A stretch of DNA of 47,385 bases from Gemmatimonadota bacterium (GTDB lineage: Bacteria > Gemmatimonadota > Gemmatimonadetes > Gemmatimonadales > Gemmatimonadaceae), in NCBI GenBank assembly GCA_040389905.1, contig JAZJZK010000001.1, positions 1 through 47,385 on the forward strand. Direction: 5' to 3'. A program made the position numbers and the translations under genes. Below the pieces are notes generated by a model. That model did no database searches. It saw only the letters and a program-made list of their open reading frames with translations, and had not been told where the DNA came from. Below are positions 1 through 47,385 of this stretch, one piece after another. The stretch's first letter is position 1. Each line of letters opens with the position of its first letter.

Positions 1-80
1 CGAAGTCGAGGGATCTGCACGTTCAGTCTGGGTTTGAGGTGCGGACCCCTCGACTCGCTGCGCCTCGTTCGGGGTGACAA
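1..80. repeat. REP-like palindromic element, family A (cut by window edge)
   Basis: Reverse complement (GTCACCCCGAACGAGGCGCAGCGAGTCGAGGGGTCCGCACCTCAAACCCAGACTGAACGTGCAGATCCCTCGACTTCG) closely matches 19809-19885; lies just past the 3' end of the yyaL-like gene. Confidence 0.85.
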
Positions 81-119
81 ATCCTGAATAAGGCTGTTTC
101 AGAACGGACGCTACGCTAC

Positions 120-2159
120 CTACCTAACTGTTTGACGCGCCGCCAGCAGCTGTTCCTGAAGCACTGTAGGCTCAGACGTCGGCACGTCGCACGAGTATCC
201 GCGGCACACGTACGCCGTCGGCGTCGTATCTGATCGTCCCGCCAGCACCGCGAGCCCCGAGCCCGAACCCCCGGCCAGGACAAGCGACGGCACATACTCC
301 CTCGCGACGACCGCCTGGAGCGCACCGAATAGCGGGTCCGACGCAGATCCGACGAGCGCCACCTCGATCGCCCCGTGAATCACCAAATCCGCCGCGCCAA
401 GCGCGTGCCCGAATGCGGTGGGGTAGCGCGCCATCGGCTCCACCATTGTCTCGAGCATCGCCGCCGCGCGCGTGGTGTACAGCGGCACATCGAACAAATC
501 ACCGAGAATGAGCAGCAACTCGATCGCGAGGGACGTTCCACTGGGCACCGCGTTATCCGTGACATCCCGTGGTCGCGTCACCAGCGGTTCGGCGTCGATG
601 GCGGTGTCGAAGAACGCCTGCGTCTCCTCATCCCAGAAGCGAGCGAGAATATCATCCGCCAACGCGCGCGCGCGTTCGAGCCACACGACATCGAACGTCA
701 GTTGGTACAGCGCGATTGCGCCGAGTGCGACGGCCGCATGGTCCTCGAGCACGCCGGGGATTCTGGCTGTCCCGTTCTTCCATGACCGTAGCACCTGCCC
801 GTCGCGCACGAGTTCGCGGAAGAGGAACGCACCGTTTCGCAGCGCAATGGCGCGGAGATCATCGTCGCCAAACGCGCGCGCCGCTTCGGCCACCGCGCGC
901 AGCATGAGTCCATTCCATCCCGCCAGTATCTTCTCGTCACGCGCTGGACGAATGCGCCGCTCGCGCGCGTCATACAGAATTCGCACGGCGCGCTCGATGG
1001 CGGTGCGCAGTTCGGGCACGGTGACGTCGTGCGCCGCCGCCACATCGCCCATGGGGCGCGGGACGAAAAGAATATTGCGCCCCTCGAAGTTTCCGCCACG
1101 CGTCACGCCCCAATACGCCTTGAGCAGCGCCGCATCGTCACCGAGGAGTGTGTCGAGTTCACCCGCATCCCAGACGTAGTACCGTCCCTCGTGTCCCTCG
1201 CTGTCGGCGTCGAGGGACGAATAGAAGCCGCCCTCGGCTGACGTCATCTCACGCGACAGCCAGCCGAGTGTCTCTTCGGTGATGCGTCGGATGTCGTCAT
1301 CGTGCGTCGCCTGCCAGAGGTGCGCGCCCAGGCGAACGAGGAGCGCATTGTCATACAACATCTTTTCGAAGTGCGGTACGAGCCAGTACGCGTCGACGCT
1401 GTACCGCGAGAACCCACCGCCGACCTGGTCGTAAATGCCTCCTCGCGACATCTGGTCGAAGGTGTGACGCACCATGTCAAGGCACGCCTCATTTCCGGTG
1501 CGCGCCCATTGGCGCAGCGCAAAATCGAGCGTCATCGTCGGCGGAAACTTCGGCGCGCCGTCGAATCCACCGAATCGCGGCTCGTATCGCTGCTGCAGTG
1601 ACGCGACCGCTCGGTTCAACAACGCCGCATCGAGCGAGCCTGTGGCCCGCGTGCGCTCCGTGCTGGCGGCGTACAACTCGCGCATCTGCGCCGCCGTGCG
1701 GCTGATGGCGTCCGTCCGGCTCGTCCACGCGTCCGCGATCCCGAGCAGCACCCGACGGAAGCTGGGATGTCCGGGCCGATCCTCGGGTGGGTAGTACGTG
1801 CCGCAGAAGAAGGGTTCCCCCTCCGGGGTCAGGAACGCGGTCATCGGCCAGCCGCCATGACCCGTCATGGCCTGGGTCGCCTGCATGTAAATGGCATCGA
1901 GATCAGGCCGCTCTTCGCGGTCCACCTTGATGCAGACGAAGTGCTCGTTCATGAGCGCGGCGACGGATTCATCCTCGAATGACTCCCGCTCCATCACATG
2001 GCACCAGTGACACGCCGCGTACCCGATGCTGAGGAGGATCGGCCGGCGCTCGTCGCGCGCCCGCGCGAGTGCCTCGGCGCACCAGGGCCACCAATCCACT
2101 GGATTGTGCGCGTGCTGGAGGAGATACGGGCTGGTCTCGTTGGCGAGGCGATTGGCCAT
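120..2159 (-). CDS. Thioredoxin-domain protein, YyaL/SSP411 family (DUF255 plus alpha/alpha-barrel)
   Basis: 679 aa; signature [61 protein letters not shown]. Confidence 0.93.
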
Positions 2160-2173
2160 GCAGGCAAGCTAAT

Positions 2174-2323
2174 AGCTCGCTTCGGCGCTTCGCGCCGAGC
2201 TTGACCGCTTTTGTCCGTCCAGCGAGCGTCAGCGAGCGGGCCGTCCACCGAGCGAAGCGAAGGAGCCCTCAAGCTGGCGCGTCAGCGCCCAGCGGACCGT
2301 CAAGCGAGCGAGAGCGAGCGGGC
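2174..2323. repeat. Intergenic repeat / MITE-like element, family B, copy 1
   Basis: Shares an exact 29-bp core GTCCAGCGAGCGTCAGCGAGCGGGCCGTC (2217-2245) and similar flanks with 31299-31466; fills almost all of a divergent intergenic region. Confidence 0.8.
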
Positions 2324-2337
2324 TTAAATTCACCAGC

Positions 2338-3615
2338 GTGAAAACTCCCCGTCTCCGTCCCTTTCAAACCGGCGTCGTCACCGTCGCCGCGGTCGTTCTC
2401 CTCTCCGCGCTGCTGCCGCTCGCTCCCGTTCGCGACGCGGCCACGCTCGGGCTCGTCCCTGAGGTCACGCTCCACCGCCCCATGGCGTACGTCGCGATGG
2501 CACCGGTGTCGAACGTCCTCGACGTGCTGACGCTGTTCACCGTTCGCCAGCACATCGCACTGTTGCTGACGATCATCGTTTGCTACGGAATCTGGTGGTG
2601 GCGCGCCGGCCGACTGACGCTCCGCGCGTTGCCCCCCACTCGCCGCGCGCTCCGCGAAATCGCTCGGCTGGGCGTCGGCCTCGTCGTGTGGCTCGCAGTG
2701 TACCTCGGCGTGACGATCATGCCGAGGCCGATGGCGCAGCTCGAACCTGCGTCGGACATCGTGGCAGTCGATTTCCACGCACACACCAAGTATTCACACG
2801 ACGGCCGCTCGGACTGGACGGCGGAAGACGTCCGTGCGTGGCATCGCGATGCAGGCTTCGCCGTCGCGTACATCACCGACCATCGCACCTTCGAGGGCGC
2901 GCGTGCGGGCTGGGCCAACAATCCCCAAACCGCAGGCACGGGGACAACGCTCCTTCCGGGAATCGAAGTCGTCTGGCGCGGCGAGCACGTCAACGTCCTC
3001 GATGCCGACCGCATGTATCAGGGCATCCTGACGGATGATCTGCGTGACATCGACGAAAAGGCGCTGGCGATGGCGAGCGTGCTTCCGAAAAACGAACCCG
3101 TCGTGATCGAGACATTACCGGGCAATCCCGACAAGGCGCTGGCCGCCGATGGCTCGGGAACCGCCGGCATCCGTGCGATCGAGCTGATCGACGGATCACC
3201 GCGCGGCCTCGGACAAACCCGCCGCGAACGCGCGAGCATCGTGCATCGAGCGGACAGCCTCAACCTCGCGCTCGTTGCCGGGAGCGATCATCATGGGTGG
3301 GGCCATACGGCCGCCGGGTGGACACTGATATCTCTCACTGATTGGCGCGGCATGGGGCCTGAGGATCTCTCGGTGCAGATCAGCCGGATCTTTCGCGCGG
3401 GCGGGCGGGGTTCGACGCGTGTCGTCGAGCGCGTCATCGCCGACACCGATGGCCCAATCGCTCTGCCGTTCACCGTGCCGCTCGTCGCGTGGAAGATGTT
3501 TCGCACCCTGTCCGGCGATGAGCGAATCGTGTGGCTCGCATGGCTGGCCATGCTCTATCTGCTCTGGCATCTGCGGGAGTCGCGGCTGCGCGATCGGTTG
3601 ACGCGCGCCGCCTGA
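2338..3615 (+). CDS. Membrane-anchored PHP-family phosphoesterase
   Basis: 425 aa; PHP motifs DFHAHTKYSHDG, ITDH, PGIE, GSDHHG; hydrophobic segments at both ends. Confidence 0.75.
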   Translation: MKTPRLRPFQTGVVTVAAVVLLSALLPLAPVRDAATLGLVPEVTLHRPMAYVAMAPVSNVLDVLTLFTVRQHIALLLTIIVCYGIWWWRAGRLTLRALPPTRRALREIARLGVGLVVWLAVYLGVTIMPRPMAQLEPASDIVAVDFHAHTKYSHDGRSDWTAEDVRAWHRDAGFAVAYITDHRTFEGARAGWANNPQTAGTGTTLLPGIEVVWRGEHVNVLDADRMYQGILTDDLRDIDEKALAMASVLPKNEPVVIETLPGNPDKALAADGSGTAGIRAIELIDGSPRGLGQTRRERASIVHRADSLNLALVAGSDHHGWGHTAAGWTLISLTDWRGMGPEDLSVQISRIFRAGGRGSTRVVERVIADTDGPIALPFTVPLVAWKMFRTLSGDERIVWLAWLAMLYLLWHLRESRLRDRLTRAA

Positions 3616-3619
3616 CCTG

Positions 3620-5158
3620 ATGACGCCGCACCCCGACGCGCTCGGTCGCAACACCGACGACGCGCGGCATTTTCGTGGCGCGGTTGCAGTGATTCTCGCT
3701 GCAGCCGTCATCCGGCTGGTGTTTGCGGCGCTCTTGCCGCTCTTTCCCGACGAGACGTACTACTGGGAGTGGTCACGCCGCCTGGCGAGCGGATACTTCG
3801 ATCACCCGCCTGCGATCGCGCATCTGATCGCAGCGGGAACTGCACTCGCGGGGCTCGTCGGCGCTGAACCGTCACCATTCGTCATTCGATTCTTTCCCGT
3901 CGTCGCCGGCGGCGTGGCATCCTACTTCGCCGTTTTGGTCGCACGACAGATCGGTGGAGGGCGCGCTGCACAGACCGCGGCGATCCTGTTTTCCCTCATG
4001 CCATTGGCCGCGACCGGGCTCGTACTGGCGACGCCGGATGCACCGCTGTTGGCCACGAGCGCGGCGGCACTTTATGCGGTGGTGCGCGCGATCGACGCAC
4101 CAGCGCGCTCGGCGCTTGGCCTTCGTTGGTGGATCGTCGCAGGGCTGTGGCTCGGGCTGTCGTTCTCGTCCAAGTACACGAGCATCCTGCTGCCCATGAC
4201 CGTTATGGCCGCACTGCTGCTTCGACCTTCATTGCGAACGCGCCTGCGCGAGCCGGGTCCCTGGCTCGCGGGCGCGGTGGCCACGATGGTGTTTCTGCCG
4301 GTGCTGTCCTGGAACGCACATCACGACTGGATCTCGTTTCGCTTCCAGCTCCAGCATGGGTTGGGTACCCCTCCGAAAGGTTCGGCGATCAAGCGCGAGC
4401 TCGACCTCCTCGGCGGACAGCTGGGGCTGGTCTCGCCAATTCTCTTCGTGCTCGCGGCGCATGCAGTGTGGCGCGCGGTCAGGCGGCCCATCACTGACGT
4501 GCATTTCCTGCTGGCGATGGTGGCAGTTGGGAGTTGGGTCTTTTTCGTTTACAGTGCGATGCGTCGTTCCGTGGAAGCGAACTGGCCGGCCCCTGCGTAT
4601 GTGCCGGCGCTCGCGCTGCTCGCAGCGCTCACTCGCACAGACTCGTACGACCGCTGGCTCCGCCGCGGGATCGCGCTCGCGGCTGTCCTGGTATTCGTGA
4701 TATACGTGCACTCCCTCGTGCCGATTCTTCCATTGCCGGCGCGCAGAGACCCTGTGGCACGAAGTGCCGGCTGGGACGGCCTGGCAGCGCCAGTGCAGGC
4801 CGTGCGCGCATCACTCGGCGCACGCACGCACGTCGCAGCGGATCGGTATCAGGACGTCAGCGAACTCGCATACCATCTGCCCGATCGGCCACTCGTCTTT
4901 TGTACCTGTCTCTCGGGCCGCCACAATCAATATGAGATCTGGCCGTCGTTTCCTTCGGTCGGGCAGCCGGGCGACAATCTCGTCCTCGCTCTGGAGGATA
5001 CCTCGGCGTCGGCGGGTTCACCTGCGAAGCTGGGGCCCTATTTCGACCGTGTGACGCGCGGCAGCCTCGCGCCGCTCATGCGCGGGGGCGATACCGTTGC
5101 GATGCGGAGAATCTGGACGCTCGAGGGCTATCGGGGGGGCTGGCCGGTTGGGCGCTAG
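3620..5158 (+). CDS. Glycosyltransferase family 39 (ArnT/PMT-like, GT-C fold)
   Basis: 512 aa polytopic; DETYYWEWSRRLASGYFDHPP, TPDAPL, SKYT, WNAHHDWISFRFQ; 4 nt after the PHP gene. Confidence 0.85.
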   Translation: MTPHPDALGRNTDDARHFRGAVAVILAAAVIRLVFAALLPLFPDETYYWEWSRRLASGYFDHPPAIAHLIAAGTALAGLVGAEPSPFVIRFFPVVAGGVASYFAVLVARQIGGGRAAQTAAILFSLMPLAATGLVLATPDAPLLATSAAALYAVVRAIDAPARSALGLRWWIVAGLWLGLSFSSKYTSILLPMTVMAALLLRPSLRTRLREPGPWLAGAVATMVFLPVLSWNAHHDWISFRFQLQHGLGTPPKGSAIKRELDLLGGQLGLVSPILFVLAAHAVWRAVRRPITDVHFLLAMVAVGSWVFFVYSAMRRSVEANWPAPAYVPALALLAALTRTDSYDRWLRRGIALAAVLVFVIYVHSLVPILPLPARRDPVARSAGWDGLAAPVQAVRASLGARTHVAADRYQDVSELAYHLPDRPLVFCTCLSGRHNQYEIWPSFPSVGQPGDNLVLALEDTSASAGSPAKLGPYFDRVTRGSLAPLMRGGDTVAMRRIWTLEGYRGGWPVGR

Positions 5159-5347
5159 CGAAAAAATGATTTCTTCGGTGAGGCGCCGCAGAGGCACCTC
5201 GCCGTCGAGGTTTGAAGAAAACGAATTTCGTGCTCATGCTTAATCGCTTTTTTTCTTTTCCATCCGCTCAATCCGCGTTCAATGTGCCGGCGCAGCGGTG
5301 CTGAGCAACCCTGCTGTCGCGGATGGCGAGTGGCGTGCAGCTGCCCT

Positions 5348-5839
5348 CTACCGCCGTTTCCCCGCGAACCCCGCCCGAACCGCAGCCAGCAGGTCGACTA
5401 ACGTCTGCTTTTCTGCATCGTCGAGATTCCCCAGCGCTACCTCATTGGCCGCGTCCACTGGCTCGTCGAGTTGGGCGAGGAGACGAAGGCCCGCCGGAGT
5501 AATCTGGCAGAGCACCTGGCGGCGATCTGGCGTCGACCGCTCGCGCACCACATGCCCGGCGCTTTCCAGCTTGTCGAGGAGGCGCGTGATTCCCGCGGCT
5601 TCCTCGATCATTCGGTCCCGGATGGCCAGAGTCGGTAATCCAACGGTGCCCGCGCCGCGGAGAATTCGCAGCACGTTGTATTGCTGGATGGTCACGCCGC
5701 TGCCTTCGACCACTTGGGACACATGGCGCTGGACAACGGCCGCCGTCCGCAAAACACTCACAAGCGCTTCGTGCGCAGGCGAGGTAAATGGACGAGTCTG
5801 TTTCAGCTCGTCACGCAGCGCGCTCGTTTTTGTCGGCAT
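5348..5839 (-). CDS. MarR-family transcriptional regulator
   Basis: 163 aa; TIQQYNVLRIL, GITRLLDKLESAGHVVRERSTPDRRQVLCQITPAG winged helix. Confidence 0.9.
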   Translation of the reverse strand: MPTKTSALRDELKQTRPFTSPAHEALVSVLRTAAVVQRHVSQVVEGSGVTIQQYNVLRILRGAGTVGLPTLAIRDRMIEEAAGITRLLDKLESAGHVVRERSTPDRRQVLCQITPAGLRLLAQLDEPVDAANEVALGNLDDAEKQTLVDLLAAVRAGFAGKRR

Positions 5840-6017
5840 TCTTCGTACCGGGTCCGATGTCTTGCCCCCGCCGCATCTTCGCGCCGAAACTCATTGACTC
5901 GACACCAGAATGTACGGTGGTGTATCGCGACTCGTTGAACTGTGACGAATGTCACGTTACGCCACGAGGCGCTATTATCACGCAACGAGACCCGCACCCA
6001 TTTCACCAAACTTTACG

Positions 6018-7409
6018 ATGACTGCTGTTCCTCACGATCTCGATGCGTATCTGAGCGCCAACGAGGAGCGAATTCAAAGCGAGCTCTTCGAATACCTTCG
6101 CATTCCAAGCGTCAGCGCTCGATCCGAGCACGATGTCGACACCGCCCGCGCAGCAGAGTGGACAGCGGCATCACTTCGCTCGGCTGGACTCTCCGCCACC
6201 GTTCATCCGACGAAAGGACACCCCGTGGTGCTCGGTGAATGGCGCGGCGCGCCCACTGGTGCGCCAACCGTGCTCATCTATGGGCACTACGATGTGCAGC
6301 CAGCCGAGCCACTGGAACTCTGGACCTCTCCCGCATTCGAGCCCACCGTACGCGACGGACGCGTTTACGCACGCGGCTCCGTCGATGACAAAGGCCAACT
6401 GTTCCTCCACATCAAGGCGCTCGAGGCCCACCTCGCCGTTCGAGGAACGCTTCCGGTGAACGTGATCGTGCTCGCCGAGGGCGAAGAGGAAGTCGGCAGC
6501 GCAAATCTGGCATCGTTCGTCGAATCACACGCTGGCGAACTCGGCTGTAGTGCCGTCATCATCTCCGACTCCGCCATGTTTGCACCAGGGCTGCCAAGCG
6601 TCCTGTCATCGCTGCGTGGGCTCGCATATTTCCAAATCGATGTGCAGGGCCCTGCGCAGGACCTGCACTCTGGCAGCTACGGCGGTGCGGTCGTGAATCC
6701 CGCCATGGCACTCGCGAGAATTCTCGCGACGCTACACGAAACAGACGGCCGAGTCGCCATTTCAGGTTTTTATGATGGGGTCTCGCCGTGGGACGATCGT
6801 GTACGCGACCAGATGCGCAGCCTCCCATTCGACGAGGAACATTTCCGCCAGGAGACCGGCGCCCCCGCACTCGGTGGCGAGAGTGGATACACGGTGCTGG
6901 AGCGCCTCTGGACGCGCCCGACGTGCGAAGTCAACGGGTTGCTGAGCGGCTACACTGGTGAAGGCGCGAAGACCGTCCTCCCGGCGAAGGCGATGGCCAA
7001 GGTCAGTTGCCGGTTGGTCCCCGATCAGGACCCGGCCGAGATCGAGCGGCTCATGGCGGCGCATGTCGCGAAGGTCGCCCCGGACGGAGTCACGGTCACC
7101 GTCACCCACCTGCACGGCGGGCGTCCGTGGCGGGCGGAGCTCACGGGACCACTCTTCGACGCAGCCCGCCGGGCACTGGGGGCGGCGTTCGGCCGAGAGC
7201 CGGTCATCACCGGGGAGGGCGGGTCGATTCCCGTCGTCGGGGATTTCACCCGGATTCTCGGAGCACCGGTACTCTTGGTAGGTTTCGGCCTGCCCGGAGA
7301 GAATGCACACGCGCCGGACGAGTGGTTGAGTCTCGAGAACTTCACGACGGGAATGCGGGCGATTGCCACGCTCTGGGATGAGCTGGGCGCGTCTCCCTCC
7401 ACGACCTGA
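6018..7409 (+). CDS. M20 family dipeptidase / acetylornithine deacetylase-like peptidase
   Basis: Metal-binding motifs YGHYDVQP, RGSVDDKG, EGEEE, NAHAPDE; start placed at ATG 6018 (the ORF opens at 5949). Confidence 0.9.
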   Translation: MTAVPHDLDAYLSANEERIQSELFEYLRIPSVSARSEHDVDTARAAEWTAASLRSAGLSATVHPTKGHPVVLGEWRGAPTGAPTVLIYGHYDVQPAEPLELWTSPAFEPTVRDGRVYARGSVDDKGQLFLHIKALEAHLAVRGTLPVNVIVLAEGEEEVGSANLASFVESHAGELGCSAVIISDSAMFAPGLPSVLSSLRGLAYFQIDVQGPAQDLHSGSYGGAVVNPAMALARILATLHETDGRVAISGFYDGVSPWDDRVRDQMRSLPFDEEHFRQETGAPALGGESGYTVLERLWTRPTCEVNGLLSGYTGEGAKTVLPAKAMAKVSCRLVPDQDPAEIERLMAAHVAKVAPDGVTVTVTHLHGGRPWRAELTGPLFDAARRALGAAFGREPVITGEGGSIPVVGDFTRILGAPVLLVGFGLPGENAHAPDEWLSLENFTTGMRAIATLWDELGASPSTT

Positions 7410-7450
7410 GTCGTACTCGCACCCGCACTTTCGAATACAGGAGAACAGCA

Positions 7451-8398
7451 ATGGCCAAGTTGAGCCCGACCGAGTGGATCTGGCATGATGGTGAGTTCAT
7501 CCCATGGAAGGACGCCACGGTTCACGTGCTCGCGCATTCCATGCAGTTCGGGTCGTCGGCGTTCGAGGGCATTCGCTGTTACGGCACGCCGCAGGGCCCG
7601 GCGATCTTCCGGCTCGAGGACCACCTCCAGCGGCTGATCAACTCCTGCAAGATCTACCGGATGGACGTGCCCTACTCGGTGGACGAACTGGTGGCCGCCA
7701 ACTGCGAATTGGTCGAGCGCAACGGGTTGGATTCCTGCTATCTCCGCCCGATGGTCATCCGTGGCTACGGTGCAGCGGGCATGGTGCCCTTCGACAGCCC
7801 AGTCGAGGTATTCCTCCCATGCTGGCCGTGGGGCGCCTACCTCGGCGACCACGCGATGGAAAACGGCGCGGATGCCTGCGTCTCGAGCTGGCACAGAATG
7901 GCGCCGAACACCACGCCATCGATGGCCAAGGTCGCCGGCAACTATCTCGGCGGCCAGCTCGTCAAGATGGAGGCGCTCGCCAATGGGTATGATGAAGCCA
8001 TTGCACTCGGGCCCGACGGCTTGATCAGTGAAGGCTCTGGCCAGAACGTGTTCATCGTCCAGCGTGGTGTCGTGTTCACCACGCCGATGAACGGCACCCT
8101 GCTCCCGGGTATCACGCGCGACACCATCATGACGCTGGCGCGTGACGCAGGGCTGGACGTGCGAGAAGGACCGCTCCAGCGCGAATTGCTCTACACCTGC
8201 GACGAGATCTTTCTGACCGGAACGGCATCGGAGGTGACGCCGGTTCGCAGTGTCGACAAGATCAGGGTCGGCATCGGTCGGACGGGCGAAGTGACGAAGC
8301 TGCTCCAGCGCACGTTCCTCGATCTCGTCCAGGGTAAGTCGGAAGACAAGTACGGTTGGCTGTGCCACGTGAAAGCGGAGCGCGCAAGCGCGACGTAA
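7451..8398 (+). CDS. ilvE: Branched-chain amino acid aminotransferase
   Basis: 315 aa; FEGIRCY, PLP lysine in AKVAGNY, EGSGQN, LLPGITR, GTASE; AGGAG RBS. Confidence 0.93.
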   Translation: MAKLSPTEWIWHDGEFIPWKDATVHVLAHSMQFGSSAFEGIRCYGTPQGPAIFRLEDHLQRLINSCKIYRMDVPYSVDELVAANCELVERNGLDSCYLRPMVIRGYGAAGMVPFDSPVEVFLPCWPWGAYLGDHAMENGADACVSSWHRMAPNTTPSMAKVAGNYLGGQLVKMEALANGYDEAIALGPDGLISEGSGQNVFIVQRGVVFTTPMNGTLLPGITRDTIMTLARDAGLDVREGPLQRELLYTCDEIFLTGTASEVTPVRSVDKIRVGIGRTGEVTKLLQRTFLDLVQGKSEDKYGWLCHVKAERASAT

Positions 8399-8406
8399 GA
8401 GGCAGC

Positions 8407-8985
8407 GTGCACGCGCTCTTCCTCTTCCTAGCGGTCGTCGGGGGCTCGATCGGGGTGCTCCAAGCCCTCGGCGCGTTAGTCGGAATTGTCGGGCACGACG
8501 CGCCTGACCAGGTGGCGGAACATCAGCTGGACGGAGGGCATCCGGCCGTTGGCGCAGGGACGACGCTCGACGTCTTCCATTTTCGCAGTGTGCGCGCGAT
8601 CGCGGCCGGTGTCGCCTTCATGGGGCTCGGCGGATTGTTGGCGTTACGACAGTTCAGTGGCCCGATTGCGCTGGCCCTCGCGCTGCTGCTGGGAGTGGCG
8701 ATCTACCTGTTCGTCGCTTTTGTCATGCGTGGCTTTACGCGGTTGGAGGCTGACGGCTCCATTCGCGCCGCGCACGCAATCGGCTGCTCTGCGACCGTGA
8801 CGCTCCCCGTCGGCGGAGAGCACCGCACGGGAAAAGTGGCGCTGGTCCTTGGCGGGCGGCACGTTGAGTACCCGGCGATCCTCTCGGAGAGTGCGCCCGC
8901 CGACACCCGCCTCGTTTCCGGCACGCGGGTCCAGATTGTGGACGCAAGCGATGATATGACGCTATCGGTGGTGCCGCTTCCTTAG
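8407..8985 (+). CDS. NfeD/YqiJ-like membrane protein
   Basis: Three hydrophobic helices then an OB-fold-like C-terminus (IGCSATVTLP, GKV, GTRVQIV); directly upstream of flotillin, the usual pairing. GTG start after AGAGG. Confidence 0.75.
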   Translation: MHALFLFLAVVGGSIGVLQALGALVGIVGHDAPDQVAEHQLDGGHPAVGAGTTLDVFHFRSVRAIAAGVAFMGLGGLLALRQFSGPIALALALLLGVAIYLFVAFVMRGFTRLEADGSIRAAHAIGCSATVTLPVGGEHRTGKVALVLGGRHVEYPAILSESAPADTRLVSGTRVQIVDASDDMTLSVVPLP

Positions 8986-9033
8986 CAACTTCGGGTGTCG
9001 AAGAAGTTCAGGCACACCCCAATCGCCACCATC

Positions 9034-10605
9034 ATGGACAACGTCAGCTCTCTCCCCGCCGCCGTACTCATAGGTGCGGCGTTCGTCATTCTTCTCGTTA
9101 GCCTGGCGCTGCTCTTTGTCAGCCGGTACGTCCGATGCCCGGCGAACAAGATTCTCGTGATTTCGGGTCGCGTTGGCGGCACCGGCGCGGCAAAATGCAT
9201 TTCTGGTGGGGGCACGTTCATCTGGCCCGTGGTTCAGGAGTATGCGTTCCTCGAACTCGATCCCGTTCGCATCGATGTAAAGCTCCCCGATGCGCTTTCA
9301 CTCGAGAACATTCGCATCAGTGTGCCGTCGGTCTTCACCGTCGCCATCGCCACCGAGGAGAGCGTCCGCCAGAACGCGGCGATTCGTCTCCTCGGCCTGA
9401 CGCACGAGCACATCGAAGCCACGGCGCGCGATATCATCATCGGCCAGCTGCGTGCCGTCATCGCGACGATGAGCATCGATCAGATCAATCGGGATCGCGA
9501 GGCGTTCCTCCAGCGCGTGCAGCACCAACTCGAGCCGGAGTTGATGAAGGTCGGGCTCACGCTCCTCAACGTGAACATCCAGGACCTGCGAGACGAGTCC
9601 GGCTATCTCGAAGCGCTCGGTAAGCAGGCCGCGGCGCAGGCCATTCAGAAGGCACGCGGCGATGTGGCCGATCAGGAGAAGGAAGGGGCCATCCGTGTTG
9701 CCAATGCGGAGCGAGAACAATCGGTGAGCGTCGCGTCCGCACAGAAGGACCGCGATATCGGCCTCGAAGAGGCGAGCCGAGAGCGCGCCGTGCGCATCGC
9801 CGCGATCCAGAAGGAGCAGAGCGTTGGCGAGCAGGCCGCCGGCTTCGAGCGCGACGTGGCAGTAAAGGAGGCGGAACGGTCGAAGCGTATTGCCGTCGCG
9901 GCGGCGGATGCCGCCGCGATCGCCGGCGAAGCGGAATCGCAGGCCAAGGTCGTTCGCACGCAGGCGACACTCGCCATCGCCCGTGCGGAGGCCACCCAAC
10001 AATCCGAAGTCGCCCAGCGCACCGCCAAGGCGGAAATCGAGCGCGTGGAAAACGAAGCACAGGCGCGTGCAGCGATCGCGCGCGCGGATCGCGTCGAAGC
10101 GGAACGACGCGCCGAGTTCGAAGCGCCGGCCAAAGCCGAGAAAGCGCGAATGATCGTGCAGGCTGAGGCCGACGCGGAACGCGTCAAGATATCCGCGATG
10201 GCGGAAGCGCAGGCAACGTTCGCGCGTCTGGACGCCGAGGCGCGCGGAAACCTGTCCATCATGGAGAAGAAGGCCGAGGGACTTCAGAAGATGGTGGCTG
10301 CGGCCGGCGGCGACCCGAATGCGGCATATCGCCTCCTGTTCCTCGAGCAGATGCCACAAGTCACGCAGACGCTGGCGGGAGCGATCTCCAATATCAAGTT
10401 CGACAAAGTCGTCTTGTGGGGCGGCGCCGGTGCGAATGGAGCGCAGGCGGGCGTCAGCGGCTTTGTCGAGGATCTCGTGAAAGTGCTGCCTCCGCTCATG
10501 CAAGTGGCCGAGGAAATCGGTGGTGTGCAACTGCCGGGCATGTTCGGGAAGCGAGCGAGCGACGGCGTGGCGCTTCACGCCGCGGACTCGACCTCGACGA
10601 CCTGA
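9034..10605 (+). CDS. Flotillin / SPFH-domain protein
   Basis: N-terminal TM helix, SPFH domain (GGGTFIWPVVQ, INRDREAF, NVNIQDLRD), long Ala/Glu coiled coil, ISNIKFDKVVLW. Confidence 0.92.
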   Translation: MDNVSSLPAAVLIGAAFVILLVSLALLFVSRYVRCPANKILVISGRVGGTGAAKCISGGGTFIWPVVQEYAFLELDPVRIDVKLPDALSLENIRISVPSVFTVAIATEESVRQNAAIRLLGLTHEHIEATARDIIIGQLRAVIATMSIDQINRDREAFLQRVQHQLEPELMKVGLTLLNVNIQDLRDESGYLEALGKQAAAQAIQKARGDVADQEKEGAIRVANAEREQSVSVASAQKDRDIGLEEASRERAVRIAAIQKEQSVGEQAAGFERDVAVKEAERSKRIAVAAADAAAIAGEAESQAKVVRTQATLAIARAEATQQSEVAQRTAKAEIERVENEAQARAAIARADRVEAERRAEFEAPAKAEKARMIVQAEADAERVKISAMAEAQATFARLDAEARGNLSIMEKKAEGLQKMVAAAGGDPNAAYRLLFLEQMPQVTQTLAGAISNIKFDKVVLWGGAGANGAQAGVSGFVEDLVKVLPPLMQVAEEIGGVQLPGMFGKRASDGVALHAADSTSTT

Positions 10606-10621
10606 TCGGATTCGCCCATAC

Positions 10622-11368
10622 ATGATCTCACGTCGGCAGTTCCTTTCGGCGATCGGGGCACTGGCCGCAGTGCCCGTGTTCGTGCGGTCGACGCAGCAAC
10701 AGAACGACGGACGTATCCTGGCGCGCGTTCGGAAGCCGACCAAATCCATTGCGCCTGGCGAACACGCGCTTCCCCTCAAACGAGGCCGCCCGACGTTGTT
10801 GTACGTTCCGCCGTCGTACAAGACGGACGTGCCGGCCCCCATTGTCGTCGTACTGCACGGCGCAACGGGGGCCGGCGTCAACCAGCTCGCCCGGTACCGA
10901 GCGTACGCGGAGCAGTTCGGAGCAGTCGTGCTCGCCCCAAGTTCCGAGGGCGTCACATGGGACGCGATTCGCGGCGATTTCGATGCGGACTGCTTGCATA
11001 TCGACGCGGCGCTGGACTACGTGTTCGATCGCTGCGCCATCGATGCAACCCGAGTCGCCATCGCGGGATTCTCCGATGGTGCGAGCTACGCGCTCTCGCT
11101 GGGCCTGATCAATGGACAACTCTTCACGCATGCGGTCGCGTTTTCGCCGGGCTTCATCATACCCGGTGAGCGCGCGCGCAAGCCTGCGATCTTCATTGCC
11201 CACGGAACACAGGATGAGATTCTCCCGATCGATCGTTGCGGGCGGCCGATCGCCCGCGATCTCAGGGCCGCGGGCTACGCCGTCGATTTTCGCGAGTTCA
11301 ACGGCGGACACCAGATGCTCGAGACGATGATGCCCGATGCGGCGACATTCATGAGGTGGAAGAGCTGA
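10622..11368 (+). CDS. Tat-exported alpha/beta hydrolase (phospholipase/carboxylesterase family)
   Basis: Twin-arginine leader SRRQFL; GFSDG nucleophile elbow, HGTQDEIL Asp, FNGGH His. Confidence 0.85.
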   Translation: MISRRQFLSAIGALAAVPVFVRSTQQQNDGRILARVRKPTKSIAPGEHALPLKRGRPTLLYVPPSYKTDVPAPIVVVLHGATGAGVNQLARYRAYAEQFGAVVLAPSSEGVTWDAIRGDFDADCLHIDAALDYVFDRCAIDATRVAIAGFSDGASYALSLGLINGQLFTHAVAFSPGFIIPGERARKPAIFIAHGTQDEILPIDRCGRPIARDLRAAGYAVDFREFNGGHQMLETMMPDAATFMRWKS

Positions 11369-11473
11369 CCATTCGGAAAAGCGAGCTGCGCCGCGGTGTC
11401 GCGCAACCCTCTTCCCACACCGGCGTCGCGCCCCGTACTTTTGCGAAACCACTCCACTGGAGACACGCGCTCG

Positions 11474-12265
11474 ATGGCCCAGCAAGTCGTTCAGCTCACC
11501 CGTCGCAAGTTCGGCGAAACCATGCGACGGGACGCATGGTGGGTCCCGCAAGTCGGCGCCTTCGTCATCCTCAGCTCGTTTCTCGCCTACGCCACGTGGG
11601 CGGCGTTCCAGAACGCGCACTTCGAGTTCGGGTCGTACCTCTCGCCGTTCTACTCTCCGCTCATCGTCGGTGATTCACCGCACGCGTGGTTCAAGCAGGC
11701 GCCGTGGTTCATTCCGGCGATCTCGCCCGCGCTGTTGATTCTGCCGTTCCCCGCCGGTTTTCGCTTCACCTGCTACTACTATCGCGGCACGTATTACAAG
11801 GCGTTCTGGGCAGATCCGCCCGGTTGCGCGGTGGGTGAGCCGCGAAATTCCTATCTCGGTGAACGGCATCTCCCGCTGATCCTCCAGAACGTGCATCGCT
11901 ACTTCCTGTACGCGGCGCTGCTCTTTCTGGTCATCCTCGGACTCGATGCGTACCGAGGCTACTGGTTCGCCGACGCGAGTGGCGTGAAGCACTTCGGTAT
12001 CGGCATCGGGTCACTGGTGTTGACGATCAATGTCTGCCTGCTCAGCGGCTACACCCTCGGCTGCCACTCGCTCCGGCATCTCGTCGGTGGCTATCTCGAC
12101 CGGTTGTCGGGGCGTCCGCTGCGCCAGAAGACCTACGATTGCGTGAGCTGCCTCAATCGCGGTCATATGAACTGGGCGTGGGCGAGTCTGTTCTGGGTGG
12201 CGTTCTCGGACATCTACGTTCGCCTGTGCTCCATGGGGATATGGAGTGACTACAGGATTCTCTGA
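11474..12265 (+). CDS. Succinate dehydrogenase membrane anchor, mycobacterial Sdh1 (Rv0249c)-like
   Basis: Polytopic; YLSPFYSP, GFRFTCYYYRGTYYKAFWADPPGCAV, QNVHRYF, YTLGCHSLRH, HMNWAW; upstream of sdhAB; GGAG RBS. Confidence 0.85.
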   Translation: MAQQVVQLTRRKFGETMRRDAWWVPQVGAFVILSSFLAYATWAAFQNAHFEFGSYLSPFYSPLIVGDSPHAWFKQAPWFIPAISPALLILPFPAGFRFTCYYYRGTYYKAFWADPPGCAVGEPRNSYLGERHLPLILQNVHRYFLYAALLFLVILGLDAYRGYWFADASGVKHFGIGIGSLVLTINVCLLSGYTLGCHSLRHLVGGYLDRLSGRPLRQKTYDCVSCLNRGHMNWAWASLFWVAFSDIYVRLCSMGIWSDYRIL

Positions 12266-12270
12266 CTGCG

Positions 12271-12523
12271 ACTGACGTACTCGGTACCGAGTACAACCAC
12301 AAACGTACGAAGTACCCGGAACCGAGTACTCTGACTGGCACATTGGCTAAGAGGAGCCATCAGAAAGTGGTTGGCGCTAGAAGGCTTCTGCTAAGAGCGG
12401 CGTCTGGAGGTGGTACGGCGTTTGTAGGATCGAGGGCTCCTTTTGAGTTGGATGCCAGTCAGGGTACAGGGTTCCGGGTACCTCGTACGTTAGGGGTTGT
12501 ACTGAGTACCGATGTACGGCGGT
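12271..12523. repeat. Long imperfect inverted repeat built from GTAC-rich units
   Basis: Arm 12276-12340 matches the reverse complement of 12453-12518 with about ten differences; inner pairing GAGGAGCC/GGCTCCTT continues the stem. Confidence 0.85.
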
Positions 12524-12559
12524 TAAGCAGTTCCCAATTTTACGATCTCGAACGATTAA

Positions 12560-14374
12560 ATGGCTGAATACCAGACTGTAGATCACGACGTTCTCATTAT
12601 CGGCGCCGGCGGTGCGGGGCTCCGCGCCGCTGTCGAAGCCGCGTCCACCGGCCTCAAGGTCGGCGTCGTTTGCAAGTCGCTGCTCGGCAAGGCGCACACG
12701 GTGATGGCCGAGGGCGGCGTCGCCGCGGCGATGGCGAACGTCGACGACCGTGACAACTGGAAGGTGCACTTCGCGGACACGATGCGGGGCGGCCAGTATT
12801 TGAACAACTGGCGAATGGCGCAGATCCATGCGCAGGAAGCGCCGGCGCGAGTCAACGAACTCGAGGCCTGGGGCGCGCTCTTCGATCGCACCGACGATGG
12901 TCGCATCCTTCAGCGCAATTTCGGCGGGCACCGGTATCCGCGACTCGCGCACGTCGGTGACCGCACGGGCCTCGAGATGATCCGCACGTTGCAGGATCAC
13001 GGGATCCACTCCGGCATGGACGTGCACATGGAGTGCACGGTGCTCACGCTACTCAAGGACGGAGGTCGCATCGCCGGCGCGTTTGCCTACGATCGTGAAC
13101 GCGGACGCTTCAAGGTGTTTCGCGCGAAGGCGGTGGTCATGGCCACCGGTGGGATCGGTCGCGCGTTCAACATCACGAGCAACAGTTGGGAGTACACCGG
13201 CGATGGACAGGCGCTCGCATATCTCGCCGGGGCCCAATTGCAGGACATGGAGTTCGTCCAGTTCCACCCGACGGGCATGATCTGGCCGCCGAGTGTTCGC
13301 GGCATTCTCGTGACGGAAGGTGTGCGCGGCGAAGGCGGCGTGCTGCGGAACAAGGAGGGCAAGCGCTTCATGTTCGACAACATTCCCGACAACTACAAGC
13401 CGCAGACGGCTGACAACGAAGAGGAAGGTTGGCGCTACACGCAGGGCGACAAGAGCGCTCGGCGTCCCCCCGAGCTGCTCACCCGCGACCACGTGGCGCG
13501 CATGATCGTGCGCGAGGTGAAGGAAGGACGCGGCACACCGCACGGTGGCGTCTATCTCGATATCTCGTGGATCAAGGAAAAGCTTCCCAACGCCGCGGAG
13601 CACATCAAGAAGAAGCTGCCGAGCATGTATCACCAGTTCATGCAGCTCGCGAACATCGACATCACGAAGGAAGCGATGGAGATCGGGCCTACCACGCACT
13701 ATGTGATGGGCGGCATTCGCGTCGATGGCGATACGCAGATGTCCAACGTGCCTGGCCTGTTCGCGGCAGGCGAGTGCGCTGCGGGCCTGCACGGCGCGAA
13801 CAGGCTCGGTGGGAATTCGCTCTCTGACCTGTTGGTATTCGGCAAGCGCGCCGGCGAATACGCCGTGGAGTATGCGCGCGCGAACTCGACGCCATCGATC
13901 GACCAAGGCGAAGTCGAGGAATCAGCGCGCCGCGCACTCGCGCCCTTCGAGCGCGGAGGAGCGGAGGGTCCGTATCAAGTGCAGGAAGCACTACAGACCA
14001 CGATGCAGAATCTTGTCGGCATCGTTCGCACCGCGTCCGAAATGGAACGCGCCCTGTCAGAGCTCGAGGTGCTGAAGGCTCGCGCCGAGAAGGTCGGCGT
14101 CCCTGGCAATCGCGAGTACAACCCGGGGTGGCACACGGCGCTCGACCTGCGACATCTCATGATCGTATCGGAAGCCGTCGCCAAATCGGCGCTCGCGCGG
14201 AAGGAGAGCCGAGGCGGACACTTTCGCGATGACTATCCCGACAAGGATCCCGCGTTCGGCACGTTCAATCACGTCGTGCAACGTGGCGCGGATGGGGAGA
14301 TGCAACTGTCGCAGGCCACCATTCCTCCAATGCCGGACGACCTTCAAGCGATCATCAAGGAGAACGTTTCGTGA
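12560..14374 (+). CDS. sdhA: Succinate dehydrogenase / fumarate reductase flavoprotein subunit
   Basis: 604 aa; IIGAGGAG, covalent-FAD motif KAHTVMAEGG, QFHPT, TEGVRGEGG, HYVMGG, HGANRLGGNSL, RKESRGGHFR. Confidence 0.95.
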   Translation: MAEYQTVDHDVLIIGAGGAGLRAAVEAASTGLKVGVVCKSLLGKAHTVMAEGGVAAAMANVDDRDNWKVHFADTMRGGQYLNNWRMAQIHAQEAPARVNELEAWGALFDRTDDGRILQRNFGGHRYPRLAHVGDRTGLEMIRTLQDHGIHSGMDVHMECTVLTLLKDGGRIAGAFAYDRERGRFKVFRAKAVVMATGGIGRAFNITSNSWEYTGDGQALAYLAGAQLQDMEFVQFHPTGMIWPPSVRGILVTEGVRGEGGVLRNKEGKRFMFDNIPDNYKPQTADNEEEGWRYTQGDKSARRPPELLTRDHVARMIVREVKEGRGTPHGGVYLDISWIKEKLPNAAEHIKKKLPSMYHQFMQLANIDITKEAMEIGPTTHYVMGGIRVDGDTQMSNVPGLFAAGECAAGLHGANRLGGNSLSDLLVFGKRAGEYAVEYARANSTPSIDQGEVEESARRALAPFERGGAEGPYQVQEALQTTMQNLVGIVRTASEMERALSELEVLKARAEKVGVPGNREYNPGWHTALDLRHLMIVSEAVAKSALARKESRGGHFRDDYPDKDPAFGTFNHVVQRGADGEMQLSQATIPPMPDDLQAIIKENVS

Positions 14375-15210
14375 CCGCACCACACTCGGGCTCCACGACG
14401 CCGGGCGTCGCGGTCGATGCATATACGGCGGCGCAGGCCGCACAGGATGCGGCTGTCGGACATCAATCGCGCAACTTCAAGCTGTGGCGCGGTGCCGATG
14501 GCGTCGGTGAGTTCAAGGACTACACGACAGAGACGAACGACGGAATGGTCGTGCTCGATGCCATTCACCAGATCCAGGCGGAGCAGGCGAACGACCTCGC
14601 GGTGCGCTGGAACTGCAAAGCCGGTAAGTGCGGTTCGTGCTCGGCGGAAATCAACGGCAAGCCCAAGCTCATGTGCATGACTCGGCTCGATGAGCTTCCT
14701 GCCGATGAGCCGGTGACCGTGGAGCCGATGCGGGCGTTCCCACATGTACGTGACCTGGTCACCGACGTGTCGTGGAATTTCCGCGTCAAGCCGCGCATCC
14801 AGAAGTTCACGCCACGTCCACCGGACAACCCCGACGGCACGTGGAAGATCGACCAGCGCGACGTCAACCGCGTGCAGGAATTCCGGAAGTGCATCGAGTG
14901 CTTCCTCTGCCAGGACGTCTGCCACGTCCTTCGCGATCACCACAAGCACGAGGAATTCGTCGGTCCGCGCTTCCTCGTGTACGCCGCGGCGCTGGAAATG
15001 CATCCACTCGACGTTGCGGATCGCACCACGGAGCTCAAGGACGCCTTCGGCATCGGGTATTGCAACATCACGAAATGCTGCACGAAAGTCTGTCCGGAGC
15101 ATATCACCATCACGGACAACGCCATCATTCCACTCAAGGAACGTGTGGTCGACAAGCACTATGATCCGTTAAAAGCGCTGGTGCGACTCGTCCGCGGCAC
15201 GAAGAAGTAG
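14371..15210 (+). CDS. sdhB: Succinate dehydrogenase iron-sulfur subunit
   Basis: CKAGKCGSC...C, CIECFLCQDVC, CNITKCCTKVCP; GTGA overlap with the sdhA stop. Confidence 0.95.
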   Translation: MTAPHSGSTTPGVAVDAYTAAQAAQDAAVGHQSRNFKLWRGADGVGEFKDYTTETNDGMVVLDAIHQIQAEQANDLAVRWNCKAGKCGSCSAEINGKPKLMCMTRLDELPADEPVTVEPMRAFPHVRDLVTDVSWNFRVKPRIQKFTPRPPDNPDGTWKIDQRDVNRVQEFRKCIECFLCQDVCHVLRDHHKHEEFVGPRFLVYAAALEMHPLDVADRTTELKDAFGIGYCNITKCCTKVCPEHITITDNAIIPLKERVVDKHYDPLKALVRLVRGTKK

Positions 15211-15221
15211 ACGGAGACATC

Positions 15222-15728
15222 ATGGAAACCGGAGTCGCGCTGAAGAGTATTTCCCACGAGGCCATTCCACGCGCCGTCCAGAAAGCGGAGCGCTACCGGC
15301 TGCTCAATCAGTCGTGGGCAACGGAGAGCATCTGCCTCGACATTCTCGAGATCGAGCCGGGACACCAGCAAGTGCTGGTGATGCTCCTGCTCTCGCTCAC
15401 CGATCAATTCGGCGCGCAGCCCCGGGAGCTGGCGTTGCGTGCGCGCGCCGTGCTGGAGCGCCTCACCGACCCATACCAGAAGTTCTATTACTCAGGGATC
15501 ATCGACGAGCGCCTCGGTCATGCGCAACTGGCGCAGGGTGCGATGCATGCCGAAGCCATGGCGCACGAATCGCTCAGGTCCGCGATGATTTCGTTCGAGA
15601 AGGCCGAGGCGTTGCGGCAGCCGGGGAACGATGATGCGATTCTGCGTTGGAACACCTGCGCCAGGGCGCTGGAGCACCTTCGCGTTCGCGAGGAGGCGGA
15701 TGGGTATGAACCCGCGTTCGGTGAGTAG
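15222..15728 (+). CDS. Hypothetical helical-repeat (TPR-like) protein in the sdh operon
   Basis: 168 aa, GGAG RBS, 11 nt after sdhB; KAERYRLLN, ESICLDIL, NDDAILRWNTC. Confidence 0.75.
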   Translation: METGVALKSISHEAIPRAVQKAERYRLLNQSWATESICLDILEIEPGHQQVLVMLLLSLTDQFGAQPRELALRARAVLERLTDPYQKFYYSGIIDERLGHAQLAQGAMHAEAMAHESLRSAMISFEKAEALRQPGNDDAILRWNTCARALEHLRVREEADGYEPAFGE

Positions 15729-15774
15729 CGGAAACGGCGTCACTCGTTCCGCTCGTTTTGTCGCCCTGAACGAA

Positions 15775-16233
15775 GTGAAGGGCCCGCACCTGCTGTTCCT
15801 GGTGTTATTTCTGTTCGCGATGGCCGTGCCAGTCAAAGCACAGCAGAACGACAAGACCGTCGAACAAACGCTCTTCAAACTCGAGAACGAGTGGGCGCAA
15901 GCGGTCATTCATCGCGACGCCAACGTGCTCCGTCGCCTGACGGCCACGAAGTGGGTTTATTCCGATGAGAGTGGCGTGATGGAACGGGACGCTGGCATCA
16001 AGGCCTTCACGAGCGGAACGGATACCGTTCGCGAGGCATCGAATGAAAAAATGCGCGCGTTGATTTACGACAAGACGGCAGTCGTCATCGGCATCCTGCA
16101 AATGAAGGGACGAGGTCCGAAGGGCCCATTCACCAATCGGTACCGTTACACCGATACGTGGGCGCTCATCGACGGCCACTGGCAGTGCATTGCCTCACAG
16201 GATTATCTGATGCCCGCCGAGAAGAAGCCGTAG
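15775..16233 (+). CDS. Secreted NTF2-like (DUF4440) protein
   Basis: Signal peptide ending VKA-Q; LENEWAQAVIHRD, YDKTAVVIG, YRYTDTWALIDGHWQCIASQ. GTG start inferred. Confidence 0.8.
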   Translation: MKGPHLLFLVLFLFAMAVPVKAQQNDKTVEQTLFKLENEWAQAVIHRDANVLRRLTATKWVYSDESGVMERDAGIKAFTSGTDTVREASNEKMRALIYDKTAVVIGILQMKGRGPKGPFTNRYRYTDTWALIDGHWQCIASQDYLMPAEKKP

Positions 16234-16255
16234 TCGGCAGAGTATGAACTGCCGA

Positions 16256-16356
16256 GGAGCGGATTGAACGGATGCAACGGAAACAGCCGGAGAGGACATG
16301 CGAACTATATGGTGACAAGTCTGGCAGTTTCCGTTCAAATCCCTTCCATCCGTTCC
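16256..16356. repeat. Intergenic inverted repeat of 9-mer-like (GAACGGATN) units
   Basis: GGAGCGGATTGAACGGATGCAACGGAAACAGCCGGA pairs with TCTGGCAGTTTCCGTTCAAATCCCTTCCATCCGTTCC. Confidence 0.7.
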
Positions 16357-16489
16357 TGACGCTGTTGATTCTCTAGCTCCGAGCTTCACGTACACCGGCG
16401 CGTCGTCGGAACAGCCGCGAAAAACAGGAAGGCGAGCAAGACCGCAAAGCGCTACCAGAAGTCTGGATTCTCGTTCGGGAGGTATGCTG

Positions 16490-18322
16490 ATGCGCTTTCG
16501 TGTTGTTCTCCTCGCCCTCGGCGTCGCGACGCTCGGCACGGCCTGCACGCGCGACGACGCGACGCCACAGACCGACTCCGCCAGCGCGGCGTTCGCCCCG
16601 GTGACCGGCACGCGTATCGCCGCGCCGCGAGCGGGACCACCCGGCGACTGGCCCATTCCCGGCGGAGACAACTCGGCGTCGCGCTTCAGCGAGCTCGATC
16701 AGATCACGGCCGCGAATGCGAAGAATCTCCATGCCGCCTGGACCTTTTCAACGGGAGTACTGCGCGGGCATGAGGGGCAGCCGCTCGTCATCGGCAATAC
16801 GATGTACGTGGTGACTCCATATCCTAACGTCTCTTACGCGCTCGACCTGGCGACAGAAGGCCAGCCGCTGAGGTGGAAGGTACGTCCGGAAAACGCGCAG
16901 ACAGCCGTCGGTCTCGCCTGTTGCGACGTGGTGAACCGCGGCGCCGCGTACGCGGACGGAAAGCTCTTCTACAACTTGCTCGACGGACACACGGTCGCCA
17001 TCGATGTGTCCTCCGGGAAGTTGCTCTGGAGCACGAAAATGGGAAATCTCGCCAAGGGCGAGACGATGACGATGGCGCCACTCGTCGCGAAGGGCAAAGT
17101 CATCGTGGGGTCGAGCGGTGGCGAGATGGGCGTTCGCGGCTGGATTGCCGCAATCGACGCCGCGTCGGGAAAGGAAGTCTGGCGTGCGTACAACATCGGG
17201 CCAGACGCCGACATCAAGGTCGGTAAGCGCTTCAAGCCGTTCTATCACACGGATACGAGTGCCAACCAGGGCGCGACGAGTTGGCCGGGTTCCACGTGGC
17301 AGCAGGGAGGCGCAACGGTGTGGGGTTGGTTGTCGTTCGACCCCGAGCTCAACCTCGTCTATCACGGCACGTCGAACCCCGGGCCGTGGAATGGTGCGCA
17401 ACGCGCCGGCGACAACAAGTGGAGCGCCGCCATCATCGCGCGCGATGCCGACACCGGCGAGATCGTCTGGGCATTCCAGCCGACGCCGCATGATGTCTGG
17501 GACTACGATGCGGTCAACGAGAACATCCTCGTCGATCTCCCCATTGCAGGAAAGACGCGCAAGGCGCTCGTTCACTTCGATCGCAATGGTTTTGCGTACA
17601 CGATGGATCGTACCACGGGCGAAGTCATCCTCGCGAAACCCTACGTTCCGATGAACTGGTCCACCGGCGTCGACCTGGCGACGGGTCGGCCGGTGATCAA
17701 CCCGGAGAAGGCCCCATTTCAGGGGAAGAAAGTCTCGAACATCTGTCCGAGCCTGGAAGGTGGAAAGAACCAACAGCCCGCGGCGTTCTCTCCTGCGACA
17801 GGACTGTTCTACGTCCCGACCAACAACCTCTGCATGGACTTCGAAGCACGAGAGGTCACCTATATCCCCGGAACACCGTACATCGGAGGCAATGCGCCCG
17901 AGATCCCTGGACCCGGCGGATACAAAGGCGAATTCATGGCCTGGGACGCAACAACGGGGCGGAAGATCTGGGGCATCAAGGAACCATACCCCGTGTGGGG
18001 CGGCGGGCTCGTGACCAAGGGCGACGTCGTCTTCTACGGCACGCTCGATGGATGGTTCAAGGCGGCCAATGCGCGCACAGGTGAAGTCCTCTGGAAGTTC
18101 AAGGTCGGGTCAGGTGTCGTTGGCAATCCCATCACGTACACGGGGCCCGATGGAAAGCAGTACGTCGCGGTCTACGCTGGCATCGGCGGCGACATGGGAC
18201 TCCTGATCGCTGGCGACGTCGCGGCAAATCTTCCGTACGATGTGCGCGAACGAGGATCGACACTCCCAGACCTCGCGCGCTGGACGAGTTGGGGAGGAAT
18301 GCTGTTCGTGTTTTCACTGTAG
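16490..18322 (+). CDS. PQQ-dependent methanol/ethanol-family dehydrogenase, XoxF-like, predicted lipoprotein
   Basis: ACCDVVNRG vicinal disulfide, GGEMGVRG, GTSNPGPWN, WDYDAVNE; lipobox LGTAC; GGAGG spacing favours ATG 16490 (alternative 16484). Confidence 0.9.
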   Translation: MRFRVVLLALGVATLGTACTRDDATPQTDSASAAFAPVTGTRIAAPRAGPPGDWPIPGGDNSASRFSELDQITAANAKNLHAAWTFSTGVLRGHEGQPLVIGNTMYVVTPYPNVSYALDLATEGQPLRWKVRPENAQTAVGLACCDVVNRGAAYADGKLFYNLLDGHTVAIDVSSGKLLWSTKMGNLAKGETMTMAPLVAKGKVIVGSSGGEMGVRGWIAAIDAASGKEVWRAYNIGPDADIKVGKRFKPFYHTDTSANQGATSWPGSTWQQGGATVWGWLSFDPELNLVYHGTSNPGPWNGAQRAGDNKWSAAIIARDADTGEIVWAFQPTPHDVWDYDAVNENILVDLPIAGKTRKALVHFDRNGFAYTMDRTTGEVILAKPYVPMNWSTGVDLATGRPVINPEKAPFQGKKVSNICPSLEGGKNQQPAAFSPATGLFYVPTNNLCMDFEAREVTYIPGTPYIGGNAPEIPGPGGYKGEFMAWDATTGRKIWGIKEPYPVWGGGLVTKGDVVFYGTLDGWFKAANARTGEVLWKFKVGSGVVGNPITYTGPDGKQYVAVYAGIGGDMGLLIAGDVAANLPYDVRERGSTLPDLARWTSWGGMLFVFSL

Positions 18323-18363
18323 GACGAGAACTTGCGATTTTCTACGGTCACAGCAACAGAGTG

Positions 18364-18429
18364 AACCACAGAGGACACAGAGGACACAGAGAAGAACGTG
18401 AGTGAGCAGCTCTCTGTGTCCTCTTTGGT
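18364..18429. repeat. Hairpin of CACAGAGGA 9-mer units
   Basis: AACCACAGAGGACACAGAGGACACAGAG pairs with CTCTCTGTGTCCTCTTTGGT. Confidence 0.7.
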
Positions 18430-18485
18430 AAAATTGCAGGTCTGGTGTTTCTGCTCGATGCCGAATCCCCCAACGGGTAATCACG

Positions 18486-18998
18486 ATGCGCGAATTCCAG
18501 ATGGCCGGCCGACTCCTGATTCTCGTCGCGCTCGTAGCCTGTGCGGACTCCCGCGCCGAGCAGCCACCGCCCGCGCCCCAACAGGCGGGCGCCGATCTCG
18601 CCGGCCGATTCGTTTCCCACGCGGATCACATCCAACCGGGCGGCGTGAAGCCCTTTGCCGGCCTCAAGCTCGTGAACCCACACGAAGGCGATGCAAACGC
18701 CGTCGCGACCGGTGCGAAGCTCTACCTCGCGTATAACTGCATCGACTGCCACGGCGCCGATGGCAGCGGTGCGATGGGTCCCAGCCTTGCCGACAATCGC
18801 TGGCACTTCGGCGGCGCGCCGGCGGAAGTCTTCGAGTCGATCTATCAGGGCCGCCCCGAAGGCATGCCCGCCTGGGGCAGCCTCATTTCCGACGACCAGG
18901 TCTGGATGCTCGTCTCTTACGTCCGCTCCCTCTCGGCAGGTAAGAACGTCACCACCGAAAACTTCGGCGGTAAGACAGTCGAGCGCACGGGGCACTGA
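18486..18998 (+). CDS. Monoheme cytochrome c lipoprotein (XoxG/cytochrome cL-like partner)
   Basis: CIDCH heme motif, GAMGPSL, GMPAWG, lipobox LVAC; follows the PQQ dehydrogenase. Confidence 0.87.
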   Translation: MREFQMAGRLLILVALVACADSRAEQPPPAPQQAGADLAGRFVSHADHIQPGGVKPFAGLKLVNPHEGDANAVATGAKLYLAYNCIDCHGADGSGAMGPSLADNRWHFGGAPAEVFESIYQGRPEGMPAWGSLISDDQVWMLVSYVRSLSAGKNVTTENFGGKTVERTGH

Positions 18999-19007
18999 TG
19001 CCCACGT

Positions 19008-19310
19008 TCAACGGCGTCGGTTCCACGGTTTGAGGACCGTGTACTCAGGCACCGCCGTCGGGGATGCCCGGTCGACCATGACAAGTTTCCGGCGATCCAG
19101 TCGCTGCACCGCATCCTGAACCGCGCGCTTGGAAAGGCCGGTGGCCTCGGCCAACTCGCGCAGCGAAAGCGTTACGGCAAGCCCATCCTCCGCAAGGCTC
19201 CGCGCCGTGAGGGCGAGATACACGATGAATGCGGCCGGATGCCGATCGTGGCCCACGAGATCGGCCATCAGTGTATCGAGAACGTACCGGTCGATGGCGT
19301 ATTGGCGCAT
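19008..19310 (-). CDS. Small helix-turn-helix protein
   Basis: 100 aa; LSLRELAEATGLSKRAVQDAVQRL HTH. Confidence 0.8.
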   Translation of the reverse strand: MRQYAIDRYVLDTLMADLVGHDRHPAAFIVYLALTARSLAEDGLAVTLSLRELAEATGLSKRAVQDAVQRLDRRKLVMVDRASPTAVPEYTVLKPWNRRR

Positions 19311-19318
19311 GGGAATCC

Positions 19319-19343
19319 GATGCTATAGTGATGGATGCTATAG
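19319..19343. promoter_or_regulatory. Direct repeat GATGCTATAG x2, candidate operator
   Basis: Exact 10-mers at 19319-19328 and 19334-19343, 8 nt from the HTH start codon in a divergent intergenic region. Confidence 0.45.
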
Positions 19344-19434
19344 ACAAGAATGCGCGACTTGCACGGGTCCACAAGGTCAGCGAGGATTCACCCTCACACG
19401 CATCCTCTCACCTCGGCACGTGCCGGAGCCCGTC

Positions 19435-19800
19435 ATGATCAAGGCCATCAAGTTCGTTTCCATTCCGACGCGCGACCAGGATCGCGCACTCGAGTTCTAT
19501 ACCACGAAACTCGGGTTCATCATCAGCACCGATCAGCCCTTCGATGAGAAACAACGCTGGATCGAGCTACGCATTCCCGGTGCCGACACGCAGTTCGTGC
19601 TGTTCACGCCGGACGGCTGGGAGGAGCGCATCGGCTCCTTCTTCAACTTCGCGTTCACCACGGACGACATCGACGGAACCTACGCGGAGTTTCAGGCGAA
19701 GGGCGTCGAGACGCTGGGGCCTCCAGAGAAAGCCGGGTGGGGAAGCTCGATCAAGTTCAAGGACTCGGAGGGGAACCAGCTGCTCGTATCGTCGCGGTGA
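19435..19800 (+). CDS. VOC / glyoxalase family protein
   Basis: 121 aa; IPTRDQDRALEFYTTKLGF, TDDIDGTYAEF, FKDSEGN; GGAG RBS. Confidence 0.9.
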   Translation: MIKAIKFVSIPTRDQDRALEFYTTKLGFIISTDQPFDEKQRWIELRIPGADTQFVLFTPDGWEERIGSFFNFAFTTDDIDGTYAEFQAKGVETLGPPEKAGWGSSIKFKDSEGNQLLVSSR

Positions 19801-19807
19801 CCTTAGT

Positions 19808-19897
19808 TGTCACCCCGAGCGAACGAAGCGAGTCGAGGGGCCCGCACCACAAACCCAGACTGACCGTGCAGATCCCTCGACTTCGCTCGGGATGACA
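19808..19897. repeat. REP-like palindromic element, family A
   Basis: TGTCACCCCGAGCGAA...GTCGAGGGG / TCCCTCGACTTCGCTCGGGATGACA arms between convergent genes; second copy at 1-80. Confidence 0.85.
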
Positions 19898-19922
19898 TCC
19901 CAACGCAGTCGCACAGGGCCAG

Positions 19923-20576
19923 CTAGAACGAAAACCGCAGTCCGGCACTCAGCGTGTAGTTGTGCGTCGTCTCACCATTGAAGTCGAACGACGTCGCATC
20001 CTGGAAGTTGAACTTCCCGATATAGTCCTTCGCCATCAACCGCAGGCCAACGCCACGCCCAATCGCGACGTCGGCGCCGACACCGATGTTCCCAGCCAGA
20101 TTCGTCGCGGACGTCGATACCAGGGACTGCGTGATGTCGTAGTGCATCGCGCCGACGCCCCCTTGGACGAATGGCGCGAAGGTGTAGCCGTACGCATTCG
20201 TCATCGGGATGTCGAGCTGTAACCCCGCGTCGTACAACACCATCGAGCTGTGCGCGACGTCGATGCCGCCGATGAACGGAACACCGATCCGGATGTCGCT
20301 CGTCGACGCCGCAAGGTTGCCGATCATCGAGAGGTTTGGTGCGATCTTCATCCCCAGTTGCGCACCAAACACCGGAGCCGGCGCATTCTTCAGCGAGGTG
20401 CCGAGTGGTCCGGACAGGAAGTCCCCGAAAACCATGTACCCCGCGTACGGCGTGATTTCGAACAGCGTACTGGTTGTCGCCGCCACCGGGCGACCGGCTC
20501 GGCGCTGAGCGCTGCTGGATTGCGATACGACGGCGAGGGAAATCAGGGCGAGTGAGGCGAGTTTCGAGATGCGCAT
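19923..20576 (-). CDS. Small outer-membrane beta-barrel protein
   Basis: 217 aa; signal peptide, amphipathic strands (FEITPYAGY, APFVQGGVGAMHY), C-terminal beta signal AGLRFSF; GGAG RBS. Confidence 0.85.
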   Translation of the reverse strand: MRISKLASLALISLAVVSQSSSAQRRAGRPVAATTSTLFEITPYAGYMVFGDFLSGPLGTSLKNAPAPVFGAQLGMKIAPNLSMIGNLAASTSDIRIGVPFIGGIDVAHSSMVLYDAGLQLDIPMTNAYGYTFAPFVQGGVGAMHYDITQSLVSTSATNLAGNIGVGADVAIGRGVGLRLMAKDYIGKFNFQDATSFDFNGETTHNYTLSAGLRFSF

Positions 20577-20804
20577 GTGATGCTCCAGGTATTCGCCGCG
20601 AGGAAGGGGCGCGGTCGTGTACCTGCAAGGCATTCCCGGGACCAACGGTCGGAGCACGACGGCGAAGCACTCTAACTCTTCGCTGCATCACATCTTAGCT
20701 CGAACGCACACGAGCCCCGCGGCAACGCGATCGTCCTCCGGGGTGGACGCTTCTCCGTCCTCTCGCAGTGTCGCCGTCTTCCGTCAAGCGAGCGAGCCAC
20801 GCTC

Positions 20805-23800
20805 TTAAAAGCGCCACTCCCTGAAGATGAATGCCCCCAACTGTGAACCAGACGACGCCGTCTGACCCGCGAGCGTGGGTGGATCCAGGAAATACCGCGG
20901 CCCGAAGTTGGCGTCGAACCGATAGCCCTTCGCCGTCCGATGCGAGATCGTCACACCCGGAATCGTGCACGAGCTGTTCTTCGACCGGCAGGTACCGAAC
21001 GCGAATACCCCGGGGGTCACGATCAGGCTGGCAAAGGTCCGCGGATTGAGATACCGGCCCGCTTCGACTTCCGTCCCCTTGAGGAACTGATCGAAACCAC
21101 CCTGCCCAGCGGAAATCGGAATATCGCCAGGCGTGATGTTGAACACGTCCACGCCGAGCGACCGCGCCGCGCTGCCCTTGATCTCGTCGAGTGCCACGCC
21201 GAGCGCGACACCCGCGAGCCGCGTTCCGGCCACACTCAGGAGGTTCCCGCTTTGCCCGCCGGTGACCGACGTCGAATTGAACTGTAAGAGCGACGTCGAT
21301 CGCTCACCGAACGCCAGATAGCTCAGGAGATCACTCTGCGAGAGCGGCGGCTGCGCATCACTCTCGAGTGAGATGCGCGGGTTCTCCACGGTTCCACCGA
21401 TGAGGACCCGAATATTCGTCGCCGTCCCCGTCGCTTGCTTCACCTGGTATTCCGCGGTGATCTGCAGCGTGGGGTTCAGGTCGGGTGTACCGATGAACAA
21501 CGCCGACCCGCGCTTGATCTGGAAGCGCTTGCTCAGGAACGTATACTCGCCGCGATCCGCGTCGACCGAACCGAGCAACGTCAGCGCGTCGCCAACGACA
21601 GTCAGTTGCATCGGACCATCCGTGAAGATCTCGACGTTCGCGTCACGAGAACGAACCCACGTGTTTCGCTCGACGGAGAAATCCACCTCCATGCGCAGGT
21701 TCTTGAACATCGGCGATCGCGCAGGGAAGAGATCGCGATTCATCTTGATCGCGGTATCGACGACGCTGAAGAGCGACGGATCGCCTGCTCCGATGACCTT
21801 CTTTCCACGCGACTCGGGGATGTAGAGCACGCCGTGCAGCACCGTGACGGTACCCGTCGCATGCGGCGCGACCACCGACCCCGTCAGGTGCAGCTCCGCG
21901 TCGGCGTGAATGTCACCACTTTCATTGTTGAGGAGTTGCGCGTCCTGCGCGTTCAGCGCGAGATCGAACGCCGGCTCGCGCCAGTCCCCGACAGCCACCG
22001 TGCCCGAGATGTGCACCGGTCCGCCCGCGATGCCCGCGATAGAATCCACGAACACACTGTCGCCCGTCATGCGCACTCGGCCGTTCAGGTGCTCGAGGAA
22101 CGCACCCGTGGCCGCGAGTTTGAACTGCACTTCGCTCAGCGTGAGGTCGCCGTTGAGGACCGGCTTCTTCAAGGTGCCCCCGACCTTCACGTTGCCGATG
22201 GCCTTGCCACCGATGTCCGTGACGGCGGCAGTGAACTGCGGAATGAGGCCGAGCGGAAGGCTGTCAGATCCGAGCGTCACGTTGAGTGGCAGGTCGAGGA
22301 GACGCGATCCCGTCACCCCTGACAGACGGAGATCGATCGGGATCGTTCCGTTGATGCTCGCGAGTTGCTTACCCGTGCTGTCGACCGCTGCCGCGTTGGT
22401 GGTCAGCTCCTTGTTGGCGTACGCGAACGTGCCGTGCACTTCAGGCACTGGCTTCAGGTCGTAGGTTCCCTTGACGAAGTCGATCTTCCCCGCGACGCGC
22501 GGATCGTCTGAGCTTCCCGACACGTGCGCATCGAGGCTGAACCGCCCGGTGACGGGGAGATCGCTTTGGAGCAATTCGGCAACGTTCTCGACGGCGAAAT
22601 CCTTGATCTCGAGATCGAAGTTCGCAGTGCCCTTGGTCGGCAGGAGACCGTTGGCGTAGATGCGGCGCGTCGGCCCATTCAGCAGCTCGAGATTGAGCAC
22701 CTCGACGCCACTGGGGCCGAAACGAATCGTCGAGGGATGTGACGACGTCCAGCTCGTCGTGTCGAAGCGCAGCGCGACCTCGGCGAGACGCAATTCGTTT
22801 CGTACCGTGTCGACCGCGAAGTCACCCGAGAGCGTGTAGTCCCGCTGCGAACCCTGCCGAACACGCAGCTCGAGGTTGCCGTTCGGTGCCGTGTACGCGA
22901 GGGCACCGGCTAAACTGTCGAACGCAAAGCCAAACGCGCTCACGCTGTCGGCGAGCAGCTTGACGCCAACCTTGCCGCTCACCGATGGCGCATCGAGCCA
23001 GTTGTATGTCGCGGTGAAATGGCGCGCGGCATTTCCCATGAGGACGATTCCCGTCCCCTTCGCCGTTCCATCGAGCGAGAACTTGTCGAGGTTTCCGGTT
23101 ATCGTACCCGTGGCCGTGAGCGACCCGGCGAGCAGATTCTTCGGAATCGCGGTTGGCGTATCCGTCGGAACCTTGAGTGTCACCGGCGGCAGGTTCGCCA
23201 TCGCCCGCGTGACCTCGGTGGCCTTCGCCACCCGTGCCGAGTCCGCACGCGCACGCATGATCGCTTCGAACGCGACGCGGGGCCGCGGCTTCATCACGGT
23301 GGTATCGGGCTTCGATGCTCCGGGGATAAAGCGCGCGAACGTCGCAAGCGAGTCGAGCTGCACGTTGTAGGTCAGCGCGCCCGTAAAGGTCGAATCGAGG
23401 CCGAACTGACCGAGCACGTCGACCTTCGCCCCTGATCCACGCAACGTGGCGCGCTCTACGTTCGCGAGACCATTCGCGAGATGAGCCCGGATGGACAGGG
23501 AGTCCACCGGAATCGTATCGATCGTTGACGCACCGAAGTCGAAGGCCAAATCCGCCGTCATGGTCGCCGGAATGAATCCCCGTCCCGATGCATGACCACC
23601 ACCGGTAAACGACGTCCTCGGTCCGAACAGCATCACCCAACTGAGGTCGAGTCGCTTTGTGTCGATGGCGACGTCGTACCCGAGTTCCTTGGAGAGGAAG
23701 TCGACCGTACCGTTGAGCGCGAATTCTCCGCCGCCCGGCAACTGGAGCCGCGTGTCCACGTTCGACGCATCGATTGGCCCGTGCGCGTGCACCGGTCCCG

Positions 23801-25415
23801 TCGCCAGGCCCTTGAGCTTCAGCTTCGGCGCAAACTTCGTTATTTCCGCGAGCGCCAGTGGCCGTGCATCGACATCGAGGTCGAGCGTCTGCTGCCCTGT
23901 GGTGTGCACCGACGCGGTGCCGACCGCGTGCGAGATGTTTTCGCCATCCTGATGGACGATGTCGAGTGCAGTGACGTGCAGTTGCGTGGCGCCGCTTCCA
24001 TTCAATGTGCCGACCCCTCGCAACGTTCCGCCGATGGGCAGCAAGGGAAAGAGCAGTTTGACGATGTCGATCTGCAGCGGCTCCAAGCGAACATGAAGAT
24101 TCTGCGCGCTGACAACGACTTTTTTCGTGCCCTGGAAGCCGACGACGCCATCGGCGATGACTCGGCTCGTTCCCCGATTGTACGCGGCGAACGTAATGTC
24201 CGTGCCGGCGAGTTTCATACGCTTGAACGTGCCGCTGAACTGCGCCCGCCCCGACAGGACGCCCTGTCGGGGCGCCTTGACTCCAGGATCGAGTGACTCG
24301 ATCTGCTTCGTCGTCACGCCGCTGAAACGCACATTCGCGTCGTGGAAGAACACCGTGTCGGCGATGGTCACGCCGATGTCACCAAGCAAATGCGCCGACC
24401 CGGTCCGAAGGTCGGCGTCGCGCACGATGTAGTCCTGGGTCGCGCCCTTCCAGTCGACGCGGAGCGCCAGGTTCCCGCTGCCTTCGGTGGGAAAGTGCGG
24501 GTACAGCCAATGAAAATCCGCGAACGTTGCCGGCGCGACCGCGAGTGTCAATCGCATGTCACCGCTATTCAGGTTGTAGACGCCGTCGCCCTTCATCGCG
24601 GACTTCGGCATCCGCGCGGCCGCGCCTTTCCACCAGAGTGAGTCGTCGTTGAAGTCGAAGTTGCCCGTCAGCGCCGTGATCCGCGCCGCGGGCGGCCGGA
24701 AGGGAAAGGCCCGCATCGCCAGCGCGGCGACTTCCATGTGCCTGTTCTTGAACACGGGATCCGCCCACCGGAGCAACGGGACCTTCGCATTCACATTTTC
24801 GAGCGTGACGACCTTCTGATAGCCGCCTTTGACGGCCGCGATATACAAACGTGATCCAGCGCCGAGTGCGTCCTTGATGATACTGTCGCGTACGCGCGCG
24901 GAGACGCCGGTGCGCGGCGCCCACGGTGAGCGCACCGTGACGTGTCCGTCGACGATCGTGGCGTTCGTCAACTTGACCCAATCGCCCCAGCCGTGCGTCG
25001 TGTCACCCGGCGCACGACGCGGCGGTACTGGCCAGAGAATGCGATAGTTCCACGGTCCATTCGGCAGCCGAGCGATGACGACGTCGGGCCGGTAGACGAC
25101 GACGTCACTGAACTCGAGCCGCGATGAAAAGAAGCTGCGAATCACATAGCGGAGCGAGATCGAGTCTGCCTTGAGGAAGGAATTGCCGGCGCTATCGGCA
25201 ATCGAAACGCGAACGGCCGTGGCTCCGTTCAGCAGATTGCCGCGCAGGGCATCGATCTTCACGATCCCATGTGTCTGCCGCTGCAGAATACCGAGTACGT
25301 AGCGACGCGACCGCTCTCGTCCGAAATCCGTGTTCGACATGACCCAGATGGCCACGACCCCGAGGATCGCGACGACGCTGAGCACGACGAGCAGGCGGAA
25401 GAGTCGGCGCAGCAT
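20805..25415 (-). CDS. tamB: Translocation/assembly module TamB-like protein
   Basis: About 1536 aa; N-terminal TM anchor, extended beta repeats, C-terminal GTVENPRISLESDAQPPLSQSDLLSYLAFG, ends EWRF; TGATG coupling to the Omp85 gene. Confidence 0.85.
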   Translation of the reverse strand: MLRRLFRLLVVLSVVAILGVVAIWVMSNTDFGRERSRRYVLGILQRQTHGIVKIDALRGNLLNGATAVRVSIADSAGNSFLKADSISLRYVIRSFFSSRLEFSDVVVYRPDVVIARLPNGPWNYRILWPVPPRRAPGDTTHGWGDWVKLTNATIVDGHVTVRSPWAPRTGVSARVRDSIIKDALGAGSRLYIAAVKGGYQKVVTLENVNAKVPLLRWADPVFKNRHMEVAALAMRAFPFRPPAARITALTGNFDFNDDSLWWKGAAARMPKSAMKGDGVYNLNSGDMRLTLAVAPATFADFHWLYPHFPTEGSGNLALRVDWKGATQDYIVRDADLRTGSAHLLGDIGVTIADTVFFHDANVRFSGVTTKQIESLDPGVKAPRQGVLSGRAQFSGTFKRMKLAGTDITFAAYNRGTSRVIADGVVGFQGTKKVVVSAQNLHVRLEPLQIDIVKLLFPLLPIGGTLRGVGTLNGSGATQLHVTALDIVHQDGENISHAVGTASVHTTGQQTLDLDVDARPLALAEITKFAPKLKLKGLATGPVHAHGPIDASNVDTRLQLPGGGEFALNGTVDFLSKELGYDVAIDTKRLDLSWVMLFGPRTSFTGGGHASGRGFIPATMTADLAFDFGASTIDTIPVDSLSIRAHLANGLANVERATLRGSGAKVDVLGQFGLDSTFTGALTYNVQLDSLATFARFIPGASKPDTTVMKPRPRVAFEAIMRARADSARVAKATEVTRAMANLPPVTLKVPTDTPTAIPKNLLAGSLTATGTITGNLDKFSLDGTAKGTGIVLMGNAARHFTATYNWLDAPSVSGKVGVKLLADSVSAFGFAFDSLAGALAYTAPNGNLELRVRQGSQRDYTLSGDFAVDTVRNELRLAEVALRFDTTSWTSSHPSTIRFGPSGVEVLNLELLNGPTRRIYANGLLPTKGTANFDLEIKDFAVENVAELLQSDLPVTGRFSLDAHVSGSSDDPRVAGKIDFVKGTYDLKPVPEVHGTFAYANKELTTNAAAVDSTGKQLASINGTIPIDLRLSGVTGSRLLDLPLNVTLGSDSLPLGLIPQFTAAVTDIGGKAIGNVKVGGTLKKPVLNGDLTLSEVQFKLAATGAFLEHLNGRVRMTGDSVFVDSIAGIAGGPVHISGTVAVGDWREPAFDLALNAQDAQLLNNESGDIHADAELHLTGSVVAPHATGTVTVLHGVLYIPESRGKKVIGAGDPSLFSVVDTAIKMNRDLFPARSPMFKNLRMEVDFSVERNTWVRSRDANVEIFTDGPMQLTVVGDALTLLGSVDADRGEYTFLSKRFQIKRGSALFIGTPDLNPTLQITAEYQVKQATGTATNIRVLIGGTVENPRISLESDAQPPLSQSDLLSYLAFGERSTSLLQFNSTSVTGGQSGNLLSVAGTRLAGVALGVALDEIKGSAARSLGVDVFNITPGDIPISAGQGGFDQFLKGTEVEAGRYLNPRTFASLIVTPGVFAFGTCRSKNSSCTIPGVTISHRTAKGYRFDANFGPRYFLDPPTLAGQTASSGSQLGAFIFREWRF

Positions 25416-27709
25416 CAATAGGCCTGGCCGATCGAGAGATGCAGCGTGAAGCGATTCAGGATCGCTCCAATGCCCGTTGCCGTCCCCACCGCCGAAAGCC
25501 GCTTCGGCGTCTTGAGGGCGATGATCTCCGCCTTGCCGTTTCGCGAGAGTTCCGTAACGACGGCGAGTTCTTCCTCCCGGCTCGGATTGAAGCCCACGTC
25601 GATACGGATCGGACCGACCGACGAGTAGTAGCGAATCCCGAACCCCGGCGTGATTGCACCTGTTCCGTGTACGAGCGCCGCCAACGTCTGTTGCGGATTC
25701 ACGCCGAGCGGATCGAGCACGCGCTCGCCGACCGCGGCGCCGTCGAGGAAAACGGCACCACCGAGATCCTTGAGGAAGGGGAGTGGAAAGCGGTATTCGA
25801 CGCTGGCCTCGATCAGCGACGTGCCTCCCGTTGGCCGCGCCGTGAACTTGTCGTCGCCGACCTTTTCGGCGGTCGCGGAGTCCGTGATGAAGTTCGGATC
25901 GCAGAGACGGATCGCATCGGATGATGCGTCGCAGGGCAGGCCGTCCGCGGTCTTCGAATGCAGGAGGTAGGCTCTCGGCAACGTCAGAATCCGCGGGCCG
26001 AGTTGATTCTCACCATAGCCACGCACGGATTGCGAGCCACCGGCGTAGAAGCGTTTCCGCGGATGAAGAACCGCCGCACCGGTTGGACCACCCCCCGCTG
26101 CCGGACGCGCGAAGCCGATACGCAGGTGCGAGGCGAGCACGCCAGTCTTGGCGCCCATCCGTGCGTACAGCGTCCCTTCGGCGTATGCGCGGTTGTAGCG
26201 ATAGTCGGAGGCGGTCACACGCGATGCGTGCTCGAGCTCGACGCGCGCGGTGTAGCCGCGCATGGGTGAGAGTGGCTGGTCGGAGCGATCGATCTGCCCC
26301 TGAAGCAGCAACGGCGAAAGACTCTGGTGCGAGCGCAGCGCTCCAATTGCCGTCGTGTCGCACACGCCGAAGTTCACGCAGAAGTAGGGGCCACCGGCCT
26401 CGACACGCGTCAACTCGTAGCGATACGACAAGCTGGCGGGTGCCCGCAATGTGAGCGTTCGCGTGTAGGTGAGGTTTCCACCGAAACCACGATCGATGAC
26501 CACGGCGGGAACCGAGCGTCGTTGCGCGAATGCGCCAACGGACAACGCGTTTTTCGGCTGCTGAAGAAATGCTGCCTGCTTCAACTCGATGCTCGTCTGA
26601 TAATTCGGCTGGAGAAAGACGCCCGCATCGCCGGTGATGGACGTATCCTGGCTCACGCTGCGGAAGGGGCGCGTGCCGTTCAGCGAACTCGCACCCAGAT
26701 TCCCAACGGTCGCGGAGACATCGAGCCGGCGCGCACCGCCGAACAGGTTGTAGTGCGTGAAGCGCCCTTCCGCTTGAAGGAAATCCACGGAGTTGAAGCC
26801 GCCGCCAATGCGCGCTTCGTGGACGGGTGCCTCACGGACGACGACGGCGACCGCCTTGACGCTGTCGAATGTCGTCGGCACATCGAGTGCCGCCATCTTG
26901 AACAGGTTGGATTCGTACAGGTTCCGCTGGCTCTCGAGTACCGCGCTGCGCTTGTAGAGATCACCGGAGCGGAAGCTCAACGAGTTGAGCACCGTTTTCT
27001 CGCCAACCTGTTCCGTCCCCACGATCGCGATCTCACCGACGGTGGCCAGCCGGTTCGCGATGATGCGAACCTGAACCTGCGCCGTATGATGCTCCGCATC
27101 CACCACGGATGACGTGTCGACGAGTGCGTCGGCGTAGCCCTGTTCCCACAGCTCGTTCTGGAACTGTATGCGCGTGGAGTCCAGCTCGAACAGGTCGAGC
27201 GGCTTGCCGACCAGCACCTGATTGAGTTGCCGGATCTTTTTCGCCGAGAGGAGCGTCGAGTCCGCGACGATCTGGACGTCCGTGACAATCGTCGGCGGTC
27301 CCTCGACGATGGTGAAGCGAACGGCGACCTGATCGTCGTTGACTTGCGTGACGGCGGTATCGACCTGGGCTTCGCGGTAGCCTTCGCGAAAGTAAAAGAC
27401 CCGGATGCGCAGGACGTCGCGTTTGAACTCCTGGCGGTTGAGGTAGTGTCGTTCCTCGAACCCGCGATAGTTGGTAAACTTGCACAACGGCGTCAGCACG
27501 AGCGTGCGGCACCGCGACGGCTCGGTGTAGATACTCGCCTGAAGTTCGGGCAACTCGATTGCCTTCGTGGCGCCTGCGAACACGACGGACACGACTTCCG
27601 GCGTCGGGTTGATGTCCCGGTGCGGGGTCTGTGCGACGAGGGAAGGCGCAGGAAAGGCGCTCCCGATCAGGAGGAGCGCCCATCGTCCGAGACAGCGAGT
27701 CAAGTGCAT
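25415..27709 (-). CDS. tamA: Omp85 family outer-membrane protein (TamA/BamA-like)
   Basis: POTRA repeats (FYFREGY, IVEGPP, LWEQGY), RFYAGGSQSVRGY, GFGIRYYSSVGPIRID, HLSIGQAY; start placed at ATG 27709. Confidence 0.85.
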   Translation of the reverse strand: MHLTRCLGRWALLLIGSAFPAPSLVAQTPHRDINPTPEVVSVVFAGATKAIELPELQASIYTEPSRCRTLVLTPLCKFTNYRGFEERHYLNRQEFKRDVLRIRVFYFREGYREAQVDTAVTQVNDDQVAVRFTIVEGPPTIVTDVQIVADSTLLSAKKIRQLNQVLVGKPLDLFELDSTRIQFQNELWEQGYADALVDTSSVVDAEHHTAQVQVRIIANRLATVGEIAIVGTEQVGEKTVLNSLSFRSGDLYKRSAVLESQRNLYESNLFKMAALDVPTTFDSVKAVAVVVREAPVHEARIGGGFNSVDFLQAEGRFTHYNLFGGARRLDVSATVGNLGASSLNGTRPFRSVSQDTSITGDAGVFLQPNYQTSIELKQAAFLQQPKNALSVGAFAQRRSVPAVVIDRGFGGNLTYTRTLTLRAPASLSYRYELTRVEAGGPYFCVNFGVCDTTAIGALRSHQSLSPLLLQGQIDRSDQPLSPMRGYTARVELEHASRVTASDYRYNRAYAEGTLYARMGAKTGVLASHLRIGFARPAAGGGPTGAAVLHPRKRFYAGGSQSVRGYGENQLGPRILTLPRAYLLHSKTADGLPCDASSDAIRLCDPNFITDSATAEKVGDDKFTARPTGGTSLIEASVEYRFPLPFLKDLGGAVFLDGAAVGERVLDPLGVNPQQTLAALVHGTGAITPGFGIRYYSSVGPIRIDVGFNPSREEELAVVTELSRNGKAEIIALKTPKRLSAVGTATGIGAILNRFTLHLSIGQAY

Positions 27710-27756
27710 GGCGGGCCTATCTATAGCAAAGGATGGGCCCGGGCAATCGGCGGTCG

Positions 27757-29325
27757 CTACAGCCCCGACAGAAGTGTGTCGTTGTTCGGGGTATTCGCGA
27801 TGCGCTTGATCAGCCACTCCATCCCTGATTGGGGCGGCATCTGCCCCAATCCGCGACGGAGCGTGTACACGTGATCCAACTGGTCAGGGCGGAACAGCTT
27901 CTCCTCCCGCCGAGTCCCGCTGGTGGCAATGTCGATGGCTGGGTAGATGCGCTTTTCCGCCAGTGAGCGGTCGAGCTTGATCTCGCAGTTGCCGGTGCCC
28001 TTGAACTCCTCGAAGATGATGTCATCCATTCGCGATCCCGTCTCCACGAGTGCCGTCGCGATGATCGTGAGCGAGCCGCCGCCAGACGTCGCCGCAACGG
28101 ACCGCGCCGAGCCGAAAAACGCCTTGGGCTTCGCCATGGCCTGCGCGTCGAGGCCGCCAGACATCGTGCGTCCCGTGCCCCGTTCTGCGGTGTTGTGCGC
28201 GCGCGCCATGCGCGTAAGCGAATCGAGGACGATGACGACATCCTTGCCCGTCTCCACAAGCCGGCGCGCACGCTCGAGCACCATTTCCGTGACTTCGACG
28301 TGACGTGCCGCGGGCTGATCGAAGCTCGAGGCAATCACCTCGCCGACGCCCCATGAAATCGCTTCACTGACTTCCTCAGGCCGTTCGTCCACCAGGAGGA
28401 TCAGCAGACTCGCTTCCGGATGATTGAGCGCGATCCCCTCCGTGATGGCGTGCAGCAGCGTCGTCTTGCCGGCGCGAGCCGGCGCGACGATCAACGCACG
28501 CTGGCCGTAGCCGATGGGCGCAATGAGATCGATCGCGCGCCGAATGAGTTCCGCGCCGGCCTTTGCCGGACGTCCTGTTTCGAGAAAGAGCTTTCGCTCA
28601 GGGTACGTCGCGATGAGGGTGTTGAACTCGGATCGGCGAACCGACTCGGATGGATCCGCGTTGTTGATCGACGTGATATCGATCAGGGCCGTGCGGCCGC
28701 GCTGGTCTCGGCCCGTGGTGCCGCGAATTTCGTCGCTCTTTCGCAGGGCATGCTGCCTGACGAGGTGCGGCGGGACATACGCATCGCCCGTATCGGCGAG
28801 ATAGCTCGCCTGCGCTCGGCGCACGAAGCCGCCGTCGCGGGCCGGATCGAACCAACCTGTGGTTTCGCCTGTCGGGACCAGTGCAACTGGTGCAGGGGGA
28901 GGTCCGCCTTGCGGACGTTCGCCAGGCGGTCCGCCTTGCCCCGGCTCGCGGCGTCCTCGCCCGCGATTGCGACGGCCGCGCCGTCCATTCTGTGAATGCT
29001 GATCCCGGGGGTGGCGATGTCCGCCAGCGGGATGCCCTTCTGGTCGTGGGGAGTCACCGGCCGCGGGGGTAGCGGGGCTCGCCTCGATGGTGCTGGAGGC
29101 GCTGTCCGCGACAGCGGATGCTCGCTCCGGCTCAGGCTCTGGCGGGGGCGAGAGTCGTTCGGCGACTGGTGCTGGGGGGGGAGGGGCCTCTCGCTCGACC
29201 GCCGGGGCGATGGTGTCGGCGGTGCTGTCGCGGTATGGATTCTCCTCACCGCCGTTATCGACGGGAGCCTTCTTGGACGGGCGGGTTGCCCGGCCGCGAC
29301 GTGGAGGACGCCGGCTTTCGGTCAT
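27757..29325 (-). CDS. rho: Transcription termination factor Rho with long disordered N-terminal extension
   Basis: PIGYGQRALIVAPARAGKT, LLVDERPEEV, LDSLTRMARA, FEEFKGTGN, SGTRREEKL. Confidence 0.95.
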   Translation of the reverse strand: MTESRRPPRRGRATRPSKKAPVDNGGEENPYRDSTADTIAPAVEREAPPPPAPVAERLSPPPEPEPERASAVADSASSTIEASPATPAAGDSPRPEGHPAGGHRHPRDQHSQNGRRGRRNRGRGRREPGQGGPPGERPQGGPPPAPVALVPTGETTGWFDPARDGGFVRRAQASYLADTGDAYVPPHLVRQHALRKSDEIRGTTGRDQRGRTALIDITSINNADPSESVRRSEFNTLIATYPERKLFLETGRPAKAGAELIRRAIDLIAPIGYGQRALIVAPARAGKTTLLHAITEGIALNHPEASLLILLVDERPEEVSEAISWGVGEVIASSFDQPAARHVEVTEMVLERARRLVETGKDVVIVLDSLTRMARAHNTAERGTGRTMSGGLDAQAMAKPKAFFGSARSVAATSGGGSLTIIATALVETGSRMDDIIFEEFKGTGNCEIKLDRSLAEKRIYPAIDIATSGTRREEKLFRPDQLDHVYTLRRGLGQMPPQSGMEWLIKRIANTPNNDTLLSGL

Positions 29326-29719
29326 GCAGCTATTTCGTTCAGGGTGAATGCTCGCGGGTCACACCGAGGGCGTGCCCGCGTACAACTGGAGCGGTCGTGC
29401 GGTCGCGTCATTTGGTACTCGTGTCACATGGAAATCCCGTGTGGCCCGTGCCACTCGGATGACGTATGTGACTGAATGGTGCGACGCGAGTTTGGTGCTG
29501 TGCCTCGTACGTCTGCCGGCGCGGAACTCACACGCGGGGCCAGACTAAGGATCCTACAGGGGCGGCGCTGCTTCGCCTCGTGCAGTCGTCACCGTTGACG
29601 AAGCACTGGGATTGCCGCGGGACAATGCTCGACAGGTCGGATGCGAAACGCAATCGGACCGCCGGACGCATCGAGTATGGGCATGGGGGTCGATTCGCGC
29701 AAGGGGGGCGAGAAACAGC

Positions 29720-31232
29720 TGTCAAGCGCGGATAGAAATGTCCCCTTCGCGGAGCGGATAGAAATGTCCCCTTGGTTAGAGTGCAAACTCAAAATCAGGG
29801 CTGGTGGTCAACAGGTCGTCGGTCGCGCGGCTGGCGCGTTACAGGATAGAGACGCCACGGATGATCCGGTGCGGGGCGTGATGGCGGACGAAACGCCGCG
29901 ACCGGCGGGGCATCGACGATCGGTGGTGCGATCGGCCGGGCGACGGGAGCGCGCGCGATCGCCGGCGTCCACGCGCAGACCCGCTCGCGTCCGTCGCGTC
30001 CGACATGGATGACCCGCACGCGTTGGTCGACCGTCTCGCGCACCAGCACCTGACTCTTCGCGGGCACGCGGCCGCGCGCGGCACGATCCAGTTGCAGGCC
30101 CTGGCCCTGGTACTGGACGACATAGTCCTGGCCCACCACGCGCGTCTCCTCGAGACAGAAGACATCGTCGTCCCGCAGGCGCCGATCGCGCGCGCGATGA
30201 TGATCGACGGCACTCGCCGGCGCCACCGCGAAGCGCGCGTTGTGCGTCGGGAGATACGTCGCGCCGAGGTACGCATTCGCGGCCGTATCGTCGCTGATCC
30301 CCCGCAGCCGCATCTTCTTGATGAGCCGATCCTGCTGGGTCCCGTGACTCCGCTCCACCCGCCCCTTCGCCTGGGGACTCGCCGCGCCGATGATGGCGAT
30401 GTCGAGCTTCTGGCACATGCGACCGAAGGCCGTGTAGGGCGTGTCGCCGCGCGCCCGCTCGTTGACCGTCGGTTCCCGCTTGTAGACGTTCTTCCAATCG
30501 GTGTACAGCGCCCGCGGCACGCCGTGCGCGTCGATCCACGCCCGCAGCAGCGCGACGGCGGCCCACGTCGTTTCCTCCGCGCCGAACTGGAGCAGCGTCG
30601 TGCTGGTCGCGTCATCGACCAACGCCATCATGCAGCTGCGTTTGCCCGCGCGCTCCCCACGGCCTTCAAACCAATCGTGAAAGCTGCCGTCGAGCTGGAG
30701 CAGCTCGCCGAAGTGCGCTTTCCGCTCGCGACGCACCTTGGTGGGCCGGCTCCGCCGCACGCGACTCCAGAGGCCCGCGTCGCGCATCCAGTCGCGCAAC
30801 GTCGAGCGCGCCACCAGCATCGCGTGATCGATCCAGAGATGTTCCGCCACCAACGTCGGGCCGAAGCGCTGCCCGGGTCCCTTGGCCAGCGGGCCGCTGT
30901 AGTGCGCGCGAATCAAGGCGAGGACGGCGGCCCGCTCCGTCGCCGCGCACGCGCGATTCGACGGTCGGCCCACATTCCCATGCACCAGCGCCTTCGCGCC
31001 ATGGGCGCGATACCGGCGCCAGATGCGCTTCGCCTGTCGATAGCTCACACCCAACAACGGCACGGCATCCGTCAATGTCAGCGTGCCGGCCGCGACCCGC
31101 GCCAGCACCGATCCTCGGGAAATCTCTTTACGACTCATCGCTGTCCGCTCCACACCAACCTCCTCAGAGGCCAGTAGGTTAGGGGACAGTTCTATCCGCG
31201 TCCCGAGGGGACACTATCATCCGCCGACAACA
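29720..31232 (-). mobile_element. Insertion sequence, IS1202-family (ISNCY), 1513 bp
   Basis: 5'-TGT...ACA-3' ends; two copies of GCGGATAGAAATGTCCCCTT at the left end and two inverted variants at the right end (31181-31224); flanked by a duplicated GGGGGGCGAGAAACAG. Confidence 0.88.
29795..31153 (-). CDS. DDE transposase (ISNCY/IS1202 type)
   Basis: 452 aa; N-terminal HTH (LLGVSYRQAKRI), HGNVGR, LLQLDGSFHDWF, LYTDWKN, SPQAKGRVERSHGTQQDRL. Confidence 0.92.
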   Translation of the reverse strand: MERTAMSRKEISRGSVLARVAAGTLTLTDAVPLLGVSYRQAKRIWRRYRAHGAKALVHGNVGRPSNRACAATERAAVLALIRAHYSGPLAKGPGQRFGPTLVAEHLWIDHAMLVARSTLRDWMRDAGLWSRVRRSRPTKVRRERKAHFGELLQLDGSFHDWFEGRGERAGKRSCMMALVDDATSTTLLQFGAEETTWAAVALLRAWIDAHGVPRALYTDWKNVYKREPTVNERARGDTPYTAFGRMCQKLDIAIIGAASPQAKGRVERSHGTQQDRLIKKMRLRGISDDTAANAYLGATYLPTHNARFAVAPASAVDHHRARDRRLRDDDVFCLEETRVVGQDYVVQYQGQGLQLDRAARGRVPAKSQVLVRETVDQRVRVIHVGRDGRERVCAWTPAIARAPVARPIAPPIVDAPPVAAFRPPSRPAPDHPWRLYPVTRQPRDRRPVDHQP

Positions 31233-31300
31233 GGGGGGCGAGAAACAGGGCGAGAAACAGGGGGCGAGAAACAGGGCGAGAAACAGGGGGCGAGAAACAG
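31233..31300 (+). repeat. Five tandem copies of G(2-6)CGAGAAACAG (expanded target-site duplication)
   Basis: Units at 31233-31248, 31249-31260, 31261-31274, 31275-31286, 31287-31300; a single copy at the left flank 29703-29718. Confidence 0.9.
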
Positions 31301-31466
31301 CCCGCTGGGCGCTACGCGCCCAGCTTGACTGCAAACAGCCACTGAGCTGCAGTTTTATCTGTCCAGCGAGCGTCAGCGAGCGGGCCGTCAAACGAGCGAA
31401 GCGAATGGGCTGTCAAGCGTGGCGCGAAGCGCCCGCGAGCCGTCAAGCGAGCGTGAGCGAGCGGGC
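31299..31466. repeat. Intergenic repeat / MITE-like element, family B, copy 2
   Basis: Exact 29-bp core at 31361-31389; terminal inverted repeat GCCCGCT/AGCGGGC; homologous to 2174-2323. Confidence 0.8.
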
Positions 31467-31491
31467 ATTCAGGTAGCAGCGAACGGGGCTG

Positions 31492-31935
31492 CTACTCGCC
31501 ACCAAGGCGCCGCGAAAGAACAACCAGTCTCCGCGCCAACTCGAGAATCCGCCCCACCGCCGCGCGTTGCCCCTCTGGCATTGGTTCGAGCGAAAGCAGC
31601 TGTGCCTCAGCCAGCAGGGCCGTGAGCGGATTGCTGAACGCGTGTTGAAGCGTCAAGGCAGCGCCGCCGAGGGCAAGCTGCGCGCGCATGCCGGTGAGTT
31701 CACGAAGTGCGGCGTCGATGTCCGCGTCGTAACCGCGCTCGACTCCGTGTGTCAGACGATACTCCCGTTCCGCGAGGAGCGCGCGGATGAGCCGGTCGGC
31801 ATCGTGATCGGGAAGCAGTTGCGCGATGAGTTCGCGCGCCAGGGACATCGAGCCCGCGGGTTCTGCAACGATCGCGGCACCGGACGTTCGCAGGCCGGGT
31901 CCGTTCGCGATCCGATCGAGGTAACTTTGTTCCAT
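31492..31935 (-). CDS. Stand-alone histidine-kinase dimerisation/phosphoacceptor (HisKA-like) protein lacking an ATPase domain
   Basis: 147 aa; H-box-like ALTLQHAFSNPLTALLAEAQLL followed by one helix and a stop; GAGG upstream. Confidence 0.65.
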   Translation of the reverse strand: MEQSYLDRIANGPGLRTSGAAIVAEPAGSMSLARELIAQLLPDHDADRLIRALLAEREYRLTHGVERGYDADIDAALRELTGMRAQLALGGAALTLQHAFSNPLTALLAEAQLLSLEPMPEGQRAAVGRILELARRLVVLSRRLGGE

Positions 31936-32530
31936 GGCTTCCTCTTCTCAACACGATGTGACTGCCGCGTTCGCGGCCGCCGTACAAGAGTATCGGCAGC
32001 GCGGCGATATCGCAGTACTAATTGACCGCATAAAGGATCTTTCCAACGCAACCGATCCAGAAACACTCGGGCGTGTTTCAGCGCCGTATCGCGATCTGCC
32101 CGAAGTGGTGATCCCGGTATATGAGCGTGTGGTGGCGGCGTCTCCGCACGACGCGCAGGCGATGGTAATCCTCGCGAACGCGTACTGGATCACGGGGCGC
32201 GGATCGGATGTTGTTGGCGCATTGGCCTCGCGTGCCATTTCTGTGGACGCGGGCAACCGGGGCGCGTGGCACCTGTGGGCGTTAAGTGAGTCCAATCCTC
32301 GTGAGCGTGTCGAACGGTGGACGCTCGTCACCACGCACTTTCCAACGGACCAGCTGGCGCGCGCGGCGCTGGCGGACAACGCCGCGAGCCTCGCCGGCGC
32401 TGAACACGACCCACTCGCGCTGGATCTCGCCGTTCGCACGTACGAGGGACTCTGGGCCGAGGCGAGCCGTGCGGAGGAGCGTCTCGCGCTCGAGGAGACG
32501 ATTGCGAAGTTGAAAGGCTGGAAACTCTAG
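31934..32530 (+). CDS. Hypothetical helical-repeat protein
   Basis: 198 aa Ala-rich helical ORF with TPR-like segments (YERVVAASPHDAQAMVILANAYW; AISVDAGNRGAWHLWA); start uncertain. Confidence 0.65.
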   Translation: MASSSQHDVTAAFAAAVQEYRQRGDIAVLIDRIKDLSNATDPETLGRVSAPYRDLPEVVIPVYERVVAASPHDAQAMVILANAYWITGRGSDVVGALASRAISVDAGNRGAWHLWALSESNPRERVERWTLVTTHFPTDQLARAALADNAASLAGAEHDPLALDLAVRTYEGLWAEASRAEERLALEETIAKLKGWKL

Positions 32531-32931
32531 GCGCTCTGTCCTCGCGCATCGCGCGCGCGTTTCGGCGCGATGGTGTCGACGGCGGCGATGAGCTCGCGCA
32601 ACTCGAACGGCTTCCGAATCGCGGGGCAGCGACAGGAGAGAATGAGCTTGTGTGCGCGCTCGGTGATGTCGCCCGTCATGAAGAGCGTCTGCGTGCGCAG
32701 GTGCGGATGTGTCGCTGCGGCGAGCTCGAACACCACGTCGCCGCGCGTATCTGGAATGCGCAAGTCGATCACCAGCACGTCGATATGCTCGGAGCGGAGC
32801 GTGGCGAGCGCGCTATCACCCGACTGGGCCGTCCGCGCGTCGTAGCCTGCACGCGTGAGCGCGATCGAGAGCGCTCGGCAGATTGCCGGCTCGTCATCCA
32901 CAACAAGAACCCGTATTAGATCCGACTGCAT
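32527..32931 (-). CDS. Single-domain response regulator (CheY-like)
   Basis: 134 aa; VLVVDDE, phospho-Asp in LVIDLRIP, FMTG, RKPF. Confidence 0.92.
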   Translation of the reverse strand: MQSDLIRVLVVDDEPAICRALSIALTRAGYDARTAQSGDSALATLRSEHIDVLVIDLRIPDTRGDVVFELAAATHPHLRTQTLFMTGDITERAHKLILSCRCPAIRKPFELRELIAAVDTIAPKRARDARGQSA

Positions 32932-32995
32932 CCCGTAGTCTCACGCCTCGTGCATGGCCCGTCGTTCGGTACCAAGCGCCGCGGCGTCGCGAGCA

Positions 32996-33805
32996 CTACG
33001 GTGGTGAACGATCGGTTGATTCTTCTTCCTCCGCATCGGGCTGGCGCAGTCGATTCGCCAGGAGCCGGACGAACATCTCTGGTGGAACGGAGCGCCGAAT
33101 CTCCTTGGGCGCGCGTCCCGTCCAGTCGTGCAACAAACTGCTCAGCGTATCGGGATCCGCATACCCGAGCTTTGCCGATATTTCCTTCAACCTGCTTCCG
33201 GGCGCGCGCAACAACGTGTAGGCCCTGAGTAACCGCGCGCAGATGATGAGATGCCGCGGTTGCAATCCTGCCGGCGTCATGTGCCGGTAAAGTGACCGGG
33301 GAGCCATTCCGGCCAGCCGTGCCAGCTCCTGACTGTTCTTCACGCGAGCGGGTGAGCGGAAGAGCTGCTCGATTGCCCGTGTCACAACCACTGGCAGCGC
33401 CCGCAGGGGAGTCGCCAGTTCCTGCAACATCAACTCCGCCATCGGGTGAGCCGGCACGCGCTCGATGAGGTCGAGGAAGCGGCGCGGTTCGTCGTCGAAG
33501 CGGTTGAGCACGACCTGATGAACGCCGAGTGGAGCCAGTCGCACGACGAGCCGGATGGCCATGGGTGCGAGCGTCGTGTAGACGATGACGGGGAGGGTAG
33601 GGTGTCCCGCGATCATCTCCACGATTTCGTCGGAGAACTGTCCCTCGCGCATGGCCGGATCGACGATCAGGAGATCCGCCGCCTCGGCCCTGAGGAGTGA
33701 GTGCAGCTCCGCCGGATCTGCGGCCGCATTGAGGACGTGCAAGTCCCCAAGCACAACGCGCAGATGCGTCAACAGGTTGCGTGGCAGCAAAACGACGACG
33801 TGCAA
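32996..33805 (-). CDS. AraC-family regulator with atypical receiver-like N-terminus (copy 1, intact)
   Basis: 269 aa, TTG start; DLLIVDP and PVIVYT; two HTHs ELARLAGMAPRSLYRHM and LKEISAKLGYADPDTLS. Confidence 0.85.
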   Translation of the reverse strand: MHVVVLLPRNLLTHLRVVLGDLHVLNAAADPAELHSLLRAEAADLLIVDPAMREGQFSDEIVEMIAGHPTLPVIVYTTLAPMAIRLVVRLAPLGVHQVVLNRFDDEPRRFLDLIERVPAHPMAELMLQELATPLRALPVVVTRAIEQLFRSPARVKNSQELARLAGMAPRSLYRHMTPAGLQPRHLIICARLLRAYTLLRAPGSRLKEISAKLGYADPDTLSSLLHDWTGRAPKEIRRSVPPEMFVRLLANRLRQPDAEEEESTDRSPP

Positions 33806-33834
33806 TGACGGGCTGGAGAGGGGTTGGCGAGAAT

Positions 33835-33862
33835 ACCGGGTTTTTGGTCACAAAATGCCGGT
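33835..33862. promoter_or_regulatory. Candidate operator between AraC copy 1 and the peptide gene
   Basis: Imperfect palindrome ACCGGGTTTTTG-GTCA-CAAAATGCCGGT; GTCACAAAATGCCGGT matches 14/16 the motif upstream of TPR copy 1. Confidence 0.5.
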
Positions 33863-33937
33863 TTACCCGCCGCCTCGCGAGCCTAGCCTTCCGGTGTGGT
33901 TCTAATCGAACCGTGTTTCCCACCACCGGAGTCTACA

Positions 33938-34063
33938 ATGTCGCGTCGTCAAATCGCTTTTCTGGTTATTGCGCTGGCCTCCTTTGCGGTTTCTGCATGT
34001 GGGTCGTCGCCGACGGCGCCGAAGCGTGATGATACGATCGTAACGGTTGGTGGCACGGGCTGA
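33938..34063 (+). CDS. 41-aa secreted lipoprotein-type peptide, candidate signalling propeptide
   Basis: Below the ORF-track cutoff; GGAG 6 nt before ATG; MSRRQIAFLVIALASFAVSACGSSPTAPKRDDTIVTVGGTG: basic n-region, hydrophobic h-region, lipobox VSAC. Confidence 0.8.
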   Translation: MSRRQIAFLVIALASFAVSACGSSPTAPKRDDTIVTVGGTG

Positions 34064-34074
34064 AATCCTTTCGG

Positions 34075-35313
34075 CTAGCGCAGAACCACATGCGCAGTCT
34101 GTCGCGCGTGTATTTCTCGAACAATTTCTGCAAGCCCGTCTGGAATGGGTGACTCATCCTGCGCAACTCGGGGAATATCCGAAAGCCCTGCCAGTTGAGC
34201 TTCAGCGTGAAATACAAGCCGATTGTATCCGTATTGTTGCGCGAACTCGATGGCGTTTACGAGATTGCGGCGCGCGCCCTCGTTGTTCCCAAGTCGCGAG
34301 AGGCCCTCGCCTGCGTGGACGAGAAACTGCGCGCGGAGCAGCGGCGGCAGCGCCTGACCATCCAGGTAACGACGGTGACGTTCAAAGAGGGGCAATGATC
34401 CGTCGTCGGACGCGATTTCCATCAGGTTGATGATCGCGGCCCACCGTACGTACTGCTCCTGCGCCGTTACGGAGAGCAGAACATACGCGTCTCGTGCGGC
34501 GCTTCGGATTCCCAGCTTGTAAAATGCTCCGGCAATGTCCGCGAGCATTCGATCGCGCGCCCGATCGTCTCCGAGTTTGTCGAGCGCTTCATATCCGAGT
34601 TTAATTGCGTACTCATAGTCGCCCTTCAAGTGGGCAACGTCCGATCGCTCCTGGATGGCGGCGGCGCGAAACTGCTGGAGATCCGCGAGCTCGGCGCGCC
34701 GAATCGTGTCGTCGAGCATGATTTCGGCGCGCGGATAGTTGCCACGCGCAACGGAAACCTTCGCCTCAGCGATACGCGCGTGCAGCGATCCAACCAAGTC
34801 GCCGACGGCCTGCGCGATGATACCCGCCTGAGCTGCCACTTCTTCGGCAACGTCGAGTTCACCAAGCTGGCGACGGCAGATGCTCAGGCGAACGTGCGCG
34901 CGAATCGCATCGTCACTCTCCTGTGTTGGATGTGTGTACGCGATGACCGTTTCGTATACGTCGGCTGCGAGATGCCACTTGGCATCGGTGTCCAGGCTCT
35001 GCGCATACGCCATGAGTCGCGGCGCAACGACATGCATGTCGCCACAGCGCGCTGACGTCAGCGCATCGAGCGTACTCGTGAGAATCGCGCGAGCGGGCGT
35101 GCCCAGCGGCATCTCCTCAATTGCGGCTGCAACCGAGCGAATACCCCAGCCATCGGCAGCGACGGCCGCCGCACCTTCCTCAATCCACGTGTCGACGAGA
35201 CGCAGCACGACTAGCCCCGCGCTCACCGACCGCCACGACGGATCGTTCTCGTCGAGCGACGCCAGCTCGGAAAAAAACGGCATGTGCCGCAATGGCTGCG
35301 TTGGCTCGAACAC
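34075..35313 (-). CDS. TPR-like helical-repeat protein (copy 1, intact)
   Basis: 412 aa, GTG start after GAGGAG; repeats such as RGNYPRAEIML and KGDYEYAIKLGYEAL; no signal peptide; paralog of 36411-37676. Confidence 0.82.
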   Translation of the reverse strand: MFEPTQPLRHMPFFSELASLDENDPSWRSVSAGLVVLRLVDTWIEEGAAAVAADGWGIRSVAAAIEEMPLGTPARAILTSTLDALTSARCGDMHVVAPRLMAYAQSLDTDAKWHLAADVYETVIAYTHPTQESDDAIRAHVRLSICRRQLGELDVAEEVAAQAGIIAQAVGDLVGSLHARIAEAKVSVARGNYPRAEIMLDDTIRRAELADLQQFRAAAIQERSDVAHLKGDYEYAIKLGYEALDKLGDDRARDRMLADIAGAFYKLGIRSAARDAYVLLSVTAQEQYVRWAAIINLMEIASDDGSLPLFERHRRYLDGQALPPLLRAQFLVHAGEGLSRLGNNEGARRNLVNAIEFAQQYGYNRLVFHAEAQLAGLSDIPRVAQDESPIPDGLAEIVREIHARQTAHVVLR

Positions 35314-35393
35314 TCAGCTTCTCTCCTCGACACGATGATTCAGCGGGCACTTCACTACGTGGGGAGTGTCGGCACTTTCATCAAAAGCATCAA

Positions 35394-35430
35394 GGGGGTT
35401 TTTCTGACGGAAACACCGGTGTTTTGTGAC
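35394..35430 (-). promoter_or_regulatory. Candidate operator upstream of TPR copy 1
   Basis: Minus strand GTCACAAAACACCGGT (35430-35415), a related GTCAGAAAAACCCCC 22 bp further on, and a perfect palindrome AAACACCGGTGTTT at 35411-35424. Confidence 0.5.
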
Positions 35431-35607
35431 GTTATCCACATCGCACGTGACACCAAAATGATTGTTCGTCAGAAGAACATTCGGCGAATTCCGCGATTAG
35501 AAAACTCTAGGCGAGAAACACTTCGTTAGGTGGTAACGAAAATCTCCTCGGCGTCGACGTGAGCTCGTACCAACAGCAACTGATGCACATCGCTCGGCCT
35601 CTTGCGC

Positions 35608-36411
35608 TCACCGCGCGACCGCAAGGCCCGCGTCACTATCGGCTGAGCGAAGCAGTCTGGCGACGACCATTGTGACGAATTGCTCTGGCGGAAGGGCGTC
35701 GCGCGCCGCTGTCGGCGTGAGCCCTGTCCAGTCACGCATGAGATCGCTGAGTGTGCGCGGATCTGCGAATTGGAGCCTGGCGTTGATCTGCTTCATCTGG
35801 CTGCCCGGCATGCGCACGAGTGAGTAGGCCCGCACGACGTGAGAGCAGTCAATGAGATGTCGTGGTTGAAGTCCAGCGGCGGCCATGCGCCGATACATCG
35901 ACCGGCGTGTCATGCCCGCCAACTCGGCCAACTCTGCGCCATGCTTCACACGCGTCGGGGACCGAAACATAAGCTCGATGGCGCGGACGAGTCTCACGGG
36001 AAGGCCAGACGTCAGCTGCGAGATCTCACGCAACATGGTTGCCTCGACAGGATCCAGCAGAATGCGATCCATCAACTCGAGGAAGAGCTGCGTGCCATCA
36101 TCGATGTCATAAAGCATCAGATGTCGAACGCCAAACTGTCCCAGGCGAAGTGTCAGCCCCATCGCTTTGGCGGAGACGTTCGTGTATATCAAGATGGGAC
36201 GATGATCCAGCCGGTCTTCCGCGCACGTGAAGGCGTCCACGAATTCACTGTCCCGCCACGTCGGGTCCACGACGAGCACATCTCCGTCACGGGACAAACT
36301 CGGCTAGAGAGCCTCATGCGCGTCGCACGCCGCATGAACGTGGTATGCGTCGCCAGCCAGGACGATCAGCCGAGTCAGCATCGCTGCGGGGAGCAGGGCG
36401 ATGATACGCAC
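35608..36411 (-). pseudogene. AraC-family regulator copy 2, interrupted by an in-frame TAG at codon 36
   Basis: From GTG 36411: MRIIALLPAAMLTRLIVLAGDAYHVHAACDAHEAL*PSLSRDGDVLVVDP..., collinear with copies 1 and 3; TAG at 36306-36304; the remaining 229 codons are open. Confidence 0.8.
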
Positions 36412-37676
36412 TAATCGAGCTCACCGCGATGCTCACACCCAATGAGTGCGAGCTCGCGCAGCGATCTCAGGTCAGCGACAATCGACTCGATATCGTTCGG
36501 TACGACGGAGGCCGGCGCCGGTGCTCGCTGATCCGTCAACGTCGAAGTGACGGCAATGGCGTTCTCACAGGCAAAGATGAGTTGATTGAATTCGTGCGTG
36601 CAGGCGCGCTCCAGTGCTCGGACAATCCATGGGTCGGCCTCATCGCGCTCACCGAGCATCTGATAGCTCCGGCCAGCGTGCAGCTCGAATTGCGTGCGGA
36701 AGGCCGGCGACAGGTCCGCCCCGGTCAGGCGCCTTCTATAGTCGTCGAACTCTACCCTGTTTCCATCCGCCGCCGCGAGCTCCATCAGGTTGATCATGCA
36801 GGCCGAGCGCAGAACGTTTTCCTCCGCCGTAAAGGCAAGGATCAGGAAGGCATCGCGAGCGGCGGCCCGAACGCCAAGCATGACAAAGCTGCTCGCGAGA
36901 TCACCGAGGATTCGCTCCCGTAGCGACAGCTCCGTCGCTCCTTGCAACGCCGCGTATCCAAACCGTAGGGCCGCGTGGTACTGTCCCCGAGCGAACGATA
37001 CGGCCGCAAGCTCGTGAAGGGCCACGGAGCGCACGTCGCCGAGTGAGGACTCCTCCGCCAGACGGGCGGTATCCGTCAGCATGCGCTCGCCGAGTGGCAG
37101 GTTTCCGCGAAGGTAAGCGAGCTTCCCGAGCCCGATCCGCGCCTCCAGTTGACCTCGCACAGACGCACCGCGTCGCGCGAGTTCAGTGGCGTCGTTATAA
37201 GAGAGTGCCGCCTCATCGATCCGGCCGAGGTCGCGAAGGCAGGCGCCGCGCCGGTTCATCGCATCAACGACAACGTGCGAATTGTCCGCGACATCCAGAT
37301 GCTCGATGATCGTGTCGTACACGTCCAGCGCCAAGGCCCACTCCCCGGCGCGTTGGAGGGCGGCGCCATACTCGACCAGCGCAATCCCGGCGGGCCTCCG
37401 ATCGGTCTCCGCAGCGCCGCGCATGGCATCGAGCAGGTTCTCCAGCGCACCGCGAATCGCAGACACGCCGGGCATCTCCGCCAGTTCACGGCGAGTGGAT
37501 CTCTCCAACTGAGTGTTGTCGCTGAGCGCCATGGCGCCGGCTCGCATCCATGTGTCCACGAGCCGCAGCGCGAGTAGGCCGGCGCGGGCGCTGGTTGACG
37601 ACGCTACGCCATCCTGGAGCGACGCAATTCGCTCGATGAATATGAGGTGCTTCACCGGCTGCTGAGTCGCACCCAA
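36411..37676 (-). CDS. TPR-like helical-repeat protein (copy 2, intact)
   Basis: 421 aa, TTG start after GAGGA; shares AGL..LRL.DTW, W.LA.DVY.T, RGN.P, LG.R.AARDA, INLME.A, N.L.F..E with copy 1; its stop overlaps the AraC2 start (TAGTG). Confidence 0.82.
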   Translation of the reverse strand: MGATQQPVKHLIFIERIASLQDGVASSTSARAGLLALRLVDTWMRAGAMALSDNTQLERSTRRELAEMPGVSAIRGALENLLDAMRGAAETDRRPAGIALVEYGAALQRAGEWALALDVYDTIIEHLDVADNSHVVVDAMNRRGACLRDLGRIDEAALSYNDATELARRGASVRGQLEARIGLGKLAYLRGNLPLGERMLTDTARLAEESSLGDVRSVALHELAAVSFARGQYHAALRFGYAALQGATELSLRERILGDLASSFVMLGVRAAARDAFLILAFTAEENVLRSACMINLMELAAADGNRVEFDDYRRRLTGADLSPAFRTQFELHAGRSYQMLGERDEADPWIVRALERACTHEFNQLIFACENAIAVTSTLTDQRAPAPASVVPNDIESIVADLRSLRELALIGCEHRGELD

Positions 37677-38019
37677 GGGGTCCTCGAGAAGAAGGGAACA
37701 ATGAATCGACGATTCACTATGCGTGCGTACGCAGCGTGCCTATTCTGTCCCAATGCCCCGATCGTCGCAAGCCCGACGTTAATGAGCGGCGACTATCAGC
37801 TATTGCGCGACTTCCCACAGGACAGGAAGGCACAAGGCCGGACGCCTCTTAGAGTGCCGCGCGGCAGCGGGATGGCTCAAGAACCACGGCAAGATGTCTC
37901 AGCCAGCACCTTGCGGCACCGGCGAAGGTAGGGCTCCAGGGCATCGTCACCGGCGAAGAATGGCAACGGCGCCACTCGAAAGAGCGCACGTCGACCGCAT
38001 CTTGCCGCGAGAAGTTGGT

Positions 38020-38822
38020 TCAGTGTGCGAGGACAAGCCCTTCGGCAGCGGCGGTTGAGCGGAGCAGCTTCGTCACCATGATGCCCACGAATTCTTCTTG
38101 GCGCAGACTGTCGCACACGAGTCTCGGAGTGACTCCGGTCCACTCCCGCACGAGATCGCTGAGCGTTTGCGGATCTGCGAACCCGAGTCTCGCGCTCACA
38201 TGCTTCATTCGCCCGCCTTGCATGCGCAACAGCGAGTACGCACGCACGACATACGCGCAGTTGACGATATCGCGGGGCTGCAACCCGGCGGCCGCCATGT
38301 GTCGGTACATTGACCGCCGTGTCATACCGGCGACTCGCGCCAACTCGGCACCGTGTCGTATCGAAGATGGCGTTCGAAAGAGCAAGGCATCGCTCGGATC
38401 AGCGGATCCGGCAGCGTCGACGTGAGCCTGGACACCTCGCGTAGCATCAGTTCTTCGACAGGAGCCGACGCAATTCGTTCGATCAGTTCGAGGACGAGCG
38501 CCGGATCATGGTCGACATCGAAGAGCAATAGATGCCGAACGCCAAGTTGTCCCAGACGGAGGGTCTGGCCCATCGCCTCAGCCGAGACGGCCGTGTACAT
38601 CACGATAGAACAATGATCCAGCGGCGCTCCAGCTGAAATGAAGGCATCCGTGAATGCTCCGTCGCGCCAAGTCGGGTCCACCACCAGGACCTCGGTGTCT
38701 CCCGCGCGGTGCGGCCGAAAGACTTCCAGCGGATCACTGAGGGCTTGAATGTGGTGCGCGTCACCGACCATCGCGGTGAGACGAGTCAGCAAGGCGTCGG
38801 GAAGCAGGGTAGCAATGCGCAC
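38020..38822 (-). pseudogene. AraC-family regulator copy 3, frameshifted near 38388
   Basis: N-part in ORF 38322-38822 (to PDPLIRA), C-part in ORF 38020-38385 (LLFRTPSSIRHGAELARVAGMTRRSMYRH); adding one base restores collinearity with copy 2 (LVRAIELMFRSP). Confidence 0.82.
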
Positions 38823-38837
38823 GTCCGCGTTGCCTGA

Positions 38838-40082
38838 CTACTCGATCGCGGCGACCGCGAGTTCGCGGAGCGATCTCAGGTCGATGGCGATTTCCTCGAG
38901 ATCACTCGGTATGATGGATTCCGGCGTCGGAATTCGCTGGTCTAGCGGTGCGTCATTGACGGCGAGGGCATCTTCGGCGGCGAAGATGAGTTGATTGAAG
39001 GAGTACTCTGAGGCATTCACCAAGGCGCGTTCGAGCCACTCGCGCGCGGCTGCCCGGTTGCCGAGGTACTGATACCCTCTCCCCACATGCAGTTCGAACT
39101 GCGTGCGAAGTGCCGGTGGAAGCGTCGCGCTCAGAAGCTCCTCCTTGTATCGCTCGAAAAGCGATATCGAGGCATCCTGCGCTGCGATTTCCATCAAATT
39201 GATCGTCGCGACCCAACGCGGGGATTGTTCACGTGCCGTCGCGGCAACAATCGTATACGCGTCCCGCGCGGCAGATCGCACGCCGAGCATGAACAGCGCC
39301 GACGCAAAGTCGCTGAGAATCCGCTCCCGCTCCGATGCTGATGTATTCTCTCGGAGCGCGGCGTACCCGAGTCGCACGGCGCGATGGTATTGCCCGCGTT
39401 CAAACGCGACGTTTCCCCGCGTGCGTGCGTGGCTCGCGACCAAACTTCCGTCAGTGAGTGAATACTCGCACGGTGTACCGTGTCGGTCAGGATCTCATCG
39501 GCACGCGGCAAATTGCCGCGGCTGACCGCATTCTTGGCGACTCCAATCTGAGCACGCAACTCACCGCTGACGAAACCGATCGCAATCGCCCGGTTGCGGG
39601 CTGTCTCGTGCGTTGCCGCCGCGCCAGCGAGCTCGCCAAGCTCCCGGAAACAGGCTCCACGGCGGTTCAACGCGTCGACAACGAGCGAACCAGTGGCGTG
39701 AACATCGAAGTGCTCGACGATCGTGCCATACACGTCCAGTCCGAGGTGCCATTCCGCTTCGGATTCCAAGGCAAAGCCGTAGTCCATGAGTGCCGAACCT
39801 ATGGCGGTCACCGGCACTTGGAGCGCTCACCGCATCAAGCACACTCTCGAGATGAGCCCGGATCTCGCACGTGTCCGGAATCCGTGCGAACTCCGCGCGG
39901 GCGGACCGCATAAGGCGCGTCACCGGGTCAATCGCGGTCGCTCCGATGCGCATCCACGTATCGAACAGGCGCAACGTAAACAAGCCAGCCCGTACGCGGT
40001 CGGATGTTGGCGCGTCATCGCCGTGCATCGCTAGCTGCTCGATGAACGCCAGATGCCGCAGCGGAAGGGGGTGACTACTCAA
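38838..40082 (-). pseudogene. TPR-like protein copy 3, two frameshifts (near 39793 and 39415)
   Basis: Homology to copy 2 is split over three frames: MSSHPLPLRHLAFIEQL...DRHRFG (TTG 40082), ALMDYG...SRATHARG, GNVAFERGQY...LRSLRELAVAAIE. Confidence 0.82.
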
Positions 40083-40595
40083 CCGCCGACGATCCGTGGT
40101 GACGGACGGATCACTTCTCTGCACAACACGCGCTCGCAACAGGTTGGATTCATCTGGCATCCATTCTGTGTCGCACGCCGCGTTACGGCAAGGTCGCTCA
40201 GCAAAAGGGAACGGTGATCGGTCCCATCCGGCCGTTGCGCCGATCGTTCGCCGCGACGAATCTTGCACCTCGGGCGCATTGTGTCGATGCCATTCGTCCG
40301 TCCGGCCCACCGTCTCAGTGGTCGTCGGTCCGCGATGCGGGTCATCGTCTCTTAGCCAGCGTTGTGCTGTTCTCTCGCGCGCCTATCGGTCAGTTGGCTC
40401 AAACAAGGGGGTAATGTGTCTCAGTTAACGGGTTGTGGCAGTCGATGGCGATCGGGAATCTTAGGTGCACGTACAGTGAGCACAGCAATTCTCGCATTAC
40501 CGATGATCACCACAAACACTCAGCATTCCCTACTCGCCGTGAAGCTCAAGGTACTCCCCCCGATTAGCGGACGAATCAGGACGGTCAAGGGGTTC

Positions 40596-41894
40596 GTGTG
40601 CGCGCGGGTGACACAGTACGCCGCGTTGTGTCTCGTCGCGGGAGCGGAGGCGGGCGTTGCACAGATTCGGTGCCCGCTAACCGAGTGGACCGTGCCGCGC
40701 GCCATCAAGACGGATGCTGGAGTGCTCGCCTACGTCGAAAGTCCCGCGATTCTCCCGTCCGCCAACGGGATTACGCTTGTGGGCTCGCCCACGCTGGAAT
40801 GGGGAGCGAAGGTGGAGCGGTCGGGAACCCGCGACACAATTCGACTCGCGGGCGCGATAGAGCATCCGTGGATTGGTGTGTACGCAGGCCAGACGCTGCA
40901 AGGCATCCCGAGGCCGTTAGGGGCGAACGTGACGCGCAATCCCGTGACCGTGCCACTGCGCGATCATGCAGTGGTGTTCTGGTCGGAAGCGGGCGACTCG
41001 ACGGTGAGCCCGACGCTCATCGCGTCGGAGATCTGGACCGCGACGTTGACCAGCGCGGGAGTCAGGGGGCGCACTCTCGCTCTCGGTGCACAGGAAATCA
41101 GGTGGGGGCGCGGCATGGCCGGATCCGCGCTTGTCGGTGGAGACCCCGCCTTTGCGGCGGCGGCATCAGATCGGAATCCACAGTCGCGGCACCAGGGCAT
41201 CGTCTTCGTCAGGGGGCGTGGTGTGACTTGGAAAACGACCTGGATCGACTTTGCAGGGATGCCGCCGACCTATGTCACCATGGCAGCAAGCGGCAATCAC
41301 GCCGTGGTCGCATTCATAGGGTCGGTCGAAGCCAGAGTATCCGCGACGCAGGGAGTGTTCGTCGTCGAGTCGACCGATGGTGGTGCCACCTGGACGGCAC
41401 CATCCGCGGTTCACGTGTTCGCCAATGGGGAGTACAGCGGTGCACCACGACTGACGCTCGAGTCATCAGGCCGAATGTCTCTGTTCTGGGGCGTGAGATA
41501 TGAGCCACGGTCGACTTTCGAACGGATCGCGATCGCGTCGTTTGATCCTGGCGCTCGTTCCTGGACGATCGATTCACCACTCTCGTTCGCCGACGGTAGC
41601 AATGTGCTGGATGTTCTCCTGGGTCCCGGAAACGTGCCCTGGGTACTCACACGCAGCTCACCCGGGCACACGCTTCGCATCTCTCGGCGCGATCAACCCG
41701 GCTCGACCTGGGAAACCGGTGTGCTTCCACTCGGACATATCGCCGCCTCGGTGCCGACAATGGCGTTTCTCGACTCGAACCGCTTGCTCGTTGCCGTCGG
41801 CGTGCCATTCGGGCCGTCGGAAATTGGCGGCTTGATCCTTCCACAACCGGTACTCATGACGATGGAGCACACGCTTTCGTGCGCCCCTCGGTGA
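40596..41894 (+). CDS. Hypothetical secreted beta-rich protein with a BNR/Asp-box motif
   Basis: Open frame from 40362; GTG 40596 after AAGGGG gives a signal-like N-terminus ending GVA-Q; ESTDGGATW Asp-box. Start uncertain. Confidence 0.6.
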   Translation: MCARVTQYAALCLVAGAEAGVAQIRCPLTEWTVPRAIKTDAGVLAYVESPAILPSANGITLVGSPTLEWGAKVERSGTRDTIRLAGAIEHPWIGVYAGQTLQGIPRPLGANVTRNPVTVPLRDHAVVFWSEAGDSTVSPTLIASEIWTATLTSAGVRGRTLALGAQEIRWGRGMAGSALVGGDPAFAAAASDRNPQSRHQGIVFVRGRGVTWKTTWIDFAGMPPTYVTMAASGNHAVVAFIGSVEARVSATQGVFVVESTDGGATWTAPSAVHVFANGEYSGAPRLTLESSGRMSLFWGVRYEPRSTFERIAIASFDPGARSWTIDSPLSFADGSNVLDVLLGPGNVPWVLTRSSPGHTLRISRRDQPGSTWETGVLPLGHIAASVPTMAFLDSNRLLVAVGVPFGPSEIGGLILPQPVLMTMEHTLSCAPR

Positions 41895-41951
41895 GTGCTG
41901 TGCGCGGCGCCCAAACGGGCGCGCATAACTCATCCCTCGAGGAGGTCCTGC

Positions 41952-43361
41952 ATGAAGGCGTTGCGACGGCTGTCTGCCACTCTCGTGTTGGGGTACGCCA
42001 TGATTGGTGGATGCGCCGACGTCGGGACATCCCCGCGCTCGGATACCAGCAGCTCCGGTCAGGCTGGAAACCACCCCAATCCTACGAGTTCCCGTGCGGC
42101 ACACGTGTTCTCCGGAGCCGAGGCCGACTCGATGGCGTCCGCGACGGCGGCGCGCTGGGCCGCGCTTGGCGATGACCGCTTCAAGCACGCGCTCGAGCGC
42201 GACGCGGCGAAGCACAGCGCCGCGATCGCCGCTTTTGCAGCGCGACAGAAGCATTCGACCATTGCTGCCTCGTTACTTCCGGCTGGAGATCCCGTGCTCG
42301 ACAACTGGCCGACACCAGCCCTCTTTCCGACCGCTGACATCCTCGCGACGAGTACATCGCCGACCGCGTACCTCGCAGAGGGCGCCGTCACGTCGGCGGT
42401 CACTCTGTTCGGGACGCACGGGGCGAACACGATCACCGCAAGTGCGGTCGCCAGCGACGGCTTCATCATTCGCGATGCCGCGGCGTTCGGCCGAACCTCG
42501 GGTCTCACCCCCGAGGCCAACAACTGCATGCTGAGTTTTCTCACGAATCCGATGTGCAGCTGGACCGGCACGTACATGTCGGGGGTGCTGATCGATCTTG
42601 GAAGTCGGAAGTGCGGAGTGACGATCACCGCACGAGCGGACCATGAGGCCTGGTGGGAGCTTCCATCAGTTTCCATCTCGGCCGGCCACTACTCATTCGG
42701 CACGCCGAGCGTCCGGTGGGGCGATGCCGCGCCCGTTGGCGGTTCGAACACGCCCGGTGGCAATCAACCGTGCATTCCGCCCAACGTACACTTTTCCAAG
42801 TCGGGCGGGGGATCGTCGGCGAATGACGGCGGAACGCTCACGCTGCCATTCGGCGGATCCTCCGTGTCCTTCTCGTCGTCGAGCACCTCGGGGGCGGCGG
42901 CGCTATCGCAGCATCAATGGCTCGTCGACGGGTCCGTCCAGGGCGGTTCTACGAGTTGGAGCGGCGGAATATCAGCGACGGGATCGCACACGATTGCACT
43001 CAACGTCACCGACGCCGCGGGACTTATCGGAATAGCGAGTGCGACGATCGTCGTGCGGCCCAACGAAGACGAATGCAGCGACGCGACGCTCCGAACTTCA
43101 CCGGGCTCACGAAGCACCCTGAACCGGACATCGTCGTTCTTTTCTGCAGAATGTGACCATCCCTGTGACGATCCATTTACCAGCGCTATTGAAGAGTGTG
43201 GTTCTGGCACTGGGGGAGGATCGAGCACGACCGCGTACTTCGTGGAATACCAGTATCCAAGTACCGAACTGGTGTGCGAGAAGTGGCACTACGTCGTAAC
43301 GGTTGGCGGATACTTCTCTAGCGAGTATTGGGAACTGGAAAACTGCCACGAGGCCATGTGA
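41952..43361 (+). CDS. Hypothetical lipoprotein with PKD-like domain and Cys-rich acidic C-terminus
   Basis: GGAGG RBS; lipobox IGGC; VSFSSSS...HQWLVDG...GSHTIALNVTDAAG PKD-like pattern; multiple Cys in the tail. Confidence 0.7.
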   Translation: MKALRRLSATLVLGYAMIGGCADVGTSPRSDTSSSGQAGNHPNPTSSRAAHVFSGAEADSMASATAARWAALGDDRFKHALERDAAKHSAAIAAFAARQKHSTIAASLLPAGDPVLDNWPTPALFPTADILATSTSPTAYLAEGAVTSAVTLFGTHGANTITASAVASDGFIIRDAAAFGRTSGLTPEANNCMLSFLTNPMCSWTGTYMSGVLIDLGSRKCGVTITARADHEAWWELPSVSISAGHYSFGTPSVRWGDAAPVGGSNTPGGNQPCIPPNVHFSKSGGGSSANDGGTLTLPFGGSSVSFSSSSTSGAAALSQHQWLVDGSVQGGSTSWSGGISATGSHTIALNVTDAAGLIGIASATIVVRPNEDECSDATLRTSPGSRSTLNRTSSFFSAECDHPCDDPFTSAIEECGSGTGGGSSTTAYFVEYQYPSTELVCEKWHYVVTVGGYFSSEYWELENCHEAM

Positions 43362-43402
43362 TTACTCCAGTATCAAGCGAAACCTCATTCCCGGAGATGT
43401 GG

Positions 43403-43861
43403 ATGCATAGATCAATCGTGGTGCTCGTGGCGGCTGTGCTCGCGGCCAAGAGTTTAGGGGCCCAAGTAGGTGCGCCGGTGGCAATGGATCATGCGACGGA
43501 GCCATCGAACCAGAAGGAGGAGGTGACGGTCGCGTTGTTCGAGTCCTTCAGCAAGCCGGGCATCGCTGCGGTTATTCGGCGCACCAAAGGCAACAGCGGA
43601 AGGTTGTTAATCGGCGTGAAACGGTCTGCACTGTCGCCGGAATTACTGCGTGCTCTGTTCGCAACCGTCCCCAGCGCTGCGGCGAAGAGGCAAGCGAAAA
43701 TATCGCAGGTCGACATGTATTTTGCTGATGGCCGTGCACTGCCATCAGTTCCGCCGAATGAACGACTGTCAATGCAGCAAGCGATCAATGAGCTTCTCTC
43801 TGCGTCCCCGAAGGAGATTCCCGGGTACGGTAAACGACCCACGATCCGCAGATCACTCTAG
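43403..43861 (+). CDS. Hypothetical small secreted protein
   Basis: GGAG RBS; MHRSIVVLVAAVLAAKSLGA-Q signal peptide; 152 aa; basic. Confidence 0.65.
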   Translation: MHRSIVVLVAAVLAAKSLGAQVGAPVAMDHATEPSNQKEEVTVALFESFSKPGIAAVIRRTKGNSGRLLIGVKRSALSPELLRALFATVPSAAAKRQAKISQVDMYFADGRALPSVPPNERLSMQQAINELLSASPKEIPGYGKRPTIRRSL

Positions 43862-43971
43862 CATCGATGGGCCGGTTGCCGCTCTGAGTCAAATCATGAA
43901 TATCCTTGCTAACGCGATGATGGGTCCGCCGTCGGGGCAGGTAGAGACTTGCTCTCTACCTGCTCTTCCCG

Positions 43972-44979
43972 CTATTGGGCACGCTCCACAACAAACCGCG
44001 TCTTCGTGGTATCCAGCTTCACCAACGCACGACGAATGTCATCGCCGATCGCCTCGATTCGATTGATCGACTTCGGATTGAACTTCGGATCGAACGGACT
44101 GATTGCCGGACCACCAGCCACTTCGAGCACCGCATTGAAGTTGTAGCTATGGGTTTTACCCGTCTTCGGATCCGTCCAGCTCCCATGCCACGCCAGCTCA
44201 CGGTTCTTCGGCCACAGTCCATAGGGCAACGCCAGCGTGCGGATTTTGTAGCCCGGCACCGCCGAGTCGATACCCATCGCGTTGCGAGCGATCTGCTCCT
44301 GTACGGCAGCGTCCGGATACTTGTTCAGCTTCATGTGCCACAACGTGTGCGAGCACAGCTCGAAGCCCTGATCCGCGAGCCACTTCACCTTGAGGAAACG
44401 CCACGCGTTCTTCTGGCCGCCGAACTTCTCCTTGTCGCCGAAGAAATTGTGGCCCGCGGCACCGCCGTTCAGCATGCAGAACACTCCGCGATTCTTCCAC
44501 CCAGGGTGCGTCTTCGCAAAGTCCTCCCAGATCCCCACGGCGCTCGTCGGATCGATGATGAGCTTCCCGTTCTCTTCCTTATACCGGAACTGCGAATCGG
44601 ACGCGTCATCGAACACGAACACGACAGGAGACATCCCGGCGGGCACGTCGCTGAAATCCTTGTCGAGCATCTGCGCGATGGTGATCGGCCGATAGCCACG
44701 CTTGTAGGCCTCCTCCAGGTCGGCGCGATAGCTCTCCGCCGTCCTGGTATAGAGCGTGTTCTTGTCGCCTCCGATCACATGGTACTCGAGCACGGGAATG
44801 CGGCCCTGCGGATGCCCTTCGACCGGACCCACCGTCGGCGTGGCGACCGAAGCAGGGACAGGAATGCTGCCCGCAGCGGAATCAGTCGTCGAAGCACGTG
44901 ATGCCGCTCTATCGGACGCGGCGCCTGAGGAGCAGGCGACGGCCAACACGAGCGAGAGAAGCAGAAAACGGCGATCCAT
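43972..44979 (-). CDS. Polysaccharide deacetylase (CE4/NodB) family lipoprotein
   Basis: Lipobox LAVAC; VLEYH, FVFDDA, SHTLWH, LALPYG; start placed at ATG 44979. Confidence 0.85.
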   Translation of the reverse strand: MDRRFLLLSLVLAVACSSGAASDRAASRASTTDSAAGSIPVPASVATPTVGPVEGHPQGRIPVLEYHVIGGDKNTLYTRTAESYRADLEEAYKRGYRPITIAQMLDKDFSDVPAGMSPVVFVFDDASDSQFRYKEENGKLIIDPTSAVGIWEDFAKTHPGWKNRGVFCMLNGGAAGHNFFGDKEKFGGQKNAWRFLKVKWLADQGFELCSHTLWHMKLNKYPDAAVQEQIARNAMGIDSAVPGYKIRTLALPYGLWPKNRELAWHGSWTDPKTGKTHSYNFNAVLEVAGGPAISPFDPKFNPKSINRIEAIGDDIRRALVKLDTTKTRFVVERAQ

Positions 44980-45082
44980 TTGGAGCCTTCGGGGTGAAAA
45001 GAAGAAGAAATAGTGCATCGCGGCCGGAAACCTGCTTCCGCACCAGACGTACCACACAGATATACACGCCATACCCCACACC

Positions 45083-47263
45083 GTGTTCACCCTCCGCATC
45101 CGCGAGCGGCTCGCGTTCATTCGCGAACAAATCAAACCAACTGCCGAGCCCGCTCGTGTCTGGGCGCGACGGCATTGGCGTTCGCTTGCCGGACTCGCGT
45201 TCGTTTGTGTGAGCGTCATCACCTTCGACGCGTGGCTCGCCACGTGTGGTTTCGAGGGTTGCCCCACGCGAAGCGGAGTTCGCGGTTTCCGTCCCGGGGA
45301 AGGCGGCAGGATCGTCGACCGCAACGACAAGTTCCTCGGACGCATCGCCCTCGTGCGACGCGTGAACGTCCCGCTGGCCGATATTCCGTTGCACGTACGC
45401 CAGGCGTTCCTGGCCACCGAGGACCGGCGCTTCTATTCACACAATGGTCTCGATTGGCGCGGCCTCTTTCGCGCTGCGCTGAGCAACCTCCGGCACGGTG
45501 GTGTCCGCGAGGGCTTCAGCACGATCACGATGCAGGTCGCACGCAACTCGTTCCTCGTGAACAAGCGCTACGGACGTACGCTCCGCCGAAAGCTCATCGA
45601 GCTTCGTCTCACGCGTCTCATCGAGGGTGAACTCACGAAGGATCAGATCCTCGAGCTCTACCTCAACCTCATCTACCTGGGCAATGGGATGAACGGCGTC
45701 GAGGCGGCGAGCCGTGACTTGTTCGGCAAGAGCGTCTCACAGTTATCGGTGAGCGAAGGCGCCATGCTCGCCGCGTTGCCCAAGGGCCCGAGTTCATACA
45801 CGCCCCGTGACCACTATGCGCGCGGTCTCAAGCGTCGCAATCTCGTGTTGTCATTGATGGCAGACGAGGGATACCTCTCGTCGGACGAAGCCGCACGCGC
45901 ACAGGCGCTTCCCCTTCGCATCGCCGAGGACGAATGGCGGCCCGATACCAAGACGGAACCCCTCGCGCTCGACGCCGTGCGTGCGCTCATTGACTCCATC
46001 CGCCCCGACGCGCTCAAGGATGGCGACGTCACCGTCTACACGACACTCGACCTCGCGGCGCAGCGCGCGGCGGATGCCGCGGTCCTCAAGCAAACGACGG
46101 CCGTGACGCGTGAAACGCAGTATGCGGGCGGTCGAGTCCGCGAAGCGGCGCAGGGAGCACTCGTAGCGATGGACCCGCGCACGGGTGACATCCGCGCGCT
46201 CGTCGGCGGACGTCGGAGCAAGCGCGGCTTCAATCGCGCCTTCAACGCCAAGCGCCAGCCGGGTTCTGCCTTCAAGCCGTTCGTGTACGCGGCTGCGATG
46301 AAATACGGGATGACGCCGGCCACGATGGTCGACGACGAGCCGGTGGACGTTCCGCGCGGCCGGGATGATGTCTGGAGTCCTTCGAACTACGACGACAAGT
46401 ACCTCGGCACGATCACGCTCGCGAAAGCGCTCGCCGTGTCGTCCAATGCCGCGGCGGTGCGCGTGAGCCAGAACGTTGGACTGCGGGGGGTGATCGACGC
46501 TGCGCGTCGCAACGGCATCACCAGCCCGATCCCCGAGTTTCCCGCTATGGCCCTCGGCGCGATCGAGGTGACGCCGTTGGAGATCGTCGCGGCCTATGCG
46601 CCATTCGGGAATGGCGGCATGCGCGTGCATCCTCGACTCGTCCGCCGGATCGAAGCCGCGGACGGCACATTGCTCTGGAGCTCGGAGATCGCGCCAGCCG
46701 ACACTGCTATGGACGCGCGTGACGCGTTTCAGGTGACATCCATGCTGCGCGGAGTCGTCGACGGCGGCACTGCGAACACGATTCGTGACATGGGCGTCGT
46801 CGGGCCCGTCGCTGGCAAGACAGGTACGACCAACAACGCGACGGATGTGTGGTTCGTCGGCTACACGCCCACGCTCGTCGCGGGGGTCTGGTTTGGCTAT
46901 GACACGCCTCGGTCGATCGCGCCACATGCGTCGGGCGGGCATCTCGCGGCGCCGGCGTGGGCAGACTTCTATATGAATGGCTGGCGCGAGCCGGCATCGT
47001 CTGCGGAGGGCTGGCCCGTGCCCGCCGGTCTGACGATGCGCGTCATCGACCCGATGACCGGTTTACTCGCGGGACAGTGGTGTCCGGAGAAGAAGCGCGA
47101 ATACTTCAAGTCCGGAAGCGAGCCAACCGAAGTGTGTGAGGTTCACGACGAGCATATCGATGAGCCGGTGTTCGACGTACCGCGCGAGATCCGCGTGCCG
47201 GATCCCATTCGAAAGGGTGTGAACGGCATCGGCAATCTTCTCAAGAAGATCTTTCGGTTCTAG
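45083..47263 (+). CDS. Class A penicillin-binding protein (PBP1A family)
   Basis: 726 aa; transglycosylase EDRRFYSHNG, GFSTITMQVARN, RKLIE, KDQILELYLN; transpeptidase SAFK, SSN, KTG. Confidence 0.93.
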   Translation: MFTLRIRERLAFIREQIKPTAEPARVWARRHWRSLAGLAFVCVSVITFDAWLATCGFEGCPTRSGVRGFRPGEGGRIVDRNDKFLGRIALVRRVNVPLADIPLHVRQAFLATEDRRFYSHNGLDWRGLFRAALSNLRHGGVREGFSTITMQVARNSFLVNKRYGRTLRRKLIELRLTRLIEGELTKDQILELYLNLIYLGNGMNGVEAASRDLFGKSVSQLSVSEGAMLAALPKGPSSYTPRDHYARGLKRRNLVLSLMADEGYLSSDEAARAQALPLRIAEDEWRPDTKTEPLALDAVRALIDSIRPDALKDGDVTVYTTLDLAAQRAADAAVLKQTTAVTRETQYAGGRVREAAQGALVAMDPRTGDIRALVGGRRSKRGFNRAFNAKRQPGSAFKPFVYAAAMKYGMTPATMVDDEPVDVPRGRDDVWSPSNYDDKYLGTITLAKALAVSSNAAAVRVSQNVGLRGVIDAARRNGITSPIPEFPAMALGAIEVTPLEIVAAYAPFGNGGMRVHPRLVRRIEAADGTLLWSSEIAPADTAMDARDAFQVTSMLRGVVDGGTANTIRDMGVVGPVAGKTGTTNNATDVWFVGYTPTLVAGVWFGYDTPRSIAPHASGGHLAAPAWADFYMNGWREPASSAEGWPVPAGLTMRVIDPMTGLLAGQWCPEKKREYFKSGSEPTEVCEVHDEHIDEPVFDVPREIRVPDPIRKGVNGIGNLLKKIFRF

Positions 47264-47385
47264 TACTCAGCGAGGGAGGGTGTTGCGGTGGCGTATAGTG
47301 TCAACCTCCGAACATTGATCAACGAGTTTTACCGCAGAGGGCGGTGCGCCGGGATAAACCGGCGTGGAGTCGCGAATGAAAGAGT

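Follow-up and report, generated by a model that had tools for sequence, protein, structure and literature searches.

A convergent TPR receptor, lipopeptide and receiver-AraC cassette as a candidate peptide-sensing circuit in Gemmatimonadota

The Gemmatimonadota are a phylum with few cultured members, and the 47,385-nucleotide stretch of DNA analyzed here (the window) comes from a host of this lineage. Three same-strand pairs of TPR and AraC-family genes lie in it, one of them enclosing a short ORF, which raises the question of whether they encode a counterpart of the cytoplasmic peptide-receptor signalling that PMC10075063, PMC9765709 and PMC12700828 describe for Bacillota. The six coordinate pairs that the original prediction had assigned to the large genes were all correct, all on the minus strand (Table 1). 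As foreseen, both large genes of unit 1 were intact (TPR1, 412 aa; AraC1, 269 aa). The exported 41-aa peptide proposed for this unit was confirmed as an ORF, located on the opposite strand, but its signal was of the lipoprotein type and not one for plain secretion. Unit 1, composed of TPR1, the convergent peptide gene and AraC1, is real and intact; the stop codons of the peptide and TPR1 genes are 11 bp apart, and a second, unlinked cassette in the same genome shows the same layout. The tamAB genes reported for the window were likewise recovered (Omp85 with POTRA domains, TamA-type, and TamB). The lipoprotein nature of the propeptide, the shared operator-like repeat and the spread of the cassette through the phylum had not been part of the prediction.

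Table 1. Features of the cassette region; positions are counted from the first nucleotide of the window.
Feature	Position	Strand	Description
Stand-alone canonical receiver gene	32527-32931	-	Directly 3' of AraC1; Response_reg E 6.5e-16
AraC1 gene	32996-33805	-	269 aa; atypical receiver domain (1-116) + AraC double HTH
Candidate AraC1 operator, peptide side	33825-33855	+	Tandem direct repeat, period 21, 5' of peptide gene
Propeptide gene	33938-34063	+	41-aa ORF, convergent on TPR1; lipoprotein-type
TPR1 gene	34075-35313	-	Intact ORF, 412 aa; candidate peptide receptor
Candidate AraC1 operator, TPR side	35400-35431	-	Tandem direct repeat, period 22, 5' of TPR1
AraC2 pseudogene	35608-36411	-	In-frame TAG; start codon overlaps TPR2 stop
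TPR2 gene	36411-37676	-	Intact 421-aa paralogue, without peptide gene (orphan receptor)
AraC3 pseudogene	38020-38822	-	Frameshift near 38376-38385
TPR3 pseudogene	38838-40082	-	Two frameshifts

The expected linkage of homologous TPR genes to AraC genes and small exported ORFs was found among the relatives, of which the named ones belong, like the host, to the Gemmatimonadota. A convergent lipobox ORF was present within 400 bp at 107 of the 118 homologous TPR genes, where 0.003 would be expected per equal window of the host genome (0.3% background), and the TPR-peptide arrangement is far beyond chance. A downstream AraC gene was detected at 109 of the 118 TPR 3' ends, and both partners at 102. 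Peptide-bearing loci without an adjacent downstream AraC were L118, L127 and L135, together with L129 and L132, where the AraC gene lies upstream instead. Two families, other orders and also a second, divergent clade of receptors share this layout. The stand-alone receiver gene followed AraC in 54 of the 70 cassettes with room for it, being a frequent fourth gene of the main locus, and occurred in only 7 of the 16 loci of the L077-L096 set, which holds most paralogous copies; it is possibly an output or a second target of the cassette.

The propeptide is built of an N-terminal Arg pair, a hydrophobic stretch, a VSA-C motif with Cys21, a Pro/Thr linker and a variable tail. Lipobox and export signal were called by our own sequence pattern, and every propeptide found in this way has a lipobox by selection. 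Its length (41 aa here, 38-60 aa in 109 relatives) lies within the 10-100 aa range of the five-point RRNPPA signature, and the lipobox-type signal, by the same pattern, corresponds to the Sec export which that signature includes; as set out in PMC10075063, SPII-tagged propeptides count at its 'relaxed' and not its 'strict' level, and PMC9765709 gives 211 of 2,734 RRNPPA propeptides as SPII-type. Judging from substitution patterns, the peptide gene is under purifying selection: orthologues in the same genomic place were 61-72% identical, pN/pS was 0.12-0.51 in 10 of 10 pairs, and third codon positions held 176 of the 293 differences. Among the propeptides of relatives, signal and linker were stereotyped and tails hypervariable. 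Tandem copies (2-5) of a 6-7-residue unit were present in 7 of 124 propeptides, a Cys pair closed 48 of 103 tails, and the peptide of L042 was a Cys-closed version of the unit 1 tail. Tandem repeats also occur in RRNPPA propeptides (PMC11343458). The host genome encodes two LspA proteins, three family-5 peptide-binding proteins and one POT gene, and SbmA/BacA was not found in this 85%-complete assembly. A reading of the peptide as a RiPP was set aside, since the cassettes at the loci read include no modifying enzyme.

The TPR superhelix predicted for TPR1 was borne out by an all-helical AF2 model (pLDDT 95.9) and a structure search, with a Rap-like extent. The protein would be cytoplasmic and comprise an N-terminal helical bundle, seven repeats of approximately 40 aa and a C-terminal helix, with helices 25-46, 48-66 and 73-87 preceding the repeats in the model; neither the Pfam scan nor the model revealed an HTH. 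With 412 aa and TPRs it falls within the 250-500 aa of RRNPPA receptors. The model matched LGN (Z 24.1), Rap pLS20 (Z 21.3; residues 28-364, rmsd 7.2, 321 aligned), RapH (Z 20.9; residues 27-364, rmsd 5.3, 304 aligned), MalT domain III (Z 20.1), NprR (Z 18.7) and AimR (Z 16.0). The aligned range covers the N-terminus of Rap, as a range and not as a residue-level correspondence. Rap proteins contact other proteins through an N-terminal three-helix bundle and have a catalytic Gln; no Gln was conserved in the N-terminal bundle of the TPR family. Conserved polar residues occupied concave positions (Q221, E222, R255, D259, N296 and E299). TPR_12 was matched by 90 of 103 family members, while the Pfam matches of TPR1 itself were all under the cut-off, TPR_MalT being the best, and TPR2 had TPR_12 over it. 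Among proteins of 472-2000 aa no AraC-TPR fusion was found, which is weak evidence. P0257 (AraC+TPR) was discarded as fusion support, being a single member with a junction that resembles read-through, and P0186 (ECF sigma+TPR), a single apparent fusion protein, was not used either.

After removal of overall TPR and AraC distance, groove columns covaried with the tail (mean r of 0.025 as against 0.000, with p 5.5e-4 in a rank test; reached by 0 of 40 permutations), while signal and linker showed no groove covariation (p 0.95 and 0.26). The covariation was weak but specific. Columns and genomes are not independent, and when 8-residue tails were taken from the de-duplicated set the effect weakened to p 0.09. 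The covariation supports peptide sensing by the TPR protein. In a whole-protein mirror-distance test, signal and linker tracked the TPR as well as the tail did (partial r 0.21 vs. 0.22), and the whole-protein nearest-neighbour comparison of signal/linker with tail gave 27 to 19. Mutual information between TPR and AraC yielded no interpretable contact cluster (effective n 74).

That AraC1 carries a degenerate receiver as its N-terminal domain, as had been proposed, was upheld by fold and sequence. Pfam assigned HTH_18 (E 1e-13) and Response_reg (E 0.01), and the AF2 model (pLDDT 93.3) contained five strand-helix units, the N-terminal domain having the five-strand, five-helix receiver fold; the best fold matches were FixJ, the PhoP receiver and AraC domains. 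AraC1 keeps Asp49 (strand 3) and Thr77 (strand 4), which we take to be the phospho-acceptor Asp and the Thr/Ser site of receivers (across 103 members, Asp 86%, Glu 10%; Thr 63%). The acidic pair after strand 1 is absent (L7-P8 in AraC1, Leu/Val-Pro in the family), as is the Lys after strand 5 (N101-R102 in AraC1, no conserved Lys in the family). HTH_18, in the C-terminal AraC double HTH, was present in 103 of 103 members.

AraC-family operators usually consist of direct repeats in tandem, spaced by two helical turns and adjoining the -35 region. A direct repeat, TGTCnCAAAA, with a period of 21-22 precedes both the peptide and the TPR genes. A matrix trained on the promoters of 98 relatives gave 22 matches across the 5.08-Mb genome, the best of which was the site upstream of TPR1 (24.3 bits), followed after 6 bp by TTGATG and conserved in L001-L005, L042 and L045; the site upstream of the peptide gene ranked 10 of 22 (16.1 bits). 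Six bp past the latter lie a weak -35-like hexamer (33862-33867) and then a -10-like one (33884-33889), both read by eye from conserved columns, and neither promoter was called by a sigma-70/terminator scan, which gave nothing above chance. Of the 98 peptide promoters, on which the matrix itself had been trained, 74 had a tandem site, and the spacing peaked at exactly 21 bp; the counts were 18 of 95 for the regions upstream of TPR genes, 0 of 98 for coding controls and 0 for shuffles. In 8 of 18 promoters from the divergent receptor clade, against 0.76 expected, there were different repeats with a period of 20, suggesting that operator and AraC diverge together. No coherent regulon emerged from the other 20 genome-wide matches (7 inspected, by ORF listing).

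We consider it probable that unit 1 is a peptide-sensing regulatory circuit working like Rap-Phr. The 41-aa product, to judge by its signal, would be exported and presumably lipidated at Cys21, a protease would free the C-terminal tail (here approximately the last 7-11 residues), and the tail would be imported into the cytoplasm, probably via an Opp/Dpp or POT transporter. Peptides of Rap systems re-enter the cell by an oligopeptide permease and occupy the concave TPR groove. The tail would likewise bind the concave groove of TPR1; given the modelled fold and the covariation, such binding is likely. TPR1, without a DNA-binding domain, would exert its effect via AraC1, whose non-phosphorylatable receiver it would most likely hold until the peptide binds. 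Direct contact of the two proteins, to which the linkage of their genes points, is somewhat favoured, and the sign of the effect on AraC1 is a guess made by analogy with Rap. Free AraC1 is the likely binder of the tandem repeats and would activate the two genes behind them, with positive feedback through the peptide gene and negative feedback through the TPR gene. Out of the analysis come the tail as candidate ligand, a set of candidate pocket residues and two promoters that carry operator repeats. Counting against the circuit, Cys-closed tails (48/103) would sooner be expected of a disulfide in the periplasm than of a ligand in the cytoplasm, and the lipid-anchored precursor sits inside the outer membrane without an obvious route to other cells.

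The original prediction of three working units was not supported: half of the six large genes were broken and a peptide was found in unit 1 only. The triplication itself is real only in part: TPR2 is intact, while AraC2, TPR3 and AraC3 are broken and units 2 and 3 lack a peptide gene. In AraC2, an in-frame TAG (36304-36306) follows 35 codons. TPR3 falls into three segments in different frames, the frame changing near 39801-39804 and 39420-39467. The region 32900-40400 is spanned in one piece, at depth 16, by a contig assembled from the probable source run, which matches it without a mismatch or gap; this second assembly derives from that run and is not an independent sample. Assembly error was rejected as the origin of the broken genes, the second assembly being identical and the neighbouring genes intact. 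The gaps surrounding units 2 and 3 yielded no lipobox peptide, so that receptor and propeptide genes are neighbours in unit 1 and not in these units, and no tandem operator reached the threshold upstream of TPR2 or TPR3. TPR2 shares 36% identity with TPR1 and 44% with the same-genus receptor of L042, and keeps the groove residues (H221, E222, R255, D259, N296 and E299 in TPR1 numbering). In a quick tree, TPR2 and TPR3 were sisters and grouped with same-genus receptors. In the AraC tree, AraC2 was the sister of AraC3, on a long branch; the upstream AraC of L005 was left out of this tree and its identities were computed separately. The TPR2 and AraC2 genes overlap, and those of TPR3 and AraC3 are 15 bp apart. 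Between units 2 and 3, pN (0.22-0.32) was below pS (0.58-0.67), and no upstream unit was present in the closest relatives (L002-L004). Units 2 and 3 would be older copies made by tandem duplication, from which the peptide gene was lost; they would have stayed under selection for some while before the present decay. At most TPR2 could still act, which is doubtful. The window thereby catches the birth-and-death of receptor copies, and the triplication itself is the least important part of the finding.

The same genes and contacts could also serve a self-sensing envelope monitor or timer, the tail staying in the producing cell. Either by coming back from the periplasm or by accumulating ahead of export, it would report lipoprotein export, periplasmic proteolysis or disulfide formation. 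The lipobox of every propeptide (pattern-selected) would tether it inside the envelope, and both the Cys-closed tails and the outer membrane of the cell agree with such a role; yet tails that diversify fast and carry repeats, genomes with several cassettes, and receptors without a peptide are traits of social signals as described in PMC9765709, and a housekeeping function would need no lineage-specific tails, which makes this reading unlikely. Less probable still is that the TPR protein is a Rap-like phosphatase of the stand-alone receiver (32527-32931), with AraC only writing the feedback loop. The position of the receiver gene after AraC in 54 of 70 cassettes, the dephosphorylation of stand-alone Spo0F by Raps (PMC9765709) and the alignment of the TPR1 model with RapH from residue 27 would suit it, but duplicated or moved cassettes keep AraC with the TPR and mostly not the receiver (units 2 and 3; 9 of 16 L077-L096 loci are without it), the tight spacing of the TPR2-AraC2 and TPR3-AraC3 genes points to AraC as well, and the N-terminal bundle has no conserved Gln.

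Equally improbable is that the mini-lipoprotein is a mere output, an envelope effector driven by AraC1, with the TPR co-regulator sensing something else in the manner of the MalT sensor domain. The location of an operator before the peptide gene, the below-cut-off TPR_MalT match, the similarity to MalT domain III and the absence, by pattern, of a peptide from units 2 and 3 and from 11 of 118 homologous TPR genes would be explained; the tail-specific covariation with groove columns, the repeated 6-7-mers and the convergent position, fixed across deep divergence, would not, and an unstructured mature chain of 21 residues makes a poor effector. As for a working three-channel array, with recoding or sequencing error hiding intact genes and TPR2 and TPR3 hearing the peptides of neighbours, the intact TPR2 with its groove residues, the eavesdropping of orphan Raps (PMC9765709), the grouping of TPR2 and TPR3 with same-genus receptors and the likeness of the L042 peptide to the unit 1 tail are in its favour. 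It is nevertheless highly improbable, given four independent lesions in three genes, also seen in the second assembly among intact neighbouring genes, and the lack of an operator at threshold before TPR2 or TPR3.

The preferred reading, a circuit like Rap-Phr, has several counterparts in the Rap-Phr systems of Bacillus and of its plasmids and phages, as PMC9765709 and PMC11343458 portray them: a cytoplasmic TPR protein of approximately 400 aa that begins with a helical bundle and lacks a DNA-binding domain, an adjacent small exported propeptide with a variable and sometimes tandemly repeated C-terminal part, orphan receptor copies, and a response-regulator-like partner, here suggested by linkage. 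Unlike Rap-Phr, the host is a diderm, every propeptide found is a lipoprotein, the peptide gene is convergent and not co-directional, a dedicated receiver-AraC gene belongs to the cassette and a Cys pair occurs in about half of the tails. TPR1 and Rap were 9-12% identical in sequence, a level that unrelated TPR scaffolds reach as well. The best structural matches were generic scaffolds (LGN, Pins), which counts against a Rap-like reading, and Rap folds ranked 3, 6, 8 and 11 by Z below them. Profile matches to NprR and RapJ (E 1e-5 to 1e-4; NprR 1e-5 to 4e-5) ranked below generic TPRs, and of the families listed for the 103 members, 25 of 28 from Pfam and 23 of 23 from NCBIfam, none was an RRNPPA-specific model. 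The likeness to RRNPP is one of layout and modelled fold, and may or may not reflect common descent.

In NprR, PlcR, AimR, Rgg and PrgX, the TPR groove is the peptide pocket and the peptide gene is under positive feedback. These receptors are HTH-bearing or one-component, whereas DNA binding is here assigned to a separate AraC-family protein. The latter shares with YesN/AraT-type and atypical regulators a receiver fold fused to an AraC double HTH, but the cassette has no cognate kinase and the partner appears to be the TPR protein. Enterococcal sex pheromones (PrgX system) derive from lipoprotein signal peptides and have a TPR-like cytoplasmic receptor. There the pheromone is the signal peptide, while here it is the tail that covaries with the groove; the signal peptide as active pheromone was rejected, showing no groove covariation in the control.

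More tentatively, and somewhat short of probable, the cassette could represent a phylum-wide, independently evolved cell-to-cell signalling system, in which short tails particular to each lineage are released from lipid-anchored propeptides, cross both membranes and bind a Rap-like cytoplasmic TPR protein, a pseudo-receiver AraC autoinduces the peptide, dialects arise by tandem duplication and peptide-less copies such as TPR2 eavesdrop before decay. The RRNPPA family occurs in Bacillota and their mobile elements, whereas this cassette is found in Gemmatimonadota along with outer-membrane assembly genes. If true, the Gemmatimonadota version would extend cytoplasmic peptide-receptor signalling to bacteria with an outer membrane. 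New to it would be precursors handled by a lipoprotein route and an output that runs from TPR to pseudo-receiver AraC. A literature search found no published description of a TPR/lipopeptide/AraC cassette. Look-alikes in Acidobacteriota and Bacteroidota were present in the atlas, with a score of 0.94.

The cassette formed by unit 1, in which a TPR gene, a convergent lipobox propeptide gene and a receiver-fold AraC gene lie together, is real and conserved in a diderm phylum, and is apparently unpublished. The six large reading frames of the original prediction were correctly placed, all on the minus strand, and the 41-aa peptide gene that it saw enclosed in unit 1 is present. The proposed triplicated cassette stood as three TPR/AraC pairs, but three of their genes are broken, and no adjoining lipobox peptide was found for units 2 and 3 in the surrounding gaps. 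Since positions 32900-40400 were identical letter for letter in a contig (depth 16) of the sequencing run that was probably the source, and three genes neighbouring the array aligned without breaks to a relative's copies, AraC2, TPR3 and AraC3 are true pseudogenes. No further close TPR copy was detected by tblastn in the host genome (5.08 Mb, 85% complete). What was seen as a triplication is a local expansion that is now largely dead.

Features of the TPR/AraC array, its downstream flank and the second cassette (contig C14, locus L137) of the host genome
Feature	Position	Strand	Remarks
452-aa transposase-like ORF	29795-31153	-	HTH_28/HTH_32 matches
147-aa protein	31492-31935	-	HisKA-like stretch
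198-aa protein	31934-32530	+	convergent; no Pfam match
Stand-alone receiver	32527-32931	-	downstream of AraC1
AraC1	32996-33805	-	269 aa, intact
Candidate operator, upstream of peptide	33825-33855		tenth of 22 genome-wide
41-aa peptide ORF	33938-34063	+	between AraC1 and TPR1; stop 11 bp from TPR1 stop
TPR1	34075-35313	-	412 aa, intact
Candidate operator, upstream of TPR1	35400-35431		best of 22 genome-wide
AraC2 pseudogene	35608-36411	-	in-frame TAG at 36304-36306
TPR2	36411-37676	-	intact
AraC3 pseudogene	38020-38822	-	one frameshift
TPR3 pseudogene	38838-40082	-	two frameshifts
C14 cassette	L137:3652-5977		404-aa TPR-like gene without Pfam match and receiver-like AraC
C14 peptide	C14:204376-204573	-	convergent, 65 aa, lipobox, Cys-closed tail

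Scoring of 8,000 candidates yielded 807 TPR1 homologues, and a 50%-identity library gave 618 clusters at E ≤ 1e-10; the informatively named relatives were all Gemmatimonadota. A TPR profile built from 137 sequences had matches at E ≤ 1e-10 in 168 of the phylum's 301 genomes (56/69 in the host's family, 76/125 in the sister family); four unpublished genomes are counted here, and weak matches may represent generic TPRs. For the AraC profile, 201 of the 301 genomes had matches at E ≤ 1e-40, a count that takes in three unpublished genomes as well as related AraCs lying outside cassettes. After removal of 12 of the loci L001-L136 (ten from the host genome, one unpublished, one duplicate), 123 TPR matches reaching the C-terminus at E up to 1e-20 were retained, 118 of them with enough downstream DNA. 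The regions were hand-chosen among the matches (the top 30 loci and 80 of those places that had full flanks); related ones do not count as independent observations, and at least two pairs represent one and the same protein retrieved twice. The linkage of homologous TPR genes to AraC genes and small lipobox ORFs was borne out in them: a convergent lipobox ORF lay within 400 bp of 107/118 TPR genes, a same-strand AraC within 800 bp of 109/118, and both together at 102/118. A looser scan added one peptide (locus L088). As background, the lipobox pattern yielded 76 ORFs across the host genome, or 0.003 per equal window. Paralogous cassettes located at unlinked sites kept the layout, as did cassettes of other taxonomic orders. 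The stops of the TPR and peptide genes were separated by a median of 27 bp (≤20 bp in 53 of 124 cassettes, touching or overlapping in 17 of 124), and with stops this close, as also at 34064-34074, terminators can hardly be accommodated. Transcription of the TPR gene may continue into AraC, crossing the peptide gene in antisense, which fits the direct coupling of TPR and AraC seen in units 2 and 3.

The propeptide is under selection: pN/pS was 0.12-0.51 in all ten pairs of five equal-length orthologues, among which 176 of 293 differences fell at third codon positions. In all 124 propeptides a variable C-terminal tail followed a lipoprotein signal, itself the selection criterion, and a short Pro/Thr linker; the residue after the Cys was Ala, Ser or Thr in 110/124, and a Cys pair enclosed the tail in 48/103. 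Two to five tandem copies of a 6-7-residue unit, which likely define the length of the mature signal, occurred in 7/124 (L130, L131, L144, L145, L147, L148, L154). Signal peptidase II is encoded twice in the host genome, which also has three family-5 peptide-binding proteins and a single POT transporter; a search for SbmA/BacA gave no match in this 85%-complete assembly.

A TPR superhelix, as originally proposed, was predicted for TPR1 by AF2 (pLDDT 95.9, pTM 0.90), the model comprising an N-terminal helical bundle, seven helix pairs of about 40 residues and a C-terminal helix. Its best structural match was LGN (Z 24.1, rmsd 4.3, 289 aligned), also the top match in Foldseek, followed by Pins (Z 23.9), Rap pLS20 (Z 21.3, rmsd 7.2, 321 aligned, model residues 28-364), RapH (Z 20.9), a phage Rap (Z 20.5) and MalT domain III (Z 20.1). 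Profile matches to NprR and RapJ were weak, ranking under generic TPRs, and the families listed for 103 members of the TPR family (25 of 28 Pfam, 23 of 23 NCBIfam) included no RRNPPA-specific model. TPR positions 2, 5, 6, 9 and 13 face the concave side of the superhelix, and conserved polar residues at such positions were His/Gln221, Asp/Glu222, Arg255, Asp259, Asn296 and Glu299. Once overall TPR and AraC distances had been removed, similarity at 35 groove columns tracked tail similarity more closely than did similarity at the remaining 223 repeat columns (103 paired cassettes; mean r 0.025 vs. 0.000; p 5.5e-4), a value that none of 40 permutations reached. For signal and linker, the same cassettes gave no groove excess (p 0.95 and 0.26). 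The effect is small; of 12 settings that varied tail length and subset, 11 gave p < 0.05, the exception being 8-residue tails after de-duplication (p 0.09), and in a whole-protein version of the test the tail was not separable from the signal.

The prediction of an atypical receiver joined to AraC also agreed with the results, the AraC1 model (pLDDT 93.3) combining a receiver fold of five strands with the double HTH of AraC proteins. The active site of receivers includes an acidic pair after strand 1 and a Lys after strand 5. Asp49 and Thr77 are retained in AraC1; the acidic pair and the Lys are missing across the AraC family, so control by phosphorylation appears unlikely. A motif search of 99 peptide-AraC intergenic regions returned TGTCnCAAAA (17 bits vs. 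8 in shuffles). A half-site matrix, trained on 98 relatives' promoters with the window left out, placed a partner site exactly 21 bp away in 70% of the promoters, against at most 5% for any other offset. It found the tandem site in 74/98 peptide promoters (its own training set), 18/95 TPR upstream regions, 0/98 coding controls and no shuffle; reverse-strand sites numbered 2/98 for the peptide promoters and 0/95 for the TPR upstream regions. Both unit 1 sites were among the host genome's 22 matches, and a -35-like hexamer, read by eye, follows each by 6 bp; a consensus promoter scan called neither hexamer. The simplest reading is that each AraC would bind its own tandem operator and activate the peptide and receptor genes. 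At L118 and L135 the site was kept without an adjacent AraC, and a perfect 21-bp tandem repeat at C7:212476-212497 (-) of the host genome, which scored as an operator, is probably an unrelated short repeat.

Taken as a whole, from export through feedback, we regard the following mechanism for unit 1 as the likeliest, and as rather probable: the propeptide would be exported and lipidated, its tail freed by proteolysis, imported and bound in the TPR groove, and AraC1 would be released or activated and feed back on both the peptide and the TPR genes. We infer action between cells, as we do processing, import, both protein contacts and the sign of control; the chief rival is the same circuit, but confined to the producing cell. 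By the tests run here on sequence and models, the cassette resembles Rap-Phr of Bacillus and probably works like it; unlike Rap-Phr, it has a diderm host phylum, a lipoprotein precursor, a convergent layout and an AraC partner. Profile and fold comparisons do not show descent from RRNPPA receptors. The five-point RRNPP signature stems from a screen of Firmicutes and viruses (PMC10075063), and passages of PMC12700828 make no mention of gemmatimonads or gram-negative bacteria. Full-text searches over mainly open-access articles returned no paper on RRNPP-like or TPR/AraC peptide signalling in Gemmatimonadota; for RRNPP in diderms they gave one plasmid review, and for peptide receptors in Gram-negative bacteria one Enterococcus preprint. 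The cassette genes could appear in supplementary tables that accompany genome-wide screens.

A second, unlinked cassette of identical layout occurs on contig C14 of the host genome. Its TPR-like protein, too divergent for the TPR profile, aligned in hhalign (probability 88%, E 2.8e-6), and its relatives were found in 22/301 genomes with the same three genes. TGTCnCAAAA was absent from the 18 promoters of this clade, 8 of which held other 10-bp direct repeats with a period of 20 (0.76 expected). A 192-aa ORF without Pfam match lies divergently upstream of the C14 cassette. Contig C24 carries a different arrangement (L074:18-2523), a related AraC with two same-strand genes downstream of it, one for a 181-aa lipoprotein without Pfam match, which replaces the peptide, and a TPR gene of about 400 aa.

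In a quick tree of C-terminal halves, TPR2 and TPR3 were sisters, clustering (support 95) with same-genus receptors and a peptide-less upstream copy of L005, and TPR1 joined close relatives L001-L005 in a separate long-branch clade. TPR1 is nevertheless closer by identity to the receptor of the same-genus cassette L042 (51%, vs. 44% for TPR2), so that TPR2/3 are not securely the ancestral type. AraC2 and AraC3 were sisters on a long branch, and AraC1 shared 76% identity with the L042 AraC. Together with pN < pS between units 2 and 3, these groupings and identities suggest a history of cassette duplication, peptide loss in the upstream copy, a second duplication, temporary selection and present decay. 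No upstream unit copy was found within 4-5 kb upstream in L002-L004. Local expansion recurs in the TPR family; extra TPR and AraC copies, several peptide-less, flank cassettes at L086, L088, L089, L120, L121, L017, L037 and L005.

Around the array, a stand-alone canonical receiver lay 3' of AraC in 54 of 70 cassettes with room, and was absent from 9/16 cassettes of the set holding most paralogues. The order of receiver, 198-aa and HisKA-like genes, then rho, was kept in most close relatives. Between rho and the HisKA-like gene, the 452-aa transposase-like ORF, which we take to resemble IS481, occupies a higher-GC stretch. Divergent from TPR3 (40362-43361, +) are an ORF of 510 aa that weakly matches the BNR repeat and a 488-aa lipoprotein-like ORF without Pfam match, whose N-terminus resembles that of the 41-aa peptide. 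Homologue searches also returned single proteins in which the TPR family is joined to AraC (P0257, 680 aa) and to an ECF sigma factor (P0186, 644 aa, seen in several sources), both possibly read-through artefacts. Look-alike TPR clusters in the ESM Atlas were commonest in Acidobacteriota and Bacteroidota (score 0.94), and could point to cassettes of this kind in further diderm phyla.
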